Shown here: positions 1 to 64,000 of the stretch, piece by piece
How positions within the stretch are numbered: the first letter of the stretch is position 1
Layout of the letters: every line of letters starts with the position of its first letter
Source of the DNA: a bacterium
GTDB taxonomy: Bacteria > UBA8248
DNA: 64,000 bases
Assembly: GCA_965213625.1 (NCBI GenBank)
Contig: CBDBZU010000004.1
Location: 3,552,001-3,616,000 of the forward strand
Reading direction: 5' to 3'
Translations under genes and position numbers: made by a program
Notes under the pieces: model-generated
What the model was told of the DNA's origin: nothing
The model's input: the letters and a program-made list of their open reading frames with translations, nothing else
Databases searched by the model: none

Positions 1-2
1 AT

Positions 3-140
3 GGCTCTTTCTACAAGGACGATCGCAACATCGGGCTCTGGGCCCAGAAACGCGCCCAGCAGTTGGGCGTCGATTTGGGTGATTCATTCGGTGAAACCCT
101 AGAAAAGGGCCGCTCCAAAAAAATTCTCGACAATCTGTGA
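3..140 (+). CDS. 3' end of a CDS entering the window (partial, unknown product)
   Basis: Open frame GSFYKDDRNIGLWAQKRAQQLGVDLG...KILDNL ending in TGA at 138-140, just before tenA. Confidence 0.55.
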   Translation, partial: GSFYKDDRNIGLWAQKRAQQLGVDLGDSFGETLEKGRSKKILDNL

Positions 141-147
141 GGCTACG

Positions 148-828
148 TTGAACCCTGAAACGAGGATGAGCGAAACGCTACGCGCCGAGGTGGAGCCGCT
201 TTGGGAAAAAATTCACGCGCACCCCTTCGTCCGCGGCATCGGGGACGGCACACTGCCGCTGGAGCAGTTTCGTTTCTACATGTGTCAGGACTACATTTTT
301 TTGAAGGAATACAGCCGCGTTATCGCCCTGGCCGTCGTGAAGGCCCCCGACCTGGCAGAGATGGGACGTATCGCCGATCTTTTGAACGCCACGCTGAACA
401 CCGAGATGGAACTCCACAGGGGCTTTGCAGCGAAATTCGGAATCTCGAATGATGAAATCGAAGCGACGAAGCCCGCGCCCACATGCAAGGGATACACCGA
501 TTTCCTGCTGGAGGCGGCCTATTCGGGCACGTTTGGAGAGATAGCCGCCGCCATGCTCCCCTGCCAGTGGGATTACGCCATCATCGGTGAATTGCTCGCC
601 GCCAGAGGCATCCCCGAGAACGCGCCGCTCCATGCCGAGTGGATAGAGACTTACGCGTCTGAAGAGTTCGCGCAACTGGCCCGCTGGCTGCGCGATATGT
701 TCGACGAGGCCGCGTCGACGGCGGGCCCCGCCGAGCGCGAGCGCATGCGCGCGCATTTTCTGATGGGCACGCGATATGAATACCTCTTCTGGGATATGAG
801 CTGGAAGATGGAGGAATGGCCCCTGTAG
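148..828 (+). CDS. tenA: Thiaminase II (TenA); start may be ATG 166
   Basis: HPFVRGIGDGTL, FYMCQDY, LPCQWDY catalytic Cys, YEYLFWDM. Confidence 0.92.
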   Translation: MNPETRMSETLRAEVEPLWEKIHAHPFVRGIGDGTLPLEQFRFYMCQDYIFLKEYSRVIALAVVKAPDLAEMGRIADLLNATLNTEMELHRGFAAKFGISNDEIEATKPAPTCKGYTDFLLEAAYSGTFGEIAAAMLPCQWDYAIIGELLAARGIPENAPLHAEWIETYASEEFAQLARWLRDMFDEAASTAGPAERERMRAHFLMGTRYEYLFWDMSWKMEEWPL

Positions 829-855
829 CCCCAAGCCCGCCTGTCGAGAGAATAT

Positions 856-1389
856 ATGTCCCCCAGAACGCGAAAAGACCTCCCCAATCCGACAAGATGC
901 ACGTGGGCCGAGGGCGACCCGGTGATGGAGAAATACCACGACGAGGAATGGGGATTTCCCGTCCGTACAACCCGTAAACACTTTGAACAATTGACTTTAG
1001 AGATATTTCAGGCGGGCCTCTCCTGGCGCACGATACTCCACAAACGAGAGGCGTTCAGGGAAGAATTCATGCGCTTCTCGCCCGAAAAAGTCGCTTGTTT
1101 CACCGAGAAGGACATCGAGCGCATTCTCGGGAATCCGGGCGTCGTGCGGAATCGCAAGAAGATCGAGGCCACCATCGAGAACGCCGGGAGATTCCTCGCC
1201 ATCAAGAAGAAACACGGCTCGTTCAACCGCTATCTCGCCTCGCTGCCGGACGATCTGCCCTCGCTGCAAAAGATATTCCGCGCGGAATTCACCTTCATGG
1301 GTCCCAAGATCGCCGAAGCTTATCTCGAGAGCGTCGGCAAGATACCCACACCCCACGATCCACACTGCTGGCGCGCGAACAAACAATAA
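856..1389 (+). CDS. tag: DNA-3-methyladenine glycosylase I
   Basis: RCTWA, YHDEEWG, LEIFQAGLSW, RNRKKIEATIENA, C-terminal HxxxC zinc ligands. Confidence 0.92.
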   Translation: MSPRTRKDLPNPTRCTWAEGDPVMEKYHDEEWGFPVRTTRKHFEQLTLEIFQAGLSWRTILHKREAFREEFMRFSPEKVACFTEKDIERILGNPGVVRNRKKIEATIENAGRFLAIKKKHGSFNRYLASLPDDLPSLQKIFRAEFTFMGPKIAEAYLESVGKIPTPHDPHCWRANKQ

Positions 1390-1557
1390 TAGTCTTTAAA
1401 TATCAGTAAGTTGAATTCGATATGTAATGTGTTTTCTCATAACTGCCCAGCCCTTCGTTCCGCTGTTTTGTCTTCACGATAACCCCGTGTGATCATCACC
1501 GGTTCCTCCAGTTCCGCACACCTGCGGCCCGCGAGACTCACGAATCCGGTGGAATCT

Positions 1558-1718
1558 CACCCCCGCAACTCCCCGCATTTGCCGTTTTCGAGAAGGTCGC
1601 GGGCCATGGCAGAATTCCCCTGCGTCGCGGTTCCGCGGCGTCATTTCTGAACAATTTAATTTGTTGGATATTTATCGAAAAACCCCGTGAATTTATCGGT
1701 ATTTATCGATATTTTCAG
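1558..1718 (-). repeat. ~160-bp dispersed intergenic element, copy A
   Basis: Reverse complement aligns with 55868-56027; shared blocks ctgaaaatatcgataaata, gataaattcacggggtttttcg, ccgcgacgcaggggaatt, tgccatggcccgc, aacggcaaatgcggggag. Confidence 0.85.
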
Positions 1719-2018
1719 ATATTATTATTTGTATTTATTTCGATTTCCGCCCCGCCCCGGAGCGGCCATTCTTCACCTGCGAGCAGCACCCGTTTCCCCC
1801 CCCTGAAAACCGAGGGCCTGCGGGCGGCCTTCCTATCGTACCCCGTCGCCCCGAAATGCAGGTGACGGCAATTGCCGGGAAATGCGCGTCCCCCGCTCCA
1901 GCGAGGGGCACGACGACTTCGCCTGCGCGCCTTGCGTCACCGGCGATGCGGAGCGGGTTCATCCGGCTTCATGATTGCAGCCGGAGCCAATCGGCACGCC
2001 GCGCGCCTCCCCTGCTCC

Positions 2019-2966
2019 CTACTCAGGCGCCGCCTCGCGCTTCGGCGCTTTAAGCGGCAGCCCCAGCACGCGGGCCGGGTTCTTGTGCAGCATCGTCTCT
2101 ATCTCGCGAGGCTTGATGCCGTTCTCGAGCATGAGCTGTACGAACACGCGCAGGCCCTCCCAGGGAGGTGCGTTGTGGAGCTGGCCCAGGTCGGTGGAAA
2201 GAATCGTCCTGGCCGCGCCCACGGCCTTCACCATCTTCGCCTGCTCCTTCACGGAGATGGGCGGCGCGTTCTCATCCGTCGGGTACGCGCCCCAGTGGGT
2301 GAAGCAGAATATCGCCAGGTGCTCGATGTAGGCCCCCATCTTGGCGAATTCCACCTGCTCCTCGATGGACGCGTCCACGATGTACTCGGGGTGCTGCACG
2401 ATGATGTGCTTCACCCCCTCTTCTTTCGCGAGGGGGATCAGGGCGCGCACCTCCTCCACGTCCAGGTGCCCCGTGCTCAGGCAGATTCCCGCGTCGGCGA
2501 TGAGCTTGCAGATGGTCTTGACCTCAGGGAGTATCTTGGTGCGTTTCGCATCGGAGAAGATGGTGAGACCCTCTTCTTTCAGCTTCACGCCGCTTGTCTG
2601 CTTCATGCCCGGGAAATGCGGCGCGCCCAGTTTTTCCAGGTGGTTCAGCGAGCTGATGGTGGGCATCCAGACCATCTTCGCCCCCATCTTGATGGCGGTG
2701 TCCACCGCGAAGGGGTTGAACCCGCCCACCGGGCTGTTGAGCGCGATGCCCCCGTATATCTCGATGGCGTCGCCCATCACCTCGCGCACGATGGGGATGC
2801 GGCCCGACGTATCGCCGTGATGAATCTTGAACACCACGCCGCGCATGCCCACCGATGCCGCACCGCGCGCGCACTCGATGTGGTCGCAGACGCGCGGGAA
2901 CAGGCTGGGCGATGCGTGGATGTGGGTGTCGATTGCGCCGTGGAGCAGCCTCTGGTCTTCTCTCAT
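2019..2966 (-). CDS. Amidohydrolase-superfamily TIM-barrel protein (DUF6282-like)
   Basis: IDTHIH metal motif, VFKIHH, VWMPT, STGH, QHPE, STDLGQ. Confidence 0.75.
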   Translation of the reverse strand: MREDQRLLHGAIDTHIHASPSLFPRVCDHIECARGAASVGMRGVVFKIHHGDTSGRIPIVREVMGDAIEIYGGIALNSPVGGFNPFAVDTAIKMGAKMVWMPTISSLNHLEKLGAPHFPGMKQTSGVKLKEEGLTIFSDAKRTKILPEVKTICKLIADAGICLSTGHLDVEEVRALIPLAKEEGVKHIIVQHPEYIVDASIEEQVEFAKMGAYIEHLAIFCFTHWGAYPTDENAPPISVKEQAKMVKAVGAARTILSTDLGQLHNAPPWEGLRVFVQLMLENGIKPREIETMLHKNPARVLGLPLKAPKREAAPE

Positions 2967-3166
2967 GCCGTTCCTTTCCGGTTTTGTGTGGTAACGGATT
3001 CCTGGTTATGAAAGCTACAGAATCGCCGCCGTTCGGGCAACGCGGCTTGGCTTTTCAGCCGACCGCCCTTGCGGCTATAGTGTCCGCCGTCCCCATTTGG
3101 AATGAACGAGCACAGGACAGCGATGTAAATTTACATAAAACAAATGTGTGAAAGGAGTGAAGCAGC

Positions 3167-3976
3167 ATGAAAATCGGTTATGTGGTTGCAACACCCGACG
3201 TGACGACCCCCTTGATGCCCGCGGTGCGCGGCGCGTTCCGGGACAATCTCATGTTTCTGAAAAACCTTGGCTTCGACGGCGTGGAACTCGCGACGCGCGA
3301 CACCGGCGCTTTCGATAAGGACGAGCTGCGCCGCACGCTTGAGGAAACGGGCCTGGAACCCTCCCTCATCGGCACGGCGCCGATCTCCTACCAGGACGAG
3401 ATCGAAATCTGCCATCCCGAGGCGGACGTTCGCGCCAAGGCGCTGGAGCGCCTGTTCGGCCACATCGACTTTGCGGGCGAGTTGGGCTGTCCGGTGAACA
3501 TAGGCCGCTTCCGGGGGAATTTCCTGGAAGACGAAAGGAGAGCGGCGTCCGAAGCCTGGATGTGGGATGGATTGCGCGCGGGTGCTGACAGGGCCGGTGA
3601 GCGCGGCATCAAAATGCTCTTCGAGCCGCACCACCGCTTCAACACGAATTTCGTGCGCTCCACAAGAGAGGGCCTGGAGTTTCTGGACGAGATGAACCAC
3701 GAGGCGGTGGGTTTCCTCATCGACAGCTTCCACATGAACATCGAGGACGCCTCTTTCTCAGGCGCAATCCGCGAGGCGGGCGACAGGATCGATTACTTCC
3801 ACATCGCCGACAACATGCGCACCTACCCGGGTTCGGGCCACATTCCATTCGATGAGATTATCGGCGCGCTCAAGGAAGTCGGCTATGCGGGCTATCTCTC
3901 GGCCCAGCTCGCCCAGAAGCCCGACTTCGAGACGGCGTCGACAAAGACGATTGAATATCTAAAGGCCCGCTTGTGA
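3167..3976 (+). CDS. Sugar phosphate isomerase/epimerase (xylose isomerase-like TIM barrel)
   Basis: GFDGVEL, FEPHHRF, IDSFHMNIED, YFHIADN, PGSGHIPF; RBS aaggag. Confidence 0.85.
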   Translation: MKIGYVVATPDVTTPLMPAVRGAFRDNLMFLKNLGFDGVELATRDTGAFDKDELRRTLEETGLEPSLIGTAPISYQDEIEICHPEADVRAKALERLFGHIDFAGELGCPVNIGRFRGNFLEDERRAASEAWMWDGLRAGADRAGERGIKMLFEPHHRFNTNFVRSTREGLEFLDEMNHEAVGFLIDSFHMNIEDASFSGAIREAGDRIDYFHIADNMRTYPGSGHIPFDEIIGALKEVGYAGYLSAQLAQKPDFETASTKTIEYLKARL

Positions 3977-4001
3977 TGCTTGGTCTATCGGAGATGAAAC
4001 G

Positions 4002-4766
4002 GTGATAAATCAATTCAGGATGGACGGCCGCGTCGCCCTCGTGACGGGCGGCACCTCGGGCATCGGACTGGCGATTGCGAAGGCGCTCGCGGATGCAGGC
4101 GCCAGTGTCGTGGTCGCGGGCCGCTCTCAGGAGCGCGGCGATGAAGCGCTCGAAGCCTTCCGGGCGGATGGTCTAAGCGCGCAGTTTCTCGCCTGCGACG
4201 TCGGGGACGCAGACTCGGTTTCCACTCTCATAGGAGAGGTGGCTTCGAGCCACGGGGGCCTTCACGTCCTGGTGAACAGCGCCGCTATCAACATCGTAAA
4301 GCCAGCGCTCGACCACGCGCCCGAAGACGTGGACGCGCTCCTGGCCTCGAACGTGCGCGGCGCGTTTCTGTGCGCGCAAACAGCGGCCAAAGTGATGGTC
4401 GATCAAGGCAGCGGAAAAATCGTTCTCCTGACCTCCATGGTGGCCGAGCGCGCCGTACCGAACCAGGCCGTCTACGTCGCCACCAAGGGCGCGGTCGTCT
4501 CCCTGACGCGCGCGCTGGCGCTCGAATGGGCGCCGCACGGCATCCAGGTGAACGCCCTGGGACCGCAACTCACCAAAACGCCGATGACGGGGGGGTTGTT
4601 CGCCAATCCCGAGAAGATGGCGGAAGTCCACGCGCGAACGCCTGCTGGACGCGTGGGCGCGCCTGAGGATTTGACGGGAGCGGCGCTCTTCCTCTGCTCC
4701 TCGGCTTCCGATTACCTAACCGGACAGCACATCATCGTGGACGGCGGCCGCGGCGCCGCGGGGTGA
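4002..4766 (+). CDS. SDR family oxidoreductase
   Basis: TGGTSGIG, VNSAA, YVATK (YxxxK). Confidence 0.92.
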   Translation: MINQFRMDGRVALVTGGTSGIGLAIAKALADAGASVVVAGRSQERGDEALEAFRADGLSAQFLACDVGDADSVSTLIGEVASSHGGLHVLVNSAAINIVKPALDHAPEDVDALLASNVRGAFLCAQTAAKVMVDQGSGKIVLLTSMVAERAVPNQAVYVATKGAVVSLTRALALEWAPHGIQVNALGPQLTKTPMTGGLFANPEKMAEVHARTPAGRVGAPEDLTGAALFLCSSASDYLTGQHIIVDGGRGAAG

Positions 4767-4774
4767 ATTTCATA

Positions 4775-4930
4775 CTCCCCCTTCCCTTCGGGAAGCGTGA
4801 AAAAAGCCCCCCTGACAAGGGGGGTTGGGGGGTTTACGGCAAGGAGGGGTGATGCCGCACGGAAATTCGTAGCCCCCGCGCCTGTCCTCCATGCTGCATC
4901 CTGACAAAGGACAACCACGGGGGGCACAAT
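4775..4930. repeat. Cluster of REP-like palindromes
   Basis: cccccctgacaagggggg (inverse form at ~55481-55500); gtag..gcctgtcct and aaaggacaaccacgg units recur at 6836, 36670 and 36715. Confidence 0.65.
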
Positions 4931-4962
4931 CAACGAGAAAAGAAGTTCACTCCCCCCTTGAG

Positions 4963-6482
4963 GGGTCTGTTGAAAAACCCGGTGTTGGAAGCGGGCGTTT
5001 TGGCGGCTCACGCGGCGGCGGGGAGGCAGCCCAATTGGCGCGTGAGGGCGCCATGTGCGCGCAGCCGGCGTCTCCGGGCGGCACAGGCCGTCCAGAGGGC
5101 GAATATACGCGCCGCAAAAGCGGCGGCCAGCCGCTTGAGGTTCACCGCTATCGCCGTCAGGTAGGACTGGATCCGCATGTTCGCAAGGCCCCGGCGCACC
5201 GCCCGCCCCAGTCCGTGCCGGCTCTTCGCCTCGCCGTGGTAGCCCTCCGAGCGCCAACGGTGGCGGCCATAGAGACGCTTCTCCTCCTCCCCCCAGCGCG
5301 CATGCCGCCGACGCGCGCGCAACAGCGCCGGATACGCGTTGGGAATCAACACCGCCTTGCTCGTTTGCGACTTCGACAGACAATCGGACCTGAGCGCGCA
5401 GCCCGCGCAATCCCGCGTCTTCGATACATAGGAGCGCCCCCGCTCCGTCGCCTGCCGGGGACGCAGCGTCTTGCCTCCCGGACACTTCACCACCTCGTTG
5501 CGCGCATCGTAGTGGAACAACTGCAGCGGAACACGGCTCTGGCTGGGTTCCTTCTTCGCTGGTATCAGCGCTTCCACGCCCCGCCGCTCCAATTCGCCAT
5601 AAACCTTCGAGTACGCGTAGCCCGAATCCGCCGTCACCATCTCCGGCGCGCGGCCCGACAACTCGCTTACCGCCTCTATATGGGACGCCATCATCTCACG
5701 CTCGTTCCGCGTCCCCTCCGTCACCGACACGTCGAGAACAACACCCCGCTCATCGTCCACCGCCGCGTGCTGCTTGTAGCTCGGCTCGAACCCCGCCCGC
5801 GCGCTCTTGCGCGCAAGCCGCGCGTCCGGGTCCGTCCGGCTCACCCGACCCCCGCCACCGCGGCCTCCTCCCTTCTTCTCCCCCTCATCATCGACGGGAT
5901 TCTCCCGAATCACCTTCTCCGCGTGGTGCGCCGCCAGACTCTCCCAGCTCACGTCCGCGCGTATCAACGAGGCGTCCACGTGTACCACTTCCCCCTTCGC
6001 CACATTCGCCTCCAGGCAAGCCTGCACCGTGCGACGGAATATCTCCTTGAACCGAGCCTCCCCCCACCGCTGACGAATCCGCGTCAGGCTCGAATGATGC
6101 GGCAAATCCTCGTGCAGCCCGTACCCGATGAACCACCGGATCGCCAGGTGCGCACGCGCCTCGCGAAGCAGACGCCGGTCGTGTACGTAGCCCAGCAACA
6201 TACCCGCCAGCATCAGGCGCAACGCCACCTCCGGGTCGATCCCCGGTCGACCGTTATCCGCGCAATAGCAATCCGCCACCTCCGCGCGAAGCCAACTCAA
6301 ATCCAGTACGCGGTCCACGCGCATCAGGACGTGATCCTCGGGGATCAACCGTTCCAGCGAACCGGCCACGAACAAATCCATCTGCTCGCGCCCCTTGCTG
6401 CCTATCATCTCGGGAACTCCCATCTCGGGCGAGATAGTGTCATTACACCCAATCACAATGCCGGGGGTTTTTCAACAGCCCC
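4963..6482 (-). mobile_element. IS1182-family insertion sequence, copy 1 (1520 bp)
   Basis: 15-bp terminal IRs gggtctgttgaaaaa / tttttcaacagcccc; 5-bp direct repeat ttgag at 4958-4962 and 6483-6487. Confidence 0.92.
5008..6408 (-). CDS. IS1182-family DDE transposase (likely start MIGSKGREQMDLF)
   Basis: LIPEDH, GRPGIDP, HSSLTR, VDAS, ADSGY, CPGG/CAGC, RWRSEG, GLGR...RGL. Confidence 0.92.
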   Translation of the reverse strand: MIGSKGREQMDLFVAGSLERLIPEDHVLMRVDRVLDLSWLRAEVADCYCADNGRPGIDPEVALRLMLAGMLLGYVHDRRLLREARAHLAIRWFIGYGLHEDLPHHSSLTRIRQRWGEARFKEIFRRTVQACLEANVAKGEVVHVDASLIRADVSWESLAAHHAEKVIRENPVDDEGEKKGGGRGGGGRVSRTDPDARLARKSARAGFEPSYKQHAAVDDERGVVLDVSVTEGTRNEREMMASHIEAVSELSGRAPEMVTADSGYAYSKVYGELERRGVEALIPAKKEPSQSRVPLQLFHYDARNEVVKCPGGKTLRPRQATERGRSYVSKTRDCAGCALRSDCLSKSQTSKAVLIPNAYPALLRARRRHARWGEEEKRLYGRHRWRSEGYHGEAKSRHGLGRAVRRGLANMRIQSYLTAIAVNLKRLAAAFAARIFALWTACAARRRRLRAHGALTRQLGCLPAAA

Positions 6483-6627
6483 TTGAGGGGGAGTCGAAGA
6501 GGCCAAGCCCTTGGGCGAAGGCCGATTCGGTGGGGGGACGGTTCTAAATGAAAAGCTCCCCCCACCGGTTCGGTTTCGGGGGAAAACCCCCTCACCTCAC
6601 CGACTCCCCCTCAAGGGGGGAGTGAAT
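6483..6627 (+). repeat. Composite palindromic element (REPIN/BIME-like) whose left palindrome is split by IS copy 1
   Basis: Homologous in reverse orientation to 10468-10600; bounded by actcccccc(ttga/tcaa)ggggggagt palindromes. Confidence 0.8.
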
Positions 6628-6649
6628 CCCTTTCCACCTCGGTCAGGGT

Positions 6650-6865
6650 TAACCCTCAAGGGAGGAGTTGATTTGTAATTCTCCTCAGTGGGGAGCGGTC
6701 TTGGTAGGGGTCGCATATCATGCGACCCGGATTTTTCGTGCCTGCCGCGAACGGGCCGCATGGATATGTGAGGGGCGACCCCGAGGAGGGGTCGCCACCT
6801 ACAAACGAGATTCCGCACCGTCGATGAACAAGAATGTAGGGATAGGCCCCCGTGCCTGTCCTTAC
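6650..6865. repeat. REP-like hairpin cluster
   Basis: gtaggggtcgcatatcatgcgaccc; ggggcgaccccgaggaggggtcgccacctac; gtagggataggcccccgtgcctgtcct. Confidence 0.65.
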
Positions 6866-6916
6866 GGACCTCCCCCCCTCGGCCCCATACGCCGAATCGC
6901 GAAATAATGACTCCCC

Positions 6917-8686
6917 CTACTCCCCCTCTTTCGGCGGGATAATGGGCAGCAGGAGGTAAGGAGCCCGCCCGCCGCCGGCGTGGAGCGTCACCTTGTTGTC
7001 GAAAACGGCCGCTGGCCTGTCGTCGGGGTCGTTGTGCGTCATGCCGCCCGTCCCTTTCGTGGAGTAGTGGAACTGCTTGCCGAACTCGCTGAGCTCGCCC
7101 GTGTATTCATAGTCCTTCCCGCGCACGGTGAACGCCACCTGCCAGCCGGCGGGCACGACGATGCACGAGGTGACGATTTCCACGTCGCACTCATACACTT
7201 GGCCAGGCGTGAGCTTTTCCGCCTTGTCGTGGGGATGGTAGGGCCGGTAGAAGGTGCTCTTCTCCGGATCCAAAGCCCGGTGCGAGACGCGCAGCCAGCC
7301 ATTCGCAATCGGCGTGTGCGGGTCGGTGGAGCCCATGAAGGTGAGTTCCTTACCCTCGGGGTCGAACACGCGGACGATGATGAAGAGGTCCGCGTCCTCG
7401 GTCGATGAGGAGACGAAGAGCTTGGACGCCATCGGGCCCGTGATCTCGGTATCCTCCTCCATCGGCGGCATCCAGAACGTCACGCCGTCCCCCATGCCGT
7501 CGTATTCGAGGCTCGCCTCCCCTGCGGCGGGTTCGGTGCTGAGCGCCTTGTTTTCCAGATCGAGATAGAACTTCGTCCACTGCGTGCGCGCCAGGGGCCA
7601 CTCGTTCTCGTAGCGATGGACGAACTTCGGCCCGGGGTGGCGGATGTTGAGCGCGACCGGCGGGGTCTTGTCCCAGCCGTTGTCGATTCCCTTCAGGAAG
7701 TAGTCGAAAAAGCGCTTCTGGAGGTCGAGGCCGTAGGCGCTCGAGAAGAGCGACCAGTGGGAATCCCCGTGCGCTTCGAGCCACTTCTGTTCCGAGGGCG
7801 TTTCGATATAGCCGTTGAAATTCCCGCGCGGGTGGATGCCCTGCCCGCCCCAGTTGGCGCAGGTGAGAAGCGGGAGCGTGACTTTCGAGAGGTCGCCGGA
7901 ACGGTCCCGGTGCCACTGGTCGTCGAAGGGATGTTTCTTGAGTTCCTCGAATGCGTTGACGCGGTTTTGCGCGAGTTCTTCATCGGTGAGCGTGATGGGT
8001 CCTGCCGCGGACTCTCCCGTTACGGGGTGTTTCCGCGCGTTCTCGCCGCGTCCGTACTGGACGTTCATCACCTGGACTTTCGACCACTGCTCCTGGAACT
8101 GGCTCAGGATGCCCCCGTGGTAGCCCGAATCGCGGTAGGTGTCGTTCCCGCCCTCCCAGGGGATGATGGCGGTCAAGTGCGGAGGCTTTCGGCCCGCGAT
8201 GCGCCACTGGTTCCGCGAGTAATAGGAGATGCCCAGCATCCCCACATTGCCGTTGCTCCACTCCTGCACGCCCGCCCATTCGATGCACTCATACAGGTCG
8301 TCGATCTCACGAGGCGAGTTGGGCGCCATGAAGCCGGGCGACCAGCCCGCCCCGCGCGAGTCCACGCGAACGCAGACGTAGCCGTGCGGAATCCAGCACT
8401 CGGGGTCCGTCACCTCCCAGTTCTGGTACTTGTTCGTGGACATCTCGAGAATTTCGGGATAATCCGCCACCATCTTGTTCCACTGGTGGTGATAGCCCTC
8501 CTGGTAGGCCACCCCCTTGGCGTAGATGCCATACGTCAGGATGACGGGGTATTTCCCCTCCTCGATGGGCCGGAAAACGTCGGCGCGCAGCACGAGGCCG
8601 TCGTCCATCTCGATGGGCTGGTGCCAGGTGATGCGCATTCCGTCGCGGTCTTCTGTTCTCGCGTTTACTTGGGGGGCCTCACTCAT
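6917..8686 (-). CDS. CocE/NonD family alpha/beta hydrolase
   Basis: DDGLVLRADVFRP, VDSRG, GISYY nucleophile motif, IPWEG, C-terminal PepX-like domain (EITGP, GWLR). Confidence 0.9.
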   Translation of the reverse strand: MSEAPQVNARTEDRDGMRITWHQPIEMDDGLVLRADVFRPIEEGKYPVILTYGIYAKGVAYQEGYHHQWNKMVADYPEILEMSTNKYQNWEVTDPECWIPHGYVCVRVDSRGAGWSPGFMAPNSPREIDDLYECIEWAGVQEWSNGNVGMLGISYYSRNQWRIAGRKPPHLTAIIPWEGGNDTYRDSGYHGGILSQFQEQWSKVQVMNVQYGRGENARKHPVTGESAAGPITLTDEELAQNRVNAFEELKKHPFDDQWHRDRSGDLSKVTLPLLTCANWGGQGIHPRGNFNGYIETPSEQKWLEAHGDSHWSLFSSAYGLDLQKRFFDYFLKGIDNGWDKTPPVALNIRHPGPKFVHRYENEWPLARTQWTKFYLDLENKALSTEPAAGEASLEYDGMGDGVTFWMPPMEEDTEITGPMASKLFVSSSTEDADLFIIVRVFDPEGKELTFMGSTDPHTPIANGWLRVSHRALDPEKSTFYRPYHPHDKAEKLTPGQVYECDVEIVTSCIVVPAGWQVAFTVRGKDYEYTGELSEFGKQFHYSTKGTGGMTHNDPDDRPAAVFDNKVTLHAGGGRAPYLLLPIIPPKEGE

Positions 8687-8913
8687 GCGTGGTTCCTTTC
8701 TTTTAGCGTTGATAACGAATTCCTGTTTTTCCGTTTATTCGGCGCCTGCGTTTGAAAATCATGTACTACAATTGACGGCATCTTTTTTGCTTGGTTTTTT
8801 CTCATTCCCCTTTGAGGGGGTCAGGCATCCCGAGGGGAATGCCCGATGAAAAAGTCCTCATATCCGAGGATATGACTCGTCTGGTGAAAGAGCAAAATTC
8901 ACTCCCCCCTCAA

Positions 8914-10433
8914 GGGTCTGTTGAAAAACCCCTTTTTTGAAGCGGGTGTTCTGGCGGTTCACGCGGCGGCGGGGAGGGATCCCAATCAGCGCGCGAGGGC
9001 GCGATGAACGCGCAGACGGCGTCTCCGGGCGGCGTAGGCCCTCCAGAGGGCGAATATACGCGCCGCAAAAGCGGCGGCCAGCCGCTTGAGGTTCACCGCA
9101 GTCGCCGTCAGGTAGGACTGAATCTTCATGTTCGCAAGGCCCCGACGCACCGCCCGCCCCAGTCCGTGCCAACTCTTCGCTTCCCCGTGATAACCCTCCG
9201 AGCGCCCCATGTGCCGGCGCCACAGCCGGCGCTCCTCCTCCCCCCAACGCGCATGCCGCCGGCGCGCGCGCAACAGCGCCAGATACGCGTTGGGAATCAA
9301 AACCTCCTTGCTCGACCGCGCCTGCGGCAGACAATCCGCCCGGAGCGCGCAGCCCGCGCAATCACGCGTCCTCGAACCATAGTAGCGCCCCCGCTCCTCG
9401 CTCCGCCGGGGGCGAAGCTTCTTGCCGCGCGGACACTTCACCAAGTCGTGGCGCGCGTCGTAGCGGAACAGCCGCAACGGAACACGGCTCTGCGTGGGTT
9501 CTTTCTTCGCCGGTATCACCCCCGCCACGCCCAGAGGCTCCAACGCCGCGTAGACCTTCGAGTACGCATACCCCGAATCCGCCGTCACCACCGAGGGCGC
9601 GCGGCCCGACAACTCGCTTACCGCCTCTATATGGGACGCCATCATCTCACGCTCGTTCAACGTCCCCTCCGTCACCGTCACGTCGAGAACCACGCCCCGC
9701 TCATCGTCCACCGCCGCGTGGTGCTTGTAGCTCGGCTCGAACCTCGCCCGCGCGCTCTTGCGCGCGAGCCGCGCGTCGGGGTCTGTCCGGCTCACCGGTC
9801 CCCCGCCGCCGCGGCCTCCGCCCTTCTTCCCGCTCTTCTCCTCCACGGGGTTCTCCCGAATCACCTTCTCCGCATGATGCGCCGCCAGACTATCCCAGCT
9901 CACGTCCGCGCGTATCAACGAGGCGTCCACGTGAACCACCTCCCCCTTCGCCACATTCGCCTCCAGGCACGCCTGCACCGTCCGGCGGAATATCGCCCGG
10001 AACCGAGCCTCCCCCCAACGCTGACGAATCCGCGTCAGGCTCGAATGGTCCGGCAACTCCTCGTGCAGCCCGTATCCGATGAACCACCGGATCGCCAGAT
10101 GCGCCTTCGCTTCACGAAGCAGGCGACGGTCGTGAACGTAGCCCAGCAGAAGACCCGCCAGCATCAGGCGAACCGCCACCTCCGGGTCGATACCCGGACG
10201 ACCGTTGTCCGCGCAATAGCAATCCGCCACCTCCTCCCGAAGCCAACTCAAATCCAGCACCTCATGCACGCGGTACAGAACGTGATCCTCGGGGATCAGC
10301 CGATCCAGCGAACCGGCCACGAACAAATCCATCTGCTCGCGCCTCTTCCTGCCTATCATCGAGGGAACTCCCATCTCGGGCGAGATAGTGTCCTTACACC
10401 CAATCATAATACCGGGGGTTTTTCAACAGGCCC
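8914..10433 (-). mobile_element. IS1182-family insertion sequence, copy 2 (1520 bp, more diverged)
   Basis: IRs gggtctgttgaaaaa / tttttcaacaggccc; flanks ctcaa and ttgag are not a direct repeat. Confidence 0.92.
8986..10359 (-). CDS. IS1182-family DDE transposase
   Basis: Paralog of 5008-6408 with the same motifs. Confidence 0.92.
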   Translation of the reverse strand: MIGRKRREQMDLFVAGSLDRLIPEDHVLYRVHEVLDLSWLREEVADCYCADNGRPGIDPEVAVRLMLAGLLLGYVHDRRLLREAKAHLAIRWFIGYGLHEELPDHSSLTRIRQRWGEARFRAIFRRTVQACLEANVAKGEVVHVDASLIRADVSWDSLAAHHAEKVIRENPVEEKSGKKGGGRGGGGPVSRTDPDARLARKSARARFEPSYKHHAAVDDERGVVLDVTVTEGTLNEREMMASHIEAVSELSGRAPSVVTADSGYAYSKVYAALEPLGVAGVIPAKKEPTQSRVPLRLFRYDARHDLVKCPRGKKLRPRRSEERGRYYGSRTRDCAGCALRADCLPQARSSKEVLIPNAYLALLRARRRHARWGEEERRLWRRHMGRSEGYHGEAKSWHGLGRAVRRGLANMKIQSYLTATAVNLKRLAAAFAARIFALWRAYAARRRRLRVHRALAR

Positions 10434-10675
10434 TTGAGGGTCTGGCTTCCCGAGGGGAAAGCCAGACGATGAGGTGAGGGAGTTTTTCCCCGAAACCGAA
10501 CCGGTGGGGGGAGCTTTTCATAGAACCATCCCCCCACCAACTCGGCCTTCGCACAAACCGCTCGGCCTCTGTGACTCCCCCTCAAGGGGGGAGTGAATTT
10601 CCTATCTCCTTGGTCGGCTCCATACTCTAAATCACATAAACAGGATTTTTTTATAGCCCCCTCAAGGGGGGAGTG
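10434..10675 (-). repeat. Composite palindromic element (inverted relative to 6483-6627) plus a further half-palindrome
   Basis: ccgaaaccgaaccggtggggggagcttttcat block; gactcccccctcaaggggggagtga at ~10573-10596; ccccctcaaggggggagtg at ~10657-10675. Confidence 0.8.
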
Positions 10676-10743
10676 TTTCTATCATTCTCTTTCCCATCCG
10701 AAGCCCGGAACCTACTGTCGAGTTATAGTTAATTCCCCTACGC

Positions 10744-11454
10744 CTACACGCTGATGGAATCGCCCGGCTCCATCGCGGTGATTTCGGGCGAGAGTCCCCG
10801 CGCCGCAACCTCTTCAGCGAACTGCTCGGGCGTGCCCGTGAGCGGCGGGAAGGTCGAGTGGTGGATGGGCACGACGCGCTGTGCGCCCAGAAGCTCGACG
10901 GCGAGGGCCGCTTCGCGCGGGTCCATCGTGAACCGGCTGCCGATGGGCAGGAGGCAGAGATCGGGCTGGTACAGCTCTCCGATAATCTTCATGTCGCCGA
11001 AAACGGCGGTGTCTCCCGCGTGGTAGACGCGCTTTCCGTCCTCGAAGGTCATGACGAGGCCGGCGGGTTCGCCGGCGTAGACGCCCGGGTCGTTATAGCT
11101 CGAACTGTGCATGGCGTGAGTGAGCGTGACGCCGATGCCGCCGAAATCCACCGTGCCGCCCTTGCCCATCGCGCCCGCGTGTTCTTCCGCAAAGCCCTCG
11201 TTCTGGGCGATCAGGTTCACCAGTTCATAGGGGCCCGCCACAGGGCATCCGCCCTGGCCGTACACGTCCATGACGGCGGCGATGTGATCGAAGTGCCCGT
11301 GCGTGAGGGCGATCAGGTCCGCTTTCCTGGGGTTTTGCTGGTCTTCGGGGCAGCGCGGGTTCCCATCGAGCCAGGGGTCGATGTAGAACGTCTGGCCGCC
11401 GTCTGACTGGCCGACGAAAGTGGAATGTCCCAGATATGTAAGAGTTGCGCCCAT
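10744..11454 (-). CDS. Metallo-beta-lactamase fold hydrolase (UPF0173-like)
   Basis: LGHS, IDPW, THGHFDH, HAMHSSS, YHAGDT, LPIG, PIH. Confidence 0.9.
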   Translation of the reverse strand: MGATLTYLGHSTFVGQSDGGQTFYIDPWLDGNPRCPEDQQNPRKADLIALTHGHFDHIAAVMDVYGQGGCPVAGPYELVNLIAQNEGFAEEHAGAMGKGGTVDFGGIGVTLTHAMHSSSYNDPGVYAGEPAGLVMTFEDGKRVYHAGDTAVFGDMKIIGELYQPDLCLLPIGSRFTMDPREAALAVELLGAQRVVPIHHSTFPPLTGTPEQFAEEVAARGLSPEITAMEPGDSISV

Positions 11455-11641
11455 GATAATCCTCCGTATCGTTTTTCGGGTTTTTGTGTCGGCCGCAAAG
11501 GCGCTTCTTTTGCGGCGTGGGTTTATGTTCCAATGTCGTGAGAATCGAATGTCCGTTTCGGCGCATTATAGTCCCGAAAATCTTGCGGCGAAAGAGTTTC
11601 AGGGCAATTCGCCGCATTCGTAGCTTCAGGCGGAACGCGAG

Positions 11642-12109
11642 GTGAGAAAAGCAGTGAAGACGAGACCCATGAGAGTCGAAGACGTCGATCAGGTGCACGC
11701 CATCGAGCGCCTCTCCTTCCCGCTTCCGTGGTCGAAGGAGAGTTTTATCCGCGAGATTTGCGAGATCGACAATTCCCACCTCCTCGTCGTAACGGAGGAT
11801 GAAGGCGGCGCAGGCGCCGACGTCATGGGCTACTGCTGCTGGTGGAAGGTGGTGGATGAGTGCCACGTCACGAATTTCGCCGTCTCGCCCGCCCACAGGC
11901 GCAAGGGGGTGGGCGATTTTCTGCTCAAAAGGATTCTCGAAGACGCCAGGGCCGGGGGCCTCGTTCGCGCGACGCTCGAGGTGCGCCTGGGCAACGCCGC
12001 CGCCATTGCCTTGTACGAAAAATGGGGGTTCACTGCGGCCGCCATGCGTCCGCGCTATTATCCCGACAACCGTGAAGACGCCCTCGTGATGTGGAAAAAG
12101 AAAATATGA
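11642..12109 (+). CDS. rimI: Ribosomal protein S18-alanine N-acetyltransferase
   Basis: IERLSFPLPWS, RRKGVG, TLEVR, AIALYEKWGF, RPRYY, EDALVM. Confidence 0.88.
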   Translation: MRKAVKTRPMRVEDVDQVHAIERLSFPLPWSKESFIREICEIDNSHLLVVTEDEGGAGADVMGYCCWWKVVDECHVTNFAVSPAHRRKGVGDFLLKRILEDARAGGLVRATLEVRLGNAAAIALYEKWGFTAAAMRPRYYPDNREDALVMWKKKI

Positions 12110-12212
12110 ACCGGCGCTTAAAACTTTCGTGACAAACGCATTGTTATTTGCTAGATTATGCTCGCTCTGCCACGAATTGATATTTTATCCGTCCGTAGAA
12201 ACTTAAGATTTC

Positions 12213-12833
12213 ATGATTTCCTTCACGTTTCCCGACATCGTCATCGCCGTCTTCCTCGGCACTTTCCTCATTCGCGGCAGCGTGCGCGGTTTTTTCAAAG
12301 AAACGTTCTCCGTGGTCGCGCTCGGAATCGCAATTCTCCTCACCATGCAGTTCAGCGAACTCGCGCGCTCTTACCTCTCCCACTTCCTGGACGGGGGCGA
12401 ACGGCTCGATTCGCTCGTCAAGCCGCTGATCTTCCTGGGCGCATGGATCGTCGCCGCCTGGTTCTTCCGATTGATGTTCGGCTTTTTGTCGATCGCCACG
12501 CCCGGATTGCTCTCCAGACTCAGCGGGGGCCTCATCGGGTGCGCCAAGGGCGTCTTCTTCGTCGCATTGGGGTTGATGGCTCTCAAACTCCATTCGCCCA
12601 GCTATTTGCCTGTCGGCGGCGGACACAAGCTTTTGCCCTACGTGCGCGGGGTGAGCGCCTACATCCAGGGATTCGACAAGGCGGATATCGAAGAAGGCCT
12701 GAACGCCGCCAGGGAGAAACTCGGCGATAAGTTCGACTCGGCCAAAGAGGGCGTCGGCGCGATGAAGGAAAAACTCGAGGACGCCATGCCCGGCGCGAAG
12801 GAAGAGGGTGAGGTGCAGGAACTGAAGAGGTAG
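12213..12833 (+). CDS. CvpA family membrane protein
   Basis: DIVI...RGFFKE, multiple TM segments, SRLSGGLIGCAKG. Confidence 0.8.
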   Translation: MISFTFPDIVIAVFLGTFLIRGSVRGFFKETFSVVALGIAILLTMQFSELARSYLSHFLDGGERLDSLVKPLIFLGAWIVAAWFFRLMFGFLSIATPGLLSRLSGGLIGCAKGVFFVALGLMALKLHSPSYLPVGGGHKLLPYVRGVSAYIQGFDKADIEEGLNAAREKLGDKFDSAKEGVGAMKEKLEDAMPGAKEEGEVQELKR

Positions 12834-12938
12834 GGGTTACCGTCAACACATAAATATTACCGCCATACTCATCGTAAAGACCAACCTGAAACAATATTCA
12901 ATTTTAGCGGATTAACTCATCATTTGTTGATGGGTTAT

Positions 12939-13886
12939 TCATGCGGTTACCTTAAAGCGTTCGAAACGCACTGCAAGGCGGTCTCGATCCGGTCGGTCCT
13001 TCACGCGCCGAGGGAGGTGGATGGCTCCGCCATTTAACCGCTTCAGGGCTTCGAGCATGGGACCGTCGTGCTTGCTGAGTAGTTGGTCTGAGACATGCAC
13101 ACGATAGTCCGGGTCGATCCCAATCAGGTGTCTATCAAAGGCCGCATGATGGGTTTTTGACAACGGGAGGCCATTGGGGATTACCGGTTGACCGAGTCGC
13201 TTATCCTTATCTGAGATAATATGCGCTGCGTCCAATAGGCGTGGTTCAGGTATTCCCGAAAGCGCGCAACGGCCATTGTAGGCGCTGATGATGGCTTCTC
13301 GGAAAGATGTTTGATGTAACCTTTGTTTAACAGAATGCAAAGCATAACGTCGCTCATTGCTGCTCTTGGGTGGTGCAAGTTCCTCTTCAAACACTTGTTG
13401 ATGAGGCATACCAAACGTAATTTGCGCTTTTAATGCCTTAGCGTCCCATCCAGTAATGAAAACTGGCAGGATAGCCTCATATCTCCTGGGAGCGATGCCG
13501 AGAAAATAAATCACAGGTTTTTGATTCTCGAACGCTTCGCGCAGCCAGCGATTGTCAGCAGCTTCTGGGTTTTCCCCCATGAATGCGTAATCAACCGTTT
13601 CGTCACCCTCATATATCTGGCGGTGAACTTCACGCTGATCGTCGTACCAGATTCTCCTGCCCGGCGTTGGATATACCGTCCTGATTGAAAGCAAGAATTG
13701 CATTTGTCGGGGTTTGAATATTCCGCGTTGCGGATTGACGAGCGGGATGCGTTTTTCATCAAAGGTAAAACCAGGTTTTAACTCGGCTGCACTTAGATGG
13801 TCATGAACTTCCTGCAGTTCCCGGACACGATCAAAAGCCGCTATTCGCATCTGCGCGTCTTTGTCGTAACCGCCTATTGAGGCCAC
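12939..13886 (-). CDS. HNH endonuclease, putative restriction nuclease with SRA-like N-terminal domain
   Basis: RLHQTSFRE, RCALSG, LDAAHI, NGLPLSKTHHAAFD; lower GC than flanks. Confidence 0.85.
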   Translation of the reverse strand: MASIGGYDKDAQMRIAAFDRVRELQEVHDHLSAAELKPGFTFDEKRIPLVNPQRGIFKPRQMQFLLSIRTVYPTPGRRIWYDDQREVHRQIYEGDETVDYAFMGENPEAADNRWLREAFENQKPVIYFLGIAPRRYEAILPVFITGWDAKALKAQITFGMPHQQVFEEELAPPKSSNERRYALHSVKQRLHQTSFREAIISAYNGRCALSGIPEPRLLDAAHIISDKDKRLGQPVIPNGLPLSKTHHAAFDRHLIGIDPDYRVHVSDQLLSKHDGPMLEALKRLNGGAIHLPRRVKDRPDRDRLAVRFERFKVTA

Positions 13887-13889
13887 TGT

Positions 13890-14816
13890 TTATCCTTTGA
13901 AACAATGTTCGTTGTGCCAGGTTAAAGCAGCATGGTCAGGGCGTTTATCGAGCAAGTCGGGCGCGTTAATTCGCTTTCCATGAAGGGCATAGTAGTGTCT
14001 GCCATTTTCATACTCTTCACGAATACGTCGGCTGACTTCGAAGTTTAGATCGGGTGTTACGGTGACATAGCCGGAATCGAATAGGCTGTGAATATCGCGT
14101 CGCAAAAGGAGCCCATTTTGTGCATCATGCGTACCACCGCAACCATAGGGACGGATATGAGCTGCTTCCAGAGCAGGCAAAGTCCGTTCTTGTGTAACTG
14201 CACACCGCCTTCCGTATATGTCAGTCACAAGTACGCGAAAAGCGCCTTGTCCAAGTCGAGGCCGAATGCGTTGTGGTTTCCCATATCGCTTGAGTTCTTC
14301 TGCCAATTCATTTCCAGGTTGTCTGCTCAGACGGTCATTTACAGCCTCCCAAAGCTGAAGACCCTCGGGGTCATCTGTGTTGTAGGTTTTGAGGGAGACG
14401 ATATTCGGACTCCAGCTTGCCGGCTGAGGAATCCAATCCGCTTCGTCGAAAAAGAAAGGCTGGGTCAGGATTCGACAACCGATTTCAAAATCGCTCTGAT
14501 CGTTTGGCTCTTGCCTTCGATATCTGGCGATTCGGATGCGCATTTCCCGGGCAGATCGCGCACCATTGGTTTCACCGAAGGCCTCCCAGGCTAGAGAACA
14601 TGGTAGTGAATTTGCATAGGCGAAGACGCCACCGCCTACGATCACATTGTGAGGTGCATGCAATTTGAACAAGAATAGTTCGCCCGGCTGAAGCGCCCGA
14701 AAATTTGTTGGTGAGGGTGCCCAGAAATTGATCTCATCCAGACTAATATGCCGTCGAAGTGTTTCAAACCAGTCTTTATCAGTGAGGGCGATCACGAATT
14801 TGATGCCCATCTTCAC
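13890..14816 (-). CDS. HNH endonuclease, putative restriction nuclease with EVE/PUA-like N-terminal domain
   Basis: RLGQGAFR, RCAVT, LEAAHIRPY, NGLLLRRDIHSLFD; N-terminal EINFW...LQPGELFLF...IVGGG. Confidence 0.85.
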   Translation of the reverse strand: MKMGIKFVIALTDKDWFETLRRHISLDEINFWAPSPTNFRALQPGELFLFKLHAPHNVIVGGGVFAYANSLPCSLAWEAFGETNGARSAREMRIRIARYRRQEPNDQSDFEIGCRILTQPFFFDEADWIPQPASWSPNIVSLKTYNTDDPEGLQLWEAVNDRLSRQPGNELAEELKRYGKPQRIRPRLGQGAFRVLVTDIYGRRCAVTQERTLPALEAAHIRPYGCGGTHDAQNGLLLRRDIHSLFDSGYVTVTPDLNFEVSRRIREEYENGRHYYALHGKRINAPDLLDKRPDHAALTWHNEHCFKG

Positions 14817-15093
14817 TCCTAATATGTCCCATCTACAATAGGCCGCACTGGCACATTTCGCCTCGAATCGTCCAAGGCGCGAAGTTACTCACGCGATACC
14901 TGGCGCATACCGAGCATCTACCGCACGGGCTTGGGCAACACTGTTTGCCCCTATAACGTATTCATGGATTCGGGTCTTTAAGAATCCTCGCGTTTCTTTT
15001 TAGTGTTTAATAATTCTCTGCATATTGCAAGGAAGCACTGATATTAGATTTGCTGGGGTTTTGCGTAGGCTCGGGCATCACTCTCGCCCCGCG

Positions 15094-15501
15094 CTAAGAA
15101 CCCGAAGCCCCCACCAACACCACCCCTTCTATCTGCGCCGCTTGTCTGTCGAAGGTATAGAGGGGATGTGCGCCGCGCCGGTTGGCGGCCGCTGCGATCA
15201 TCAGGTCGGAAAAACCGGGGCCGCCGCGCCGATAATGGAAAGCGGCGCGGTCCACGTCGTCCGCTGTCTCGATTTCGAGTTCCTCGCTGGCCGTCAATTC
15301 TTCCAGCACCGCCGCGATTCGTTCGCGGGAAAACCGATAGGAACGCTCCAGCACCCATACGAGTTCGACCAACACCTCGCGGCAGACGAAACCGGGCCGT
15401 TCGGCGGACAACTCTGCGAGCAATGCGCGAGCCGCTTCTGTCTGGGCCGCATCGTCGGCCACCAGGTACCGGACGAGGACGTTCGTGTCGAGCGCGATCA
15501 C
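15094..15501 (-). CDS. vapC: PIN-domain (VapC) toxin
   Basis: IALDTNVLVR, ELVWVL, FSDLMI, TFD; GTG start overlaps the antitoxin stop. Confidence 0.9.
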   Translation of the reverse strand: MIALDTNVLVRYLVADDAAQTEAARALLAELSAERPGFVCREVLVELVWVLERSYRFSRERIAAVLEELTASEELEIETADDVDRAAFHYRRGGPGFSDLMIAAAANRRGAHPLYTFDRQAAQIEGVVLVGASGS

Positions 15502-15731
15502 TCCTCGCACGCTCCGTCGGCTATCGCGCGCTCCATCTCTTCGAGCGACACCGGCGGGCCGTCGTGTTTGAGCGCGCCGAACAGCCGGGCGAGGGGCCGC
15601 ACCGGAGTGATGCGCACCTCATCGCCCAAGACGACGTAGCGCACCCGGTCGCCGGGTCGCACGCCAAGCGCCTCGCGCACCGACTTAGGCAGCGTCGTCT
15701 GGCCCTTCGAGGTAATTGTGGATTCGACCAT
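15498..15731 (-). CDS. vapB: AbrB/MazE-type antitoxin
   Basis: STITSKGQTTLPKSVREALGVRPGDRV. Confidence 0.9.
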   Translation of the reverse strand: MVESTITSKGQTTLPKSVREALGVRPGDRVRYVVLGDEVRITPVRPLARLFGALKHDGPPVSLEEMERAIADGACEE

Positions 15732-15747
15732 CTCAGGTTATCTCCTT

Positions 15748-15816
15748 ATGCCTTACAAAATAGAATTATGCCTTACTTATTATATAAAAGCAATTCATAA
15801 GTTGTTCATGCCTTAC
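15748..15816. promoter_or_regulatory. Three phased direct repeats ATGCCTTAC upstream of vapB (probable operator)
   Basis: Exact 9-mers at 15748, 15768 and 15808 (spacing 20 and 40 bp) in an AT-rich promoter region. Confidence 0.6.
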
Positions 15817-16040
15817 CTCAACACACCTTCACCCGCGCGTGTCCCCGCTCGCCGTATGCGAGCAGATGGGCTTCTCGCGTCACCGACATTCAGCCGAAAT
15901 CCATGGCGTTTATACTGAATTTAGCCGGTTTATAAATTCCATATAATTTTCCGAAGATACGCATAATCCCTTTTCGCTTGACCGGGAGGGAGAAAATTCT
16001 ATAATATCTATGTTTAATATAATCAACATATAAATATTTT

Positions 16041-16394
16041 ATGGTGGATATACTAAACATGAATAAGAACATTACGAAGTCGCCACCGGCCGCGGTCGAG
16101 GACGCCATCAGGCGTCTGGGCCGCAACATCCGCACGGCGCGCCTGCGCCGGAGGCTGCGCATCGAGGACGTGGCGAATCGCATCGGCGCTTCGCGCTTCA
16201 CGGTTGCGGACGTCGAGAAGGGGAAACCCGGCGCGTCGATGGCCGCCTACGCGGGCGCGCTGTGGGCGCTCGGCCTGCTGGAGGGTATGAACGAGTTGGC
16301 CGATCCCGACCGCGACGAGGAAGGCAAGACGCTGGAGAGCGCCAGAAGTCCCCGGCAGGCGCCGCGCCGCAGGAGGCTGGACAATGACTTCTGA
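16041..16394 (+). CDS. HipB-like XRE/HTH antitoxin
   Basis: LGRNIRTARLRRRL...VANRIGASRFTVADVEKG; overlaps the hipA start. Confidence 0.85.
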   Translation: MVDILNMNKNITKSPPAAVEDAIRRLGRNIRTARLRRRLRIEDVANRIGASRFTVADVEKGKPGASMAAYAGALWALGLLEGMNELADPDRDEEGKTLESARSPRQAPRRRRLDNDF

Positions 16395-17661
16395 GGGCGA
16401 GTGCTACGTCTACGTCGTCCTCCCCGGAGAAACCGGGTTCGTGACGGCGGGACGATTCCGCGTGGAGGAGACGCGCGACGGCGCGGCCATCGGGCGATTC
16501 GTATACGGTCGCAGCTACCTCCGGCGCGATAACGCCGTGGAACTTGACCCGGTCGAGTTGCGCCTCGCCGAGCGCGAGTACGAAACGGCGCGCATGAGCG
16601 GGTTTTTCGAGGCCATCCGGGATGCCATGCCGGATTATTGGGGACGCCTCGTCATCGAAAGAAACTGCGGCCAAGCCGGGCTCGGGGAATTCGACTATCT
16701 GATGCAAAGCCCCGACGACCGTGCGGGCGCGCTCGGCTTCGGGTTCCAAGTCGAGCCGTCGCCGATGAGTCGCCGGTTCAACCGCACAGTCGAACTTGGC
16801 CGCCTCCAGGCCGCAGCGGACGCCATCGTCGCCGACGACCCCGAGCGCGCAGGTTCGGCCTTCGCCCAGACCGAAGAGTTGCTGCTGGTGGGAACGTCGA
16901 TGGGGGGCGCGCGTCCCAAGGTCGTGGTGGAAGATGAAGACGCGCTGTGGGTGGCCAAGTTCGGGCGGCTGGACGACCGCTGGAACCACCCGCGCGTCGA
17001 ACATGCGTTGCTGCTGTTGGCGAAAGCGTGCGGGGTCGACGCCGCCGAGAGCCGGGTGGAAAGCGTCGGCGGGCGCGACGTGCTGCTCGTGCGCCGTTTC
17101 GACCGGGAACGGAGCGAGGAAGGCTATTTGCGTCACCGGATGGTGAGCGCCCTCACCCTGCTGCAATCGGAAGACAACCCCGCCGCGAGGGACCGATGGT
17201 CTTATCTCCTCCTGGCCGATGAGGTGCGGCGGGCGAGCGCGCGCCCTCAAGAGGACCTGCGTGAGTTGTTCGCGCGTATGTGCTTTAACGCGGTGGTTTC
17301 GAACCTCGACGATCACCCGCGCAACCATGCGATGCTCGCGGAAGGAACGCGGTGGCGGCTCAGCCCCGCTTATGACCTGACGCCGTCACCCGTCGTGGCG
17401 ATGGAGCGGCGCGATTTGGCGATGGCGTGCGGTCCGGCGGGCAGGCTGGCGAACAAGGCGAACATCATCGGCGCGGCGGGTCGTTTTCTGCTTGTCGATG
17501 GGGAGGCGGAGTCCATCTTCTCGCGCATTGTCGATACCATCCGCGCTAAATGGCATGAGACGATGCGCGGCGTCGGCGTGATTGAGAGCGACTGCGAGGC
17601 GATCCGCAGCGCCTTTCTTTACGACGGCCTGTTGTTCGAGACGGGACTTGATGAACTATGA
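16384..17661 (+). CDS. hipA: HipA-family Ser/Thr kinase toxin
   Basis: DAMPDYWG, DRAGAL, SMGGARPK, RRFDR, NLDDHPRNH, LSPAYD. Confidence 0.92.
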   Translation: MTSEGECYVYVVLPGETGFVTAGRFRVEETRDGAAIGRFVYGRSYLRRDNAVELDPVELRLAEREYETARMSGFFEAIRDAMPDYWGRLVIERNCGQAGLGEFDYLMQSPDDRAGALGFGFQVEPSPMSRRFNRTVELGRLQAAADAIVADDPERAGSAFAQTEELLLVGTSMGGARPKVVVEDEDALWVAKFGRLDDRWNHPRVEHALLLLAKACGVDAAESRVESVGGRDVLLVRRFDRERSEEGYLRHRMVSALTLLQSEDNPAARDRWSYLLLADEVRRASARPQEDLRELFARMCFNAVVSNLDDHPRNHAMLAEGTRWRLSPAYDLTPSPVVAMERRDLAMACGPAGRLANKANIIGAAGRFLLVDGEAESIFSRIVDTIRAKWHETMRGVGVIESDCEAIRSAFLYDGLLFETGLDEL

Positions 17662-17719
17662 GGGAATGACCGGCAAGACGTTGCCGCCGTTTTCGGTGAT
17701 GTGTCCAAGTCTCGTCGAA

Positions 17720-17743
17720 GACGTTCGTGTCGAGCGCGATCAC
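17720..17743 (-). pseudogene. Truncated second vapC (first 8 codons only)
   Basis: gtgatcgcgctcgacacgaacgtc is identical to the start of vapC at 15501, then homology stops. Confidence 0.75.
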
Positions 17744-17973
17744 CCCTCACACGCTCCTTCGTCAACCGCATCGTCCATCTCTTCGAGCGACATCGTCGGG
17801 CCGTCGTGTTTGAGCGCGCCGAACAGCCGGGTGAGGGGCCGCACCGGAGTGATGCGCACCTCATCACCCGAGACGACGTAGCGCACGCGATCACCCGGCC
17901 CCACGCCCAACGCCTCGCGTACGGACTTAGGCAGCGTCGTCCGGCCTTTGGATGTAATCTTGGATTCGATCAT
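17740..17973 (-). CDS. Second AbrB/MazE-type antitoxin (paralog of 15498-15731)
   Basis: MIESKITSKGRTTLPKSVREALGVGPGDRVRYVV, near-identical to the first copy. Confidence 0.85.
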   Translation of the reverse strand: MIESKITSKGRTTLPKSVREALGVGPGDRVRYVVSGDEVRITPVRPLTRLFGALKHDGPTMSLEEMDDAVDEGACEG

Positions 17974-17990
17974 TCTGGTTCGCTCGGGCC

Positions 17991-19280
17991 TCACAACGTA
18001 TATCCCGCGTCCCGAACGAACCGCCCGAGGCTCCGCTTCGTCTCACCCCCGAAGCTCTCGAACATCGCGAGCGTCGCTTTCTTGCTGCCCTCCACGGCGG
18101 GTTGATCGAACGGGTTCACCCCGCGCAGCAGTCCGCCGTACACCGCCGCCCACTGCCAGAGCGCGATGAGGCCGCACACATCGGCAACTGCCAGGGAATC
18201 GAGCGTGAGCGCCATGTGGGGCGTCCCCCTGCTCTCCGCTTCGGCGACGACGCCCGCATGCTCCATCTGCAAAAATTCCGTGCAACTCACCCCGCCCGGG
18301 AGGCGCGCATCCGCCCCGAAACTCCCGACGCAAAGTGAGAGACCCACCACGTTCTCCCGCCCGCCGAAGTATCGCTGGTTCGTGTGGTGCTGGCTCTCGG
18401 GCGCGCCCGCCCAGAGTATCGTCTGCCCGCGCCCGGCCTTGCAGTAGCTCTCATGCACGAGCTGCACGATGAGTTCACCGGCGCCAGAGAGCGCATAGGC
18501 GTAAACCGGCATGAAGACCTCGGTGTAGCCTGCGTTCTCGGCGCGCCAGAGTTCCAGCGCCAGATGCTTCGCCATGTTCTCGCTTAGAGGCGCAGCGGTT
18601 CCGAGCTTTTGGTGAGCGGCGGCGAAGGCGGCGTCTATCTCCCCGGCCAAGGCGGTGCCGCCATCCAGCATCGCCAGGGGCAGGAGCGCGTTGTTCTGCG
18701 CGGCGGTGAAGCGCCCGCCCACCTCATCGGGGTGCGGGAAAGTATCGAGCTTAGCAGCGGCGACCATCTCCGCCAGCTTGCTCGGGCCCGAGGAGGTAAT
18801 CGCCAGGGCCTGATAGCCGCGTTCCATCAGGAGGGCTGTCTCCTGGATCACGTTTTCGGTCTCGCCGGACTTGCTCACCGGGACGATGAGCGTGTTCTCG
18901 GGGTTGAACGCGCCGCCTCCCCGAAGCAGTTCCCCGAACAGACCGCTCATGTCAGTGCCGTCGAGCAGGTGCAGCTTTTTGGAAAACCCCCGCTCGTAGA
19001 ACGCCAGGTAAAGCGCCCAGACGTTTCGTATCGACCCCCCGTTCCCGATGACGACGACGTGCTCTTTCCCCACAGCCGCCGAGAGTTTGGCCTCCATCCC
19101 CGCGACGTCGGCGCGCTCGGTGGCGAACCAGGGCTCCCCCGGCCCCGCCTGGTACCCGGCTATCAACTCCGCGCATTGGGCTGCGTCGTCGAGCAGGTCC
19201 CTCTTCTCGCGCCAGAGGCCGTCTTTTCCCCTATCCCCAAGCGGCGTCTCGAAACTCTTTGCGTACAAATGCAGGCTCAA
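17991..19280 (-). CDS. pgi: Glucose-6-phosphate isomerase-like SIS protein
   Basis: VIGNGGS, VSKSGET, VGGRF, QLVHES, NPFDQPAVEGSK. Confidence 0.78.
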   Translation of the reverse strand: MSLHLYAKSFETPLGDRGKDGLWREKRDLLDDAAQCAELIAGYQAGPGEPWFATERADVAGMEAKLSAAVGKEHVVVIGNGGSIRNVWALYLAFYERGFSKKLHLLDGTDMSGLFGELLRGGGAFNPENTLIVPVSKSGETENVIQETALLMERGYQALAITSSGPSKLAEMVAAAKLDTFPHPDEVGGRFTAAQNNALLPLAMLDGGTALAGEIDAAFAAAHQKLGTAAPLSENMAKHLALELWRAENAGYTEVFMPVYAYALSGAGELIVQLVHESYCKAGRGQTILWAGAPESQHHTNQRYFGGRENVVGLSLCVGSFGADARLPGGVSCTEFLQMEHAGVVAEAESRGTPHMALTLDSLAVADVCGLIALWQWAAVYGGLLRGVNPFDQPAVEGSKKATLAMFESFGGETKRSLGRFVRDAGYTL

Positions 19281-19322
19281 GCCATACTCCTCGTTCGTAA
19301 GGTGTCGGAAAACTCTTTGCTA

Positions 19323-20180
19323 TCAAATCGGCTCCGCATCGAGATGGGCCTTCATGCTGCGCAATACGATGGGTATCAGGCCCGCGCGCGGGAGACCAAG
19401 GCGCTCGAAAACGAACGCAGCCGCCTCCTCGGGCGAAACGTCGCCTCCTTTTTGAGCCGAAACCTCACGGATCAGCCCGTCGATCTCCCTCATATACCCT
19501 GCCCCGCTCTCAATGTGCCTTGAGACCGCATCATCGCGCGAGAACTCCCGGCTCATGGCGGAGAGCAACACTTTCACTCCTTGGAGGGCCTTCAACTTCT
19601 CCAGACTTATTAAAGTGTCCGCCACGCTCTCATAAATCGGCAGCGTGCCGGGTTCGGGCAGCACGTCGCCTGAGATGAGCGCGCCCTCCTCAGGGATGAA
19701 GAAAGAGAGGCTCCCCGCAGAGTGCCCCGGCGTGTGAACCACACGGACGTCTACGCCACCCGGCGATATCTCATCGCCTCCTGCGAGAAAACCTGCGAGC
19801 TTCACGGGGCCGGATACCGCATCGCGCATTCTGCCCACCGGACGGACGCTGTGCTGATAGTCCAAATCCTCAATCATCCGCCTCTCTGATTCTGGTCCCA
19901 GGAACTCCGGTCCCGCTCGTTCCGCAATCAGCCCGTTCCCGCCGATGTGGTCGAAATGGGAATGCGTGAGCAGGACGTGCGAAATCTCTTCGGGCTTCCT
20001 GCCGATGGATTCGATGTAGGCGAAAATATCAGGCGCGGTGGAGGCGACGCCCGTGTCGATCAGGGTGAGCGTGTCGCCCGCTAATATGTAGGACGTGACG
20101 AACCTGGGAATCCGCTGGCCCGCGGGCGTCTTGATCTCGAACTCCAGCCAGAGGCAATGCACGTGCGGCGTAATCTGCAT
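19323..20180 (-). CDS. MBL-fold metallo-hydrolase
   Basis: LIDTG, THSHFDHIGG, TPGHSAGS, SGD. Confidence 0.88.
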   Translation of the reverse strand: MQITPHVHCLWLEFEIKTPAGQRIPRFVTSYILAGDTLTLIDTGVASTAPDIFAYIESIGRKPEEISHVLLTHSHFDHIGGNGLIAERAGPEFLGPESERRMIEDLDYQHSVRPVGRMRDAVSGPVKLAGFLAGGDEISPGGVDVRVVHTPGHSAGSLSFFIPEEGALISGDVLPEPGTLPIYESVADTLISLEKLKALQGVKVLLSAMSREFSRDDAVSRHIESGAGYMREIDGLIREVSAQKGGDVSPEEAAAFVFERLGLPRAGLIPIVLRSMKAHLDAEPI

Positions 20181-20470
20181 GGAATCATCCTTGATGATGG
20201 CGGATAATTTATCGGTTCATCAGTCACCGGGAATCTACCAAAACGCGGGGCAAACGCGAAACGCTCCCCTGCCCCGCCGGGCGAATCCAGAGCCGCTCTT
20301 GGATGCCTTCGATTTTTCCGCCGCTTATTTCACAAAATCACGAAATCCTCATCTTTTCCTCGCCCCTATCTTGCTGTATAACGCCGCATTGCGGCGCGTT
20401 GGCCGGAAAACCGCCTCGCTCGGTGGATGCGGCCCGCCGCGCGCGAAAACATTCGCCTCTGGAGAAGACG

Positions 20471-20893
20471 ATGAACACGACCGCCTTGAGCCTCACCCTT
20501 CTCGCCGTCCTGTGCTTCGGCGTCTGGGGATTCTTCATGAAGCTGGGCCAGGAGCGCCTGGGCGCCATGCCGCACCTCATGGGAATGGGCGTCACCACCG
20601 CCGTCGTCGTCATCATTGCCGTTATCAGCAGGCAGTTCCCGCTCCCGCCGATGCGCCCGGAAGTCATGTGGCTGCCCGTGGTCGCCACGGTGGCGACCCT
20701 GCTGGCCATGCTCTTTCTGGTGCTGGCCTTGGCGAAGGCCGAGGGCCAGACGGCGGGCGTGGTGGCGCTTTCGGCCCTTTATCCGGGCGTCACGGCGGTT
20801 CTGGCGGCGCTCTTTCTGGGCGAGGGATTCACGCCCGCCAAGGTGGGCGGGCTCGTCTGCGCCGCTCTGGCCGCGTTCCTGTTTACCCGTTAG
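20471..20893 (+). CDS. EamA/DMT family small membrane protein
   Basis: Five hydrophobic segments, ALYPGVTAVLAALFLGE; RBS ggag. Confidence 0.8.
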   Translation: MNTTALSLTLLAVLCFGVWGFFMKLGQERLGAMPHLMGMGVTTAVVVIIAVISRQFPLPPMRPEVMWLPVVATVATLLAMLFLVLALAKAEGQTAGVVALSALYPGVTAVLAALFLGEGFTPAKVGGLVCAALAAFLFTR

Positions 20894-20910
20894 GTGAGAG
20901 CTTCCAGACC

Positions 20911-23058
20911 ATGACGACCAAACGCGGACTTCGCATCGGCATCGACACGGGCGGCACGTTCACCGACGTGGTCGGCGTGCGCTCCGACTCCGGCGAGGTC
21001 TTCACCACCAAGACGCCGACGACGCCCGCCGATTTCAGCGAGGGCCTGATCCAGGGCATTAAAAAAATTCTCTCTGAGACCAAGATTCGCCCCGCGATGG
21101 TGAACGGCGTCTTCCACGGCACGACGGTGGCGACGAACGCCATCCTGGAGCGCCGCTTCGAGGATTTGGGCTTCATCGTCACGGGCGGGTTCCGCCATCT
21201 GCTCGAAATCGGGGGAGCGAACGGCGCGGCGAAGGCCAATTACGCCGCCTCCCTGCTCGCAAAACCCAAAGACGCGCTGGTGCCCCCCGAGCGGGTCCGC
21301 GAGGCGAAGGAGAGAATCTCCGCATCGGGCGAGGTTCTGGAATCCCTGAACGAGCAGGACGCGCTCAAACTCGCTAAATGGTTCAAGGCGCAGGGCATCG
21401 GCTCCGTGGGCGTCTGCCTGCTCCACGCCTACGCAAACCCGGCGCATGAGGAACTCATTCTCGAAGCCTTCGAGCGCGAATACCCGGAATGCTTCGTGAG
21501 CATATCGAGCGAGGTGATACCCGAACCCGGCGAGTACGAGCGCGCCATCACAACGCTGCTCGATGCGTGCATCAAGCCGCGCATCAAGGCCTATATCGAG
21601 AGCGCCTCGAAGAAAATCGAAGAAACGCTCGGCGGCGCGCCCTTCATGATCATGAAGAGCAACGGCGGCGTTTCCACCGCGCGCGAGATCGCAAAGCGGC
21701 CGATAGGCACCGTGCTCTCGGGGCCGGCCGCGGGCGCGCTCTCCGCCGCGTATCTCGGAAAACTCTCGGGGCATGAGCAGCTCATCACCCTGGACGGGGG
21801 CGGCACCTCTACGGACATCGCCGTCATCGAGGGCGGCGAGGCCAAGCGCGCCACCCGGCACCAGCTCGATGAGTTTTACTTGAGAATGCCGATGATCGAC
21901 GTCGTCACCATCGGAACGGGGGGCGGCTCCATCGCGTGGAGAAGCCCCGAGGGGAGGCTCCGCGTGGGACCCCGGAGCGCGGGTGCTGACCCCGGCCCCA
22001 TCTGCTACGGCAAAGGCGGCGAGGAACCCACCCTCACCGACGCGAACCTGCTCCTCGCCCGAAGCCCGCTCCATCTCGCGGGCGGCGAGGTGAAGCTCAA
22101 CAAGGCGCTCGCCATGAAGGCCATGCGCGATCTGGCGCGCGGGTTCGATATGAGCCCCCACGAGATGGCCTCGGGCGTGGTCGAGATCGCCGCCTGGAAC
22201 CAGACCCACGCCGTGCGCCGCGCGACGGTGCAGCGGGGGATTTCTCCCAAAAACTTCGCTCTGATGGCCTTCGGCGGCTCTGGACCGCTTACAGCCGGTC
22301 TCGTGGCCGAACTGCTCGAAATCGACACCGTCATCGTGCCGCCCTTCGCAGGTATGACGAGCGCCTTCGGGCTGGAAGTCGTCGACCTGGTGAACGATCA
22401 CGCGGCGGCCCACTATCAAACCGAAGAAAACGTCCGGCCCGAAGCACTGGGCGACGCCTATGAGAAACTCGAAGCCCTGGCTGCTGCGGGTCTCGAAAAC
22501 GAGGGGGTCCCTGCGCACAGGCGCATGATGCGGCGCACTGCTGAAATGCGCTATCAAGGAGAGGCCACCGAGATCGAAGTCGACGTGCCCGGCGGCTACA
22601 TCACCCCGCCGGTTCTGGCGGAGGCCTTCGAGCGCTTCCACATGCTCTACCAGCGCCGCTACACCTACAACCACAAGGGAAGCCGTCCGGTCGAGATCGT
22701 GCACCTGCGCGTCTCGGGGATAGGCATGACGGAACCGCCGAACCTGCCCCTCATCCCCGCGGGCGACGACAGCCCAGAAGAAGCCTACAAGGGAGCGCGC
22801 CTCGTTTGGTTCAAGGAACTGGGCGGGTTCCACGACACGCCGGTCTACTACCGGGAGAGGCTGCTCGAGGGCAACTACATCCCCGGACCGGCCATCGTCG
22901 AGAGCTTCGGCAGCACCACGGCCATCTTCCCCAGGCAGGAAGCCCGCGTGGACAGGTACGGGAATCTGGTGATGCGCTTCCGCTCTGAAGTCTTCGAGCG
23001 CGATGAGCGCGCCGGCAAGCCGACGGGCGATCACGGCGTGGGAGCGGCCTGGGGATGA
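20911..23058 (+). CDS. Hydantoinase A/oxoprolinase subunit
   Basis: GIDTGGTFTD, HGTTVATNA, SGPAAG, DGGGTSTD, GGGSIA, GPRSAGADPGP. Confidence 0.92.
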   Translation: MTTKRGLRIGIDTGGTFTDVVGVRSDSGEVFTTKTPTTPADFSEGLIQGIKKILSETKIRPAMVNGVFHGTTVATNAILERRFEDLGFIVTGGFRHLLEIGGANGAAKANYAASLLAKPKDALVPPERVREAKERISASGEVLESLNEQDALKLAKWFKAQGIGSVGVCLLHAYANPAHEELILEAFEREYPECFVSISSEVIPEPGEYERAITTLLDACIKPRIKAYIESASKKIEETLGGAPFMIMKSNGGVSTAREIAKRPIGTVLSGPAAGALSAAYLGKLSGHEQLITLDGGGTSTDIAVIEGGEAKRATRHQLDEFYLRMPMIDVVTIGTGGGSIAWRSPEGRLRVGPRSAGADPGPICYGKGGEEPTLTDANLLLARSPLHLAGGEVKLNKALAMKAMRDLARGFDMSPHEMASGVVEIAAWNQTHAVRRATVQRGISPKNFALMAFGGSGPLTAGLVAELLEIDTVIVPPFAGMTSAFGLEVVDLVNDHAAAHYQTEENVRPEALGDAYEKLEALAAAGLENEGVPAHRRMMRRTAEMRYQGEATEIEVDVPGGYITPPVLAEAFERFHMLYQRRYTYNHKGSRPVEIVHLRVSGIGMTEPPNLPLIPAGDDSPEEAYKGARLVWFKELGGFHDTPVYYRERLLEGNYIPGPAIVESFGSTTAIFPRQEARVDRYGNLVMRFRSEVFERDERAGKPTGDHGVGAAWG

Positions 23059-24767
23059 ACGCGAACCCGATTGTGAGCGAAATTCTGGCTGGGGCGCTTC
23101 GCGCCATCGAAGAAGAGGTCGAAGACCTCCTCGCGCGCATCTGGCGCAGCCCCTCGCTGCGCGACGCGGGCGATTTTTCGGTCTGTCTCTTCGACCGCTT
23201 CGGGCGCGCGCTCACCGGGCGGGTGCTCGCCACCGGTCCCGCGCCCATCATCCGCGCGTATCCCGAAATGGCCGAGGGAGACGTTTTTCTCCACAACGAC
23301 CCCTACATGCCGCCTGCGGGCTTGGGAGAGGCGGCAGAGTTGTGCCTCACCCGCCCCCTGTTCGCGGATGGCGCGCTCATCGCCTTCTTGCAAGTCAGGG
23401 GACGCCACGACGACCTGGGCGGCGCGCTCCCCGGCGGGGCGAGCGTCGGCTCGCGCGAGAGCTACCACGAGGGGGTCCTCATTCCGCCGGTGCGAATAGC
23501 GTGCGGGGATGTGACGATAGAGGACATCAAAACCCTGCTCCTGCGGAACAGCCGCCAGGCCCATCACCTGGGCGATGACATCGACGCCCAGCTTGGCGCG
23601 CTCCGCATAGGTGCTGCCCGTCTCAAGGATCTGACGAGGCGGTACGGCGCGGAGAACCTGACGGCGTGTTTCGCCGATTTACTGAGAGAGTGCGAACTCG
23701 CGTTCCGCGGCCAGCTCATCCCGCAACTCCCCGAAAAAAGCTGGACGGCGCAAACCGCCGTCGAAACGGACGGCTTGAACGGCCCGCATGAACTCGCGCT
23801 CACGCTCAGGAGGCAAAAAGACGCTCTTCATATCGAACTGGAAGCAGCCCCCCAGGCGCGAGGCCCCATCAACTGTCCCCTGGAAGGAGAAGGCGCGCAG
23901 TTCCTGGCCCGCCTCATTGCCCCCATGATGCTCCATCTTCAGGATGAGGCGAGCGAGACCCCCCTGAACGACGGAGCCTTGCGGGCATTTCAGGTGCGCT
24001 TGCCCGAACCAGGCACCATACTCACCCCCCGATTCCCGGCCCCGACGGGCCTGAGAGCGCTCACTCTCGGAAAACTGCTCTCGGCGTTCGGCGAAGCGCT
24101 GTTCGAGGCGTCTGGCGGACGCACGCCCACGGGCTTCGACAACCTGAGGACGCTCAGTTTCTGGGGACACGATGAAAAAGGGGGCTTCCACCTGCTGAGG
24201 GAAGCCCTAGGCGCAGGCGCGGGCGCAGATATGAAAGGGGACGGGGCATCCGCCGTTCCCCCGCTAGGTGCTACCGGCGGCATGCCCGTCGAGGTGATGG
24301 AGGCGCGCTATCCGGTGCGGGTCGAGGCAATGGGGCTGGCGCAGGACTCGGGCGGCGCGGGCGAGCGGCGCGGCGGACTGGGCGTATTCAGGGAATACCG
24401 CATGCTCATCGACGGCATATCAGCGAGCGCAGCGGGAAGCGCCGAAGCCGGCCCCGCCGGCGGGCCGGGCGCATCGGCCGGAAAGGCGTACGAGATGCGC
24501 CATCGCTCCGGGAAAAAGAGCGCGCTCACACCTGCCGTCGGCGCGTCCACGGCGTTCTCCAAAGACGATTCGATTCGCGTCTCCACCCCCGGCGGCGGCG
24601 GGTGGGGCGACCCCGGGGAGCGCGACCCCGAGGACGTGCGGGCCGACGTTCTGCGCGGGTTCGTCTCGGCCAAGGCGGCGGAGGTCGTTTACGGCGTCGT
24701 TCTGCGAGGCGCGCCGGGCTTTGCAATCGATGTGGATGCCACCCGAAAACGCAGGCAAGGCGAATAA
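23055..24767 (+). CDS. Hydantoinase B/oxoprolinase subunit (divergent)
   Basis: NDPY, DLGG, EGVLIPP, DSGGAGERRGG, TPGGGGWGDP. Confidence 0.88.
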   Translation: MNANPIVSEILAGALRAIEEEVEDLLARIWRSPSLRDAGDFSVCLFDRFGRALTGRVLATGPAPIIRAYPEMAEGDVFLHNDPYMPPAGLGEAAELCLTRPLFADGALIAFLQVRGRHDDLGGALPGGASVGSRESYHEGVLIPPVRIACGDVTIEDIKTLLLRNSRQAHHLGDDIDAQLGALRIGAARLKDLTRRYGAENLTACFADLLRECELAFRGQLIPQLPEKSWTAQTAVETDGLNGPHELALTLRRQKDALHIELEAAPQARGPINCPLEGEGAQFLARLIAPMMLHLQDEASETPLNDGALRAFQVRLPEPGTILTPRFPAPTGLRALTLGKLLSAFGEALFEASGGRTPTGFDNLRTLSFWGHDEKGGFHLLREALGAGAGADMKGDGASAVPPLGATGGMPVEVMEARYPVRVEAMGLAQDSGGAGERRGGLGVFREYRMLIDGISASAAGSAEAGPAGGPGASAGKAYEMRHRSGKKSALTPAVGASTAFSKDDSIRVSTPGGGGWGDPGERDPEDVRADVLRGFVSAKAAEVVYGVVLRGAPGFAIDVDATRKRRQGE

Positions 24768-24924
24768 TTTCGCACTTTCTTCTTAAATGCAGCGGATTCA
24801 AGGCGCAAAGGGGGCTAAAAACCCCCGGTCGCACTTGGAGCCGCCCATTGTATCGGGTAGAATCCGCCCGCGCAGGAGTCAACGAACGCCCGTAAGGCCT
24901 GAGCGAACAATTTTTATCCCCTAA

Positions 24925-25956
<1,032 letters not shown>

Positions 25957-25970
25957 GAGGTTCCGAAGTT

Positions 25971-27194
25971 ATGGCGACGATCACGAGCAACATTGAAAAC
26001 GGCGACCCGAAACTCGGCGTCGAGGACGTCGACGTCGCTGGCAAGCGGGTCTTCCTGCGCGTCGATTTCAACGTGCCGCTCGACGACCAGGGGCACATCA
26101 CCGACGACGCCCGCATCCGGGCGGCCCTGCCCACCATCAACTATCTCCTCGATGAAGGCGCGCGGGTCGTGATCGGCTCCCACATCGGCCGGCCCAAGGG
26201 CAAAGTCGACCCGAGAAATTCATTCGCCCCGGTCGCAAAGCGCCTCTCCAGGCTTCTGGAAAAGGAATGCCCTCTGGCGACAACCTGCACGGGAGCGGAT
26301 ACCCGGAGCATGGCGGAGGAGATGAAGCCGGGCCAGGTTCTGCTTCTGGAGAATCTCCGGTTTCACCCGGGCGAGGAGAAAAACGACGAAAAATTCGCCC
26401 GCGAACTCGCCTCGCTGGCCGATATCTACATCGGCGATGCCTTCGGCAACGCCCACCGCAACCATGCCTCGATGTCGGCGATCACGAAATTCCTGAACCC
26501 CGCCGTCGCCGGCTTCCTGATGATTAAGGAGGTCAGCTACTTAAGCGGCGCGGTGAACAACCCGATGCGCCCGGTGGTGGCGATCGTCGGGGGCGCGAAG
26601 GCGAGCGCCAAAATCGGCATCGTCGAGCGCATCCTCCCCAAGATGGACAAGATCGTCATTGGGGGCGGCATGGCGGGCACCTTCCACCGCGCGCTGGGCT
26701 ATGAAATGGGAAACAGCCTGGTTGAGGAACACATGGTGGACACGGCGCGCTCAATCATCGACAAGGCGAAGGAGCTGGAGGTGAAGTTCTACCTCCCCTG
26801 CGACTACGTGATCGCGGACAAGTTCGAGGCCTCGGCGGAAACCAAGGTGGTGCCCGCGCAGGAAGTGCCGGAGGAGTGGTACGCGCTCGACATCGGACCG
26901 GCGAGCACCACCCTGTTCGGCGAGGTGCTCCAGGATGCGAAAACCATCATCTGGAACGGGCCGATGGGCGTGTTCGAGGTGGACGCCTTCTCGCGCGGCA
27001 CCTACGCCATGGTGAACCACGTGGCGAATTCCTATGCGCTGACGATAGTGGGCGGCGGCGATACGGACGTGGCCGTTCACGCGGCGGGCGAGTCGCGCCG
27101 CATCTCATACATCAGCACGGGCGGCGGCGCCTTCCTGGAACTGCTTGAGGGGAAAGAACTCCCTGGCCTGGCCTGCCTGACGGACAAACAATAA
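25971..27194 (+). CDS. pgk: Phosphoglycerate kinase
   Basis: RVDFNVP, SHIGRP, LENLRF, WNGPMGVFE, STGGGA. Confidence 0.98.
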   Translation: MATITSNIENGDPKLGVEDVDVAGKRVFLRVDFNVPLDDQGHITDDARIRAALPTINYLLDEGARVVIGSHIGRPKGKVDPRNSFAPVAKRLSRLLEKECPLATTCTGADTRSMAEEMKPGQVLLLENLRFHPGEEKNDEKFARELASLADIYIGDAFGNAHRNHASMSAITKFLNPAVAGFLMIKEVSYLSGAVNNPMRPVVAIVGGAKASAKIGIVERILPKMDKIVIGGGMAGTFHRALGYEMGNSLVEEHMVDTARSIIDKAKELEVKFYLPCDYVIADKFEASAETKVVPAQEVPEEWYALDIGPASTTLFGEVLQDAKTIIWNGPMGVFEVDAFSRGTYAMVNHVANSYALTIVGGGDTDVAVHAAGESRRISYISTGGGAFLELLEGKELPGLACLTDKQ

Positions 27195-27224
27195 AACATC
27201 CCGAATAGAAAAGAGGACCTCACG

Positions 27225-28007
27225 ATGCGGCGCACCCTCGTGGCCGGCAACTGGAAGATGAACAAGACGATTGCAGAGGCGAGAACGCTCGCGCGCGAGG
27301 TGGCCGGAAGCGTCGCAGGGGATGGACTATCCGATGTGGAAGTCCTGCTGGGACCCCCCTATCTCGCCCTTTCGGCGGTCGTGGAAGCGGTCTCGGGGAG
27401 CGCCGTCGGCGTCGCCGGGCAGGACTGCGCCCACCAGGCCGATGGCGCATACACCGGCGAGGTGAGCGTCTCGATGCTCCGGGATGCGGGCGCGACCCAC
27501 GTCATCCTCGGGCACAGCGAAAGGCGCGAGTTGATGGGAGAAGGCGACGGCCTCGTTGCCCGCAAGGCGCAGGCGGCGAGCGCGGGCGGCCTCACCCCCA
27601 TCATCTGCCTCGGGGAGCCTTTTACGACGAGGCGGGCCGGAACGACGCTCACGCGCATCGCCCACCAGGTCGAGCACTCGATTCAGGGCGCGTTCGGCTC
27701 TCCACCTCCGGGGGGTTTCATCGTCGCGTATGAGCCCGTGTGGGCCATCGGCACGGGCCTCACGGCCACGCCCGAACAGGCCCAGGAGGCGCACGCCTTC
27801 ATCCGCGAGCGTCTGGAAGGAATTTTCGGCTTGGAATGCGCGCAGGAAACGCGTATCTTATACGGTGGCAGCGTGAAACCGGATAATGCCGCGAATTTGT
27901 TCGCACAACCCGACATCGACGGCGGCCTCATCGGCGGGGCGAGCCTGAACAGCGCAGACTTTTTGGAAATCATCCGCGCCGCGCGGATGGATTCCGCACT
28001 GACATGA
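27225..28007 (+). CDS. tpiA: Triose-phosphate isomerase
   Basis: AGNWKM, GHSERR, AYEPVWAIGTG, LYGGSV, LIGGASL. Confidence 0.98.
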   Translation: MRRTLVAGNWKMNKTIAEARTLAREVAGSVAGDGLSDVEVLLGPPYLALSAVVEAVSGSAVGVAGQDCAHQADGAYTGEVSVSMLRDAGATHVILGHSERRELMGEGDGLVARKAQAASAGGLTPIICLGEPFTTRRAGTTLTRIAHQVEHSIQGAFGSPPPGGFIVAYEPVWAIGTGLTATPEQAQEAHAFIRERLEGIFGLECAQETRILYGGSVKPDNAANLFAQPDIDGGLIGGASLNSADFLEIIRAARMDSALT

Positions 28008-28020
28008 GAAGAGTGAGAAA

Positions 28021-28329
28021 ATGACGATAGTTTTGACAGTCTTGCATGTGGCCGTGGCGCTTTGCCTGATCCTCTCCGTGCTTCTCCAGGCGGGCAAGGG
28101 CGGCGGTATGGGCGCCGCCTTCGGCGGTTCGAGCGACACGATGTTCGGCACGCGGGGGCCGGTGAACTTTCTGAGCAAAGTCACGACCGGCGCCGCCGTC
28201 CTGTTCATGGTGACATCGCTTATGCTCACCTACATCGGCTCGCATGGCGCCAACCAGGGCGGCTCGATTGTGCCTGCAGCGCCCGTGCAGTCCGCGCCTG
28301 CGACACCCGCCGCCCCGGAAAAGAAATAA
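28021..28329 (+). CDS. secG: Preprotein translocase subunit SecG
   Basis: LILSVLLQAGKGGGMGAAFGG; conserved position after tpiA. Confidence 0.95.
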   Translation: MTIVLTVLHVAVALCLILSVLLQAGKGGGMGAAFGGSSDTMFGTRGPVNFLSKVTTGAAVLFMVTSLMLTYIGSHGANQGGSIVPAAPVQSAPATPAAPEKK

Positions 28330-28373
28330 GCCGCGAGAGCATTTCCACCGTTCGCGCGCGTTGAGGGCCGACG

Positions 28374-30452
28374 ATGCTGATAAAGCGCATCCTGCTGCTG
28401 CTTCCCATTCTCATCGCGGCCGCGTTGCTCCAGTCCTACTTCTGGGTGCCGACGTTCTCCGACCAGACCAAAGGCGGCAGCGACGAGCGCCTCCACCAGT
28501 TCATCACCGGCTCCATCGGCGACGCGCAGATTCTGAATCCCATTCTTCACGCCGACACGGCGAGCGGGGCCATCGTCGATCAGATATTTGAGGGCCTCAC
28601 CGACAGGGACCGCGACCTCTCCTACCGGGGCCGGCTGGCCGAATCGTGGAAAATCTATGAAGAGGCGTTCTTCGTGCCCCATCCCGAGGGGCCGGGCGCG
28701 AAGACTCTCGTAGAACGCATCGAGCGGGCGCGCAACGCAGGCGAGGCCGCGTGGCTTAAAAACATCGAAAAAATCGAAGCCATCGCTCCCGCCGAACAGA
28801 AAACAGCCATCCGCACCCCGCCGGCCAAGGGCGAGAAAAGACCCGGGAAAAAAGATATTCTAATCGCCTATCCCGAGCGGGTGAAGGTGACGCTCAAGAG
28901 CGTGGATCAGGACCTGTTCAAGCATCTGGAAAAATTGCTGGGCAAGGGCGGCCTCGCCAAAGACCCCGCTCCCTACGTCAAGACGACGCTGCCGGAGAAG
29001 CTGCTTCCTTTCGCCGCGCGGCGCGTCAAGCTCATAGAGCACAACCCGATCATCATCTTCAAGCTCAGGCAAGGCGTGCGCTTCCACGACGGTCACGAGT
29101 TCGACTCCGGCGACGTGCGCTTCACCTATAATGCGATCATCAATCCCCAGAATCTTTCCCCCAGGGTGCCCGATTACGAACCCGTCAAGCGCGTGGAGAC
29201 GCCCGACAGGTTCACCGTCAAGATCACCTACAAGCGCCTCTACTCCCCCGCTTTCGGTTCCTGGGGCATGGGGATGCTGCCCGAGCATCTGCTGAACGAG
29301 AAAAAACTCGCCGAAGAAGCGAAGCAAAAGGGGAAGGAACCCAAGGCGTTCAGCTTGCGCGACAGCGCGTTCAACCGGAAACCCGTCGGCACGGGCCCGT
29401 TCGCCTTCAAGGAATGGCGCTCGGACGAACTCATCCGCCTGGCCAGAAACGACGACTACTGGGAGGGGCCGCCCGAGTATCACGAATACGTCTACAGAAT
29501 ACTGCCGGACCCCCTCACGCAGGAGATCACATTCTACGCGGGCACGGTGGACCGCTACGGGGCGGGCGCGCACCAGGTCGAGCGGCTCAAAAAGGACCCC
29601 AGGTTCCAGGTGTTCTCGGGCCTGGGCTTCGGGTTCGCCTACATCGGCTACAACATGCGGCGCTGGCCGTTTCAGGACGCGCGCGTGCGCCGGGCGCTGG
29701 GCATGGCGGTGAACACCAAGCAGATCCACCGCTATGTGATGAACGGCGAGGCCGAGGACATCACGGGCCCGTTCGTGAAGCAAAGCCCGCACTACAACCG
29801 CAGCGTCAAACCCCTGGCCTACGACCCCAAAGGGGCGGAACGACTGCTGCACGAAGCGGGGTTCCGGAAAAAAGACGGAATCCTGATGAAAGACGGCAAG
29901 CCCCTCGCCTTCACCCTGATGACGAACCACGGCAACGAGATCAGGCGTGCCGTCGGCACCGTCGTCCAGGACGCCTGGAAGAAGATAGGCGTCAAGATCA
30001 CCTTCTCGCAAGTCGAATGGGCCGTGTTCATCCGAAAATACATCAACCAGCTCAATTTCGACGCGGTTGTCCTCGGCTGGAGCATGGGTCTCGACCCGGA
30101 CCTCTACCAGATCTGGCACTCGAGCCAGACGAACAAGGGCCAGCTCAACTTCGTGGGCTACAAGAACCCCAAGGCGGACGACCTCATCATCAAGATCCGC
30201 CAGGAATACGACCTGGCGAAACAGGTCAGCTACGCGCACGCGCTCCACCGCATCATCGCGGCAGATCAGCCCTACACGTTCTTGTACGTGAGCAAGTGGA
30301 CGGCGCTGCTCGACCGGAAAATCGCCATCGCCAGGCGTCTGAAGGGCGGCGCATTACGGCCGGAAAAAATCCGCCCCACCATCACGGGGAACTTTTCGTT
30401 CGACTTCAACGAATGGCTGAAATTTCCCCGCATCCCCCAGTTCGAGAACTAA
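28374..30452 (+). CDS. Peptide ABC transporter substrate-binding protein (family 5)
   Basis: LRQGVRFHDG, VGTGPF, VRRAL, LYQIWHS. Confidence 0.9.
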   Translation: MLIKRILLLLPILIAAALLQSYFWVPTFSDQTKGGSDERLHQFITGSIGDAQILNPILHADTASGAIVDQIFEGLTDRDRDLSYRGRLAESWKIYEEAFFVPHPEGPGAKTLVERIERARNAGEAAWLKNIEKIEAIAPAEQKTAIRTPPAKGEKRPGKKDILIAYPERVKVTLKSVDQDLFKHLEKLLGKGGLAKDPAPYVKTTLPEKLLPFAARRVKLIEHNPIIIFKLRQGVRFHDGHEFDSGDVRFTYNAIINPQNLSPRVPDYEPVKRVETPDRFTVKITYKRLYSPAFGSWGMGMLPEHLLNEKKLAEEAKQKGKEPKAFSLRDSAFNRKPVGTGPFAFKEWRSDELIRLARNDDYWEGPPEYHEYVYRILPDPLTQEITFYAGTVDRYGAGAHQVERLKKDPRFQVFSGLGFGFAYIGYNMRRWPFQDARVRRALGMAVNTKQIHRYVMNGEAEDITGPFVKQSPHYNRSVKPLAYDPKGAERLLHEAGFRKKDGILMKDGKPLAFTLMTNHGNEIRRAVGTVVQDAWKKIGVKITFSQVEWAVFIRKYINQLNFDAVVLGWSMGLDPDLYQIWHSSQTNKGQLNFVGYKNPKADDLIIKIRQEYDLAKQVSYAHALHRIIAADQPYTFLYVSKWTALLDRKIAIARRLKGGALRPEKIRPTITGNFSFDFNEWLKFPRIPQFEN

Positions 30453-30453
30453 C

Positions 30454-31449
30454 GTGGGCGCCTACATCATCCGCACGACGCTGTTCAAGCTGGTGACGCT
30501 GTTCATCATCTCGATCGTGAGCTTCCTGATCATCCACCTCGCACCCGGCGAGCCGAGCCAGATCGACCCCCTGAACCCGCGCTTCACGCAGGAAGACCTC
30601 GCGCGCTACCGCGCGGCCTTCGACCTCGACAAGCCGCTTCCGGTCCAATACTGGCTCTTCTACAAGAAATTCTTCACAAACGAGCTCGCGAGCCTGAAGG
30701 ACAACCAGCCGGTGTTCGGAAAGATATGGCGGCGCTTCCTGATCAGCCTGCCCCTGTTCATCGTGGGCACCATCATCACCTGGTGCCTCTCGTTCCCGCT
30801 GGGAATCGCGGGCGCACTGCGCCGCTACAGCGTGTTCGACCGCTCCACCACCTTCATGAGCTATCTCATGATCTCGATGCCGAGCTTCTTTCTGGCCTAT
30901 ATCCTTATCATCGCCGTCGTCCAAGGGTTCACCCTGCCCTTCACCGACTACCACGTACCGGGTCTGGAAGTCTCCGTACTGGGCATCGAGACCTTCGGCC
31001 GGGGCGACGTCTCCCCCCTGTTCAGAATTAACGACCGCATCTGGCATCTGGTGCTGCCGAGCCTCGTGGGCGCAATCGGCGGCATCGCCGTGCTCTCACG
31101 CTACGTGCGCGGGCAGATGATAGAGGTGGTGGATTCGGACTTCATCCGCACGGCCCACTCGAAGGGCCTGGATGAGAACACCGTGAACTACGTCCACGCC
31201 TTGCGAAACGCAGGACTCCCCTTCGTCACCATGTTCGGCCTCATCCTGCCGGGGCTGATCGGCGGCTCGGTCATCATCGAGAACATCTTCGCATGGCCCG
31301 GCATGGGACGCCTGGGCTTCGAGGCCGTGCTGGCGCGTGATTATCCGGTGATATTAAGTCTTAACTTCATCTCCGCCATCCTGGTCGTCATCGGCACCTT
31401 TATCTCCGATATACTGCTCGTCATCGTCGACCCGAGGATTCGCCTGTGA
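30454..31449 (+). CDS. Peptide ABC transporter permease (OppB/DppB-like)
   Basis: HLAPG, LDKPLPVQY, DFIRTAHSKG, IENIFAWPGMG, RDYP, DPRIR. Confidence 0.93.
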   Translation: MGAYIIRTTLFKLVTLFIISIVSFLIIHLAPGEPSQIDPLNPRFTQEDLARYRAAFDLDKPLPVQYWLFYKKFFTNELASLKDNQPVFGKIWRRFLISLPLFIVGTIITWCLSFPLGIAGALRRYSVFDRSTTFMSYLMISMPSFFLAYILIIAVVQGFTLPFTDYHVPGLEVSVLGIETFGRGDVSPLFRINDRIWHLVLPSLVGAIGGIAVLSRYVRGQMIEVVDSDFIRTAHSKGLDENTVNYVHALRNAGLPFVTMFGLILPGLIGGSVIIENIFAWPGMGRLGFEAVLARDYPVILSLNFISAILVVIGTFISDILLVIVDPRIRL

Positions 31450-32948
31450 ACGAAACCCTCGAAATGCGCGAGATGGTTGAGGAGATGGGGGAGGAACTCA
31501 CTCCCGGGCAGCGCGTATGGCGACACCTGCGGCGAAACCGCATGGCGATGGCGGGCGGCGTGGTGCTGGTGTTCTTCTTCGTCCTGGCGTCAATCGGCTT
31601 CGTCAATTCCGCCCTCATGAGCGAGCCGATGTTCGACGCCAACGTAGTGCGCCTGCCGGACAAGCTCATGGCCCCCCTCTCCGCTCCGACGACAAGCCAG
31701 ATACCCAAAGAAAACCTCCCGCGCCTCGGGATATACGTGTTCGGCACAGACGATCTGGGCCGCGACGTGTTCTCCAGAATGCTCGAGGGCACCTTCATCT
31801 CGATGTCGGTCGGCTTCGTGGCCATCGGCATCGCCACGTTCCTGGGAGTCGCGATAGGCGGAATCGCCGGCTTTTACGGAGAGATCAAGCCGAGCGGCGC
31901 ACCCCTGTTCGGCTTCATCGGGGCGGGCCTCACCGGCTACGCCGTGTGGAACGAGTTGGGTTTTCTGGCTTTGCTCTTCTGTGCGCTAGGAGGAGGCGCC
32001 GGGCTATCCGTGCGCCGTGACGGGCGCTCCCTGTTCCTGGAGGGCATGATCTTCGGCGCGCTGTTGGGTCTCGCTCTAGGACCGTTCGATCCGTTCGGGT
32101 TCAGCGGCTTCACCTCCGACCTCGGCCTAAGCGTACGCACGCCCTATTGGCGCGAGGGATTCCTGGGCGCGGCCTGTCTTTTCGCGCTCGCCGCATTCGG
32201 CGGGGCGCAGGGCGCGAACGCGGAGGAAAGCGCGGCGGACGGCTTCTCCATAAGCGCGGTGACGGGCGGTGGCGCCGTCTATTTCATCCTCCTGCTCTCG
32301 GGCCTTTATCTCGCCTATCCGGGCCATACGGCGCACCTGTGGACGAGCGTCGCGGGGGCGGTGGCTTGCGTGTATCTCTACCAGAGATTCGACGTCACCG
32401 AACTTCTTCATAGATTCCGGCTGCCCAAGGTGGACATCATCTACACCACGGTCGTGGACGTGCAGCTTTCGTTCCCGTCGTTTTTCGTGCTCTTGACCAT
32501 CCTGGCCCTCGTGACGCCCAACATCTGGATCATCATGGTGGTCATCGGCGTACTGGGCTGGGTGGGGCCTGCGCGCTTCGTGCGCGCCGAGATTCTCTCG
32601 CTGAGGGAGCAGCCCTTCGTGGAGTCCGCGCGCTCCTCGGGCGGCTCGGACAGGCTCATCATCTTCCGATATCTCATCCCCAACTCACTCGCGCCCGTCC
32701 TGGTTTCGGCGACCATCGGCATCGCGGGCGCGATCCTGACCGAAGCGAGCCTGAGCTTCCTCGGCTTCGGCGTTCCGCCGCCCCAGGCGAGTTGGGGGAA
32801 CATCTTCTCGGACGGCAAGAAATACATCTTCGACGCCCCCTGGCTCACCTTCATCCCGGGCTTTGCGATACTCGTCGTCATGCTCGCCTTCAACCTCTTC
32901 GGCGAGGGCCTGCGCGACGCCATGAACCCGAGGGCGAACAGCAAATAG
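31446..32948 (+). CDS. Peptide ABC transporter permease (OppC/DppC-like) with a large hydrophobic insertion
   Basis: FGTDDLGRDVFSR, EASLSFLGFG, AFNLFGEGLRDAMNP; 500 aa versus about 300 typical. Confidence 0.88.
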   Translation: MNETLEMREMVEEMGEELTPGQRVWRHLRRNRMAMAGGVVLVFFFVLASIGFVNSALMSEPMFDANVVRLPDKLMAPLSAPTTSQIPKENLPRLGIYVFGTDDLGRDVFSRMLEGTFISMSVGFVAIGIATFLGVAIGGIAGFYGEIKPSGAPLFGFIGAGLTGYAVWNELGFLALLFCALGGGAGLSVRRDGRSLFLEGMIFGALLGLALGPFDPFGFSGFTSDLGLSVRTPYWREGFLGAACLFALAAFGGAQGANAEESAADGFSISAVTGGGAVYFILLLSGLYLAYPGHTAHLWTSVAGAVACVYLYQRFDVTELLHRFRLPKVDIIYTTVVDVQLSFPSFFVLLTILALVTPNIWIIMVVIGVLGWVGPARFVRAEILSLREQPFVESARSSGGSDRLIIFRYLIPNSLAPVLVSATIGIAGAILTEASLSFLGFGVPPPQASWGNIFSDGKKYIFDAPWLTFIPGFAILVVMLAFNLFGEGLRDAMNPRANSK

Positions 32949-33056
32949 CGGCTTGGCGGGGATGGACCGGCTCGGGAGGCGTTGACAGCCAAGCGCGCGC
33001 GACGCTATATAGCCTCTTGCCCCGAGCGTTGGTTCGAAGAGACGCCCTGGCATATT

Positions 33057-33143
33057 GCCCAAGTGGTGGAATTGGTAGACACGCTAGCTTGAGGGGCTAG
33101 TGGGGGCAACCCCGTGTCGGTTCGAGTCCGGCCTTGGGCACCA
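33057..33143 (+). tRNA. tRNA-Leu (anticodon GAG)
   Basis: gcccaag acceptor pairs with cttgggc+acca; D-loop ggaattggtagac; anticodon arm ctagc-ttGAGgg-gctag; long variable arm; T-loop gttcgagtc; ttgaca at 32982 upstream. Confidence 0.97.
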
Positions 33144-33267
33144 TTCAATCTTCGCGACATGCACCATACACGACTCGAACTAACCCGCCCGGGTCGTCCT
33201 CACACCCGGCCTGAAACCCCGCCAATAATAATCCTGGCTTTTTCTGTGGCGAAATCTGCGCCCTGAG

Positions 33268-33288
33268 ACCTATATTGGGAATATAGGT
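33268..33288. promoter_or_regulatory. Perfect inverted repeat, possible operator
   Basis: acctatatt-ggg-aatataggt about 50 bp upstream of the 33336 ORF. Confidence 0.5.
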
Positions 33289-33335
33289 GAGCGACATCTC
33301 TATATCGTAAGCCAAAGTCGCAGAAGGAGGTCGGC

Positions 33336-33539
33336 ATGAGCCAATACATCTGGATTTGCCCGAAATGCTTGCACCAGTTTCAGGGACATGTGTTCGATCA
33401 GGGCACCTACGGGAACGGCCCCATATGCAACGCCTGCTGCGTGGAACTGGAATTCCTGCCCGCAGTGGATGCGGGGGCCAAGTCCGCGAAAAAAGAACCG
33501 ACTGGCAAAAAGCAGGTCCGCGCGCCTCACCCAGCCTAG
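33336..33539 (+). CDS. Small zinc-ribbon-like protein (67 aa)
   Basis: Strong RBS aaggagg; CPKC...CNAC motif. Confidence 0.65.
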   Translation: MSQYIWICPKCLHQFQGHVFDQGTYGNGPICNACCVELEFLPAVDAGAKSAKKEPTGKKQVRAPHPA

Positions 33540-33640
33540 GGCCGCGGGGCGTGATACCTGCGGTTTTCCTCACCGAAGCAAAGCGCCGCAAAATCCCGCA
33601 TCCTGTCTGTGAAGATAAACACTTCCAGATAGTCGCATTC
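33527..33640 (-). pseudogene. Decayed duplicate of the 3' end of def
   Basis: Translates ECDYLEVFIFTDRMRDFAALCFGEENRRYHAPRP*AG* versus Def EYDHLDGLIFIDRMRDFSTLCFGEEYRRYHAPRPKEG*. Confidence 0.85.
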
Positions 33641-33677
33641 AATCCGGCGCATCGAGTCGGACGCGCATCTCAACCGG

Positions 33678-34259
33678 CTAGGGACGGGCTTTCTTGATGC
33701 GCCACTGCTTGAACTTCTTATCGGTGGAGGCGCACGGCGCGAGCCCGAGACCGCGCGACATGTACGGCCCGGCCGACCTGCTGGCGGCGCCTGCTACGAG
33801 GCAAAGCGTCTTATCGCCGCCGGGGCGGAACTCCATCGCCGCTTCGTCGTAATCGAAGTCCTGGCCTGAGACGTCTTTTGCGCAATCCAGCAGGCCAAAC
33901 GTTACCCCGGCGGCGGCCGGCGCCAGAAGCGCCGCGCACTTCCCCGAAAATGTGGCCGAAGCGATGCGCCGCGCCGCCTCCTCGTAGCGGAACTGCACAT
34001 CGCCGCCGCGCGGCTTGCACGAGTGCGCATGCAACCTATCACTGAACCCACGTCCACGGGTGTCGATGCACCATCCCAGCTTGTCCTGCTCGTCCAGATT
34101 ATCCGCAAGATATATCACCGGCGCCGGAGTCTGGAGGTCGGGCGGGGCCGCATACGCCGCTGCCGGGAGGCCAAGCAGCAGGAGAAGTACCACGCGCGCG
34201 AGCGTCTTGACTCCCGAGGCGCCGCCGGAATAACCGCCCATAGCTCCGATTGTTTTCAT
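33678..34259 (-). CDS. Secreted ricin-B/beta-trefoil lectin-like protein (start uncertain)
   Basis: Signal peptide (LLLLLGLPAAAYA); repeated GWCID..HSCK, GKCA..LDC, LCL..APC..QW pattern. Confidence 0.7.
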   Translation of the reverse strand: MKTIGAMGGYSGGASGVKTLARVVLLLLLGLPAAAYAAPPDLQTPAPVIYLADNLDEQDKLGWCIDTRGRGFSDRLHAHSCKPRGGDVQFRYEEAARRIASATFSGKCAALLAPAAAGVTFGLLDCAKDVSGQDFDYDEAAMEFRPGGDKTLCLVAGAASRSAGPYMSRGLGLAPCASTDKKFKQWRIKKARP

Positions 34260-34354
34260 TTCGGAATTCCTCCCTGTCTTCCTGCATTCCAGGGGCCCGC
34301 CGCATCGACCAAGCCGAAGTGAGGGAAATGGCACTAACCGACGGGGCTGGCCCC

Positions 34355-34882
34355 TCACCCCTCCTTGGGCCGCGGGGCATGATACCTGCGGTATTCCTCG
34401 CCGAAGCAGAGCGTGGAGAAATCGCGCATCCTGTCGATGAAAATCAGCCCGTCGAGATGATCGTATTCATGCTGGCACACGCGCGCGGCGAAGCCCTCCA
34501 GTTCCTCGGAATAGGCTCCTCCTTCTGCGTCCAGGGCTTCCAGGCGCACGTGGTCGTTGCGCGGCACGCGGCCATGAATGTCGGGGATGCTGAGGCACCC
34601 CTCCCAATCCTCCCAGCCTTCCTGGCCTAAAGGCGTGAGCCTCGGGTTTACAGCCACGCGCAGCGTCGCCTCATCGTCGGGGTCGGTCTGCATGACGAAC
34701 AGCCTGAGCCCGTAGTGCACCTGCGGAGCGGCGAGGCCTACGCCCGCGTATTCGTGCATGGTCTCGACCAGGTCCTCGATTAAGGCCGCGAGTTCGGGAC
34801 TCCCAAGCTCATCGGGCGCAATCTCGCGCGCTTTGTTTCTCAAGACGGGATGGCCCATGCGGGCGACCTTCAGTATGGGCAT
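34355..34882 (-). CDS. def: Peptide deformylase
   Basis: GVGLAAPQV, EGCLS, QHEYDHLDG. Confidence 0.97.
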   Translation of the reverse strand: MPILKVARMGHPVLRNKAREIAPDELGSPELAALIEDLVETMHEYAGVGLAAPQVHYGLRLFVMQTDPDDEATLRVAVNPRLTPLGQEGWEDWEGCLSIPDIHGRVPRNDHVRLEALDAEGGAYSEELEGFAARVCQHEYDHLDGLIFIDRMRDFSTLCFGEEYRRYHAPRPKEG

Positions 34883-34891
34883 CTCTCTCTC

Positions 34892-35608
34892 CTATCCGCT
34901 CGGGGAAGTACTAGGCGGCAGGGCGGCGAACCAGGCGGCCAGACCGCCCGGGTCCACGGTCTCCTCCAGCGAGTCCACCACGCGGTCGGCCTCGGTGAGC
35001 TTATCGGCAGGATAGCTCGTCGTCACCGCGAGCGTTCTCATGCCGGCCGAATTGCCGGAGCGCACCCCTGCCACGGAATCCTCCACCACGAGACACGATG
35101 CCCCCGGAACCGGTTCGTTCAGATTCTCGTTAATTTGCGCAAGGGCAGTCAGGAAACTTTCCGGATCGGGCTTGCCGCGGTTCACCATCTCCGCCGTCAC
35201 GATGATCGGGAAACAATCGATGAGTCCCACCCGATCGAGCACGGGCCGCACCTCGTGGCCCAGGGCGCCGCTCGCAATGGCGAGGGGCCAGTGGCCGTCG
35301 GCGGCGCGAATCATCTCCGCAGCGCCGGGCAGAATCTGGGGCGCAAGAGCGATTTCCTGATAGCGCGCCTCTTTCAGTTCCAGTAGCTGCTCGAAGCGGT
35401 CGGCTTCGACGACCACACCGCGATCGTCAAGAACGTGGGAGAACAGGAGCCTGTCGTCAAACGCAAGATAGCGCTCTGCGTATTCCTCTTCCGTCAGGTC
35501 CAGGTCCAGTTCTTCCGATAACACCGCCTGAAACGCCGCCAGGTGAAGCGGCTCGCTGTCCGCGATGGTGCCGTCGAAATCAAAAATAATCGCTTTTAAT
35601 TCCGGCAT
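34892..35608 (-). CDS. HAD-family phosphatase
   Basis: IFDFDGT, GKPDP, VEDSVAG. Confidence 0.9.
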   Translation of the reverse strand: MPELKAIIFDFDGTIADSEPLHLAAFQAVLSEELDLDLTEEEYAERYLAFDDRLLFSHVLDDRGVVVEADRFEQLLELKEARYQEIALAPQILPGAAEMIRAADGHWPLAIASGALGHEVRPVLDRVGLIDCFPIIVTAEMVNRGKPDPESFLTALAQINENLNEPVPGASCLVVEDSVAGVRSGNSAGMRTLAVTTSYPADKLTEADRVVDSLEETVDPGGLAAWFAALPPSTSPSG

Positions 35609-35696
35609 TCTCTCTCTCCGTATCCATTGCGGCCACACCCCGATAGAAGCCTCCGCTTCGCCGCCGCACGCATTCCGCCATCTCTTTTACCGGGCC

Positions 35697-36461
35697 TTAC
35701 AGCCACCCTCCTCCGTCTTCGAATATGCTCTCGCCCGTAATGTAGGCCGAAGCGTCAGACGCCAGAAAAACCGCGAGGCCCACGATATCCGCGGGCTCGC
35801 CCATGCGGCCGAGCATCGTCCTTGCCTTGAGCCCCTCCTCCACGCTGGGGTCTTCGAGCGCAGGCGCCAGCATCGGCGTTCTGTGCACGCCCGGGCAGAT
35901 GCAGTTCACGCGAACGCCCCGCCCGCCCCATTCGGCGGCGAGCGCTTTCGTGAGTCCCACCACGCCGTATTTACTCGCGTTATACGCCGCGCGCGCGGGT
36001 CTGTGGCCCCGCTCCCCCAGGAACGTGCCGATGTTCACGATGCTGCCCGCACCGCGCGCGATCATCCCGCGCCCTGCGGCCTGTGCGCACAGAAAAGCGC
36101 CCGTGAGATTCACGTCGACGACGAAGCGGAAATCCTCAGGCGAGACATCCACGCTCGGGTCTGCGTTGATAACGCCCGCTCCGTTTACGAGAACATCAAC
36201 GCCGCCCAAGGCCTCTTGCGTCCGCTCCACGGCGCGTGCCACCTCGTCCGCCTCCGTGACGTCCGCCCCGATGGCGAGGGCGCGGCGGCCCAATTCCTCG
36301 ACTCGGCGCGCCGTTTCGGCCACCAAGTTCTCCCGCCTGCCGAGAACGGCCACGTCCGCACCCGCTTCGGCCAGACCCAGCGCCATCGCTGCTCCCAGAC
36401 CCGTGCCCGCGCCCGTCACAAGGGCCGCCTTGCCGTCCAAACGAAATTTATCGAGTATCAA
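35697..36461 (-). CDS. SDR family oxidoreductase
   Basis: TGAGTGLG, VNGAG, YNASK. Confidence 0.92.
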   Translation of the reverse strand: MILDKFRLDGKAALVTGAGTGLGAAMALGLAEAGADVAVLGRRENLVAETARRVEELGRRALAIGADVTEADEVARAVERTQEALGGVDVLVNGAGVINADPSVDVSPEDFRFVVDVNLTGAFLCAQAAGRGMIARGAGSIVNIGTFLGERGHRPARAAYNASKYGVVGLTKALAAEWGGRGVRVNCICPGVHRTPMLAPALEDPSVEEGLKARTMLGRMGEPADIVGLAVFLASDASAYITGESIFEDGGGWL

Positions 36462-36617
36462 GACCGTGTTCCTTTGGCAATTATAAAATCAAAAAGGATT
36501 GCGCCGCTCAAATGTCTCATAAAAGCGCCCCAAGCTAGGGGAAGGCGCATGGGGGTGTCAATACAAGGGCCGATGATTTAATCCAAGGCGAGGAGCGGAG
36601 TGGACGCACCTCGTAGT

Positions 36618-36991
36618 GGGTTTGTTGAAGAAGTCCATGTAGCCCCCTGATCGGCGACGTGATGTTCCCGTAGGGACAGGCCTCCGTGCCTGTCCTGATT
36701 ACAACCATCCTGCAAAAGGACAACCACGGAGGGTTGTCCCTACAAAAGGCGATGTGGTTTTGCTCGTCATTCCGGCGAAAGCCGGAATCCATTTGCAGGT
36801 GCGGGTGAATGAACGGCAGCGTTTCATTCTCCACCGATACGAGGAAACCCTGACGAAAAGCGAAAAACGTAAAAATGGATTCCGGCTTTCGCCGGAATGA
36901 CGGTGAGCACTCTCGATTGGGAGCAAACAACCCCTTTATTGGGGGGGCGTCGCTTCTACCTCCTACAGACAAGGACTTTTTCAACAACCTC
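36618..36991. mobile_element. MITE-like element with IS1182-type ends enclosing REP units
   Basis: Ends gggtttgttgaagaagtcc / ggactttttcaacaacctc; flanks gtagt/gttgt; contains a GTAG-type REP pair and the inverted pair gtcattccggcgaaagccggaatcca. Confidence 0.7.
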
Positions 36992-37077
36992 GTTGTTGAG
37001 GGCATACATAAAGACTACACTTTTCCCGATACGCTAGCGGCGCACCAACCGCCCTCACCCCGAGATGGGCTATCCGA

Positions 37078-37752
37078 ATGGCCGAAAACCGACAAACCGA
37101 TGAAACGATCAAAATCTGCCCCCTCTGCGGGTCGCGCGAGACCGGGCATTATCTTCACTCCGATGCGAGAGACTATTTTCACTGCCCCGTCTGCCGCCTC
37201 ATTTTCGTGCCGCCCGGGTACTGGCCTGCGCCTGAGGCGGAAAAAGCGAGATACGAACAGCATCAGAATTCGGCTTCCGATGAGGGATACACCTCATTTC
37301 TAAAACAGTTGAGCGAGCCCCTGATGAGGTTGCTGCCGAAAGGCGCTCGGGGGCTTGATTTCGGCGCGGGACCGGCGTCGGATGGACACCCCGTACTGTG
37401 CGAGTTATACCAAGCGCAAGGACTCAAGTGCCTGCCCTACGACCCCTACTTCTTCCCGGAAATGCCGGATGGCCCCTTTGATTTCATCGCCGCGAGCGAG
37501 ACGTTCGAGCATTTAAGACACCCGAGAGAAGAAATCGGGCGGATTTATGAAAACCTGAAACCGGGCGGCCTTCTGGGCGTCATGACGGCGTTCTGGGAAG
37601 AAGCGCTGTTCGCCAACAACTGGCACTACCGACGCGACTTCACGCATCTTTGCTTCTACCGGCTGGAGAGTTTCGCATGGATTCAGGAGAATTTCGGCTT
37701 CGCATGCCGCTGGACGGATGAGCGCCGCGTCATCATCCTGGAGAAGATTTAA
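37078..37752 (+). CDS. Class I SAM-dependent methyltransferase with N-terminal zinc ribbon
   Basis: CPLC..CPVC, LDFGAG, ETFEH, WHYRRDFTH. Confidence 0.88.
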   Translation: MAENRQTDETIKICPLCGSRETGHYLHSDARDYFHCPVCRLIFVPPGYWPAPEAEKARYEQHQNSASDEGYTSFLKQLSEPLMRLLPKGARGLDFGAGPASDGHPVLCELYQAQGLKCLPYDPYFFPEMPDGPFDFIAASETFEHLRHPREEIGRIYENLKPGGLLGVMTAFWEEALFANNWHYRRDFTHLCFYRLESFAWIQENFGFACRWTDERRVIILEKI

Positions 37753-37799
37753 TATGGCTCGGCTCGTATTGCTCTCTTTTAATTTGGGGATAGACGAAT

Positions 37800-38094
37800 G
37801 GGATTGTTGAAAAAACCCTGCGAAGTGATTTTGAAATTCACTCCCCCCTTGAGGGGGAGTGAAGTCTCCTCCTTCATCAGTCGCGTTTGACCCCACAAAC
37901 CTCCAACGCCTCTTTCCTCACCCTGAGTAGCCGCCGAAGGTAGAATGCGACTGAGAAAGGAGCGTTTGTATCGAAGAAGCGTCTCTTCGACATGCTCAGG
38001 AATGCAGCCCCTCCTTCCTCAGTCGGGGCTGACCTTCGATACGCGGCTTCGCCGCTACTCAGGATGAGGCGGAGAGGACTCCTTCAACAACCCC
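37800..38094. mobile_element. MITE-like element with IS1182-type ends
   Basis: gggattgttgaaaaa ... ggactccttcaacaacccc; contains an intact target palindrome (37839-37861) and caccctgagtag-type REP; no TSD seen. Confidence 0.6.
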
Positions 38095-38240
38095 GCAAAC
38101 CGCCGACTGCATGTAAGAATCTCGATAAGGCTCACGCCCCCTTTTTGCAAGATTGCTTGTTCGCGCCCATACGCTGTGGCATTCTTGCGCGTGGGTAAAA
38201 AACCTCTTGATTCATGTGGGGAACCAGTCTCTTGCGCACG

Positions 38241-39965
38241 ATGAAAACGGACATCCTCATCCTGGGTTCTGGCGGGGCGGGCCTCTTGGCAGCACTCGCC
38301 GCGTACACCCGAAACCCCACGCTCGACATCACCGTGGCGGTCAAGGGTTTGTTCGGGAAAAGCGGCTGCACGCGCATGGTGCAGGGCGGCTACAACGTCG
38401 CTTTGGCTGAGACCGACTCGGTGGAAAACCACTTTCTCGACACCCTGAAGGGCGGGGCGTGGATTAACGATCAGGAACTCGCCTGGACGCTCGTGAGCCG
38501 CGCGCCCGGCTGCGTGGAGCGGCTCGAAACCGTGTGCGGGTGCTTTTTCGACCGAAACGAGGACGGCACCATCCACCAGAAAGCCTTCGCGGGCCAAAGC
38601 TTCGACAGAACGGTCCACAAGGGCGATCTGACGGGCATCGAACTCACCAACCGCGTCTCCGAACAACTCGTCAGGCGCGGGGTGGACGTTCTGGAAGAAA
38701 CGCGCGCGGTGGCGCTCCTGCCCGCCAGACGCGAGCCGGAGCGCGTCTCGGGCGCATTGTTGCTCGACATCCAGAGCGGCGAGTTCATCGCCGTGAACGC
38801 GAAATGCACGCTCCTCGCCACGGGCGGCGGCCCCACTCTTTATAAAATCTCAGCCTGCGCGCAGGAACTCGCCACCGACGGCATGGCAATCGCCTGGGAT
38901 GCGGGGGCCTCTTTTTGCGACATGGAGATGGTGCAGTTCCACCCCACGGGCATCCTGACGGGAGACGGCCTCCAGATAACCGGTACGCTCCTGGAAGAGG
39001 GCCTGCGCGGCGCGGGCGGACACCTCAAGAACGCGGCGGGCGAGCGCTACATGGAGCGCTACGACCCAGAGCGCATGGAACGCGCCACGCGCGACGTGGT
39101 ATCGCGCGCAGGCTACACGGAGATCATCGAGGGCCGGGGTACGGAGAGCGGCGGCGTGTTCATCGACGTGAGCCATCTGGGTAAACCCTTCGTGCGCAAG
39201 AACTTCAAGGGCATGGTGGAGCGCTGCGCCGACCTGGGCTACGACCTCGTGGGCGGTCCCGTGGAGGTGACCCCCACCGCGCACTACATGATGGGCGGCG
39301 TGAAGATAGACACCGCATGCCGCACGAATCTTCATGGGCTTTACGCCGCCGGCGAGGACGCGGGCGGCACGCACGGCGCGAACCGCCTGGGCGGAAACGG
39401 GGTGGCGAACGCCACGGTGTTCGGCGAAATTGCGGGCGAGGCGATGGCCGAAGAGGCGGCGGACTCTCCCCTCCTCCCATACGACGCGGATGCGCTCGCA
39501 AGCGCAGAAGAAAATACGCTGGATGCGCTGGGTAAAGGCGAATCCCCCTACCCTATCCGGGCGGAACTGAAAGATACGATGTGGAACAAGGTGGGTCTTA
39601 GAAGAAACGGAACCGACATCCAGAGCGGGGTCCGTATCCTTCACGATTTGAGGAGACGCGCGGCAGACGCCCGCGCCGAAGGCCCTCGCGGCTACAACCT
39701 CGCCTGGCAGCACACGCTCGACGTGAGAAACCAAGTCTGCGTCGCGGAACTCATCGCCTTCTCGGCGCTCGAGCGCGACGAGAGCCGGGGCAGCCACTAC
39801 CGGGACGATTGCCCCCATACGGGGGATGAGGACCTCTACAACGTCTATATCAAGCGGGAGGGTGAGGCTGCTGTCATCGAGCGCACACCCGTCGCGTTCA
39901 GCCGCCTGCATCCGAAGGCGGAGCCGGCAGCGCAGTTGGAGCCCGACCCCAATTTCATCGATTGA
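38241..39965 (+). CDS. Succinate dehydrogenase/fumarate reductase-like flavoprotein
   Basis: GSGGAG, QFHPT, RDVVSR, HYMMGG, HGANRLGGN, ESRGSHYR. Confidence 0.9.
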   Translation: MKTDILILGSGGAGLLAALAAYTRNPTLDITVAVKGLFGKSGCTRMVQGGYNVALAETDSVENHFLDTLKGGAWINDQELAWTLVSRAPGCVERLETVCGCFFDRNEDGTIHQKAFAGQSFDRTVHKGDLTGIELTNRVSEQLVRRGVDVLEETRAVALLPARREPERVSGALLLDIQSGEFIAVNAKCTLLATGGGPTLYKISACAQELATDGMAIAWDAGASFCDMEMVQFHPTGILTGDGLQITGTLLEEGLRGAGGHLKNAAGERYMERYDPERMERATRDVVSRAGYTEIIEGRGTESGGVFIDVSHLGKPFVRKNFKGMVERCADLGYDLVGGPVEVTPTAHYMMGGVKIDTACRTNLHGLYAAGEDAGGTHGANRLGGNGVANATVFGEIAGEAMAEEAADSPLLPYDADALASAEENTLDALGKGESPYPIRAELKDTMWNKVGLRRNGTDIQSGVRILHDLRRRAADARAEGPRGYNLAWQHTLDVRNQVCVAELIAFSALERDESRGSHYRDDCPHTGDEDLYNVYIKREGEAAVIERTPVAFSRLHPKAEPAAQLEPDPNFID

Positions 39966-39990
39966 CACAGAAGCGGAGCGAAGAGAAAAG

Positions 39991-40341
39991 ATGACGAGCG
40001 TGAAAGACCCCGTGCCCAACAAGCCACCCGTATGGAAGATCAGCGCCTGGCGCTCGATGTATCCGGGCATGTGGTCCTGGGTGCTGCAAAGACTCTCGGC
40101 CCTTGCGCTCATCGTCCTGTTCCCGATCCACGTGATGAACCCCTACATCGACTCGGTGCGAATCACCATGCTGCTGCTGGTCGTCTGGCATTCCATGCAC
40201 GGCATAAAAGTGATTCTGACCGATTTCGGCTTTCCGGACCGCCACCAGCGAAAACTCCTGTGGGTGCTGAGCGTGGTAGGCGTGGCCGCGTTTTTCTGGC
40301 TGGCCTTCATGCACAAGGAATACTGGAGATTCATGTCGTGA
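39991..40341 (+). CDS. SdhC-like cytochrome b membrane anchor
   Basis: WSWVLQRLSA, three TM segments, HSMHGIKVILTD. Confidence 0.8.
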   Translation: MTSVKDPVPNKPPVWKISAWRSMYPGMWSWVLQRLSALALIVLFPIHVMNPYIDSVRITMLLLVVWHSMHGIKVILTDFGFPDRHQRKLLWVLSVVGVAAFFWLAFMHKEYWRFMS

Positions 40342-41189
40342 ACGAAGACGCCCGATTGAGCGAAGGAGCGCCGGAAGCAGGGGCGCCCGAAGAGCCTACT
40401 CCAGAGAAAGAGGCGCAAGAGCCGGAAGCGCCAAAGCCCCCGAGCGTGCGCGTCAGAATCCGCCGCGGCGGCGCTGCGGGCGATCCGGATGAGCGCTTCG
40501 ATACTTACGAGGTCGAGACCGGCCCGCGCATGACGGTCCTGGACGCGCTGGTCGCCGTCCAGAGCGCACAGGAACCCACGCTTTCGTTCCGCTACTCCTG
40601 CCGGGTGGGTATGTGCGGCACCTGCGCATTGAAAGTCAACGGCCGCCCCGCCTGGGCGTGCCGGACGCGGCTCGAAGGCCTTGGCGATGAAATCACGCTC
40701 GAGCCGCTCGCCAACTTCCCGGTTCTGAGCGATCTGGCGGTCGACATGTCGCCATTCTTCGAAAAGATGAAACGCGCGCGCGGCTGGCTCGAACCCACAA
40801 GCCTGGCGGAGAAGGCCCCCGCGCTCATCGCGCCCAATTCTCGCGAGCGCAAGCGCATCGAGCCGCACATCGAGTGCATCACGTGCGGAATCTGCTATGC
40901 TTCCTGCTCTATTGTAGGGCATGATAGCGATTACCTGGGGCCTGCGGCGCTGAACCGCGCCTACACGCTCGTGAACGACAGCCGCGACGCCTTAGGACTG
41001 GAGAGGCTTCTTGAGGTTTGCACCGAGGACGGCGCCTGGCGCTGCCACTCGCAATACAACTGCACGGAGAGTTGCCCCAAGGGCATCAGCCCCACGGGCG
41101 CCATCAAGGGACTCAAGCGACGCGCCGTAACGGGCGGCGTCAGACAATTCGCCGCATCCATCTTCCGGGGCCGCGCGCCCGGCGCATGA
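40338..41189 (+). CDS. Sdh/Frd iron-sulfur subunit
   Basis: SCRVGMCGTC, CITCGICYASC, CHSQYNCTESCP. Confidence 0.92.
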   Translation: MNEDARLSEGAPEAGAPEEPTPEKEAQEPEAPKPPSVRVRIRRGGAAGDPDERFDTYEVETGPRMTVLDALVAVQSAQEPTLSFRYSCRVGMCGTCALKVNGRPAWACRTRLEGLGDEITLEPLANFPVLSDLAVDMSPFFEKMKRARGWLEPTSLAEKAPALIAPNSRERKRIEPHIECITCGICYASCSIVGHDSDYLGPAALNRAYTLVNDSRDALGLERLLEVCTEDGAWRCHSQYNCTESCPKGISPTGAIKGLKRRAVTGGVRQFAASIFRGRAPGA

Positions 41190-41208
41190 GAGCGGGGAGG
41201 ACACCAAA

Positions 41209-42159
41209 ATGCCGACTGTGGATACACAAGCCATCAGCAGCGAACTCATCCGGGAAGTGGCCTTCGAACTCAACCGCCGCGCCGCCATCGGAATACCAAA
41301 AGACGTGGGCGATACCATCGCCGACATGGCCGAGCGCGAGACCCAGAAACTCTCGAAGTTCGTGCTTCTCGAGATCGTCAACAACTACAAGGTCGCCGTG
41401 GACGAGCAGCGCCCCATGTGCGCCGATACGGGCCTCCCGCGCTTCTATGCGAAAATCGGGAACGACGCCGCTATCGAGGGCGGCTTCGTGGCGCTCGAGC
41501 GCTCGGTCCGTCAGGGAACGGCGGACGCCACCGAGCGCGTGCCCCTGCGCCCGAACCGCGTGCACCCCATCACCCGGCACGACTACAACAACAACGTGGG
41601 GATACACGCCCCCACGGTGGACTACTCCTGGGAGCCGGACGTCGACTGGATAGAACTCACGAGCTTCCACAAGGGGGGCCTCTTCGGCGGGGACTACCGG
41701 ATGCTCTTCCCCACCGACGGCATCGACGGCATCAAGCGCTTCTTTCTCGACGTGATCAGCGAGTTCTTCAAGCGCGGCCTCTCGTGCCAGCCCGCCATCG
41801 TCGGAATCGGCATCGGCGGCACCAAGGACACCTGCGTGCGCCTCGCCAAGGAGGCGGCCTGCCTGCGCGTGGTGGGGGACAGGAACCCGGATCCCGAAAT
41901 CGGGAAACTCGAAGAAGAGCTGAACGAACTCGGCCGGAGGACCAGCCTCGGCCCCATGGGCTTCAAGGGCGAGGGCGCGGTGATGGACACCCACATCGAG
42001 GTGGCCTACACCCACACCGGCGGGATGCCCATATCGATCCACCACCAGTGCTTCGCGCTCAGGCGCGCCACCGCGCGAATCCACACCGACGGCCAGGTGG
42101 AATACCGCGAAAACCCCGACTGGTTCACCGACTACTACCGCCGCGACAGCATCGCGTAA
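41209..42159 (+). CDS. Fe-S hydro-lyase alpha subunit (fumarate hydratase/tartrate dehydratase type)
   Basis: PMCADTG, PLRPN, CQPAIVGIGIGG, LGPMGFKG, QCFALRR. Confidence 0.9.
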   Translation: MPTVDTQAISSELIREVAFELNRRAAIGIPKDVGDTIADMAERETQKLSKFVLLEIVNNYKVAVDEQRPMCADTGLPRFYAKIGNDAAIEGGFVALERSVRQGTADATERVPLRPNRVHPITRHDYNNNVGIHAPTVDYSWEPDVDWIELTSFHKGGLFGGDYRMLFPTDGIDGIKRFFLDVISEFFKRGLSCQPAIVGIGIGGTKDTCVRLAKEAACLRVVGDRNPDPEIGKLEEELNELGRRTSLGPMGFKGEGAVMDTHIEVAYTHTGGMPISIHHQCFALRRATARIHTDGQVEYRENPDWFTDYYRRDSIA

Positions 42160-42180
42160 GCGGCCCGGGAGAATTTTGAC

Positions 42181-42864
42181 ATGAGCGGCACCGCAGACCT
42201 GGAAATGAAGGAGCACCACCTCACGACGCCGACCACGCCGGAAGACCTGGCGAAACTGGAACTGGGCGACGTCGTCTATTTCGACGGCGTGATATTCACG
42301 GGCAGAATCGGCCTCTACAAGAAACTTTTTGACGAAAAAGCGCCCCCGCCGGTGGACATCGCCTCGCTCACGAACGTGACGTTCCACTGCTCGCCCGCCG
42401 TGGGTCGAAACGAAGCGGGCGATTGGGAGGTGGCCGCCGTCACGGCCACGGCGAGCTTTCGCTTCGAGAAACACCTGCCCCTCCTGATGGACGAGCACGA
42501 GATACGCTGTGTCATCGGCAAGGGCGGCATGGCGCAGGAATTCTATGAGAAACACTTCAAGCGGCTGGGCGCGGTGTTCCTGAACACGGTGGGCTACGGC
42601 ATCGGCGCGCAGTACGGGCGCGGCATCACAGGGGTCAAGGACGTCTACTGGCTCGACGAACTCGGCATCGCCCAGGCGATGTGGGTGTTCGAGGTAAAAA
42701 ATTTCGGGCCCTTCCTCGTGGAATGCGACGCCCGCGGGAACAGCCTCTACCAGATGGCGCTCGCCGAGACGAACGTGGAGCTGGGCAAGCTCTACGAGGG
42801 ACTGCCGCTTCCCACGCTCAAGCGCATGGGCGAGGTACACAATCCGGAAGATGAGGTTTTCTAG
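42181..42864 (+). CDS. Fe-S hydro-lyase beta subunit
   Basis: LGDVVYFDGVIFTGR, HCSP, IGKGGM, FGPFLVECDARGN. Confidence 0.9.
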   Translation: MSGTADLEMKEHHLTTPTTPEDLAKLELGDVVYFDGVIFTGRIGLYKKLFDEKAPPPVDIASLTNVTFHCSPAVGRNEAGDWEVAAVTATASFRFEKHLPLLMDEHEIRCVIGKGGMAQEFYEKHFKRLGAVFLNTVGYGIGAQYGRGITGVKDVYWLDELGIAQAMWVFEVKNFGPFLVECDARGNSLYQMALAETNVELGKLYEGLPLPTLKRMGEVHNPEDEVF

Positions 42865-42904
42865 CAAAACCCCCGGAAATTCGAACAGAATTACCGACGA
42901 AAGG

Positions 42905-43918
42905 ATGAATATGTCGAAAGGAATCGCTTGGGTCACCACCAGTTGGCTGAGCGGCTTAGAAGACCCGATGCGCCACTTCAAGCGGCTCGAAACCGAGGCG
43001 GGCCTCGAAGTCAGAATCGAATCGAACGGCGTGGACAGGACCGAAGAAGAACTGGTCGCCTCGCTTCCCGGCGTGGTCGTCACCTTCCCGAGCAACGACC
43101 CCTACAACGAGCGCACCCTGGCGGCGGGGACGCACCTGAAGCACATCGCCAGAACGGGGGTGGGCTTCAACTCCGTCGACCTGGACGCCGCCACGCGCCA
43201 CGGCGTGGTCGTCACCAACGCGCCGGGCCAGAACTCGGATTCCGTGGCCGAACACGCGATCGGCCTCATGCTGTGCATCGCGAGGAACATCGCTCTCTCC
43301 GACAAGAAGATGCGGGCGGGCGAGTGGGCGGACCTGCGGGTTCCCATTTCGCCGCTTAGAGGCAAGACGCTGGGCATCATCGGTCTGGGGAACATCGGCA
43401 AGCGCGTGGCGAGGCGCGCCGTAGCCTTCGGCATGGAGGTCATCGCGAACGACATTGTGCGCGATGAGCGCTTCGCCGCCGAGGTGGGCGTTTTCTTCGA
43501 GTCGCGCGAGGAGGTGACGCGCCGGGCCGATTTCATCACCTGCCATGTGCCCCTGAACGATGGGACGCGCGGCATGGTGGACGAGAAATTCCTGACCTCC
43601 ATGAAGCCGGGCGCCTACCTCATCAACACCTCACGCGGTCCCGTGGTGGATCTGGACGCAGCGGCCACGGCTTTGGAGCGCGGCATCATCCAGGGCGCTG
43701 CGCTGGACGTTTTCCCGAACGAGCCTGCGGATCACCGCCACCGCATCTTCTCGCTCGACAACGTCATCTTCACCCCGCACATCGCGGGCCTGGGCGAGGA
43801 TGCGTGTGAGCAATCGCTCGAGTTCGCCGTCACCGCAGCGCTCGACGTCATCGCCGGGAGGCATCCGGCGGGCCTGCTGAACCCCGAGGTGCTGGAAAAA
43901 GCGGACATCAAAGACTAA
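42905..43918 (+). CDS. D-2-hydroxyacid dehydrogenase (SerA-like)
   Basis: GVGFNSVD, VAEH, GIIGLGNIG, INTSRG, ALDVF, TPHIAG. Confidence 0.9.
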   Translation: MNMSKGIAWVTTSWLSGLEDPMRHFKRLETEAGLEVRIESNGVDRTEEELVASLPGVVVTFPSNDPYNERTLAAGTHLKHIARTGVGFNSVDLDAATRHGVVVTNAPGQNSDSVAEHAIGLMLCIARNIALSDKKMRAGEWADLRVPISPLRGKTLGIIGLGNIGKRVARRAVAFGMEVIANDIVRDERFAAEVGVFFESREEVTRRADFITCHVPLNDGTRGMVDEKFLTSMKPGAYLINTSRGPVVDLDAAATALERGIIQGAALDVFPNEPADHRHRIFSLDNVIFTPHIAGLGEDACEQSLEFAVTAALDVIAGRHPAGLLNPEVLEKADIKD

Positions 43919-43990
43919 AGTAATAATCGCCTTATCTCCGGGCGCCGCCCCGGAATGCTTCAAGATAGCCGCCGACACGAGGAATAATCC

Positions 43991-45391
43991 ATGCGGAAAA
44001 CAACCAAGCTGCACGCGCTGCTGATCGGCGCCTGCCTCCTCCTTCTCTTTGTCGGAGGAGCCAACGCCGCCGACACAAAGACGGAGACCGCCCCTCTGCG
44101 CGTTCCCTGGAACGTGACGGAACACAAGATGAAGAACGGCATGCGCGCCCTGCTGCTGCCAGACAACAGCGCGCCCATGGTGGTCATGAAGGTCTGGTAC
44201 GCCGTCGGCAGCCGGGATGAGCAGCCCGGCCTCACGGGCATCGCGCATTATCTCGAACACATGATGTTTCGGGGCACGAAGAATTACGGCCCCAAGGAAT
44301 TCGACAAGATCATCAAGAAAAACGGCGGCTCCCACAACGCGTTCACCAGCTTCGACTACACCGCGTACTACGAGCGCATCGCCTCGGACAGGCTGGAGCT
44401 GATCATCGAGCTGGAAGCCGACCGCATGGTGAACCTGAAGCTCGAGAAGGCGGCCTTCGACGCGGAGAAGAACGTGGTGCACGAGGAGAGGCGCACCCGT
44501 TACGACAGGCCGGTGGGCAAGTTCTGGGAGCAGCTTCGCGCCGTCGCCTACACGAACCACCCCTACAAGAACCCGATCATCGGCTGGCCCGAAGATATAG
44601 ACGCCATCAACATCAAGGACATGGAGGCCTTCTACAAGCGCTACTACAGCCCCGAGAACGCCGTCGCCGTCCTGGTGGGCGATTTCAAGGTGGAAGATGC
44701 CATCGCGCTGCTCGAAAAACATTTTGGGAAAATCCCGAAATCCCCGACCTTCCGGAAAAGGCCCGCGCTCGCCGAGTTCCCCCAGAAATCGGAACGCAGG
44801 GTGTACGTGCGCGCCGATGCGCAGCTTCCCTACGTGGCCATCGGCTATCACGCCCCCAACTGGAAGAGCAAGGACGCGCCCGCCCTCGTGATGCTGGAAG
44901 CCATCCTGGGCGGTGGAGAAACCTCGCGCTTGCACCAGAGGCTGGTGCGCACGGACACGCTCGCGCTGGGCGCGGGCTCGGATTACACCTACACCTCGGT
45001 GGATCCGATGATCTTCTATCTCTACGCGCGGGTGGCACCCGGCAAGAAAGCCGCCGATGCGGAGAAGGCGCTTCTCGAAGAGGTGGAAAAACTCATCGAA
45101 AAAGGCGTGGGCGAAGAGGAGTTCCGCCGCGCGCTCAGGAGTATCGAGGCGAATACGGTTTTCGCCATGGACTCGCACTACTACCGCGCGAGGCTCCTCG
45201 GCTCGGCGGCAATCGCAGGCGACTGGCGCCTCCTCGAAGGCTACCTGCCCGCCCTCAGGAAGGTGACGCCCGCCGACGTGGTGCGCGTCGCCAGGAAATA
45301 CCTGAACCACAAGAACAAGACCACCGCCGAACTCATACCGACAAAGAAAAAACGCAGCGCGAAAGCCGCCAAAAACCGGGGAGGAAGTTAG
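43991..45391 (+). CDS. M16 zinc peptidase, catalytic subunit, exported
   Basis: Signal peptide; HYLEH (HxxEH), NAFTS, EERR. Confidence 0.92.
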   Translation: MRKTTKLHALLIGACLLLLFVGGANAADTKTETAPLRVPWNVTEHKMKNGMRALLLPDNSAPMVVMKVWYAVGSRDEQPGLTGIAHYLEHMMFRGTKNYGPKEFDKIIKKNGGSHNAFTSFDYTAYYERIASDRLELIIELEADRMVNLKLEKAAFDAEKNVVHEERRTRYDRPVGKFWEQLRAVAYTNHPYKNPIIGWPEDIDAINIKDMEAFYKRYYSPENAVAVLVGDFKVEDAIALLEKHFGKIPKSPTFRKRPALAEFPQKSERRVYVRADAQLPYVAIGYHAPNWKSKDAPALVMLEAILGGGETSRLHQRLVRTDTLALGAGSDYTYTSVDPMIFYLYARVAPGKKAADAEKALLEEVEKLIEKGVGEEEFRRALRSIEANTVFAMDSHYYRARLLGSAAIAGDWRLLEGYLPALRKVTPADVVRVARKYLNHKNKTTAELIPTKKKRSAKAAKNRGGS

Positions 45392-45392
45392 C

Positions 45393-46724
45393 ATGAGGCT
45401 CCACCGCATACTCTGGACACTGGCCGCTACGGTCTTTCTGCTGCCCGCTCTCGCAAGTGCGGACGTCATCACTTATGAGCGCGAGGAGTTGCCCGGCGGC
45501 GCCGTATTGCTCGTCAAGCAAAGCAGGCAACTGCCCATGGTGCGGGTCGCCGTCTCGATTCCGGCTGGCGCGCGCCATGAAGCACCCGAGCGCGCGGGAC
45601 TCGCGAACCTGACCGCAACCCTCCTCACACGGGGGACGAAAACGAGAAGCGCTTCGGACATCGAGAAGACGAACGACTCCCTGGGCGGCGGCGTGGGCAT
45701 GGAGGTCGGCCGCTCTCGTGCAGAAGCCTCCATGCGCGTACTCACGCGGGATCTGGAAGAGGGGCTCTCCCTGCTGGGTGACGTACTCAGAAATCCCGTC
45801 TTCCCGGCAGAGGAGATCGGCAAGACGAAGCGGCGCATCGTGGGCGGCATGCGCAGGCAGCGCGAGCGCCCCGGCCACCTGGCGAACAAGGCGCTCAGGA
45901 AGAGCCTATTCGGCGAAACGCCCTATGGCCGCCTGGTCGAGGGAACGGAGGCGTCGATCAAGAAACTGGGGAGGGAGGACCTCGTCCGCTTCCACAAGAA
46001 ATGGTACGGCATGAAGGGGGCGATTTTCGTCTTCGTGGGCGACGTTTCACTCAAGCGCGCGCGAGAACTCGTTCTGGCTCGCTTCAAAGGCTGGCACGCG
46101 GAGGGAGGGGAAATCCCCGAGCCGGCGCCGCCCGGGACGCCTAAGAAAATGCAGGTGGTCAAAATCGACCGCTCCCTCTCCCAGTCCACGGTGATACTGG
46201 GCAACCGCTCGCTCAAGCGCACGCATCCCGATTTCTACGCCGCGCGCGTGATGAACTACATCCTGGGCGGGGGCGGGTTTTCCAGCAGGATCATGAACAA
46301 CCTCAGAGAAGAAAAGGGCCTCGTCTACAGCGTCTACAGCTATTTCGCGGCAGGGCGTCACGCGGGCCACTGGCGGCTCATCCTGCAGACGAAAAACAAG
46401 AGTGCGAACGAGGCCATTAAAGAGGCGATCGCGGAGGTAGAGCGCATCAAGGAAAAAGGAGTAAGCGACAAGGAGCTTCAAGACGCCAAGGATTTCATTA
46501 CCGGGAACTTCGCCACGCGCTTCGGCTCTTCGGGCCGCATCGCGGACTACATCCTCGCGGTGGAGATTCTGGGCTTCACGCCGGGCTACGCGGATGAATA
46601 CCTGAAGAAAATACGCGCCGTCACGAAGGCGCAAATACTCGCGGCCGCTCGTAAACACATCAAGCTCGACCAATCCACCCTCGCGGTGGTGGGGAAACTG
46701 AGCGAGGCGAAGCTGGCCTATTGA
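45393..46724 (+). CDS. M16 peptidase non-catalytic partner subunit
   Basis: GLANLTATLLTRGT (no HxxEH), LGGGGFSSR, REEKGLVY. Confidence 0.9.
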   Translation: MRLHRILWTLAATVFLLPALASADVITYEREELPGGAVLLVKQSRQLPMVRVAVSIPAGARHEAPERAGLANLTATLLTRGTKTRSASDIEKTNDSLGGGVGMEVGRSRAEASMRVLTRDLEEGLSLLGDVLRNPVFPAEEIGKTKRRIVGGMRRQRERPGHLANKALRKSLFGETPYGRLVEGTEASIKKLGREDLVRFHKKWYGMKGAIFVFVGDVSLKRARELVLARFKGWHAEGGEIPEPAPPGTPKKMQVVKIDRSLSQSTVILGNRSLKRTHPDFYAARVMNYILGGGGFSSRIMNNLREEKGLVYSVYSYFAAGRHAGHWRLILQTKNKSANEAIKEAIAEVERIKEKGVSDKELQDAKDFITGNFATRFGSSGRIADYILAVEILGFTPGYADEYLKKIRAVTKAQILAAARKHIKLDQSTLAVVGKLSEAKLAY

Positions 46725-46758
46725 GGCTTGCCGATAAATTTGGGGGAACCAAGAGAAG

Positions 46759-47154
46759 ATGAAGCGCGAAACGGTAACGCCGGAGGCGCTGGCCGCGCCC
46801 GCCGGGCATTTCTCGCACGGGGTCATCGCAGACAGCGGACGCACGCTCTACGTGGCGGGCCAGACGCCGCTCGATGAGGATGGCAACCTCGTCTGCCCGG
46901 GCGACCCGGAGGGACAGGCGCGCCAGTGCTACATGAACATCCAGAAGGTGGTGGAGGCGGCCGGCGGGCGCATGGCGGATACGGCCAAGATTCAGGTCTT
47001 CGTGACGAGTCTCGACTACCGGGCCGCCGTCGGCAAGGTGCGGGCCGAGTTCTTCCCCGACGAACCGCCGGTGAGCACGTTCCTGGTGATATCGAGCCTG
47101 GCCGAGCCCGATTTTCTGGTCGAAGTCGAGGCCATCGTTCCCCTGCCCGAATAA
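46759..47154 (+). CDS. RidA/YjgF family protein
   Basis: FSHG, YVAGQ, PVST, LVEVEAI. Confidence 0.9.
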   Translation: MKRETVTPEALAAPAGHFSHGVIADSGRTLYVAGQTPLDEDGNLVCPGDPEGQARQCYMNIQKVVEAAGGRMADTAKIQVFVTSLDYRAAVGKVRAEFFPDEPPVSTFLVISSLAEPDFLVEVEAIVPLPE

Positions 47155-47166
47155 GAGAGCGAGACG

Positions 47167-47559
47167 GTGAGCGGAAAAACCACTCTGCGCTGGACGCTTG
47201 CGCTCGTTTACATGGCGGGGATTCACCTCTGGACGGCGACGGGCGGGCGCAATCCCTCATCCACACTGCCGTTCGGGGTGGACAAAATCGTGCACCTCTG
47301 CGAATTTGGGCTTCTCGCCTGGCTGCTCTGGCGGCCCTGGCGGGAGACTTATCCCCGGTGGGCCGAGGGGAGAACCGCCGCCTTCGTCCTGCTCCTGACG
47401 GCGCTGAACGGCCTTGGCGATGAATTACACCAGCTTTATCTCCCCCACCGGAACGCGACATGGGGAGACTGGGCGGCGGATATCGCGGGGGGCGGGGCCG
47501 CCGTTTTGTGGTGTCTGCACCGAGAGAAGGCCAGGCCCCGCGCTACGACGCAGGGATAG
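47167..47559 (+). CDS. VanZ family membrane protein
   Basis: DKIVH, DELHQLYLPHR, DWAAD. Confidence 0.85.
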   Translation: MSGKTTLRWTLALVYMAGIHLWTATGGRNPSSTLPFGVDKIVHLCEFGLLAWLLWRPWRETYPRWAEGRTAAFVLLLTALNGLGDELHQLYLPHRNATWGDWAADIAGGGAAVLWCLHREKARPRATTQG

Positions 47560-47570
47560 GAGAATACACA

Positions 47571-48020
47571 TTGTCCAGCATACGGGACGCACTCACCGAA
47601 GACATGAAGGCCGCCATGCGCGCCAAGGAGACGCTCAGGCTCTCCACCATCCGGATGGTGCGCGCCGAGATTTTGAACAAGGACAAGGAAGACGGTGAAG
47701 AAACTTCACAAAAAGATATTCTCAAACTACTCCAAAGTATGGTAAAGAAACGGGAGGAAGCCGCAGAGCAGTACGCAGCCGCCGACCGCGAGGATATGGC
47801 CCGGCAGGAACGCGATGAGATTCGGATCATCCAGGGCTATCTACCCTCGCAGATGGAGGATGCGGAAGTCGAAGCCGCCGCCCGGGCGGCCATCGAGGAA
47901 ACAGGGGCCTCTTCGATGAAAGACATGGGCAAGGTAATGGGAATTCTCACACGTGAACTGGCCGGGCGCGCCACAGGCGCCCGGGTTTCCCAGGCGGTCC
48001 GGAAACTCCTGGGCACTTAG
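47571..48020 (+). CDS. GatB/YqeY domain protein (TTG start)
   Basis: DMKAAMRAKE, KKREEA, YLPSQM, MKDMGKVMG; RBS aggaga. Confidence 0.9.
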   Translation: MSSIRDALTEDMKAAMRAKETLRLSTIRMVRAEILNKDKEDGEETSQKDILKLLQSMVKKREEAAEQYAAADREDMARQERDEIRIIQGYLPSQMEDAEVEAAARAAIEETGASSMKDMGKVMGILTRELAGRATGARVSQAVRKLLGT

Positions 48021-48040
48021 GGTAAGAAGGAGGTCTCCAA

Positions 48041-48436
48041 ATGAAGAAGCCGACCTACCGCTTAGAAGACGTCGCCACAGCGTACCAATGCGAACCTGAG
48101 CAGGAGGAGATCATTTCCGCTCTGGCCGAGCGCGACTACCGCGTATTCGAGGTCGAGCAGCCCGCCGGAGCCTTCGTGCCCTACCACACGCACGATGAAG
48201 AAGAAGCCGTGATCGTCATCGAGGGCCAGATGCAGTTCAACGTGGAGGAAGAGCTCGTCCTCGTTCAGCAGGGCGAGGTGATCACCATCCGCGAGGAGGC
48301 GATCCACAGCGCAGCCCAGATTGGAGAGGAGAAGGCCAAGCTCCTGCTCGCCTTCCCGAACGACGGTAACGATCCGCCAGTCATCGACCTCGACTGGGAG
48401 GGCGATGAGGAGGACGACAACCTCGGCTACGCCTGA
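48041..48436 (+). CDS. Cupin domain protein
   Basis: PYHTHDEEE, G..IHS; strong RBS. Confidence 0.82.
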   Translation: MKKPTYRLEDVATAYQCEPEQEEIISALAERDYRVFEVEQPAGAFVPYHTHDEEEAVIVIEGQMQFNVEEELVLVQQGEVITIREEAIHSAAQIGEEKAKLLLAFPNDGNDPPVIDLDWEGDEEDDNLGYA

Positions 48437-48881
48437 ATCCAACTACTTCGCCTACGGGGCGAACCTGCACGTCGCGCAAATGAAGTCCCTCTGTCCGAAG
48501 AGCGCGCCCGTATGCACTGCGCTCCTTCAGGATTATCGCCTCGCCATCGCCCTGCCCGCGTCATCGCCCGGGAACCAGCCCGGATGGGCGACCGTGACGC
48601 CCCAAAAAGGCGCCGAGACGCCGGGCGCGCTGTTCCGCTTACACGAAGAAGACCTGCCTGCGCTGGATCATTTCGAGGACTACCCCGCGCTCTACGACCG
48701 GATTGAGGTGGATATCGCCACAGGCGAAGGTCCGCTCTGCGCCATGCTCTACATCATGCGGCACCCGATAAGGGCGGCGCGCCCGGCGGCGCACTACGTC
48801 GAGACGCTCAGGCGGGGATACCGCGATTTCGACCTGCCGATGGAGGTGCTGGAGGGCGTTCTGGGGGAGGCCTTTTCCTGA
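48405..48881 (+). CDS. Gamma-glutamylcyclotransferase family protein (start uncertain)
   Basis: YFAYGANL, LDHFEDYPALY. Confidence 0.8.
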   Translation: MRRTTTSATPESNYFAYGANLHVAQMKSLCPKSAPVCTALLQDYRLAIALPASSPGNQPGWATVTPQKGAETPGALFRLHEEDLPALDHFEDYPALYDRIEVDIATGEGPLCAMLYIMRHPIRAARPAAHYVETLRRGYRDFDLPMEVLEGVLGEAFS

Positions 48882-48954
48882 TGGGGTTGTTGAAAGAGTC
48901 CTTTTCGGTTGGGAGTGACCCCTCGATGGTATTGAAGTTCACTCCCCCCTTGAG

Positions 48955-50474
48955 GGGTCTGTTGAAAAACCCGGTGTTGGAAGCGGGCGTTTTGGCGGCT
49001 CACGCGGCGGCGGGGAGGCAGCCCAATCGGCGCGTGAGGGCGCCATGTGCGCGCAGCCGGCGTCTCCGGGCGGCACAGGCCGTCCAGAAGGCGAATATAC
49101 GCGCCGCAAAAGCGGCGGCCAGCCGCTTGAGGTTCACCGCTATCGCCGTCAGGTAGGACTGGATCCGCATGTTCGCAAGGCCCCGGCGCACCGCCCGCCC
49201 CAGTCCGTGCCGGCTCTTCGCCTCGCCGTGGTAGCCCTCCGAGCGCCAACGGTGGCGGCCATAGAGACGCTTCTCCTCCTCCCCCCAGCGCGCATGCCGC
49301 CGACGCGCGCGCAACAGCGCCGGATACGCGTGCGGAATCAACACCGTCCTGCTCGTGCGCGACTTCGACAGACAATCGGGCCTGAGCGCGCAGCCCGCGC
49401 AATCCCGCGTCTTCGATACATAGGAGCGCCCCCGCTCCGTCGCCTGCCGGGGGCGCAGCGTCTTGCCTCCCGGACACTTCACCACCTCGTTGCGCGCGTC
49501 GTAGTGGAACAACTGCAGCGGAACACGGCTCTGGCTGGGTTCCTTCTTCGCTGGTATCAGCGCTTCCACGCCCCGCCGCTCCAATTCGCCGTAAACCTTC
49601 GAGTACGCGTACCCCGAATCCGCCGTCACCATCTCCGGCGTGCGGCCCGACAACTCGCTTACCGCCTCTATATGGGACGCCATCATCTCACGCTCGTTCC
49701 GCGTCCCCTCCGTCACCGACACGTCGAGAACAACACCCCGCTCATCGTCCACCGCCGCGTGCTGCTTGTAGCTCGGCTCGAACCCCGCCCGCGCGCTCTT
49801 GCGCGCAAGCCGCGCGTCCGGGTCCGTCCGGCTCACCGGACCCCCGCCACCGCGGCCTCCTCCCTTCTTCCCGACCTCATCATCGACGGGATTCTCCTGA
49901 ATCACCTTCTCCGCGTGGTGCGCCGCCAGGCTCTCCCAGCTCACGTCCGCGCGTATCAACGAGGCGTCCACGTGCACCACTTCCCCCTTCGCCACATTCG
50001 CCTCCAGGCAAGCCTGCACCGTGCGACGGAATATCTCCTTGAACCGTGCCTCCCCCCAGCGCTGACGTATCCGCGTCAGGCTCGAATGATGCGGCAACTC
50101 CTCGTGCAGCCCGTACCCGATGAACCACCGGATCGCCAGGTGCGCACGCGCCTCGCGAAGCAGGCGACGGTCGTGAACGTAGCCCAGCAACATACCCGCC
50201 AGCATCAAGCGGAGCGCCACCTCCGGGTCGATCCCCGGACGACCGTTATCCGCGCAATAGCAATCCGCCACCTCCTCCCGTAGCCAGCTCAAATCCAGTA
50301 CGTGGTCCACGCGCATCAGGACGTGATCCTCGGGGATCAGCCGTTCCAGCGAACCGGCCACGAACAAATCCATCTGCTCGCGCCTCTTGCTGCCTATCAT
50401 CGAGGGAACTCCCATCTCGGGCGAGATAGTGTCATTACACCCAATCACAATGCCGGGGCTTTTTCAACAGCCCC
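48955..50474 (-). mobile_element. IS1182-family insertion sequence, copy 3 (1520 bp)
   Basis: IRs gggtctgttgaaaaa / tttttcaacagcccc; flanks ttgag and ctcaa. Confidence 0.92.
49000..50400 (-). CDS. IS1182-family DDE transposase
   Basis: Close paralog of 5008-6408. Confidence 0.92.
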   Translation of the reverse strand: MIGSKRREQMDLFVAGSLERLIPEDHVLMRVDHVLDLSWLREEVADCYCADNGRPGIDPEVALRLMLAGMLLGYVHDRRLLREARAHLAIRWFIGYGLHEELPHHSSLTRIRQRWGEARFKEIFRRTVQACLEANVAKGEVVHVDASLIRADVSWESLAAHHAEKVIQENPVDDEVGKKGGGRGGGGPVSRTDPDARLARKSARAGFEPSYKQHAAVDDERGVVLDVSVTEGTRNEREMMASHIEAVSELSGRTPEMVTADSGYAYSKVYGELERRGVEALIPAKKEPSQSRVPLQLFHYDARNEVVKCPGGKTLRPRQATERGRSYVSKTRDCAGCALRPDCLSKSRTSRTVLIPHAYPALLRARRRHARWGEEEKRLYGRHRWRSEGYHGEAKSRHGLGRAVRRGLANMRIQSYLTAIAVNLKRLAAAFAARIFAFWTACAARRRRLRAHGALTRRLGCLPAAA

Positions 50475-50612
50475 CTCAAGGGGGGAGTGATTGTTTGGCG
50501 CTCTGCAACGGGGAAGTGATGCCTCCCCTCTCCCCGGTCGGTTACATTAGCTGAATAACAAAATCGGGACTTATTCAACAACTCCTTGAGATGATCACCT
50601 GTCGGCCCAACG

Positions 50613-51053
50613 TTAGTCGGCGGTCCTCTCCAACAGCCGTTGCAAGGCGAGCATCGCCGTCTCGCTCTGCTTCATCGTCAGCTCGCTCTGCTTCATCGTC
50701 AATTCGTTCTGCTTGATCAGCACGTCCGTTCGTTTCATTGATTCTTCGTGCTGCCTGGCAAAGGCGTCCGCCATAATATCAGTCCGTCTCATGGATTCTT
50801 CCTGCAGCCTTGTCAGCGCATCCGTTCGCTTCATGGACTCTTCGTGCTGCTTGCTCAAGGCGTCCGCCATGACATCTATCTGCCTCATCATGGCGTCGAT
50901 CTGCCTGTCCGTCTGGAGGGCGCGTCTCTCGGAGGCGTCGCTCATTCGCTTGATGCCGTAAAAAAACAGGCCCGATTGCAGCATGCCCACGAACAAGGCC
51001 ACACCGGCCTGAACCCAACCCACGAGTAAAGTCGCCTGCTGAAACTCGGTCAT
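50613..51053 (-). CDS. Hypothetical single-TM coiled-coil protein with internal repeats
   Basis: Hydrophobic N-terminus, QHEESMKRTD-type repeats, 21-bp tandem repeat (KQSELTM); RBS ggagaaggg; paralog at 53674. Confidence 0.75.
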   Translation of the reverse strand: MTEFQQATLLVGWVQAGVALFVGMLQSGLFFYGIKRMSDASERRALQTDRQIDAMMRQIDVMADALSKQHEESMKRTDALTRLQEESMRRTDIMADAFARQHEESMKRTDVLIKQNELTMKQSELTMKQSETAMLALQRLLERTAD

Positions 51054-51201
51054 TTCCCTTCTCCCACGCCTGAGAATAAATTAATACGCGAGACGTCATC
51101 AACCCGTCTCACCTCGGGTGGGTCCTCAGTTGTCGGTTACGTTGCCAAGGAGTTTAGCATGAACGAAAAAAATGCGTAAGCGCCGGAATTAAACCGTTTC
51201 C

Positions 51202-51687
51202 CTAGAAGTCGCCCTTCTCCTGCAGGTAGGGAATGAGGCCGCCCGCCTCGATCATCGACCAAAGGCCGTCGGGGAACGGTGGGAAGGTAATCGTCTCATC
51301 GCCGGCGCGGGCCTCGCCCGCCATGGGGTCCACTTCTATCTCATCGCCCGCCTGGATGGTGTCGGTATCGCAGGCGATGACAGGCAGCCCCGAATTGATG
51401 GCGTTTCGGTAGAACATGTGCCCGAAGCTCTTCGCGAGCACGCAGCTTACCCCGAGTTCCCTGAGCACGACGGCGGAATCCTGACGGCTGCTGACGAGGC
51501 CAAAGTTCTCCCCCGCCACCAACACGTCGCCTTGCTGCACCTTTTCCGAGAATTCAGGGTCGATTTCCTTGAAGGCGTCGCGCTTTAATTCCTCCAGCGT
51601 AGTGCCCGGCGAGCGGTATTTGACGGACAGATGCACGTCGGTGCTGATGTCGTCCCCGAAGCGGTGTACGCGTCCCCTCATCTCCAA
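51202..51687 (-). CDS. Aconitase-family dehydratase small subunit (LeuD/HacB-like)
   Basis: FGDDISTD, AGENFG.SSR, AKSFGHMFYRNAINSG. Confidence 0.88.
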   Translation of the reverse strand: MEMRGRVHRFGDDISTDVHLSVKYRSPGTTLEELKRDAFKEIDPEFSEKVQQGDVLVAGENFGLVSSRQDSAVVLRELGVSCVLAKSFGHMFYRNAINSGLPVIACDTDTIQAGDEIEVDPMAGEARAGDETITFPPFPDGLWSMIEAGGLIPYLQEKGDF

Positions 51688-51727
51688 AACGTAATCCTCC
51701 TTGCCGTGTGCGCCATCCTCGCAGGCC

Positions 51728-52984
51728 CTATAAAAATTCCCTGGGGTCGGTGATGCGGCCCGTCACGGCGCTCGCCGCCACCGTGGCAGGTGAGCCTAGA
51801 TAGATTTCGGCCTCCTTGCTGCCGAGCCTGCCGGGGAAATTCCGGTTCGCGGAAGATATGGCGCGCTCCCCATCGGCGAGACAGCCGTTTCCCGTCATCG
51901 AGGCGCACGGCCCGCAGGCGGCGGTGAGCACGGCGGCCCCCGCTTCGGCCAAAGCCCCGATGGCTCCGCTCGCTGCGGCGGCCTCGTAAATTTTCTTGCT
52001 CGTGGGCGCGACATAGAATCGAACGCCCGGCGCGATTTTTCTACCGCGCACGATCTTAGCCGCGATCTCGATGTCCTCGAGCCTTCCGTTCGTGCAGGTG
52101 CCCACGAACGCCTGCTGGACGGGAAGGCCCGCGTAGTCCTCTACGGGATGCGCGTTCCCCGTGGCGGGAGGAGCGGCCACGACGGGCGTGAGCGCAGAAA
52201 TATCGAGATGGATTCTCCGGGCGTATACGGCGTCCTCATCCGGCGCCACCGCCCCATCCACGGGCGCGCCGTGCGCCCGCGCCCAGTCGAGCGCCTTCTC
52301 GTCCACCTCCATGACGCCCGTCTTCGCCCCCATGTCGACCGACATGTTCGCGACCGTGAAGCGCGCGTCCATCGAGAGGTCGGCGAGCGCCGCGCCGCCG
52401 TATTCCACCGCCATGTAGTTCGCGCCGTTCTCACCCATCTCGCGCGCGAGCGTCAGTTCCATATCCTTCGAGAACACGCCGTGGGCGAGCGCGCCGGTGA
52501 ACTCCACGCGAACGCTCTCGGGCGTCTTGAACCACAGCTTGCCGGTGGCGTAGGCGGAGGCGATCTCCACGCTCTCCACCGCCACGCCCATCGCGCCCAG
52601 CGCCCCGTATGTGCAGACGTGGCTGTCGCCCCCCACGGTGAGCGCGCCGGGGCCCACGCGGCCCTCTTCGGTCACCACGGTATGGCAGACGCCCGCGCCC
52701 GGCTCGAACACCTCGACGCCGTGCTCCTCGCCGAAGATTCTCAGCTTCTTGTGGTGGTTCGCCCAGAGAACGTCCTGGGCGGGGACGAAATGATCGATGA
52801 TGAAATCGGTCTTCTTCGGGTCCATCCGGAACTCGAAGCCGGCTTCACGGAAGATGTCGACCGCCTTCGGCCCCTTGGCGTCGCCCGCCATGACGTAGTC
52901 GAGCTCTGCGATTACCAGATCGCCCGCCCTGGCCTCGCTTCCTGAGTGCGCGGAGAGGATTTTCTCCGCCATCGTCTGACCCAC
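51728..52984 (-). CDS. Aconitase-family dehydratase large subunit (LeuC/HacA-like)
   Basis: QTMAEKIL, IDH, GVCH, DSHVCTYGA, GTCTNGR, CGPC, NRNFPGR. Confidence 0.9.
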   Translation of the reverse strand: MGQTMAEKILSAHSGSEARAGDLVIAELDYVMAGDAKGPKAVDIFREAGFEFRMDPKKTDFIIDHFVPAQDVLWANHHKKLRIFGEEHGVEVFEPGAGVCHTVVTEEGRVGPGALTVGGDSHVCTYGALGAMGVAVESVEIASAYATGKLWFKTPESVRVEFTGALAHGVFSKDMELTLAREMGENGANYMAVEYGGAALADLSMDARFTVANMSVDMGAKTGVMEVDEKALDWARAHGAPVDGAVAPDEDAVYARRIHLDISALTPVVAAPPATGNAHPVEDYAGLPVQQAFVGTCTNGRLEDIEIAAKIVRGRKIAPGVRFYVAPTSKKIYEAAAASGAIGALAEAGAAVLTAACGPCASMTGNGCLADGERAISSANRNFPGRLGSKEAEIYLGSPATVAASAVTGRITDPREFL

Positions 52985-53020
52985 GGTGTTCTCCTTGCTG
53001 TATTCCGTAAAGCGATTCAC

Positions 53021-53215
53021 CTAAAAAGCTTTGGTAAGACCCGCCTGCTTGAGCACCGCGTTGGCCGTATGGCGGGACTTGATTTCATTATCTACCGGAA
53101 AACGCTTCGAAGTTAAGGGGCTGTACCAGATTTCATGATCGCCCCTGCCCTGCCGCTCGAAGCGGCAACCTTCCTCGCGCAGAAGTTTTTTCAATTCCCT
53201 AGTGTAGTTTCCCAC
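53021..53215 (-). CDS. HicA-family toxin
   Basis: RQGRGDHEIWYSP, SRHTANAVLKQAG. Confidence 0.88.
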   Translation of the reverse strand: MGNYTRELKKLLREEGCRFERQGRGDHEIWYSPLTSKRFPVDNEIKSRHTANAVLKQAGLTKAF

Positions 53216-53218
53216 GGA

Positions 53219-53461
53219 TCAGGCGAATTGGACTTCCCGTTCGAACGCGCCAAAATGCGTTTTCGCCTGACGCGGCAAGACGCCTTCCAAAAGGTGGGCA
53301 TTCAATTCCAGGAGTTCCGGAATGAGATTTTTCAGTTTCTCTTCGAGTTCCTCGGGCGTGGGCGCTTCGGCGACGAGTCCGGGTACGTCTTCGCTCTCGG
53401 CCACCCAGACCCGAGCCTCCGAATCCCATTCCGCGAAAACTTCAATGATTTCCCGCGCCAT
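53219..53461 (-). CDS. DUF1902/HicB-like antitoxin
   Basis: AEWDSEARVWVAESEDVPGLVAEAPT, IPELLELN. Confidence 0.82.
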   Translation of the reverse strand: MAREIIEVFAEWDSEARVWVAESEDVPGLVAEAPTPEELEEKLKNLIPELLELNAHLLEGVLPRQAKTHFGAFEREVQFA

Positions 53462-53673
53462 TGCCCGTCTCCATCCTCGCCTCCGCCAAACGGCGGCAGG
53501 AAATTCCATGTTATCCCTTCAGATTCTCGTGTCAATCGCTTGGGGATTTCTCACGACGATCAATCGATATAGTGTTCATTAGGAGCCGGATACGCCGTGT
53601 CTTTGACTTATCCTCCGCTATTGGAGAAACTGGCCGGACTGGCTGCTACACGAGGCAGACTGGAGAGAACCGA

Positions 53674-53943
53674 ATGACGGAATACGAAGCCGCAAGCCTC
53701 ACTTTACAACTAGCCGCCATATGGGTCGCCGCCATCGTCGGGGCCGCGCAATGCAGCCTCATCGAGATTGGACTCTACATCATGCGACAGGCGTCGAAGC
53801 AGCGCGACGCCCAGCATCGTGAAAACATGGCGCTGCATCGAGAGACCATGGCTTCGCTGCAGGCTCAGCGCGAGGCACAAAGCGAACAGCATCAGGAAAA
53901 CATGGAGGCGCTCAGGGAACTCATCCGGCGCACGTCTGCGTAG
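53674..53943 (+). CDS. Hypothetical single-TM coiled-coil protein (paralog of 50613-51053)
   Basis: MTEYEAASL.., HRENM/HRETM/HQENM repeats, ALRELIRRTSA; RBS ggagag. Confidence 0.75.
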   Translation: MTEYEAASLTLQLAAIWVAAIVGAAQCSLIEIGLYIMRQASKQRDAQHRENMALHRETMASLQAQREAQSEQHQENMEALRELIRRTSA

Positions 53944-53972
53944 ACAGTGCGAGGGGGTGGGTGAGGGAGGTG

Positions 53973-54097
53973 TCACCGCCCCCGCCGTCTCGGCTTTTTC
54001 CTGACCCCTGCCTCCAGCGGCGCGCACATTTTTCGTACAGGGCGAAGAGGCGCTCCACGCGTTCGTGCTCGGCGGCGAAGCCGGTGCGGCGGTAGAG
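53973..54097 (-). pseudogene. C-terminal remnant resembling an MmeI-type restriction-modification enzyme
   Basis: LYRRTGFAAEHERVERLFALYEK, then a frameshift to MCAPLEAGVRKKPRRRGR*. Confidence 0.6.
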
Positions 54098-54249
54098 GAT
54101 GATTATGTTTTGGGCGTTTCGGATTGATTTCAGGAGCGATGCTTTCCTCATGATGTTCTTGGGATAGGAATATCTCATATTTACCGGCGTGGTTCCTAGC
54201 GGGGTGGTATGAATCGATCTTGTCGGCGGCCCCAAGGGTTCGTTCTCGC

Positions 54250-54670
54250 CAGGACAGGTCGCGACCTGTCCCTACGGGTCCTCCATCTACCCGGTCGGGT
54301 CGCATTTATGTCGGACATATATGTCCGACATACAACAGGGATATTCATTTTCATCGTCATCCCAACATGCGCCGGAATGACGAAAAAAATCGGGCGGAAA
54401 CATTCGCTCTTCCCTTCCTCAGGGAAGCACGACACCCCTACAAAACCCGCAAACCCTCACTCACCGGTCGGGTTTCACCTCACCCTGAGTAGCGGCGAAG
54501 CCGCGTATCGAAGGGCGCTCTCCCTCGATACGGCGCGCAAGCACGCCTACTCGGGATGAAGATGGTATTTCTGGCTAATGCGACGAATGCGCTACAGGCA
54601 TTTTCCCCTTCTGAAGGGGTTTTCAACAGGTCCACATCACTCGCGTTTAACCCTCAAGGGAGGAGTGAAT
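54250..54670. repeat. REP-like cluster of several families plus an orphan IS-type end
   Basis: ggacaggtcgcgacctgtccctac; tatgtcggacatatatgtccgacata; caccctgagtagcggcgaagccgcgtatcgaagg (inverse of ~38033-38066); ggggttttcaacaggtcc; ccctcaagggaggagtga. Confidence 0.7.
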
Positions 54671-54728
54671 ATTGAGCGCTCTACAATGGGGGAGTGTATT
54701 TCTTTTCTCCATAAGTCGACTTCCGCAC

Positions 54729-55277
54729 TTACTCATCAGGTCGGTGGCGCGAAAGGGCACGAGAGAGGATGTCGCGCGCAGGCCCTGAGCCGTCGAGTGC
54801 GCGCAGTTTTCTGCTCTTTATTTTCCAGCCCTCCGGCGTGCGCGTAAGCTCCCAGCGGTTGGCGAGGACGCGGTGGATGCGGTAGCCGGTGGAGACGCCG
54901 TGGTTGGGCAGTTCGCGCTCCTCACCCTCGGCATCCGGGTGGATGAGCTGCAGGTAGGAGGTGACGCAGGCCGTGTCGCCGTCTAGTTCGACGTGCGGCA
55001 GGCCAGCGAAGTGGGCGAGGCCGCCTTCGATCGCCTCTTGATGCGCGGGCCTTTGGGTAATGGCGGCGATGGCCTCGTTCCCGAGCGTGTAGTCGAGGCT
55101 CTCGCCCCGGTCGAATATGCCCTCCTCGGTGAAGACGGCGCGGGTGTAATCGTCCGCGCCGGTGTCCGCACTCGGTGGATGCGAAGCTATCAAGTTGTAG
55201 ATTTCGAGCCTGTCCTCGATATCGCGCAACCGCGCTTCGAGCGATGCGGCGTCCGGCGCGCTTTCGGCGTCTGTCAT
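54729..55277 (-). CDS. SnoaL/NTF2-like protein
   Basis: LEARLRDIEDRLEIYNLIA, VFTEEG, VELDGDTA, RTPEGWKIKSR. Confidence 0.85.
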   Translation of the reverse strand: MTDAESAPDAASLEARLRDIEDRLEIYNLIASHPPSADTGADDYTRAVFTEEGIFDRGESLDYTLGNEAIAAITQRPAHQEAIEGGLAHFAGLPHVELDGDTACVTSYLQLIHPDAEGEERELPNHGVSTGYRIHRVLANRWELTRTPEGWKIKSRKLRALDGSGPARDILSRALSRHRPDE

Positions 55278-55379
55278 GTCGTCTCTCCCCCGGTGATGGA
55301 ATGTGGGATGAGTATATCGCAAATTTCGGACGTGGTTCCTCCATGGCCGGATTTCATCCTGTGGGGGCGCGTTCCTCCC

Positions 55380-55570
55380 TTGAGCGTTCGGGCATCCCGA
55401 GTGGCATGCCCGATGAAAAAGACCTCTTATTTAGAGAGTAGAGGGGCCGCCCCTCTCGACTGGAACGGCAACCCCCCTACCCCCCCCCTTGTCAGGGGGG
55501 TAAAGACGATGCCCCCCGACGATGGGGTGAAAGAAAAGCCCCCTGAGGAGGGGGGTAAGTGGGGTTGGTA
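55380..55570. repeat. REP-like cluster
   Basis: gggcatcccgagtggcatgcccgatgaaaaag (cf. 8822-8857); cccccccttgtcagggggg (cf. ~4806-4824). Confidence 0.6.
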
Positions 55571-55867
55571 GGTGGCGGGGTTCCTCCTTTCGAGAACAGC
55601 AACCCCTCCCTCCCCGGTTTGATTCCGAATAGTCTCCTCCGCATTAACCCTCATTTGCGCATATCGCGCGTGAAGCAATTTTCGCTACACTGGCGCGCAA
55701 GGTTCGCCGTCCGTGGCGGTTCGACAACTTGCGGGCGGGGGCGTTTCGGGAGAGCATCGAGATGGGAGCAGAAGGAAGGACGATGTGTCGAAGAGGTGAT
55801 GATTTGAGGACTTCGAACAGGGTTTCCCGAACGAGGTTCGCAGGCGCAAAGAGCCCACTCTGAATTC

Positions 55868-56027
55868 CTGAAAATATCGATAAATATAGATAAATTCACG
55901 GGGTTTTTCGGTAAATTGCTGTAAATTAATTTTTGGGGATATGACGGCCGGGGGCCGCGACGCAGGGGAATTTTGCCATGGCCCGCACCTTCCGCGATAA
56001 CGGCAAATGCGGGGAGCTGCGGGGGTG
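55868..56027 (+). repeat. ~160-bp dispersed intergenic element, copy B
   Basis: Aligns with the reverse complement of 1558-1718. Confidence 0.85.
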
Positions 56028-56106
56028 GATGCGCTTACAGTGAAAAATACGCGCAGGCATCATAACCGGCTGATAATTAACGGGTTTCTCGAAGAAGGAG
56101 AGCGTT

Positions 56107-56469
56107 TTGGACTGGATAGGAGTGGGACTCTTGGTGCTGGGCGCCATCGTGGGCACGCTCAACGCGGCCACAGGCGTGGGCTGGGGCATCATCATGATGC
56201 CCGTGCTCTTCCTCATCCCCGGGCTCACGCCCCAGCAGGCGGTGGCGGTGTCGATTCTCGCCTACCTGTTCAACTCGCTGGTCGCCTCGTTCGAGAACGT
56301 GCGAGGCGGGCTAATCGTTTGGAATTACGCGGTTTATCTCAGCATCGGGGCCATCATCGGTGGGGTCCTGGGCGCGCATCTGCTCCAGACATTCTCGGCG
56401 CTGACGCTCAAGAGAATCGTGGGCGTCGTTGTGATCGGCGCAGGCGCGAGCCTGCTCATCAACCGCTGA
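56107..56469 (+). CDS. Half-size TauE/SafE (TSUP) family membrane protein
   Basis: GVGWGIIMMPVL, QAVAVS, GAIIGGVLGA; 120 aa; RBS aaggag before TTG. Confidence 0.8.
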   Translation: MDWIGVGLLVLGAIVGTLNAATGVGWGIIMMPVLFLIPGLTPQQAVAVSILAYLFNSLVASFENVRGGLIVWNYAVYLSIGAIIGGVLGAHLLQTFSALTLKRIVGVVVIGAGASLLINR

Positions 56470-56472
56470 GAA

Positions 56473-56502
56473 GAAAACCCCCCGTCAATGACGAGGGGTT
56501 TC
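56473..56502. terminator. Probable (bidirectional) intrinsic terminator
   Basis: gaaaaccccccgtcaatgacgaggggtttc hairpin between convergent genes. Confidence 0.6.
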
Positions 56503-56605
56503 ATACTGCTTGCCCCTTATAGGCTTCCGACTGTCATCGCAGAGTAGATAAAGCACACGAAATCAGCGATTTAACGTAATCTGTTTCATGCGATACATCG
56601 GTCGG

Positions 56606-56746
56606 CTATCCCAGCAGCTTCCTCTTCATCCAGCCCAAAGCCCGCGCCACGGCGGAGAACAGCCCGCCCACTCACGTGGGGCAGGCCGCTTGTTCCGGCG
56701 GCGTTTGGCCCTTATCGTGAATCTTCTCCTGCGTGGGGTTCGGCAT
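56606..56746 (-). CDS. Putative 46-aa selenoprotein with CPTU motif (absent from ORF track)
   Basis: MPNPTQEKIHDKGQTPPEQAACPT-UGA-VGGLFSAVARALGWMKRKLLG-UAG; ATG only 3 nt after the DUF971 stop, purine-rich RBS; UGA at 56674-56672. Confidence 0.6.
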
Positions 56747-56749
56747 GAT

Positions 56750-57103
56750 TCAGCCCTTTCCTCCCTGCGAGCTTTCGTCGCGCCCGGGGGCGATATCGTA
56801 AAGATAATCAAACGAATAGATGCCCGCGCCGCAGCCGCCCCGCCAGATGAAATTAATGGCGTAGCGCCCCACCATCTCCACGTTCTCGAGCTCTGTCGGT
56901 CCACTCGGCCCCGAGAGGACGGCGAGGGGGTTTTTCTCGCGCTCCTTGCGCTCCTCCTTGCAGTTCGCGCACGGGCAAAGGGCCGCGAGATAATCGAAGC
57001 CGTAGGCGCTCTTCTCCCCGCTCGCCCACTCGACGCGAAACTCACGGGCGGGCTTGTCCACCGTGAGATCGACGGGATGGGCCTTTTCGACAGGCGCGCT
57101 CAT
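56750..57103 (-). CDS. DUF971 (GBBH-like N-terminal) protein
   Basis: LCPCANC, VGRYAINFIW, GIYSFDYL. Confidence 0.88.
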   Translation of the reverse strand: MSAPVEKAHPVDLTVDKPAREFRVEWASGEKSAYGFDYLAALCPCANCKEERKEREKNPLAVLSGPSGPTELENVEMVGRYAINFIWRGGCGAGIYSFDYLYDIAPGRDESSQGGKG

Positions 57104-57137
57104 AAGACGCTGGACTCCTGATGGCGTTTACGGCGCA

Positions 57138-57797
57138 TCATTTCGCCTTCATCCCGTATTTCTCATACTTCTTCGACGAGGAAGAGCTGAGCTTGGCGGA
57201 TTGGGGCGTCTTGAGCTCCAGCAGATAGGGCCGCTCGGCCGAGGTGGCCTTCACGGCGTCCAAGAGCCCCTGCTCATCGCCGTCGCTCTCCCAATCGCCT
57301 TCTTCGAGCTTCACGAAAACGGGCTTGCCCTCCCCGAAATCAAGCGTGGGAACGCCGAAAATGCCCTGCTCGGCCGCGTCCTCATGCTCCTGCGCGATAA
57401 GGGGGATGGTGGCGCCGTTTTTCATGTCCTCCTCCCAGCGATCGACGTCGAGGCCCACTTCCACGGCGATATCGCGCAGAACCAGCTCGCTGGTGATGTC
57501 CTTGCCGTCCCTGTGCCTCGCCCGGTGGAGCGCCACGTGGTACTTGTCGAACTGCGTCTCGCCCTGTAAAGCCGCGCATTTGGCCGCCTGATGCGGTGGC
57601 AGATCCCTGCTCGGGAAAGTCTTATCCTCCCAGGCCTTCCAGTCCTCTCCGCGCGAGGGACCGAAATTCGCCTGCTCGAGCACGAAGGCCTTGTAGTCCA
57701 CATTCAGATCGCTTCTTTTTTCCTGAAGACGAACGAGCCACTCCATGGCCCTGTAGGCGTAAGGTCAGACGTAGCAGTTCCACATGGTGACTTTCAT
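57138..57797 (-). CDS. DsbA/FrnE-like thioredoxin-fold selenoprotein (UGA at codon 11)
   Basis: RBS taaggag, then MKVTMWNCYV-UGA-PYAYRA continuing in frame into the 202-aa ORF (ALHRARH, GIFGVPT cis-Pro); UGA 57767-57765 occupies the catalytic Cys position. Confidence 0.85.
57735..57751 (-). promoter_or_regulatory. Putative bacterial SECIS hairpin
   Basis: GGGCCA-UGGAG-UGGCUC; loop begins 20 nt after UGA and has G at loop position 2. Confidence 0.6.
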
Positions 57798-57908
57798 GAT
57801 TTTCTCCTTAACAAATCGGGGCATAAAGAAACATTGCGCGCCAATCATACACCACAAGAACGCCGATGAAAAAGCAGGGCAAAGTCTTTTGAAAATAGCC
57901 GTTTTTCG

Positions 57909-58508
57909 CTAATTTTCAGGCGTGAGCGCCTTGTTTAACAACGCTTCCGCACCCGCGTTCAAGGAAAGCTCCCTGGCGGCCTCCTGCCCGCGCGGAGACA
58001 TTTTTGCCCAAGTTTTCCGCAAGATGCCGATGATTTTCTCCTCATCATGCAGGCGGGAGAAATCCCAGAAATAGCTTTCCAGAAACACCAGACAGGCGAC
58101 GTCCTCGAGCGTCTGGGTTTCCGGGTCTGTCTTCAAGCCCTTTTTTTTCAACAGCATTCGCACACGGTCTATCGTTTCATCGTCGCAACCAACCTTTTCT
58201 AGAATCTCAGCCGCTTTCTCTCCATGAAAATCATAAAGACGGGTCCGCCATTGGTGATATCCCTTACGGCCCTGGGGGTAATCCGAGCGTGGAATCTCCC
58301 ATCGGCGTATATGTTGGCTCCGCACCGCCAGGCGCAGGGCTTCAGAGGCTTGCGGCTCTATGGTATCTAGCCAGTTCGTCATTCTCATCGAATACAATAG
58401 CTCTTTGGGGTAATTTTCGCCCTCGAAACTCTCGGTATTGGGATCTTCAGAATTCGCCTCATCAATAAGAAGCATAGATTCTACAAAACGTTTGGGGTTT
58501 TCCCTCAT
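57909..58508 (-). CDS. DUF4202 family protein
   Basis: IDEANSEDPN, YSMRMTNWL, RSQHIRRWEIPR, QTLEDVACLVFL, KTWAKMS. Confidence 0.85.
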   Translation of the reverse strand: MRENPKRFVESMLLIDEANSEDPNTESFEGENYPKELLYSMRMTNWLDTIEPQASEALRLAVRSQHIRRWEIPRSDYPQGRKGYHQWRTRLYDFHGEKAAEILEKVGCDDETIDRVRMLLKKKGLKTDPETQTLEDVACLVFLESYFWDFSRLHDEEKIIGILRKTWAKMSPRGQEAARELSLNAGAEALLNKALTPEN

Positions 58509-58588
58509 GATTTCCACCTTCTCAGTTGCAATAGACACAAATAGAATCATTCCAGACAATACTTGTTTAGAATAAACGCTTGTTCGGG

Positions 58589-58644
58589 TTGACAAAAGCA
58601 GGAAAGAAGAATATTTTTCGATATAGTTAAGTAAATTGCTTAAC
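58589..58644 (+). promoter_or_regulatory. Sigma70-like promoter and downstream palindromic operator for the cobA operon
   Basis: TTGACA(58589)-17 bp-TATTTT(58612); GTTAAG-N7-CTTAAC at 58626-58644. Confidence 0.6.
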
Positions 58645-58682
58645 AATAAAAATATAAACTGACCTGGCTACGGGAATCTCTC

Positions 58683-59492
58683 ATGAACCATGGAAAAGTG
58701 CAGATTGTGGGAGCAGGTCCTGGGGATCCGGACTTGCTTACGCTCAAGGCGGCGAAAGCCCTTACAGACGCTGACGTAGTGGTTTATGACCGTCTCGTGA
58801 ACATTGAAGTTCTTGAACTTTGCCCGGAAAACTGCCAACTCATCTATGCGGGAAAATCAAGTGGCCGACACACCATGAGCCAAAATGACATCAACGAAGC
58901 TCTGATCCATTTCGCTCATCGCGGTTATCAAGTGGTGCGTCTGAAAGGCGGGGACCCTTTCGTGTTCGGTCGTGGCGGCGAGGAGGCGCAAGCACTGGCC
59001 GAAGCCGGCGTTCATTTTGAAATCATACCAGGAATCAGTTCCGCTCTGGCCGTGCCCGCCTATGCCGGAATACCCGTCACACACAGAAACTTCGCCTCGT
59101 CGTTCACGGTCGTAACTGCCCATGAAGACCCCGGCAAACCGGAAACACAGGTGGATTATGCGCATCTGGCGAAGAACAAGGGTACGCTCGTTTTCCTTAT
59201 GGGCGCACGCTCCATCGGACGCATATCAGCCGCCCTGATAGATAACGGCATGTCGAAAGACACGCTTGCCGCCATCATTGAAAATGGAACCACAAACAGA
59301 CAATTAGCCTACCGTTGCACATTGGGAGAAGCATCGAGCCTCGCGCAACGCGAAGAAATATCCCCACCCGCAGTTTTTCTCGTCGGACCCGTCGCCGGCC
59401 TTGAAGACCTCGTGTGGTTCGAAGCCGATGAGAGTCAAGAAATCTCCTGGCGCTGTCCCATGGAAAAATCCCTGAGCAAAGCCATTTCATAA
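58683..59492 (+). CDS. cobA: Uroporphyrinogen-III C-methyltransferase
   Basis: VGAGPGDPDLLT, VYDRLV, RLKGGDPFVFGRGGEE, GIPVTHR. Confidence 0.95.
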   Translation: MNHGKVQIVGAGPGDPDLLTLKAAKALTDADVVVYDRLVNIEVLELCPENCQLIYAGKSSGRHTMSQNDINEALIHFAHRGYQVVRLKGGDPFVFGRGGEEAQALAEAGVHFEIIPGISSALAVPAYAGIPVTHRNFASSFTVVTAHEDPGKPETQVDYAHLAKNKGTLVFLMGARSIGRISAALIDNGMSKDTLAAIIENGTTNRQLAYRCTLGEASSLAQREEISPPAVFLVGPVAGLEDLVWFEADESQEISWRCPMEKSLSKAIS

Positions 59493-59560
59493 ATGCCGGG
59501 CTTCAGCCCGGTTCCAGAATTATCATCCAATTAGTACGTAGCTGCTCACGTAAGGAGTAA

Positions 59561-61366
59561 GTGATGCACGAAGAATCACGAAAATCACTGTCTCGGGAAA
59601 CATCGGGCGTCATTCCGGTGATCCCCGAAGAATTCGATGATTTTGAAACACAAGCTACCAGATTCCGTAATGGAGAAATCGATAACGGAGAGTTTCTCCC
59701 ATACCGCCTAAGGCGTGGCGTATATGGCCAGCGTCAGGCGGAAGCACAAATGGTACGCGTGAAAATCCCTTTTGGCGGTTTAAACGCTTCCCAACTCGAA
59801 GCCCTGGGCCGTGTATCGCGAGATTACGCGCCGTTGGGAAAAGGCCACGTAACGACACGGGAAAACGTGCAGTTTCATTTCGTCCCCCTCGACCAGTCCG
59901 CCGAAGTTTTGAGGCTTCTGGGCGAAGTGGGACTAACAACTCGAGAAGCATGTGGAAATTGCGTGAGAAACGTCACCGGCTGCCCCTATGCGGGCGTTTG
60001 CAAGGATCAGGTTTTTGACGCAACACCCTACGCAGGCGGGTTTGCACGTTACTTCGTCCGCAAGGATTTCACACAGGATCTGCCTCGCAAATTCAAGGTG
60101 GCGTTCTCCAGTTGCGCTTCGGACTGCGTGGTCGGCGGAATCCATGATATCGGTTTCATCCCGGTCATCAAGGAGATGGAAGGAACCCCCGTGCATGGCT
60201 TCAAGGTGCTAGTCGGAGGCGGACTCGCCACTTTTGCGCGTACCGCCGAAGTACTATACGAGTTTGTTCCGGTATCCGATTTCCTGAGGGTGAGTGAAGC
60301 CTTAATCCGGGTTTTCGACCAGGCTGCTGAACTCCGCAAATCCCGTTTCAAGGCGCGCATCAAGTTCCTGGTGAGCTGGATAGGAATAGACGGGCTGCGT
60401 GAACGCGTCGAAGAAGAGTTGAAAAAGGACTGGGCAAAAGAACCCGTCAGTCCCGAACCCTATCTTTGGAAAGATGATGAAGGAAGCGACGCTCCACCCA
60501 TCTTGAACACTCTGAACGGAGCGGGGGCTAATCCGAATGGCGACGCGGCGGATTATCACGTTTGGAGAAATACGAACGTCACCGCGCAGAGACAAGAAGG
60601 CTACTTCGCCGTCGAAGTGAAACTACCCTTGGGGAACATCCTTACAGATCAGTTCTTCGCCCTGGCCGACCTCACCCGACGTTTCGCGAGAGGACGAGCA
60701 AGAACGAGTTTCGAGCAAAACCTCGTATTCAGGTGGGTGCGCGCAGGAGAGCTTTATCCCCTGTGGAAAGAACTTCAGCGAATCGGGCTCGCCGAAAAAG
60801 GCGCCCGTGAGATTTCCGACGTGGTCTCCTGCCCGGGAACGGATTCATGCAAACTCGGTATTACCTCCTCCATGGGGCTGGCCAACGCTATTCGTGAAAC
60901 ACTTCATGAAATCGATCAGGACCCTCTCACGCGAGAATTGCACATAAAAATGAGTGGCTGCCCGAATTCCTGCGGACAGCACCACATCGCAAACATCGGC
61001 TTTCACGGGGGGACACTCAGAGCAAACGGCGCAATGCTGCCCGCTTATGAAATTTTTCTTGGCGGTCAATACGAAAATACAGATGGAGAAATCCGAATCG
61101 GCAAACGCATCCAGGTTCGGATTCCCGCAAAACGCGTTCCCGCTGCGCTCAAGAAAATGTTGTCCTACTACCGGGAAAACAGAACTGAGGGCGAGCGATT
61201 CAACGAGTATTTGGATCGCGTGGGCAACGCTTCATTCGAAGACTTGCTGCAGGAATTTCACCTTGCCGGCCAGTTTAATGACGAACCCGATTCTGATTTG
61301 TTCATCGACTGGAGTCAGAAAAAACAATATGTTTTGGAGAGGGGAGAAGGCGAATGTCTAGCCTAG
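59561..61366 (+). CDS. Siroheme nitrite/sulfite reductase hemoprotein
   Basis: GVYGQRQ, TTRENVQ, LPRKFK, CPGTDSC and SGCPNSC siroheme/4Fe-4S ligands. Confidence 0.92.
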   Translation: MMHEESRKSLSRETSGVIPVIPEEFDDFETQATRFRNGEIDNGEFLPYRLRRGVYGQRQAEAQMVRVKIPFGGLNASQLEALGRVSRDYAPLGKGHVTTRENVQFHFVPLDQSAEVLRLLGEVGLTTREACGNCVRNVTGCPYAGVCKDQVFDATPYAGGFARYFVRKDFTQDLPRKFKVAFSSCASDCVVGGIHDIGFIPVIKEMEGTPVHGFKVLVGGGLATFARTAEVLYEFVPVSDFLRVSEALIRVFDQAAELRKSRFKARIKFLVSWIGIDGLRERVEEELKKDWAKEPVSPEPYLWKDDEGSDAPPILNTLNGAGANPNGDAADYHVWRNTNVTAQRQEGYFAVEVKLPLGNILTDQFFALADLTRRFARGRARTSFEQNLVFRWVRAGELYPLWKELQRIGLAEKGAREISDVVSCPGTDSCKLGITSSMGLANAIRETLHEIDQDPLTRELHIKMSGCPNSCGQHHIANIGFHGGTLRANGAMLPAYEIFLGGQYENTDGEIRIGKRIQVRIPAKRVPAALKKMLSYYRENRTEGERFNEYLDRVGNASFEDLLQEFHLAGQFNDEPDSDLFIDWSQKKQYVLERGEGECLA

Positions 61367-61806
61367 AAAAACAATTGGAATTTTTGGACGAGAAGCCTGA
61401 GGACCAGATAAAAACGGCGGTATTGCTCGTCGGTCACGGAAGCCGCGCCCAAAATGCCAACGATGCGCTTTTCCGCGTAGTGAACTATTTTCAAAAGGCG
61501 TGGCCACATCGCATATTGAAGGCGGCATTCCTGGAGATCAGCCCCCCCTCCATTCCCGAAGGAATCGATTTGTGCGTCGCAGAAGGCGCTGAAAGAATCA
61601 TTGTCATCCCTTACTTTCTTTTTCGGGGCAATCACGTGGCAGTGGACTTGCCCGTCTTCATTCAAGAAAGCCGGAGGAAATACCCGGATATCGACGTCAT
61701 TTTGGGTCCTCACCTTGGCTTCCATCCCAAGATGATCGAGATCGTAGATGAACGAATCCAACAAGTTCTCGATACGCTAAAATCCGAGGAGAAGGCGCTC
61801 CCATGA
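61354..61806 (+). CDS. Sirohydrochlorin chelatase (CbiX/SirB, short form)
   Basis: VGHGSR, AFLE, PYFLFRGNH, HLGFHP. Confidence 0.9.
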   Translation: MSSLEKQLEFLDEKPEDQIKTAVLLVGHGSRAQNANDALFRVVNYFQKAWPHRILKAAFLEISPPSIPEGIDLCVAEGAERIIVIPYFLFRGNHVAVDLPVFIQESRRKYPDIDVILGPHLGFHPKMIEIVDERIQQVLDTLKSEEKALP

Positions 61807-62777
61807 CTGAACGAAACGGATCCGCCCGCCCCATCGCCATTTATTATGAACACCCCGAGTGGTTCAAAAAGCTTTTTCAGGAACTCGAGCGGCGAGGTAT
61901 CCCTTATGAAAAAATAGAAGCACACAACCATCGCTTCGACCCGACCGAAACCGAATCACCATATTCGCTGATTGTAAACAGAATGAGTCCATCGGCATGG
62001 GCGCGCGGACATACCCATGCAATTCCCTACACGCTCGAATTTTGCGCGCACCTCAAGGCGATTGGCGCCAACGTGATAAACGGCTACGAGGCCTATCTCC
62101 ATGAATTTTCAAAAGTTCGTCAAACCCGCCTGCTCAAGAGCCTCGGTGTCAACCACCCGAGATCACGGGTGATAAACCATGCCTCCCAAGCCCCGGCGGC
62201 GGCCGAGGGATTCAGTTTTCCAGTCATCACGAAAGCGAATATCGGCGGTAGCGGAGCAGGCATACAAAAATACGATACTCCTGAAGGACTCCAACAAGCA
62301 GCGGATGAAGCAATTATTGATTTTGGAATCGACAATGTGGCGCTCGTCCAGGAGTACATCCCGCCGCGGGGAGAGCGAATTGTCCGAGTCGAGGTTTTGA
62401 ACAGCAAATTCCTATATGCGATTCAACTGGCTTTGATGGATCCGAATTCCTTTAACCTCTGTCCGGGAAGCTATTGCCGCCGCAACGAGGAAGTCGCATG
62501 CGGGGTGAACGGCGGGAATGCGTTGATTGAGAAAGTCACACCTCCTATAGAGGTAATTGAAACCGTTGAGAAGATCATGCAAACAGCCGGTATTGAGGTT
62601 GGCGGCGTGGAATATCTGGTAAGCGATAAGGATGGGGAAATATATTTTTACGACATCAATGCGCTCTCCAATTTCGTGGACGATGCGCAAAATGTAATCG
62701 GCTTTGACCCTTGGCCGTTGATGGCCGACTTCGTCCTTGATCGCGCGCAGCACCCTGCTCCTGCACTGAGTATTTAG
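61803..62777 (+). CDS. ATP-grasp ligase (RimK/glutathione synthetase-like)
   Basis: NRMSPSA, FPVITKANIGGSGAG, LVQEYIP, YDINALSNF. Confidence 0.82.
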   Translation: MTERNGSARPIAIYYEHPEWFKKLFQELERRGIPYEKIEAHNHRFDPTETESPYSLIVNRMSPSAWARGHTHAIPYTLEFCAHLKAIGANVINGYEAYLHEFSKVRQTRLLKSLGVNHPRSRVINHASQAPAAAEGFSFPVITKANIGGSGAGIQKYDTPEGLQQAADEAIIDFGIDNVALVQEYIPPRGERIVRVEVLNSKFLYAIQLALMDPNSFNLCPGSYCRRNEEVACGVNGGNALIEKVTPPIEVIETVEKIMQTAGIEVGGVEYLVSDKDGEIYFYDINALSNFVDDAQNVIGFDPWPLMADFVLDRAQHPAPALSI

Positions 62778-62830
62778 CACTCAGGCAGTAAGTGCTTTGA
62801 TGAGCCTACATACTTTTCTATAATGGGGAC

Positions 62831-63727
62831 GTGATCGAAACAGCCGCCGTATACGCCCTCATATCAGCTCTTTTGCTTGCGTTTAGGGATATCTTCGGAC
62901 GCTTTGCGGTTCGTGGCATAGATCCCATTACCGGAACGGCCTTTACCGCCATCATCGGCCTACCCGTTCTCTGGATTGTTTCCGCTGCGATGGGAGATTT
63001 TTCAGACCCCTGGCCGGGCTTAGGCTGGCCTCTTGTCTTCATTGCCGTCGCGGGTATTTTCAGGGTCTGCTTTGCACGCACAATGCTATTCGCCGCCACA
63101 CAACACATCGGGTCCGCACGCACGAGCACCGTCGTAGCGACGAACCTAATTTTTGCCGTATTTTTCGGTATCGTTTTTCTGGGAGAAGCACTCACTGTCA
63201 ACACCGGTCTGGGCGCCCTGCTCGTGTTTGGCGGTTACATCTTCATCGCAAGGAGTCATCCCAATCATAAGGAGGGTGATTCTCCCAACAGCCGATATAT
63301 CGGAATGGGATTGGCGCTAGGCTGTGCGCTGGCCTTCGGTGCCGCCGCAGTGCTTGTGCGACCCGCAGTAGGATTTTTCACCTCCGCCAACGAGGCAAAC
63401 TTTTACTCAAATATTTTCGCTGTAGCGGCTTTTTCCCCTTTCCTTTTCCGCAAAGGGAAAATAGGCGAAATCAAAAGTTGGACCCCAGGTAATTGGGGGT
63501 TTCTCATTCTGGCCGGTTTATCGGCAAGTCTCGGCGTTACGTTCTTATATCTCGCGCTGGCGAATGCCCCCGTCGTCTACGCCTTCCCCATATCACAATC
63601 GAGACCTTTGTTCGCCATCGCGATAACATGGATTTTTCTTCAATCAGTAGAGAGAATGAACTGGCGAGTCGTGGCAGGCGCGCTCGCAATTTTTTCGGGC
63701 ACGGTGACCTTGATTTTCAATGGATAG
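62831..63727 (+). CDS. DMT/EamA family transporter
   Basis: About ten TM segments, FLGEAL, two EamA-like halves. Confidence 0.85.
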   Translation: MIETAAVYALISALLLAFRDIFGRFAVRGIDPITGTAFTAIIGLPVLWIVSAAMGDFSDPWPGLGWPLVFIAVAGIFRVCFARTMLFAATQHIGSARTSTVVATNLIFAVFFGIVFLGEALTVNTGLGALLVFGGYIFIARSHPNHKEGDSPNSRYIGMGLALGCALAFGAAAVLVRPAVGFFTSANEANFYSNIFAVAAFSPFLFRKGKIGEIKSWTPGNWGFLILAGLSASLGVTFLYLALANAPVVYAFPISQSRPLFAIAITWIFLQSVERMNWRVVAGALAIFSGTVTLIFNG

Positions 63728-63893
63728 GACATAGGGGAAGTTACATAAAAACCTCTGGAATCCACCCTTTATTGCCATGTAGAATGTTATGCATGATGCT
63801 GGGGGCGCAAAAACATCTTGCGGAAGGCAAGACCTTGGGCTAAAGTTGAATAAAAATAATTGGTTTCCCCTCCATCAAGGAGAATTTGACGAC

Positions 63894-64000
63894 ATGATGA
63901 ACATCGGGGAAGAAAAGGCGGATTCTGTAGTCATCGTTGCAATTGAGGGGCGTGTCGACGGCACCACTGCTCCGGAACTTGAAAACCGGATTTCGGAAAT
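63894..64000 (+). CDS. STAS-domain anti-sigma factor antagonist (partial, runs off window)
   Basis: RBS aaggag; MMNIGEEKADSVVIVAIEGRVDGTTAPELEN. Confidence 0.75.
   Translation, partial: MMNIGEEKADSVVIVAIEGRVDGTTAPELENRISE

Follow-up and report, generated by a model that had tools for sequence, protein, structure and literature searches.

The minus strand of the window (the whole 64,000-nucleotide stretch of bacterial DNA analyzed here) carries, directly behind a DUF971 gene, a 46-codon open reading frame (ORF) with one in-frame UGA. The locus raises the question of whether this frame encodes a peptide with selenocysteine (Sec) at the UGA, or whether the codon ends a shorter peptide, is read through as some other amino acid, or lies in RNA that is not translated. 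From the comparison of homologous loci described below, we consider it very likely that the 46 codons encode a translated, Sec-containing peptide. The initial annotation had proposed that a very small selenoprotein gene, carrying its SECIS within its own coding sequence, had gone unannotated, and conservation of the frame, the UGA, the codons, and the hairpin all hold.

Gene arrangement and translation signals

The genes of the locus and the signals associated with them are:

56603..56746, minus strand: small ORF, 46 codons plus UAG (from translation, conservation in 22 genomes, dN/dS, and an AlphaFold2 helix)
56672..56674, minus strand: in-frame UGA, codon 25, putatively read as Sec (TGA in 22 of 22 homologous loci)
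56681..56683, minus strand: Cys codon 22 of the CxxU motif (TGC or TGT in 21 of 22 loci)
56759..56764, minus strand: ribosome-binding site GGAGGA, inside the end of the DUF971 gene (read from the sequence)
56750..57103, minus strand: DUF971 (GBBH-like_N) gene with CPCANC and GGCGAG motifs (Pfam E 1.6e-17; alignment)
57138..57797, minus strand: DsbA-like selenoprotein gene with an N-terminal C-Y-V-U (translation; Pfam DSBA E 1.6e-17)
57765-57767, minus strand: UGA of the DsbA-like gene (translation)
57844..57872, minus strand: promoter-like site TTTTCA-17-TATGAT upstream of the DsbA-like gene (consensus scan, pattern match only)
56469..56498, minus strand: terminator-type hairpin with a U run, common to the convergent TauE-like gene (fold −20.4 kcal/mol, z −4.06)

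The small ORF runs from an ATG at 56746-56744 to a UAG at 56605-56603 on the minus strand, and its translation with TGA as U, MPNPTQEKIHDKGQTPPEQAACPT-U-VGGLFSAVARALGWMKRKLLG, reproduces the 46-residue peptide that had been proposed from reading through the UGA. The product is laid out as a disordered N-terminal segment of 21 residues, the motif A-C-P-T-U, and a C-terminal amphipathic basic helix. A single codon (ATC) separates the ATG from the DUF971 stop (TGA, 56752-56750), and GGAGGA lies at 56764-56759, in agreement with the earlier description of a start 3 nt past that stop with a purine-rich ribosome-binding site. The small ORF is predicted to be translationally coupled to the DUF971 gene: ribosomes completing DUF971 would re-initiate three nucleotides on, at ATG, GTG, or TTG, and in two relatives at a GTG overlapping the DUF971 stop. 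The UAG had also been described as standing ahead of a terminator; the UAG is where it was placed, but direct adjacency does not hold, because about 105 nt separate the terminator from it. The terminator-type hairpin at 56469..56498 is absent from the output of the consensus scan.

The small ORF is likely to be the third and last gene of an operon, preceded by the DsbA-like selenoprotein gene (CYVU) and the DUF971 gene, an estimate that applies to the whole explanation including Sec coding. The DsbA-like(CYVU)-DUF971 pair lies upstream of the small ORF in 22 of 22 loci. Two members of the genus keep DUF971 without the small ORF, and DUF971 is therefore not dependent on it. The genes around the small ORF are DUF971, DsbA-like, DUF4202, and TauE-like; sulfite reductase and siroheme genes also occur in the neighborhood. 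RNA-library contigs covering the small ORF give a weak hint of transcription: one of 169 nt spans 56558-56726, and another of 1278 nt, from a relative, spans 56592-57797 and then 77 nt more, but such contigs may include DNA, do not prove a single transcript, and are uninformative for the parts they leave uncovered.

Conservation of the reading frame

A six-frame profile search detected the small ORF in 22 of the 51 phylum genomes searched, each match containing exactly one in-frame TGA; the hits comprise 21 of the 23 genomes of its own genus (g1), 1 of 4 of another (g9), and 0 of 24 from other genera. A scan of genome contigs with a narrow peptide pattern returned close relatives and one chance match only, and since the pattern was narrow, the range of the family is not bounded by it. 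At the homologous loci, the reading frame and its TGA are preserved along with a start and a stop codon, and neither of two outcomes named beforehand as refuting, frameshifts or conservation of base pairing alone, was seen at any of them. The TGA stands at codon 25 in all 22 loci and is never TGC, TGT, or a sense codon among the genomes searched; the Cys of the motif is replaced by Trp (TGG) in G009.

Among the 18 loci that align without gaps, the start codon is ATG (5), TTG (9), or GTG (4) and is always the second codon past the DUF971 stop, which is itself TGA in 13 and TAA in 5. In 16 of them, the stop of the ORF, which is TAG, TAA, or TGA, falls at one and the same codon. In G015 and G034, the small ORF and DUF971 lie in different frames and overlap in a GTGA that joins start and stop, and the CPTU and the helix are kept. 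The N-terminal half of the peptide is poorly conserved, yet it has zero indels among the 18 loci, and the alignment gaps of the divergent members all have lengths that are multiples of three.

Codon conservation on both sides of the UGA, which had been suggested as a check, favors the same frame throughout: dN/dS in the sense frame is 0.52 on the N-terminal side (other frames, 0.63-1.23) and 0.58 on the C-terminal side (other frames, 0.92-1.57), the lowest of six in each case, and still the lowest, at 0.49, when the hairpin codons are left out of the C-terminal part. Values of about 0.5 represent moderate constraint only, and the 18 sequences are closely related, so that their counts are not independent. 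The third codon position is the most variable one except in codons 30-35, the SECIS core, where it is near-invariant (0.019). Past the stop, conservation drops sharply, the 3' flank diverging by about 0.55 per site.

The alternative that survives best takes the UGA as a true stop, with only the 24-residue MPNPTQEKIHDKGQTPPEQAACPT being made and the following 63 nt forming a structured 3' RNA or a separate 21-codon ORF. UGA does serve as an ordinary stop elsewhere in the genome, for example in the DUF971 and DsbA-like genes, the nucleotides past the UGA are better conserved than those before it, and in the window a GTG directly follows it. We nevertheless find termination here very unlikely. 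The best-conserved part of the 24-residue peptide is its final four residues, beside the UGA, and the downstream frame is kept in the manner just described, in its stop position, its dN/dS, and the multiple-of-three gap lengths of the divergent members. Moreover, only 10 of the 18 gap-free loci have GTG as the codon that follows the UGA, and the other 8 have GTC, GCC, or GGC, with CCG, ATC, and GCT also found in the four divergent loci; a separate downstream ORF would therefore be without a conserved start.

Selenocysteine machinery and the SECIS-type hairpin

The genome contains the Sec machinery, comprising a SelB-wing domain (78.3 bits), tRNA-Sec (75.9 bits), SelA (505 bits), and SelD (333.5 bits), the gene of the last having one in-frame TGA itself. 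According to one paper, the NCBI-labelled Nitrospinota belonging to GTDB phylum UBA8248 are among the most selenoprotein-rich bacteria (PMC13326102). In the proposed mechanism, the UGA at codon 25 would be decoded as Sec with the help of a hairpin with a GU-containing tetraloop, 20 nt 3' of the UGA, a kind of element to which SelB is recruited together with Sec-tRNA(Sec). The RNA elements considered are:

56641..56657, minus strand: SECIS hairpin CUCCGC-CGUG-GCG(c)GGG (RNAalifold consensus, 22 of 22 loci, pair counts)
57735-57751, minus strand: predicted SECIS hairpin of the DsbA-like gene (fold)
56658..56690, minus strand: second hairpin with the UGA in its loop (fold −24.2 kcal/mol; strong in the main clade, significance doubtful)

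The first of these consists of a 5' arm (56657-56652), the CGUG loop (56651-56648), and a 3' arm (56647-56641). Its loop begins 20 nt past the UGA, inside the small ORF, close to the distance of about 21 nt claimed initially for a SECIS-like fold, and the claimed likeness in spacing to the DsbA gene also stands, as the hairpin of that gene (57751-57735) has its loop at the identical distance from its UGA. All 22 loci can form a stem of 5-10 bp with a tetraloop 20-26 nt past the UGA, the loop being CGUG in 19 and GGUC in 3, with at least five different stem sequences. The RNAalifold consensus recovers the same hairpin, with 94.4% of the alignment cells paired, and the covariation score is 0.213 as compared with 0.170 ± 0.009 in shuffles (reached by 2 of 500), a result based on two pairs that changed on both sides. 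The AhpD/CMD-type genes of the same genome have GGUC tetraloops about 20-22 nt past their in-frame UGAs. Hairpins of this class stand behind 5 of 19 known in-frame UGAs, as against 695 (0.57%) of all 122,747 TGA trinucleotides; with 5 of 19 fitting the definition, the signature is not universal in the genome. The SECIS claim thus stands on a conserved hairpin, some covariation, and a loop type that matches known selenoprotein genes of the genome. For reference, the criteria of bSECISearch place the loop 16-37 nt past the UGA and have a G among the first two loop bases; the 20-26 nt and the CGUG or GGUC loops seen here agree with both.

Taken as a single sequence, the hairpin is not more stable than its shuffles (−6.5 kcal/mol, z 0.22, 105 of 200 shuffles being as good), and the stability of the surrounding 101-nt region against shuffles is likewise unremarkable (z 0.83). 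The minimum-energy fold of this region forms a different hairpin, with the UGA in its loop, and in most main-clade members the minimum-energy fold favors pairings other than those of the SECIS hairpin. Support beyond chance comes from the cross-genome comparison, a single sequence being insufficient.

The hairpin also bears on the possibility that the UGA is read through but not as Sec, with Trp, Cys, or Arg inserted via near-cognate decoding or a suppressor tRNA. Context-dependent UGA read-through occurs in bacteria, and a 46-residue database entry for the peptide, P0002, has W at the Sec position. That residue would, however, come most simply from gene calling under a genetic code that assigns TGA to Trp, and no relative has TGG, TGC, or CGA in place of the UGA. 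The UGA moreover lies in a CxxU context, typical for selenoproteins, and in all 22 loci it is followed, at the proper spacing, by a SECIS-type hairpin of the genome's own kind; decoding as another amino acid is accordingly given a quite small probability.

The UGA-enclosing hairpin

Still less probable is that the region is not translated. The conserved sequence would then act as RNA, for instance as an attenuator or a 3' UTR element belonging to the DsbA-like/DUF971 operon, and the ORF would be a by-product of GC-rich sequence. The second hairpin, which encloses the UGA, is strong in the main clade and would fit such an element, and an antisense frame, too, stays open in 17 of 18 loci, which shows that open frames come cheaply at such a composition. 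The hairpin shows no covariation beyond shuffles, however (75.6% of cells paired versus 74.9% in shuffles), and it has 0-9 enclosing pairs in G015, G009, G019, and G034 versus 10-17 in the main clade. We therefore judge it unsupported and have dropped it as a functional element, given the lack of excess covariation and its weakness or absence in these four divergent members. An untranslated RNA is also at odds with the exchange of ATG, GTG, and TTG at one fixed position and of TAG and TAA at the stop, with the frame-specific conservation that falls sharply past that stop, and with an N-terminal half that varies in sequence without indels in the 18 loci. Least credible of all is a C-terminal extension of DUF971 reached by two UGA read-throughs to give a 165-residue double selenoprotein: the DUF971 gene of the window does end in TGA with the small ORF in frame, as in 13 of the 18 gap-free loci, but that stop is TAA in the other 5, the frame of the small ORF differs in G015, G034, and G009, and all 18 loci keep a start codon at one position.

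Homologue searches

Returning to the reading of the UGA as Sec, homologues with CxxC had been expected, and this expectation failed: none exists among the 22 phylum matches, which all have TGA, and among 1,835,955,588 proteins a profile search returned three matches at E ≤ 0.001, none of them a Cys form, although short genes may be under-called in protein databases. The peptide matches no Pfam family at E ≤ 0.01 and no NCBIfam family at E ≤ 1, including the NCBIfam models that underlie many of the families in Table 1 of a review (PMC13188914). A thioredoxin-like fold was not found, the product having 46 residues, a single helix (23-44) in the model, and no Pfam family; nor does the peptide belong with the selenobacteriocin type, as no family HMM matches it and no maturase gene adjoins it.

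Several weaker matches were set aside. Two in the same genome (C4:2474999 and C4:2896256) were inspected and lack the CPTU and the helix architecture. One in G039 (locus L032) lies on the strand opposite an FAD-oxidase-like frame and was taken as chance; G040 has a similar weak match. In 16 genomes of other phyla, there are weak profile matches without TGA, and the three inspected were all the Fe-S loop motif of dihydroxy-acid dehydratase (IlvD), a motif-level likeness that led to their rejection as homologues. This loop, ACPTCGSCSG[LM]FTANSM, shares (EQ)AACPT[C/U]...G[LM]F[ST]A with the peptide, but the spacing between the two halves of the motif differs, and the likeness is one of motif only. 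The exact IlvD motif is absent from the genome in a motif scan, which gives no support for an origin from ilvD, and IlvD is absent from the matches of the 1.84-billion-protein search at E ≤ 0.001.

Predicted shape and possible role of the product

A single-sequence AlphaFold2 model has a helix at residues 23-44, with residues 1-22 unstructured. Together with a hydrophobic moment of 0.38-0.49 over 19 family members (mean hydrophobicity, 0.07-0.34), this bears out the amphipathic helix of the initial annotation. The best 19-residue Kyte-Doolittle mean is 0.95-1.44, with conserved Arg/Lys in the middle of the stretch; such a maximum falls below the usual transmembrane threshold. The hydrophobic moment favors an interfacial amphipathic helix.

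The peptide would then have a flexible acidic N-terminal tail and a single amphipathic basic helix capped at its N-terminus by a Cys-Pro-Thr-Sec motif, a placement that would correspond to the geometry of CxxC/CxxU redox centers. The helix may anchor the selenol/thiol pair at the membrane's cytoplasmic face or on a partner protein, where the peptide could act as a redox or metal-handling partner, or as a substrate, of the DsbA-like selenoprotein and the Cys-rich DUF971 protein. Membrane association, or a role as substrate of the neighboring oxidoreductase, had been put forward initially. We put forward this specific model, a tethered redox partner of the operon proteins, only tentatively. Slightly more doubtful is the wider proposal that the family is Sec-only, with no Cys counterpart anywhere, that it ranks among the smallest selenoproteins, and that it serves as a tethered selenol/thiol shuttle for DsbA-like and DUF971 proteins. 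By analogy, the likeness to the IlvD loop and the sulfite reductase and siroheme neighbors might point to handling of a metal, an Fe-S cluster, or a selenium or sulfur intermediate. A complex prediction for the DUF971 protein of the window with P0002 (W at the Sec position) scored 0.02 against a mark of 0.34, a value that has no bearing on binding.

Novelty and comparison with known systems

Selenoprotein catalogues rely on homology, either to families already known or to relatives that contain Cys. The present family seems to be missing from current ones: a literature search, whose coverage stopped short of some new families of Haft and colleagues, returned no paper on the peptide and none joining a selenoprotein with DUF971, and a term search of the BSepDB supplement gave nothing for the peptide. 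In the deep-Sep paper (PMC12013277), a Cys homologue is described as the usual criterion in discovery pipelines; the paper states that Cys homologues now seem to exist for every known selenoprotein and that filtering would remove a family lacking them. The small ORF is a concrete, well-conserved candidate of the type that catalogues miss, being tiny, with no Cys form found and no family model. If the Sec-only reading is true, pipelines demanding Cys homologues or a minimum ORF length would miss a whole class of micro-selenoproteins, and confirmation would establish a new family and suggest an under-counting of selenoproteomes among small ORFs. Being of a length accessible to chemical synthesis, the peptide would, if confirmed, be a tractable model of a CxxU center on a single helix. 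It would likewise offer a way into the function of DUF971, a domain that is widespread but has no known role.

The candidate is worth comparing with three groups of selenoproteins. The bacterial CxxU/UxxC redox selenoproteins listed in Table 1 of a review (PMC13188914) include thioredoxin-fold families, such as the AhpD-like, SelW-like, and DsbA-like ones. The peptide resembles these in UGA recoding of the SelB/SECIS type, in a CxxU at the start of a helix, in its selenoprotein-rich genome, and in its position beside another redox selenoprotein, whereas it has no thioredoxin or AhpD fold, consists of a single helix, and has no family match and no Cys homologue. The small bacterial selenoproteins listed in the 2026 review, namely, selenobacteriocin (TIGR04081) and the proteins with a CC/Se motif (NF041239) or a dual CXXC motif (NF041197), are like the peptide in their small size and in having Sec within a short Cys-containing motif; its motif, however, is CPTU and not SGUG or RxU, no NCBIfam model matches it, and its operon has no radical-SAM maturase. 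Further afield are selenoproteins K and S.

These eukaryotic proteins are small and membrane-bound, with disordered regions; their transmembrane helix is N-terminal, whereas Sec lies close to the other end of the chain, far away from it. The peptide has no sequence relationship to them, its Sec caps the helix, and that helix is, by score, amphipathic and not transmembrane; by analogy, it may nevertheless share with selenoproteins K and S a very small size, a disordered segment joined to one helix, and the use of Sec as a membrane-proximal redox group.

Results

The initial annotation had proposed an unannotated selenopeptide gene, and the 46-codon ORF is present as described, on the minus strand, reading MPNPTQEKIHDKGQTPPEQAACPTUVGGLFSAVARALGWMKRKLLG when its TGA is translated as U. 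It lies at the end of a compact gene set.

Features of the small ORF and its neighbourhood (window coordinates)
56603–56746, minus: small ORF, ATG at 56746, in-frame TGA at 56674–56672, terminal TAG at 56605–56603
56750–57103, minus, upstream of the small ORF: DUF971/GBBH-like_N gene (Pfam E 1.6e-17)
57138–57797, minus, upstream: DsbA-like gene (Pfam DSBA E 1.6e-17), in-frame TGA in an N-terminal C-Y-V-U
minus, upstream in the same gene set: DUF4202 gene
58683–61806, plus, beyond DUF4202: tetrapyrrole methylase, sulfite/nitrite reductase and CbiX genes
opposite side, convergent toward the small ORF: TauE-like gene
between the gene set and the TauE-like gene: 13-bp hairpin with U run (−20.4 kcal/mol, z −4.06)

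A single codon separates the DUF971 TGA stop from the small-ORF ATG, with GGAGGA shortly before this junction, and a promoter-like site closely precedes the DsbA-like gene. A 169-nt RNA-library contig spans 56558–56726 with 4 differences, and another, 1278 nt long and belonging to a relative, covers 56592–57797 plus a further 77 nt; because such contigs may contain DNA and show no single transcript, they give only a weak hint that the small ORF is transcribed. About 20 nt directly 3′ of the stop (56583–56602, minus) seem conserved in most genus members, with a consensus of roughly CCGRYCGATGNATCRYATGA; beyond this stretch the 3′ flank diverges among them. The tetrapyrrole methylase, sulfite/nitrite reductase and CbiX genes form a siroheme/sulfite-reduction cluster divergent from the DUF4202/DsbA-like/DUF971 set. 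Elsewhere in the window, adjacent HicA toxin-like and DUF1902 (HicB-like) genes (53021–53509, minus) look like a toxin–antitoxin pair.

In a six-frame search of 61 genomes, the peptide matched strongly (E ≤ 3.3e-5) in 19, which all fall within one genus and each have exactly one in-frame TGA. A profile built from 19 members, run over 51 genomes of the phylum, matched 22, again with one TGA each: 21/23 genomes of the window's own genus, 1/4 of a second genus, and 0/24 of 13 other genera. The DsbA-like and DUF971 genes stand upstream at all 22 loci, the DsbA-like proteins being 70–96% identical, and DUF4202 at 21, the sequence of the remaining locus ending short. Two genus members with smaller genomes (G001, locus L064; G007, locus L063) do not have the small ORF, DUF971 being followed there directly by an unrelated large gene. 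As far as searched, the family does not extend beyond one genus and a neighbouring one, in a selenoprotein-rich lineage.

At the 18 loci aligning without gaps, the small ORF always starts at the second codon past the DUF971 stop, using TTG (9), ATG (5) or GTG (4); it has 46 codons in 16 loci, 47 in one and 53 in one, and ends in TAG (12), TAA (4) or TGA (2). A read-through extension of DUF971 is excluded by this conserved start and by the TAA that ends DUF971 in 5 loci (TGA in the other 13). Among the divergent members, G015 and G034 carry the small ORF in a different frame from DUF971, with a GTG start overlapping the TGA stop, but still retain CPTU, the W-M-basic tail and the hydrophobic helix; in G009 the Sec codon is retained and Trp replaces the motif Cys.

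Codon conservation on both sides of the UGA, named in the initial annotation as a check, was assessed by the Nei–Gojobori method on the 18 gap-free sequences, and the small-ORF frame had the lowest dN/dS of the six frames in both halves.

dN/dS in the small-ORF frame and in the other five frames
N-terminal part (codons 2–24): this frame 0.52; others 0.63–1.23
C-terminal part (codons 26–46): this frame 0.58; others 0.92–1.57
C-terminal part without hairpin codons: this frame 0.49; others 0.57–2.95

In the N-terminal part, mean pairwise divergence at codon positions 1, 2 and 3 was 0.356, 0.298 and 0.421; the values for codons 36–46 were 0.159, 0.099 and 0.25, and the 60 nt past the stop differed at about 0.55 per site. 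Third positions in codons 30–35 are nearly frozen (divergence 0.019), which points to RNA-level constraint there. The other two sense frames contain stops in 18/18 and 17/18 sequences; since one antisense frame is open in 17/18, an open frame alone is weak evidence in such GC-rich DNA. Taken together, these figures support coding short of proof, because the constraint is moderate and the sequences are related.

The SECIS-like fold suggested downstream of the UGA recurs in all 22 loci as a stem of 5–10 pairs with a tetraloop (CGUG at 19 loci, GGUC at the other 3) starting 20–26 nt past the UGA; the stems represent at least five different sequences. The consensus structure computed by RNAalifold was this hairpin as well, with 94.4% of the alignment cells paired, two pairs changed on both sides, and a covariation score of 0.213 versus 0.170 ± 0.009 for shuffled alignments (reached by 2/500 shuffles). 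Several AhpD/CMD-type genes of the same genome carry GGUC tetraloops about 20–22 nt past their UGA, and the hairpin class follows 5/19 in-frame UGAs in its known families but only 695/122,747 (0.57%) of all TGA trinucleotides; the small-ORF hairpin shares the design of known selenoprotein genes of its own genome. Against a SECIS assignment, 14/19 known sites fall outside this narrow definition, competing pairings are often preferred in the minimum-energy folds of the main clade of closely related loci, and, taken by itself, the window's copy of the hairpin shows no stability beyond that of shuffled sequence (z 0.22). A second hairpin enclosing the UGA in its loop (56658–56690, minus; up to 14 pairs, −24.2 kcal/mol) occurs in the main clade; it was rejected as part of the mechanism, since no covariation support was found for it and the four divergent members form it weakly or not at all (0–9 enclosing pairs in G015, G009, G019 and G034 versus 10–17 in the main clade).

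The window's genome encodes SelB, tRNA-Sec, SelA and SelD, the last with an in-frame TGA of its own, and in-frame TGAs occur on its contig C4 in 10/22 CMD/AhpD-like and 7/15 AhpC-TSA matches, one of the latter with two. The organism uses selenocysteine heavily, and NCBI-labelled Nitrospinota of GTDB phylum UBA8248 are listed among the ten bacteria richest in selenoprotein genes, with 48–54 (BSepDB paper, PMC13326102). Two pairs of equal-score matches on C4 (265–405/185022–185162 and 4961–5197/189718–189954), both spaced about 184.76 kb apart, suggest that its first few kilobases repeat a region further in, by real duplication or assembly overlap.

Discussion

With one in-frame TGA in 22/22 matches and the lowest dN/dS on both sides of it, the small ORF is, judged from sequence comparison, very probably a translated gene that encodes a 46-residue selenoprotein of a new family, in keeping with the initial reading. 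The single-sequence AlphaFold2 model (mean pLDDT 67.3; 54, 54, 70, 86 and 78 over successive 10-residue blocks) has residues 1–22 unstructured and a helix at 23–44, which would put Sec25 in the first helical turn and Cys22 immediately ahead of the helix. Over the 19 members, the 18 residues past Sec have a mean hydrophobicity of 0.07–0.34 and a hydrophobic moment of 0.38–0.49, the best 19-residue Kyte–Doolittle mean is 0.95–1.44, and the net charge is −4 to +1 in the N-terminal tail and +3 to +6 past Sec; these values favour an interfacial amphipathic helix, which appears a better fit than a membrane-spanning one. A helix-internal basic residue shifts between positions 31 and 35 (variants S31/R35 and R31/W35), which share one face of the helix.

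A CxxU pair capping a helix would have the geometry of a redox centre, and the conserved translational coupling to DUF971, together with the invariable presence nearby of a CxxU DsbA-like selenoprotein, suggests that the three proteins may share a redox or metal-handling task, possibly at the membrane. Our best guess, offered tentatively, is that the peptide is a tethered partner of the DsbA-like and DUF971 proteins encoded in its operon, with the CxxU serving in redox chemistry or metal handling.

Scans of Pfam (E ≤ 0.01) and NCBIfam (E ≤ 1) gave no family match for the peptide. The 2026 prokaryotic selenoproteome review lists 119 families or subfamilies in its Table 1, many with NCBIfam accessions, and no CPTU peptide of such size or DUF971 link appears among its 119 descriptions (PMC13188914); a full-text search found no literature joining 'selenoprotein' with 'DUF971'. 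The companion DsbA-like selenoprotein has C-Y-V-U-P at residues 8–12, a CxxU arrangement; the DsbA-like forms in that table are UxxC and DxxUP only (PMC13188914). The CxxC homologues envisaged in the initial annotation did not emerge: among 1,835,955,588 representative proteins, the profile had three matches at E ≤ 0.001, a near-identical 46-residue protein carrying W in place of Sec and two long repeat proteins sharing a CPTC motif alone, so that no Cys-containing homologue was found in these databases, which may under-call short genes. The sole whole-collection DNA scan for the family used a narrow pattern. The recoding mechanism is ordinary and the protein unusual, being tiny, with a single predicted helix and without a known Cys form among the representative proteins and phylum genomes searched.

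Outside the phylum, a sample of 401 genomes gave weak matches without TGA in 16, and all three inspected (loci L088, L089 and L090) were the Fe–S loop of dihydroxy-acid dehydratase, a motif for which an exact scan of the window's own genome gave no match. The peptide's EQAACPT[U]..G.LF.A resembles the loop's ACPTCGSCSG[LM]FTANSM, in one case over eight consecutive identical residues, a likeness at the level of the motif that we take as a lead only.

Follow-up and report, generated by a model that had tools for sequence, protein, structure and literature searches.

A conserved three-gene unit encoding two predicted selenoproteins and a DUF971 protein in a UBA8248 bacterium

In a marine bacterium of the GTDB lineage UBA8248 (assembly GCA_965213625.1, contig CBDBZU010000004.1), three genes form a bona fide transcription unit in which two predicted selenoprotein genes lie on either side of a DUF971 gene. 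The window analyzed is a 64,000-nt stretch of this contig (positions 3,552,001 to 3,616,000 of the forward strand), and all coordinates below refer to it. The best overall explanation of the data, to which we assign a probability of roughly 0.8, is a three-gene unit with two predicted selenoproteins and a proposed redox module, the module part being more tentative and somewhat short of even odds.

Results

The original prediction, made by inspection of the window, placed three closely packed genes on the minus strand, with an in-frame UGA three codons after a Cys in the first and third genes and a CPCxxC motif in the second. This arrangement was borne out in each respect: the motifs are C-Y-V-U, C-P-T-U, and C-P-C-A-N-C, respectively, and the intergenic gaps are 34 nt (genes 1 and 2) and 3 nt (genes 2 and 3). 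The features are as follows:

57844..57872, minus strand: promoter-like TTTTCA-17-TATGAT, a weak consensus match (9/12 positions)
57805..57812 (approximate), minus strand: Shine-Dalgarno-like AAGGAG before the gene 1 ATG, read from the sequence
57797..57138, minus strand: gene 1, predicted DsbA/FrnE-like selenoprotein, 219 aa; stop TGA at 57140-57138
57767-57765, minus strand: predicted Sec11 codon of gene 1, in-frame TGA at codon 11
57735..57751, minus strand: SECIS-like hairpin of gene 1, GGGCCAU-GGA-GUGGCUC, beginning 13 nt past the UGA
57103..56750, minus strand: gene 2, DUF971/GBBH-like_N protein, 117 aa, with CPCANC; ends in TGA
56746..56606, minus strand: gene 3, ORF for a predicted 46-aa selenopeptide; stop TAG at 56608-56606
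56674-56672, minus strand: predicted Sec25 codon of the peptide gene, in-frame TGA at codon 25
56641..56658, minus strand: SECIS-like hairpin of the peptide gene, UCCGC-CGUGGC-GCGGG, loop 20 nt past the UGA
56469..56502, minus strand: intrinsic terminator-like hairpin with U-tract, ~100 nt past the peptide stop

The scan gave a single, weak promoter candidate (0.4 expected), and the 3' border of the unit is marked by the terminator-like hairpin, which folds with -21.9 kcal/mol (z -4.19) and was equaled in stability by 0/200 shuffles. This hairpin is absent from the output of the promoter/terminator scan and was revealed by folding. RNA-library contigs from 4 runs (3 studies) map to the unit, and one contig of 1278 nt spans 56592-57797, covering all three genes and nothing upstream. 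Among the differences listed for the RNA-library contigs, none affects either TGA. For runs X19, X20, and X23, stretches lacking RNA-contig cover carry no evidential weight. An Rfam scan of 55000-59500 returned chance-level matches only.

That both TGAs behave as Sec codons is supported by the presence of the decoding machinery, the invariance of the TGAs across genera, and the SECIS-like hairpins downstream. Sec machinery was sought in the parent genome and is present: selA (505 bits), selB (388 bits), selD (333 bits, itself carrying a TGA), and tRNA-Sec were all found. As had been claimed at the outset, UGA is not globally reassigned, since TGA ends 20 of the 42 long ORFs of the window, including a tpiA-like ORF at 27225-28007; genes 1 and 2 both terminate at TGA as well. 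Across 61 genomes, 44 full-length orthologues of gene 1 were found, every one of them with the in-frame TGA, whose flanks are invariant alignment columns; the codon also recurs in 18/18 evaluable metagenome loci, which were retrieved using a pattern that would also have matched a Cys codon. The C-Y-V-U-P motif occurs in 72/72 fetched loci, many of which duplicate the same genomes, and the peptide profile finds a single copy in 33 of the 51 genomes of the phylum, with exactly one TGA in each of the 33 matches. These two counts place the TGA-bearing motifs beyond chance, although the related sequences are kin rather than independent samples. The true stops of all three genes vary among TGA, TAA, and TAG, whereas the in-frame TGAs are invariant across genera. 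Cys-for-Sec homologues are a usual, albeit not obligatory, feature of bacterial selenoprotein genes. The proposed search for UGA/Cys interchange in relatives yielded TGA alone at both positions, with no Cys-codon form of gene 1 or the peptide among orthologues, database relatives, phylum genomes, or metagenome loci. From these alignments, both genes seem to exist solely in the Sec form.

In both gene 1 and the peptide gene, a hairpin with G/U in its loop is located 13-20 nt past the TGA, as is usual for the SECIS of bacterial selenoprotein genes. For gene 1, an alignment test found 98.6% of cells paired at the hairpin vs 38-48% when it was slid, a degree of pairing reached by 0/500 shuffles, and the closing pair covaries (CG 17, UG 13, UA 11, unpaired 0). 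In the window itself, the minimal gene 1 hairpin has a z of -2.08, with 8/200 shuffles as stable. For the peptide gene, 29/30 unique sequences have a hairpin 20-26 nt past the UGA whose loop contains GU, compared to 436/5000 random TGAs (8.7%). This hairpin is weak in the genus of the host (in the window, z 0.22, with 105/200 shuffles as stable), and other genera have a stronger version with a GGUC loop. Its stems differ in sequence between genera, and the pair 26-32 is CG in 4 and UA in 4; the covariation is weak and suggestive only (10 sequences, 41/500 shuffles reach it). In the window itself, the 68- and 65-nt stretches fold with unremarkable energies (z 0.09 and 0.41).

Gene 1 encodes a DsbA-fold protein that lacks a signal peptide, is cytoplasmic, and has Sec as its predicted nucleophile. 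It scores 64.4 bits against Pfam DSBA PF01323 (cut-off 25.6), begins M-W-N-C-Y-V-U-P-Y-A-Y, and has C8, U11, and C74 as invariant residues. C-Y-V-U-P-Y-A aligns over D-F-L-C-P-Y-A of PDB 7dk9 and D-I-A-C-P-W-C of FrnE, such that the Sec lies over the first, nucleophilic Cys of the DsbA family, Ala occupies the position of the second, resolving Cys (+3), and C8 replaces a conserved Asp at -3. Thus, the CxxU in gene 1 that had been read as a typical redox motif does exist, but it does not coincide with the CxxC position of the family. Elsewhere in the genome, outside of the window, there is a second DsbA-like selenoprotein copy of the E-Y-H-U-P-W-A type.

Gene 2 is the sole DUF971 gene in the genome and scores 64.4 bits against Pfam GBBH-like_N/DUF971 (cut-off 22.8). 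Alignment with 3luu (CPCAEC...H) predicts C43, C45, C48, and C91 as metal ligands. The fourth ligand is Cys in 17/18 aligned sequences, with the locus L048 keeping the His found in most of the family, and gene 2 is therefore predicted to carry a Cys4 metal site that is Cys3His elsewhere. According to bioRxiv 10.1101/072470, DUF971 mutants show cofitness with Mrp, BolA, and YggX, from which a role in Fe-S cluster maintenance was proposed. Genes for 4Fe-4S enzymes neighbor the unit in several genera, which may be inherited synteny.

The gene 3 peptide consists of a variable hydrophilic N-terminus, C22-P-T-U25, a short hydrophobic stretch, W39, and a basic tail, and it has no match in Pfam and none among NCBIfam families at E up to 0.1. 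It had been portrayed as membrane-tethered, which we reject: the uncharged run after the U comprises just 9-10 residues, and Kyte-Doolittle hydropathy averaged over 19 residues peaks at 1.0-1.5 (5 orthologues), whereas a hydrophobic anchor helix has about 18 or more uncharged residues. Instead, the predicted peptide has C-P-T-U directly ahead of a short, cationic, amphipathic stretch. All 17 orthologues examined have a start codon and Shine-Dalgarno sequence, and the peptide is out of frame with DUF971 in 5/7 non-genus loci that carry it (L036, L039, L040, L041, and L048) as well as in the genus locus L035; because the frame differs from that of DUF971 in other genera, the peptide is a separate ORF. 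Its codon statistics do not exhibit strong protein-level constraint, as pN/pS is 0.62 past the UGA and 0.64 in the N-terminus, with pN = 0 solely in the C-P-T core. RNA constraint depresses synonymous change, which renders a codon-based selection test uninformative here. In 18/18 sequences, GCC-GTG-GCG shows no variation at any of the three codon positions, and part of the conservation of the tail is therefore at the RNA level. The C-terminal codons of the peptide probably double as its SECIS element, which would make this gene a clean case of coding sequence molded by its own SECIS. One orthologue has W-P-T-U in place of C-P-T-U, so the C-U pair cannot be essential in that genome.

The conserved linkage expected of the three ORFs is evident in relatives, as they are kept as a unit in 6 genera, and gene 1 is always followed by DUF971 within its own family. 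The peptide is missing from 2/23 genomes of the genus and from two families (f3 and f4), two further genera keep genes 1 and 2 without it, and a sister family has gene 1 alone. Genes 1 and 2 can therefore work without the peptide; the trio is not obligatory, and the peptide is dispensable in some relatives.

Discussion

Based upon these features, we tentatively propose that the three proteins form a selenol/thiol redox module serving Fe-S or metal-thiolate upkeep. U11 of gene 1 would attack an oxidized substrate, such as a disulfide, a sulfenate, or a metal-thiolate, and the resulting mixed selenenylsulfide would be resolved by C8 (or C74) or else handed to the C-x-x-U pair of the peptide, which could thus be a miniature redox partner dedicated to gene 1 and acting in trans. 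The connection between this redox chemistry and the maintenance of proteins with Fe-S or metal-thiolate sites would be made by DUF971, as an adaptor or a client. A more far-reaching version, which we regard as doubtful, is that the peptide founds a new class of minimal selenoproteins, in which a Cys-x-x-Sec pair caps a cationic amphipathic helix and, either freely diffusing or bound to a surface, mediates redox exchange for a DsbA-fold selenoenzyme, with the trio constituting a dedicated selenium-based repair line for oxidized Fe-S or metal-thiolate sites in a nitrite-oxidizer-like lineage. If this were the case, DUF971 would gain its first biochemical partner.

The unit could alternatively function in metal handling, with the C-P-T-U peptide and the Cys4 DUF971 protein binding a soft metal or metalloid (Hg, Cu, Cd, Zn, or selenium) while gene 1 keeps the ligands reduced, in which case its purpose would be detoxification or trafficking rather than Fe-S upkeep. 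The predicted CxCxxC...C/H metal site of DUF971 is compatible with such a role, and a siroheme nitrite/sulfite reductase gene adjoins the unit in 5 genera. Siroheme nitrite/sulfite reductases can reduce selenite. DUF971 mutants of other bacteria are described as cobalt-sensitive in bioRxiv 10.1101/072470, DUF971 also turns up in a metal-tolerance Tn-seq paper, and several CxxU, UxxU, and CU selenoprotein families are annotated as metal-binding in Table 1 of PMC13188914. However, neither the unit nor its conserved neighbors include a metal transporter, a MerR/ArsR-type regulator, or a metal reductase, Pfam and NCBIfam searches did not connect the peptide with any metal-binding family, and thiol-disulfide chemistry is the first expectation for a DsbA fold whose nucleophile is Sec. 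We consider metal handling to be unlikely.

It is less likely still that the peptide UGA is not read through, leaving a 24-residue peptide ending in C-P-T or an untranslated ORF followed by an RNA element with some other role. The unremarkable stability of the peptide hairpin of the window relative to shuffles, the pN/pS value past the UGA, the nucleotide-level invariance of synonymous sites, and the lack of a Cys-codon homologue to prove read-through would all fit such a scenario. Yet, a plain stop would drift between TGA, TAA, and TAG, whereas this codon is TGA in 33/33 genomes. Beyond it, indels of 3 and 6 nt between the U and the W-M-[KR]-R-K motif preserve the frame, a second conserved stop follows 21-30 codons further on, and a hairpin with a GGUC-type loop lies at the usual SECIS distance. 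This SECIS-like hairpin is also not the terminator, since a strong terminator is found ~100 nt further on. Lastly, assembly error, pseudogene decay, or a DUF971-peptide fusion by stop read-through, the latter suggested by the shared frame of the two ORFs (TGA-ATC between them) in the window and most of the genus, is refuted by the same TGAs recurring in dozens of independent assemblies and RNA-library contigs, which also answers the initial concern over sequencing errors, by the invariant residues flanking the TGA, by the TAA stop of DUF971 in 5/20 genus loci, and by the differing peptide frames noted above.

As had been anticipated, the selenoproteins of this unit are missed by standard gene callers. 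None of the 39 database relatives of gene 1 exceeds 204 aa in length, and the active site is present in 0/11 of those inspected, which together with the missed peptide is a clear example of annotation loss. For the peptide, databases hold one 46-aa entry with W at the Sec position, reflecting either a TGA=W call or a real TGG. A profile search of 1.84 billion proteins gave 5 matches. In 4 of these, the profile aligned to 6 to 10 separate stretches of a long protein; all 4 were judged spurious, and the 2 inspected are repeat proteins with repeated C-P-T-C-like strings.

The combination had been thought undescribed, and we likewise found nothing in print, including any published description of an operon link between a selenoprotein and DUF971. 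Neither the inventory of 119 families in Table 1 of PMC13188914 nor NCBIfam includes the C-x-x-U-P-x-A form, the DUF971 linkage, or the peptide, and none of the Haft & Tolstoy 2025 families match, as they are given in Table 1. The text of the BSepDB supplement mentions neither DsbA, DUF971, PF06155, nor UBA8248. Table 2 of the BSepDB paper lists the host lineage as very rich in selenoproteins, and another selenoprotein there is accordingly no great surprise. With the peptide, the unit nevertheless contributes to the catalogue a selenoprotein family that is apparently undescribed, and with gene 1 a distinct DsbA-like form, C-x-x-U-P-x-A. It also ties the widespread, but biochemically uncharacterized DUF971 to a specific predicted redox partner, making an Fe-S role testable with two small proteins.

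When comparing the unit to known systems, the closest solved relatives of gene 1 are 7dk9, a "DSBA domain-containing protein" (E 5.9e-14) for which we found no publication, and Deinococcus FrnE (5cnw, E 0.008). The single-nucleophile site of 7dk9, C-P-Y-A, is that of gene 1 with Cys instead of Sec, and both solved proteins combine a Cys nucleophile with Asp at -3, as opposed to the Sec and Cys of gene 1. In FrnE, a DsbA-like oxidoreductase of the cytoplasm, a C-terminal Cys pair assists in recycling the active site; by analogy, this pair is a possible counterpart of a redox pair supplied in trans. To our knowledge, neither protein has a link to DUF971 or to a small peptide.

Table 1 of PMC13188914 lists two DsbA-like selenoproteins, form 1 (UxxC) and form 2 (DxxUP, PF01323), the latter as a crotonase-family protein. 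Gene 1 resembles these in belonging to PF01323 and in having Sec, with Pro directly after it, as its first active-site residue. However, it conforms to neither UxxC nor DxxUP, having Ala at +3 and Cys at -3, shares U-P with form 2 only, and is a stand-alone protein of 219 aa rather than a crotonase-family protein. Its family is further set apart by the DUF971 gene always located downstream and by the lack of Cys-form relatives among those we found. Gene 2 shares its above-cut-off domain and CxCxxC ligands with PF06155, 3luu, and the C-terminal domain of HCF101, while differing from PF06155 in its fourth ligand. Like SelW-like/Rdx proteins and GrdA, the peptide is small with a CxxU redox motif, but it has no thioredoxin-like fold domain, is only 46 aa long, and has a post-Sec half that overlaps its own SECIS. 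In grouping several selenoprotein genes, the unit as a whole is similar to the grdAB, Tso, and SAO operons, whose products act in one pathway according to a review.

Results

Gene layout, TGA decoding and expression

ORFs were listed with TGA read as selenocysteine (Sec, U), and inspection of the minus strand of 56300-58200 bore out the originally described arrangement of three tightly spaced, co-directional genes, which are separated by 34 nt and then 3 nt:

57797..57138, minus strand: gene 1, 219 aa, starting M-K-V-T-M-W-N-C-Y-V-U-P-Y-A-Y-R
57767-57765, minus strand: in-frame TGA of gene 1
57103..56750, minus strand: gene 2, 117 aa, with C-P-C-A-N-C
56746..56606, minus strand: gene 3, 46 aa
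56674-56672, minus strand: in-frame TGA of gene 3

Gene 3 encodes the peptide M-P-N-P-T-Q-E-K-I-H-D-K-G-Q-T-P-P-E-Q-A-A-C-P-T-U-V-G-G-L-F-S-A-V-A-R-A-L-G-W-M-K-R-K-L-L-G. AAGGAG is found 5' of gene 1, and a strong terminator-like hairpin with a U-tract (-21.9 kcal/mol, z -4.19) lies ~100 nt 3' of gene 3. Pfam assigned gene 1 to DSBA and gene 2 to GBBH-like_N/DUF971 (64.4 bits each) and gave no match for gene 3, while no NCBIfam model scored above cut-off for any of the three.

TGA serves as the terminal stop of 20 of the 42 long ORFs in the window, including the tpiA-like ORF at 27225-28007, and of genes 1 and 2 themselves, in agreement with the earlier view that the codon is not globally reassigned. 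A check of the parent genome (G000; 4.15 Mb, 4 contigs) for Sec machinery recovered all four components:

own genome: selA, 505 bits
own genome, adjoining selA: selB, 388 bits
G000:C4:1518852-1519814, plus strand: selD, 333 bits, with one in-frame TGA
own genome, one copy: tRNA-Sec, anticodon TCA

Because of its in-frame TGA, SelD is itself a predicted selenoprotein. The BSepDB paper places Nitrospinota/Nitrospinaceae-named MAGs of GTDB phylum UBA8248 within the ten bacteria richest in selenoproteins, at 48-54 genes per MAG.

RNA-library contigs map to the unit in four runs from three studies, bearing in mind that one contig is not proof of a single transcript and that DNA may be present in RNA libraries. 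A 1278-nt contig from run X21, derived from a relative at ~90% likeness, spans 56592-57797 with all three genes and continues past gene 3; its other end coincides with the A of the gene 1 ATG (57797), which may reflect a short or absent leader or an assembly edge. Among the differences listed for this contig none falls on either TGA, with 112 more beyond those listed.

Gene 1

A full-length gene 1 orthologue is encoded in 44 of 61 genomes, which comprise the parent genome, members of its genus, family, order and class, and 15 from elsewhere in the domain. The motif C-[YF]-V-U-P was present in 72/72 fetched loci, many of which are duplicates of the same genomes, and the in-frame TGA is constant, whereas the terminal stops of the genes vary between TGA, TAG and TAA. 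A metagenome scan with two patterns, one of which (M-W-N-C-Y-V-C) was able to match a Cys codon, yielded 19 loci, 18 with an evaluable active site. On the suggested check for UGA/Cys interchange, TGA was found in 44/44 orthologues and 18/18 metagenome loci, and no Cys form was encountered. All 39 database relatives are at most 204 aa long, and the active site is missing from each of the 11 inspected, 7 of which start at M-E-W just past it. Gene callers therefore cut this family, much as had been suspected.

No signal peptide was detected in gene 1. The nearest relatives of solved structure are 7dk9 (E 5.9e-14) and FrnE. Aligned with both, U11 takes the place of the first Cys in C-P-[YW]-[AC], A13 that of the second, and C8 that of a conserved Asp. 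The alignments thus predict a DsbA-fold selenoenzyme that has one nucleophile and, unusually, a Cys upstream of it. Residue C74 does not vary either. A SECIS-like hairpin (GGGCCAU-GGA-GUGGCUC) begins 13 nt past the UGA. Across 41 distinct sequences, 98.6% of its cells are paired, compared with 38-48% when the partner is slid. At the closing pair, 17 sequences have C-G, 13 U-G and 11 U-A, so that none is unpaired, and the observed score was reached by 0/500 shuffles.

A second DsbA-like gene (G000:C4:3654995-3655537, minus strand), ~39 kb past the window end, contains one in-frame TGA within E-Y-H-U-P-W-A-Y. This second gene is similar to the DxxUP form of the literature and has relatives in other genomes of the genus. 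In the sister family f4 (L049, L052, L053, L054, L055), the motif of the DsbA-like Sec gene is C-Y-V-C-Y-V-U, DUF971 does not follow it, and a small ORF (M-D-F-L-F...F-R-R-S), hydrophobic and conserved, is found 3'.

The DUF971 gene and distribution of the trio

Gene 2 is the sole DUF971 gene of its genome and can be aligned with 3luu (C-P-C-A-E-C ... H); at the position of the fourth ligand, 17/18 aligned sequences have Cys and L048 has His. DUF971 comes after gene 1 in every locus of family f1 and in f2, but not in f4. A peptide profile (alignment A1) found one copy in the parent genome (69 bits) and matched 33/51 genomes of the phylum, each copy with one TGA. By genus, matches occur in 21/23 genomes of the window's genus (g1, its own genome included), 4/4 of g9, 5/5 of g2 and 1/1 each of g3, g6 and g10, with none in g5 (0/4), g8 (0/2), g4, g7, f3 or f4; the g7 contig stops just past DUF971. 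Two genomes of the genus, G001 and G007 (L070, L087), keep genes 1 and 2 and carry another gene, M-R-L-S-W-N-E-M-R-A..., in the peptide's place. The proposed linkage holds for the three genes as a conserved unit in six genera, but the peptide is missing from G001, G007 and two further genera that keep genes 1 and 2, and DUF971 does not follow gene 1 in f4.

The peptide

In the genus, the peptide and DUF971 share a reading frame, yet DUF971 stops at TAA in 5/20 genus loci, and the frames differ in 5/7 peptide-bearing loci outside the genus (L036, L039, L040, L041, L048) as well as in genus locus L035. Both observations make the peptide gene an ORF in its own right. A start codon (ATG, GTG or TTG) with a purine-rich Shine-Dalgarno accompanies 17/17 orthologues examined.

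Four features were counted for read-through. The peptide TGA is invariant, whereas an ordinary stop codon would be expected to change, and the C-P-T core has no non-synonymous change (pN 0, pS 0.175). The distance from U to a conserved W-M-[KR]-R-K is 13, 14 or 15 codons among genus members, so indels preserve the frame. Despite nucleotide divergence, the layout after U is kept across genera: a stretch of ~10 hydrophobic residues, one basic residue, W and then a basic tail. Other points were counted as neutral or against read-through. The pN/pS after U (0.62) is not below that of the variable N-terminus (0.64), and GCC-GTG-GCG is invariant at every codon position in 18/18 sequences; part of the conservation is therefore at the RNA level. 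Variants include W-P-T-U, with the Cys lost, in genus member L033 and C-H-F-U in L048 (family f2). No Cys-codon homologue was found in the phylum genomes or among 1.84 billion representative proteins. The latter contained one true match, the 46-aa P0042, the same peptide but with W at the Sec position, which probably stems from gene calling with TGA read as Trp.

A hairpin with a stem of at least 5 pairs and GU in the loop 20-26 nt past the UGA occurs in 29/30 unique peptide sequences and at 436/5000 random TGAs of the genome, a contrast that is not a probability, as the 30 sequences are related. Outside the genus the hairpin reads CUCCUUUC-GGUCU-GGAAGGGG. Its loop is of the GGUC type, as is that of the SECIS in E. 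coli fdhF. Pair 26-32 is C-G in 4 sequences and U-A in 4, the shuffle control being weak with 10 sequences (41/500). Within the genus the stem has 5 pairs and a stability like that of shuffles (z 0.22), and in four members coupled S-to-R and R-to-W changes convert a stem C-C mismatch to G-U and a U-G to C-G. The longer stretches likewise folded no better than shuffles.

The peptide had been envisaged as membrane-tethered. However, the stretch without charges that follows U spans 9-10 residues, and the highest hydropathy over 19 residues is 1.0-1.5: the peptide is amphipathic and basic and is not a transmembrane anchor.

Surroundings

A DUF4202 gene lies upstream of the trio on the same strand and is divergent from tetrapyrrole methylase, siroheme reductase and CbiX genes. 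Flanking features include:

58683-61806, plus strand, divergent to the trio: siroheme nitrite/sulfite reductase and siroheme-synthesis genes (CobA or HemD, CbiX)
56107-56469, plus strand: TauE/SafE ORF, covering profile positions 1-110 of 237 only
54729-55322, minus strand: SnoaL-like gene
51202-53020: aconitase-family genes
49000-50448, minus strand: DDE transposase

A NIR_SIR gene is divergently upstream of the trio also in L039, L040, L042 and L077 (three further genera; ~2.5 kb of flank fetched), and aconitase-family genes are downstream in the window, L043 and L077. The transposase, SnoaL-like and TauE/SafE ORFs were placed between the trio and the aconitase-family genes, which in L043 directly follow DUF971; in the window these ORFs look like an insertion.

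Discussion

The trio is a real, conserved and probably expressed unit with two predicted selenoproteins. Its function is a more tentative matter. The trio may run a redox relay tied to Fe-S, a reasoned guess to which we would assign roughly one chance in three. A fitness study (bioRxiv 10.1101/072470) reports that the fitness of DUF971 mutants tracks that of Mrp, BolA and YggX, and proposes a role in Fe-S cluster maintenance. The 4Fe-4S enzyme neighbours fit this reading, but may equally reflect inherited gene order.

The combination had been considered unrecognised, and the literature covered, with one relevant paper outside it, contains no description of DUF971/PF06155/GBBH-like proteins with selenoproteins or selenocysteine, nor one from UBA8248 or Nitrospina selenoprotein work. 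Likewise, Table 1 of a 2026 review (PMC13188914) lists 119 families, among which neither a family linked to DUF971 nor a peptide of this kind appears. DsbA-like selenoproteins with UxxC have been known since 2005, and Table 1 includes both this form 1 and a form 2 (DxxUP). Compared with these PF01323 forms, gene 1 is C-x-x-U-P-x-A, a form absent from that table. In the unit, DUF971 thus appears to be linked to a selenopeptide family not described before and to a further, new form of a selenoprotein family already known.
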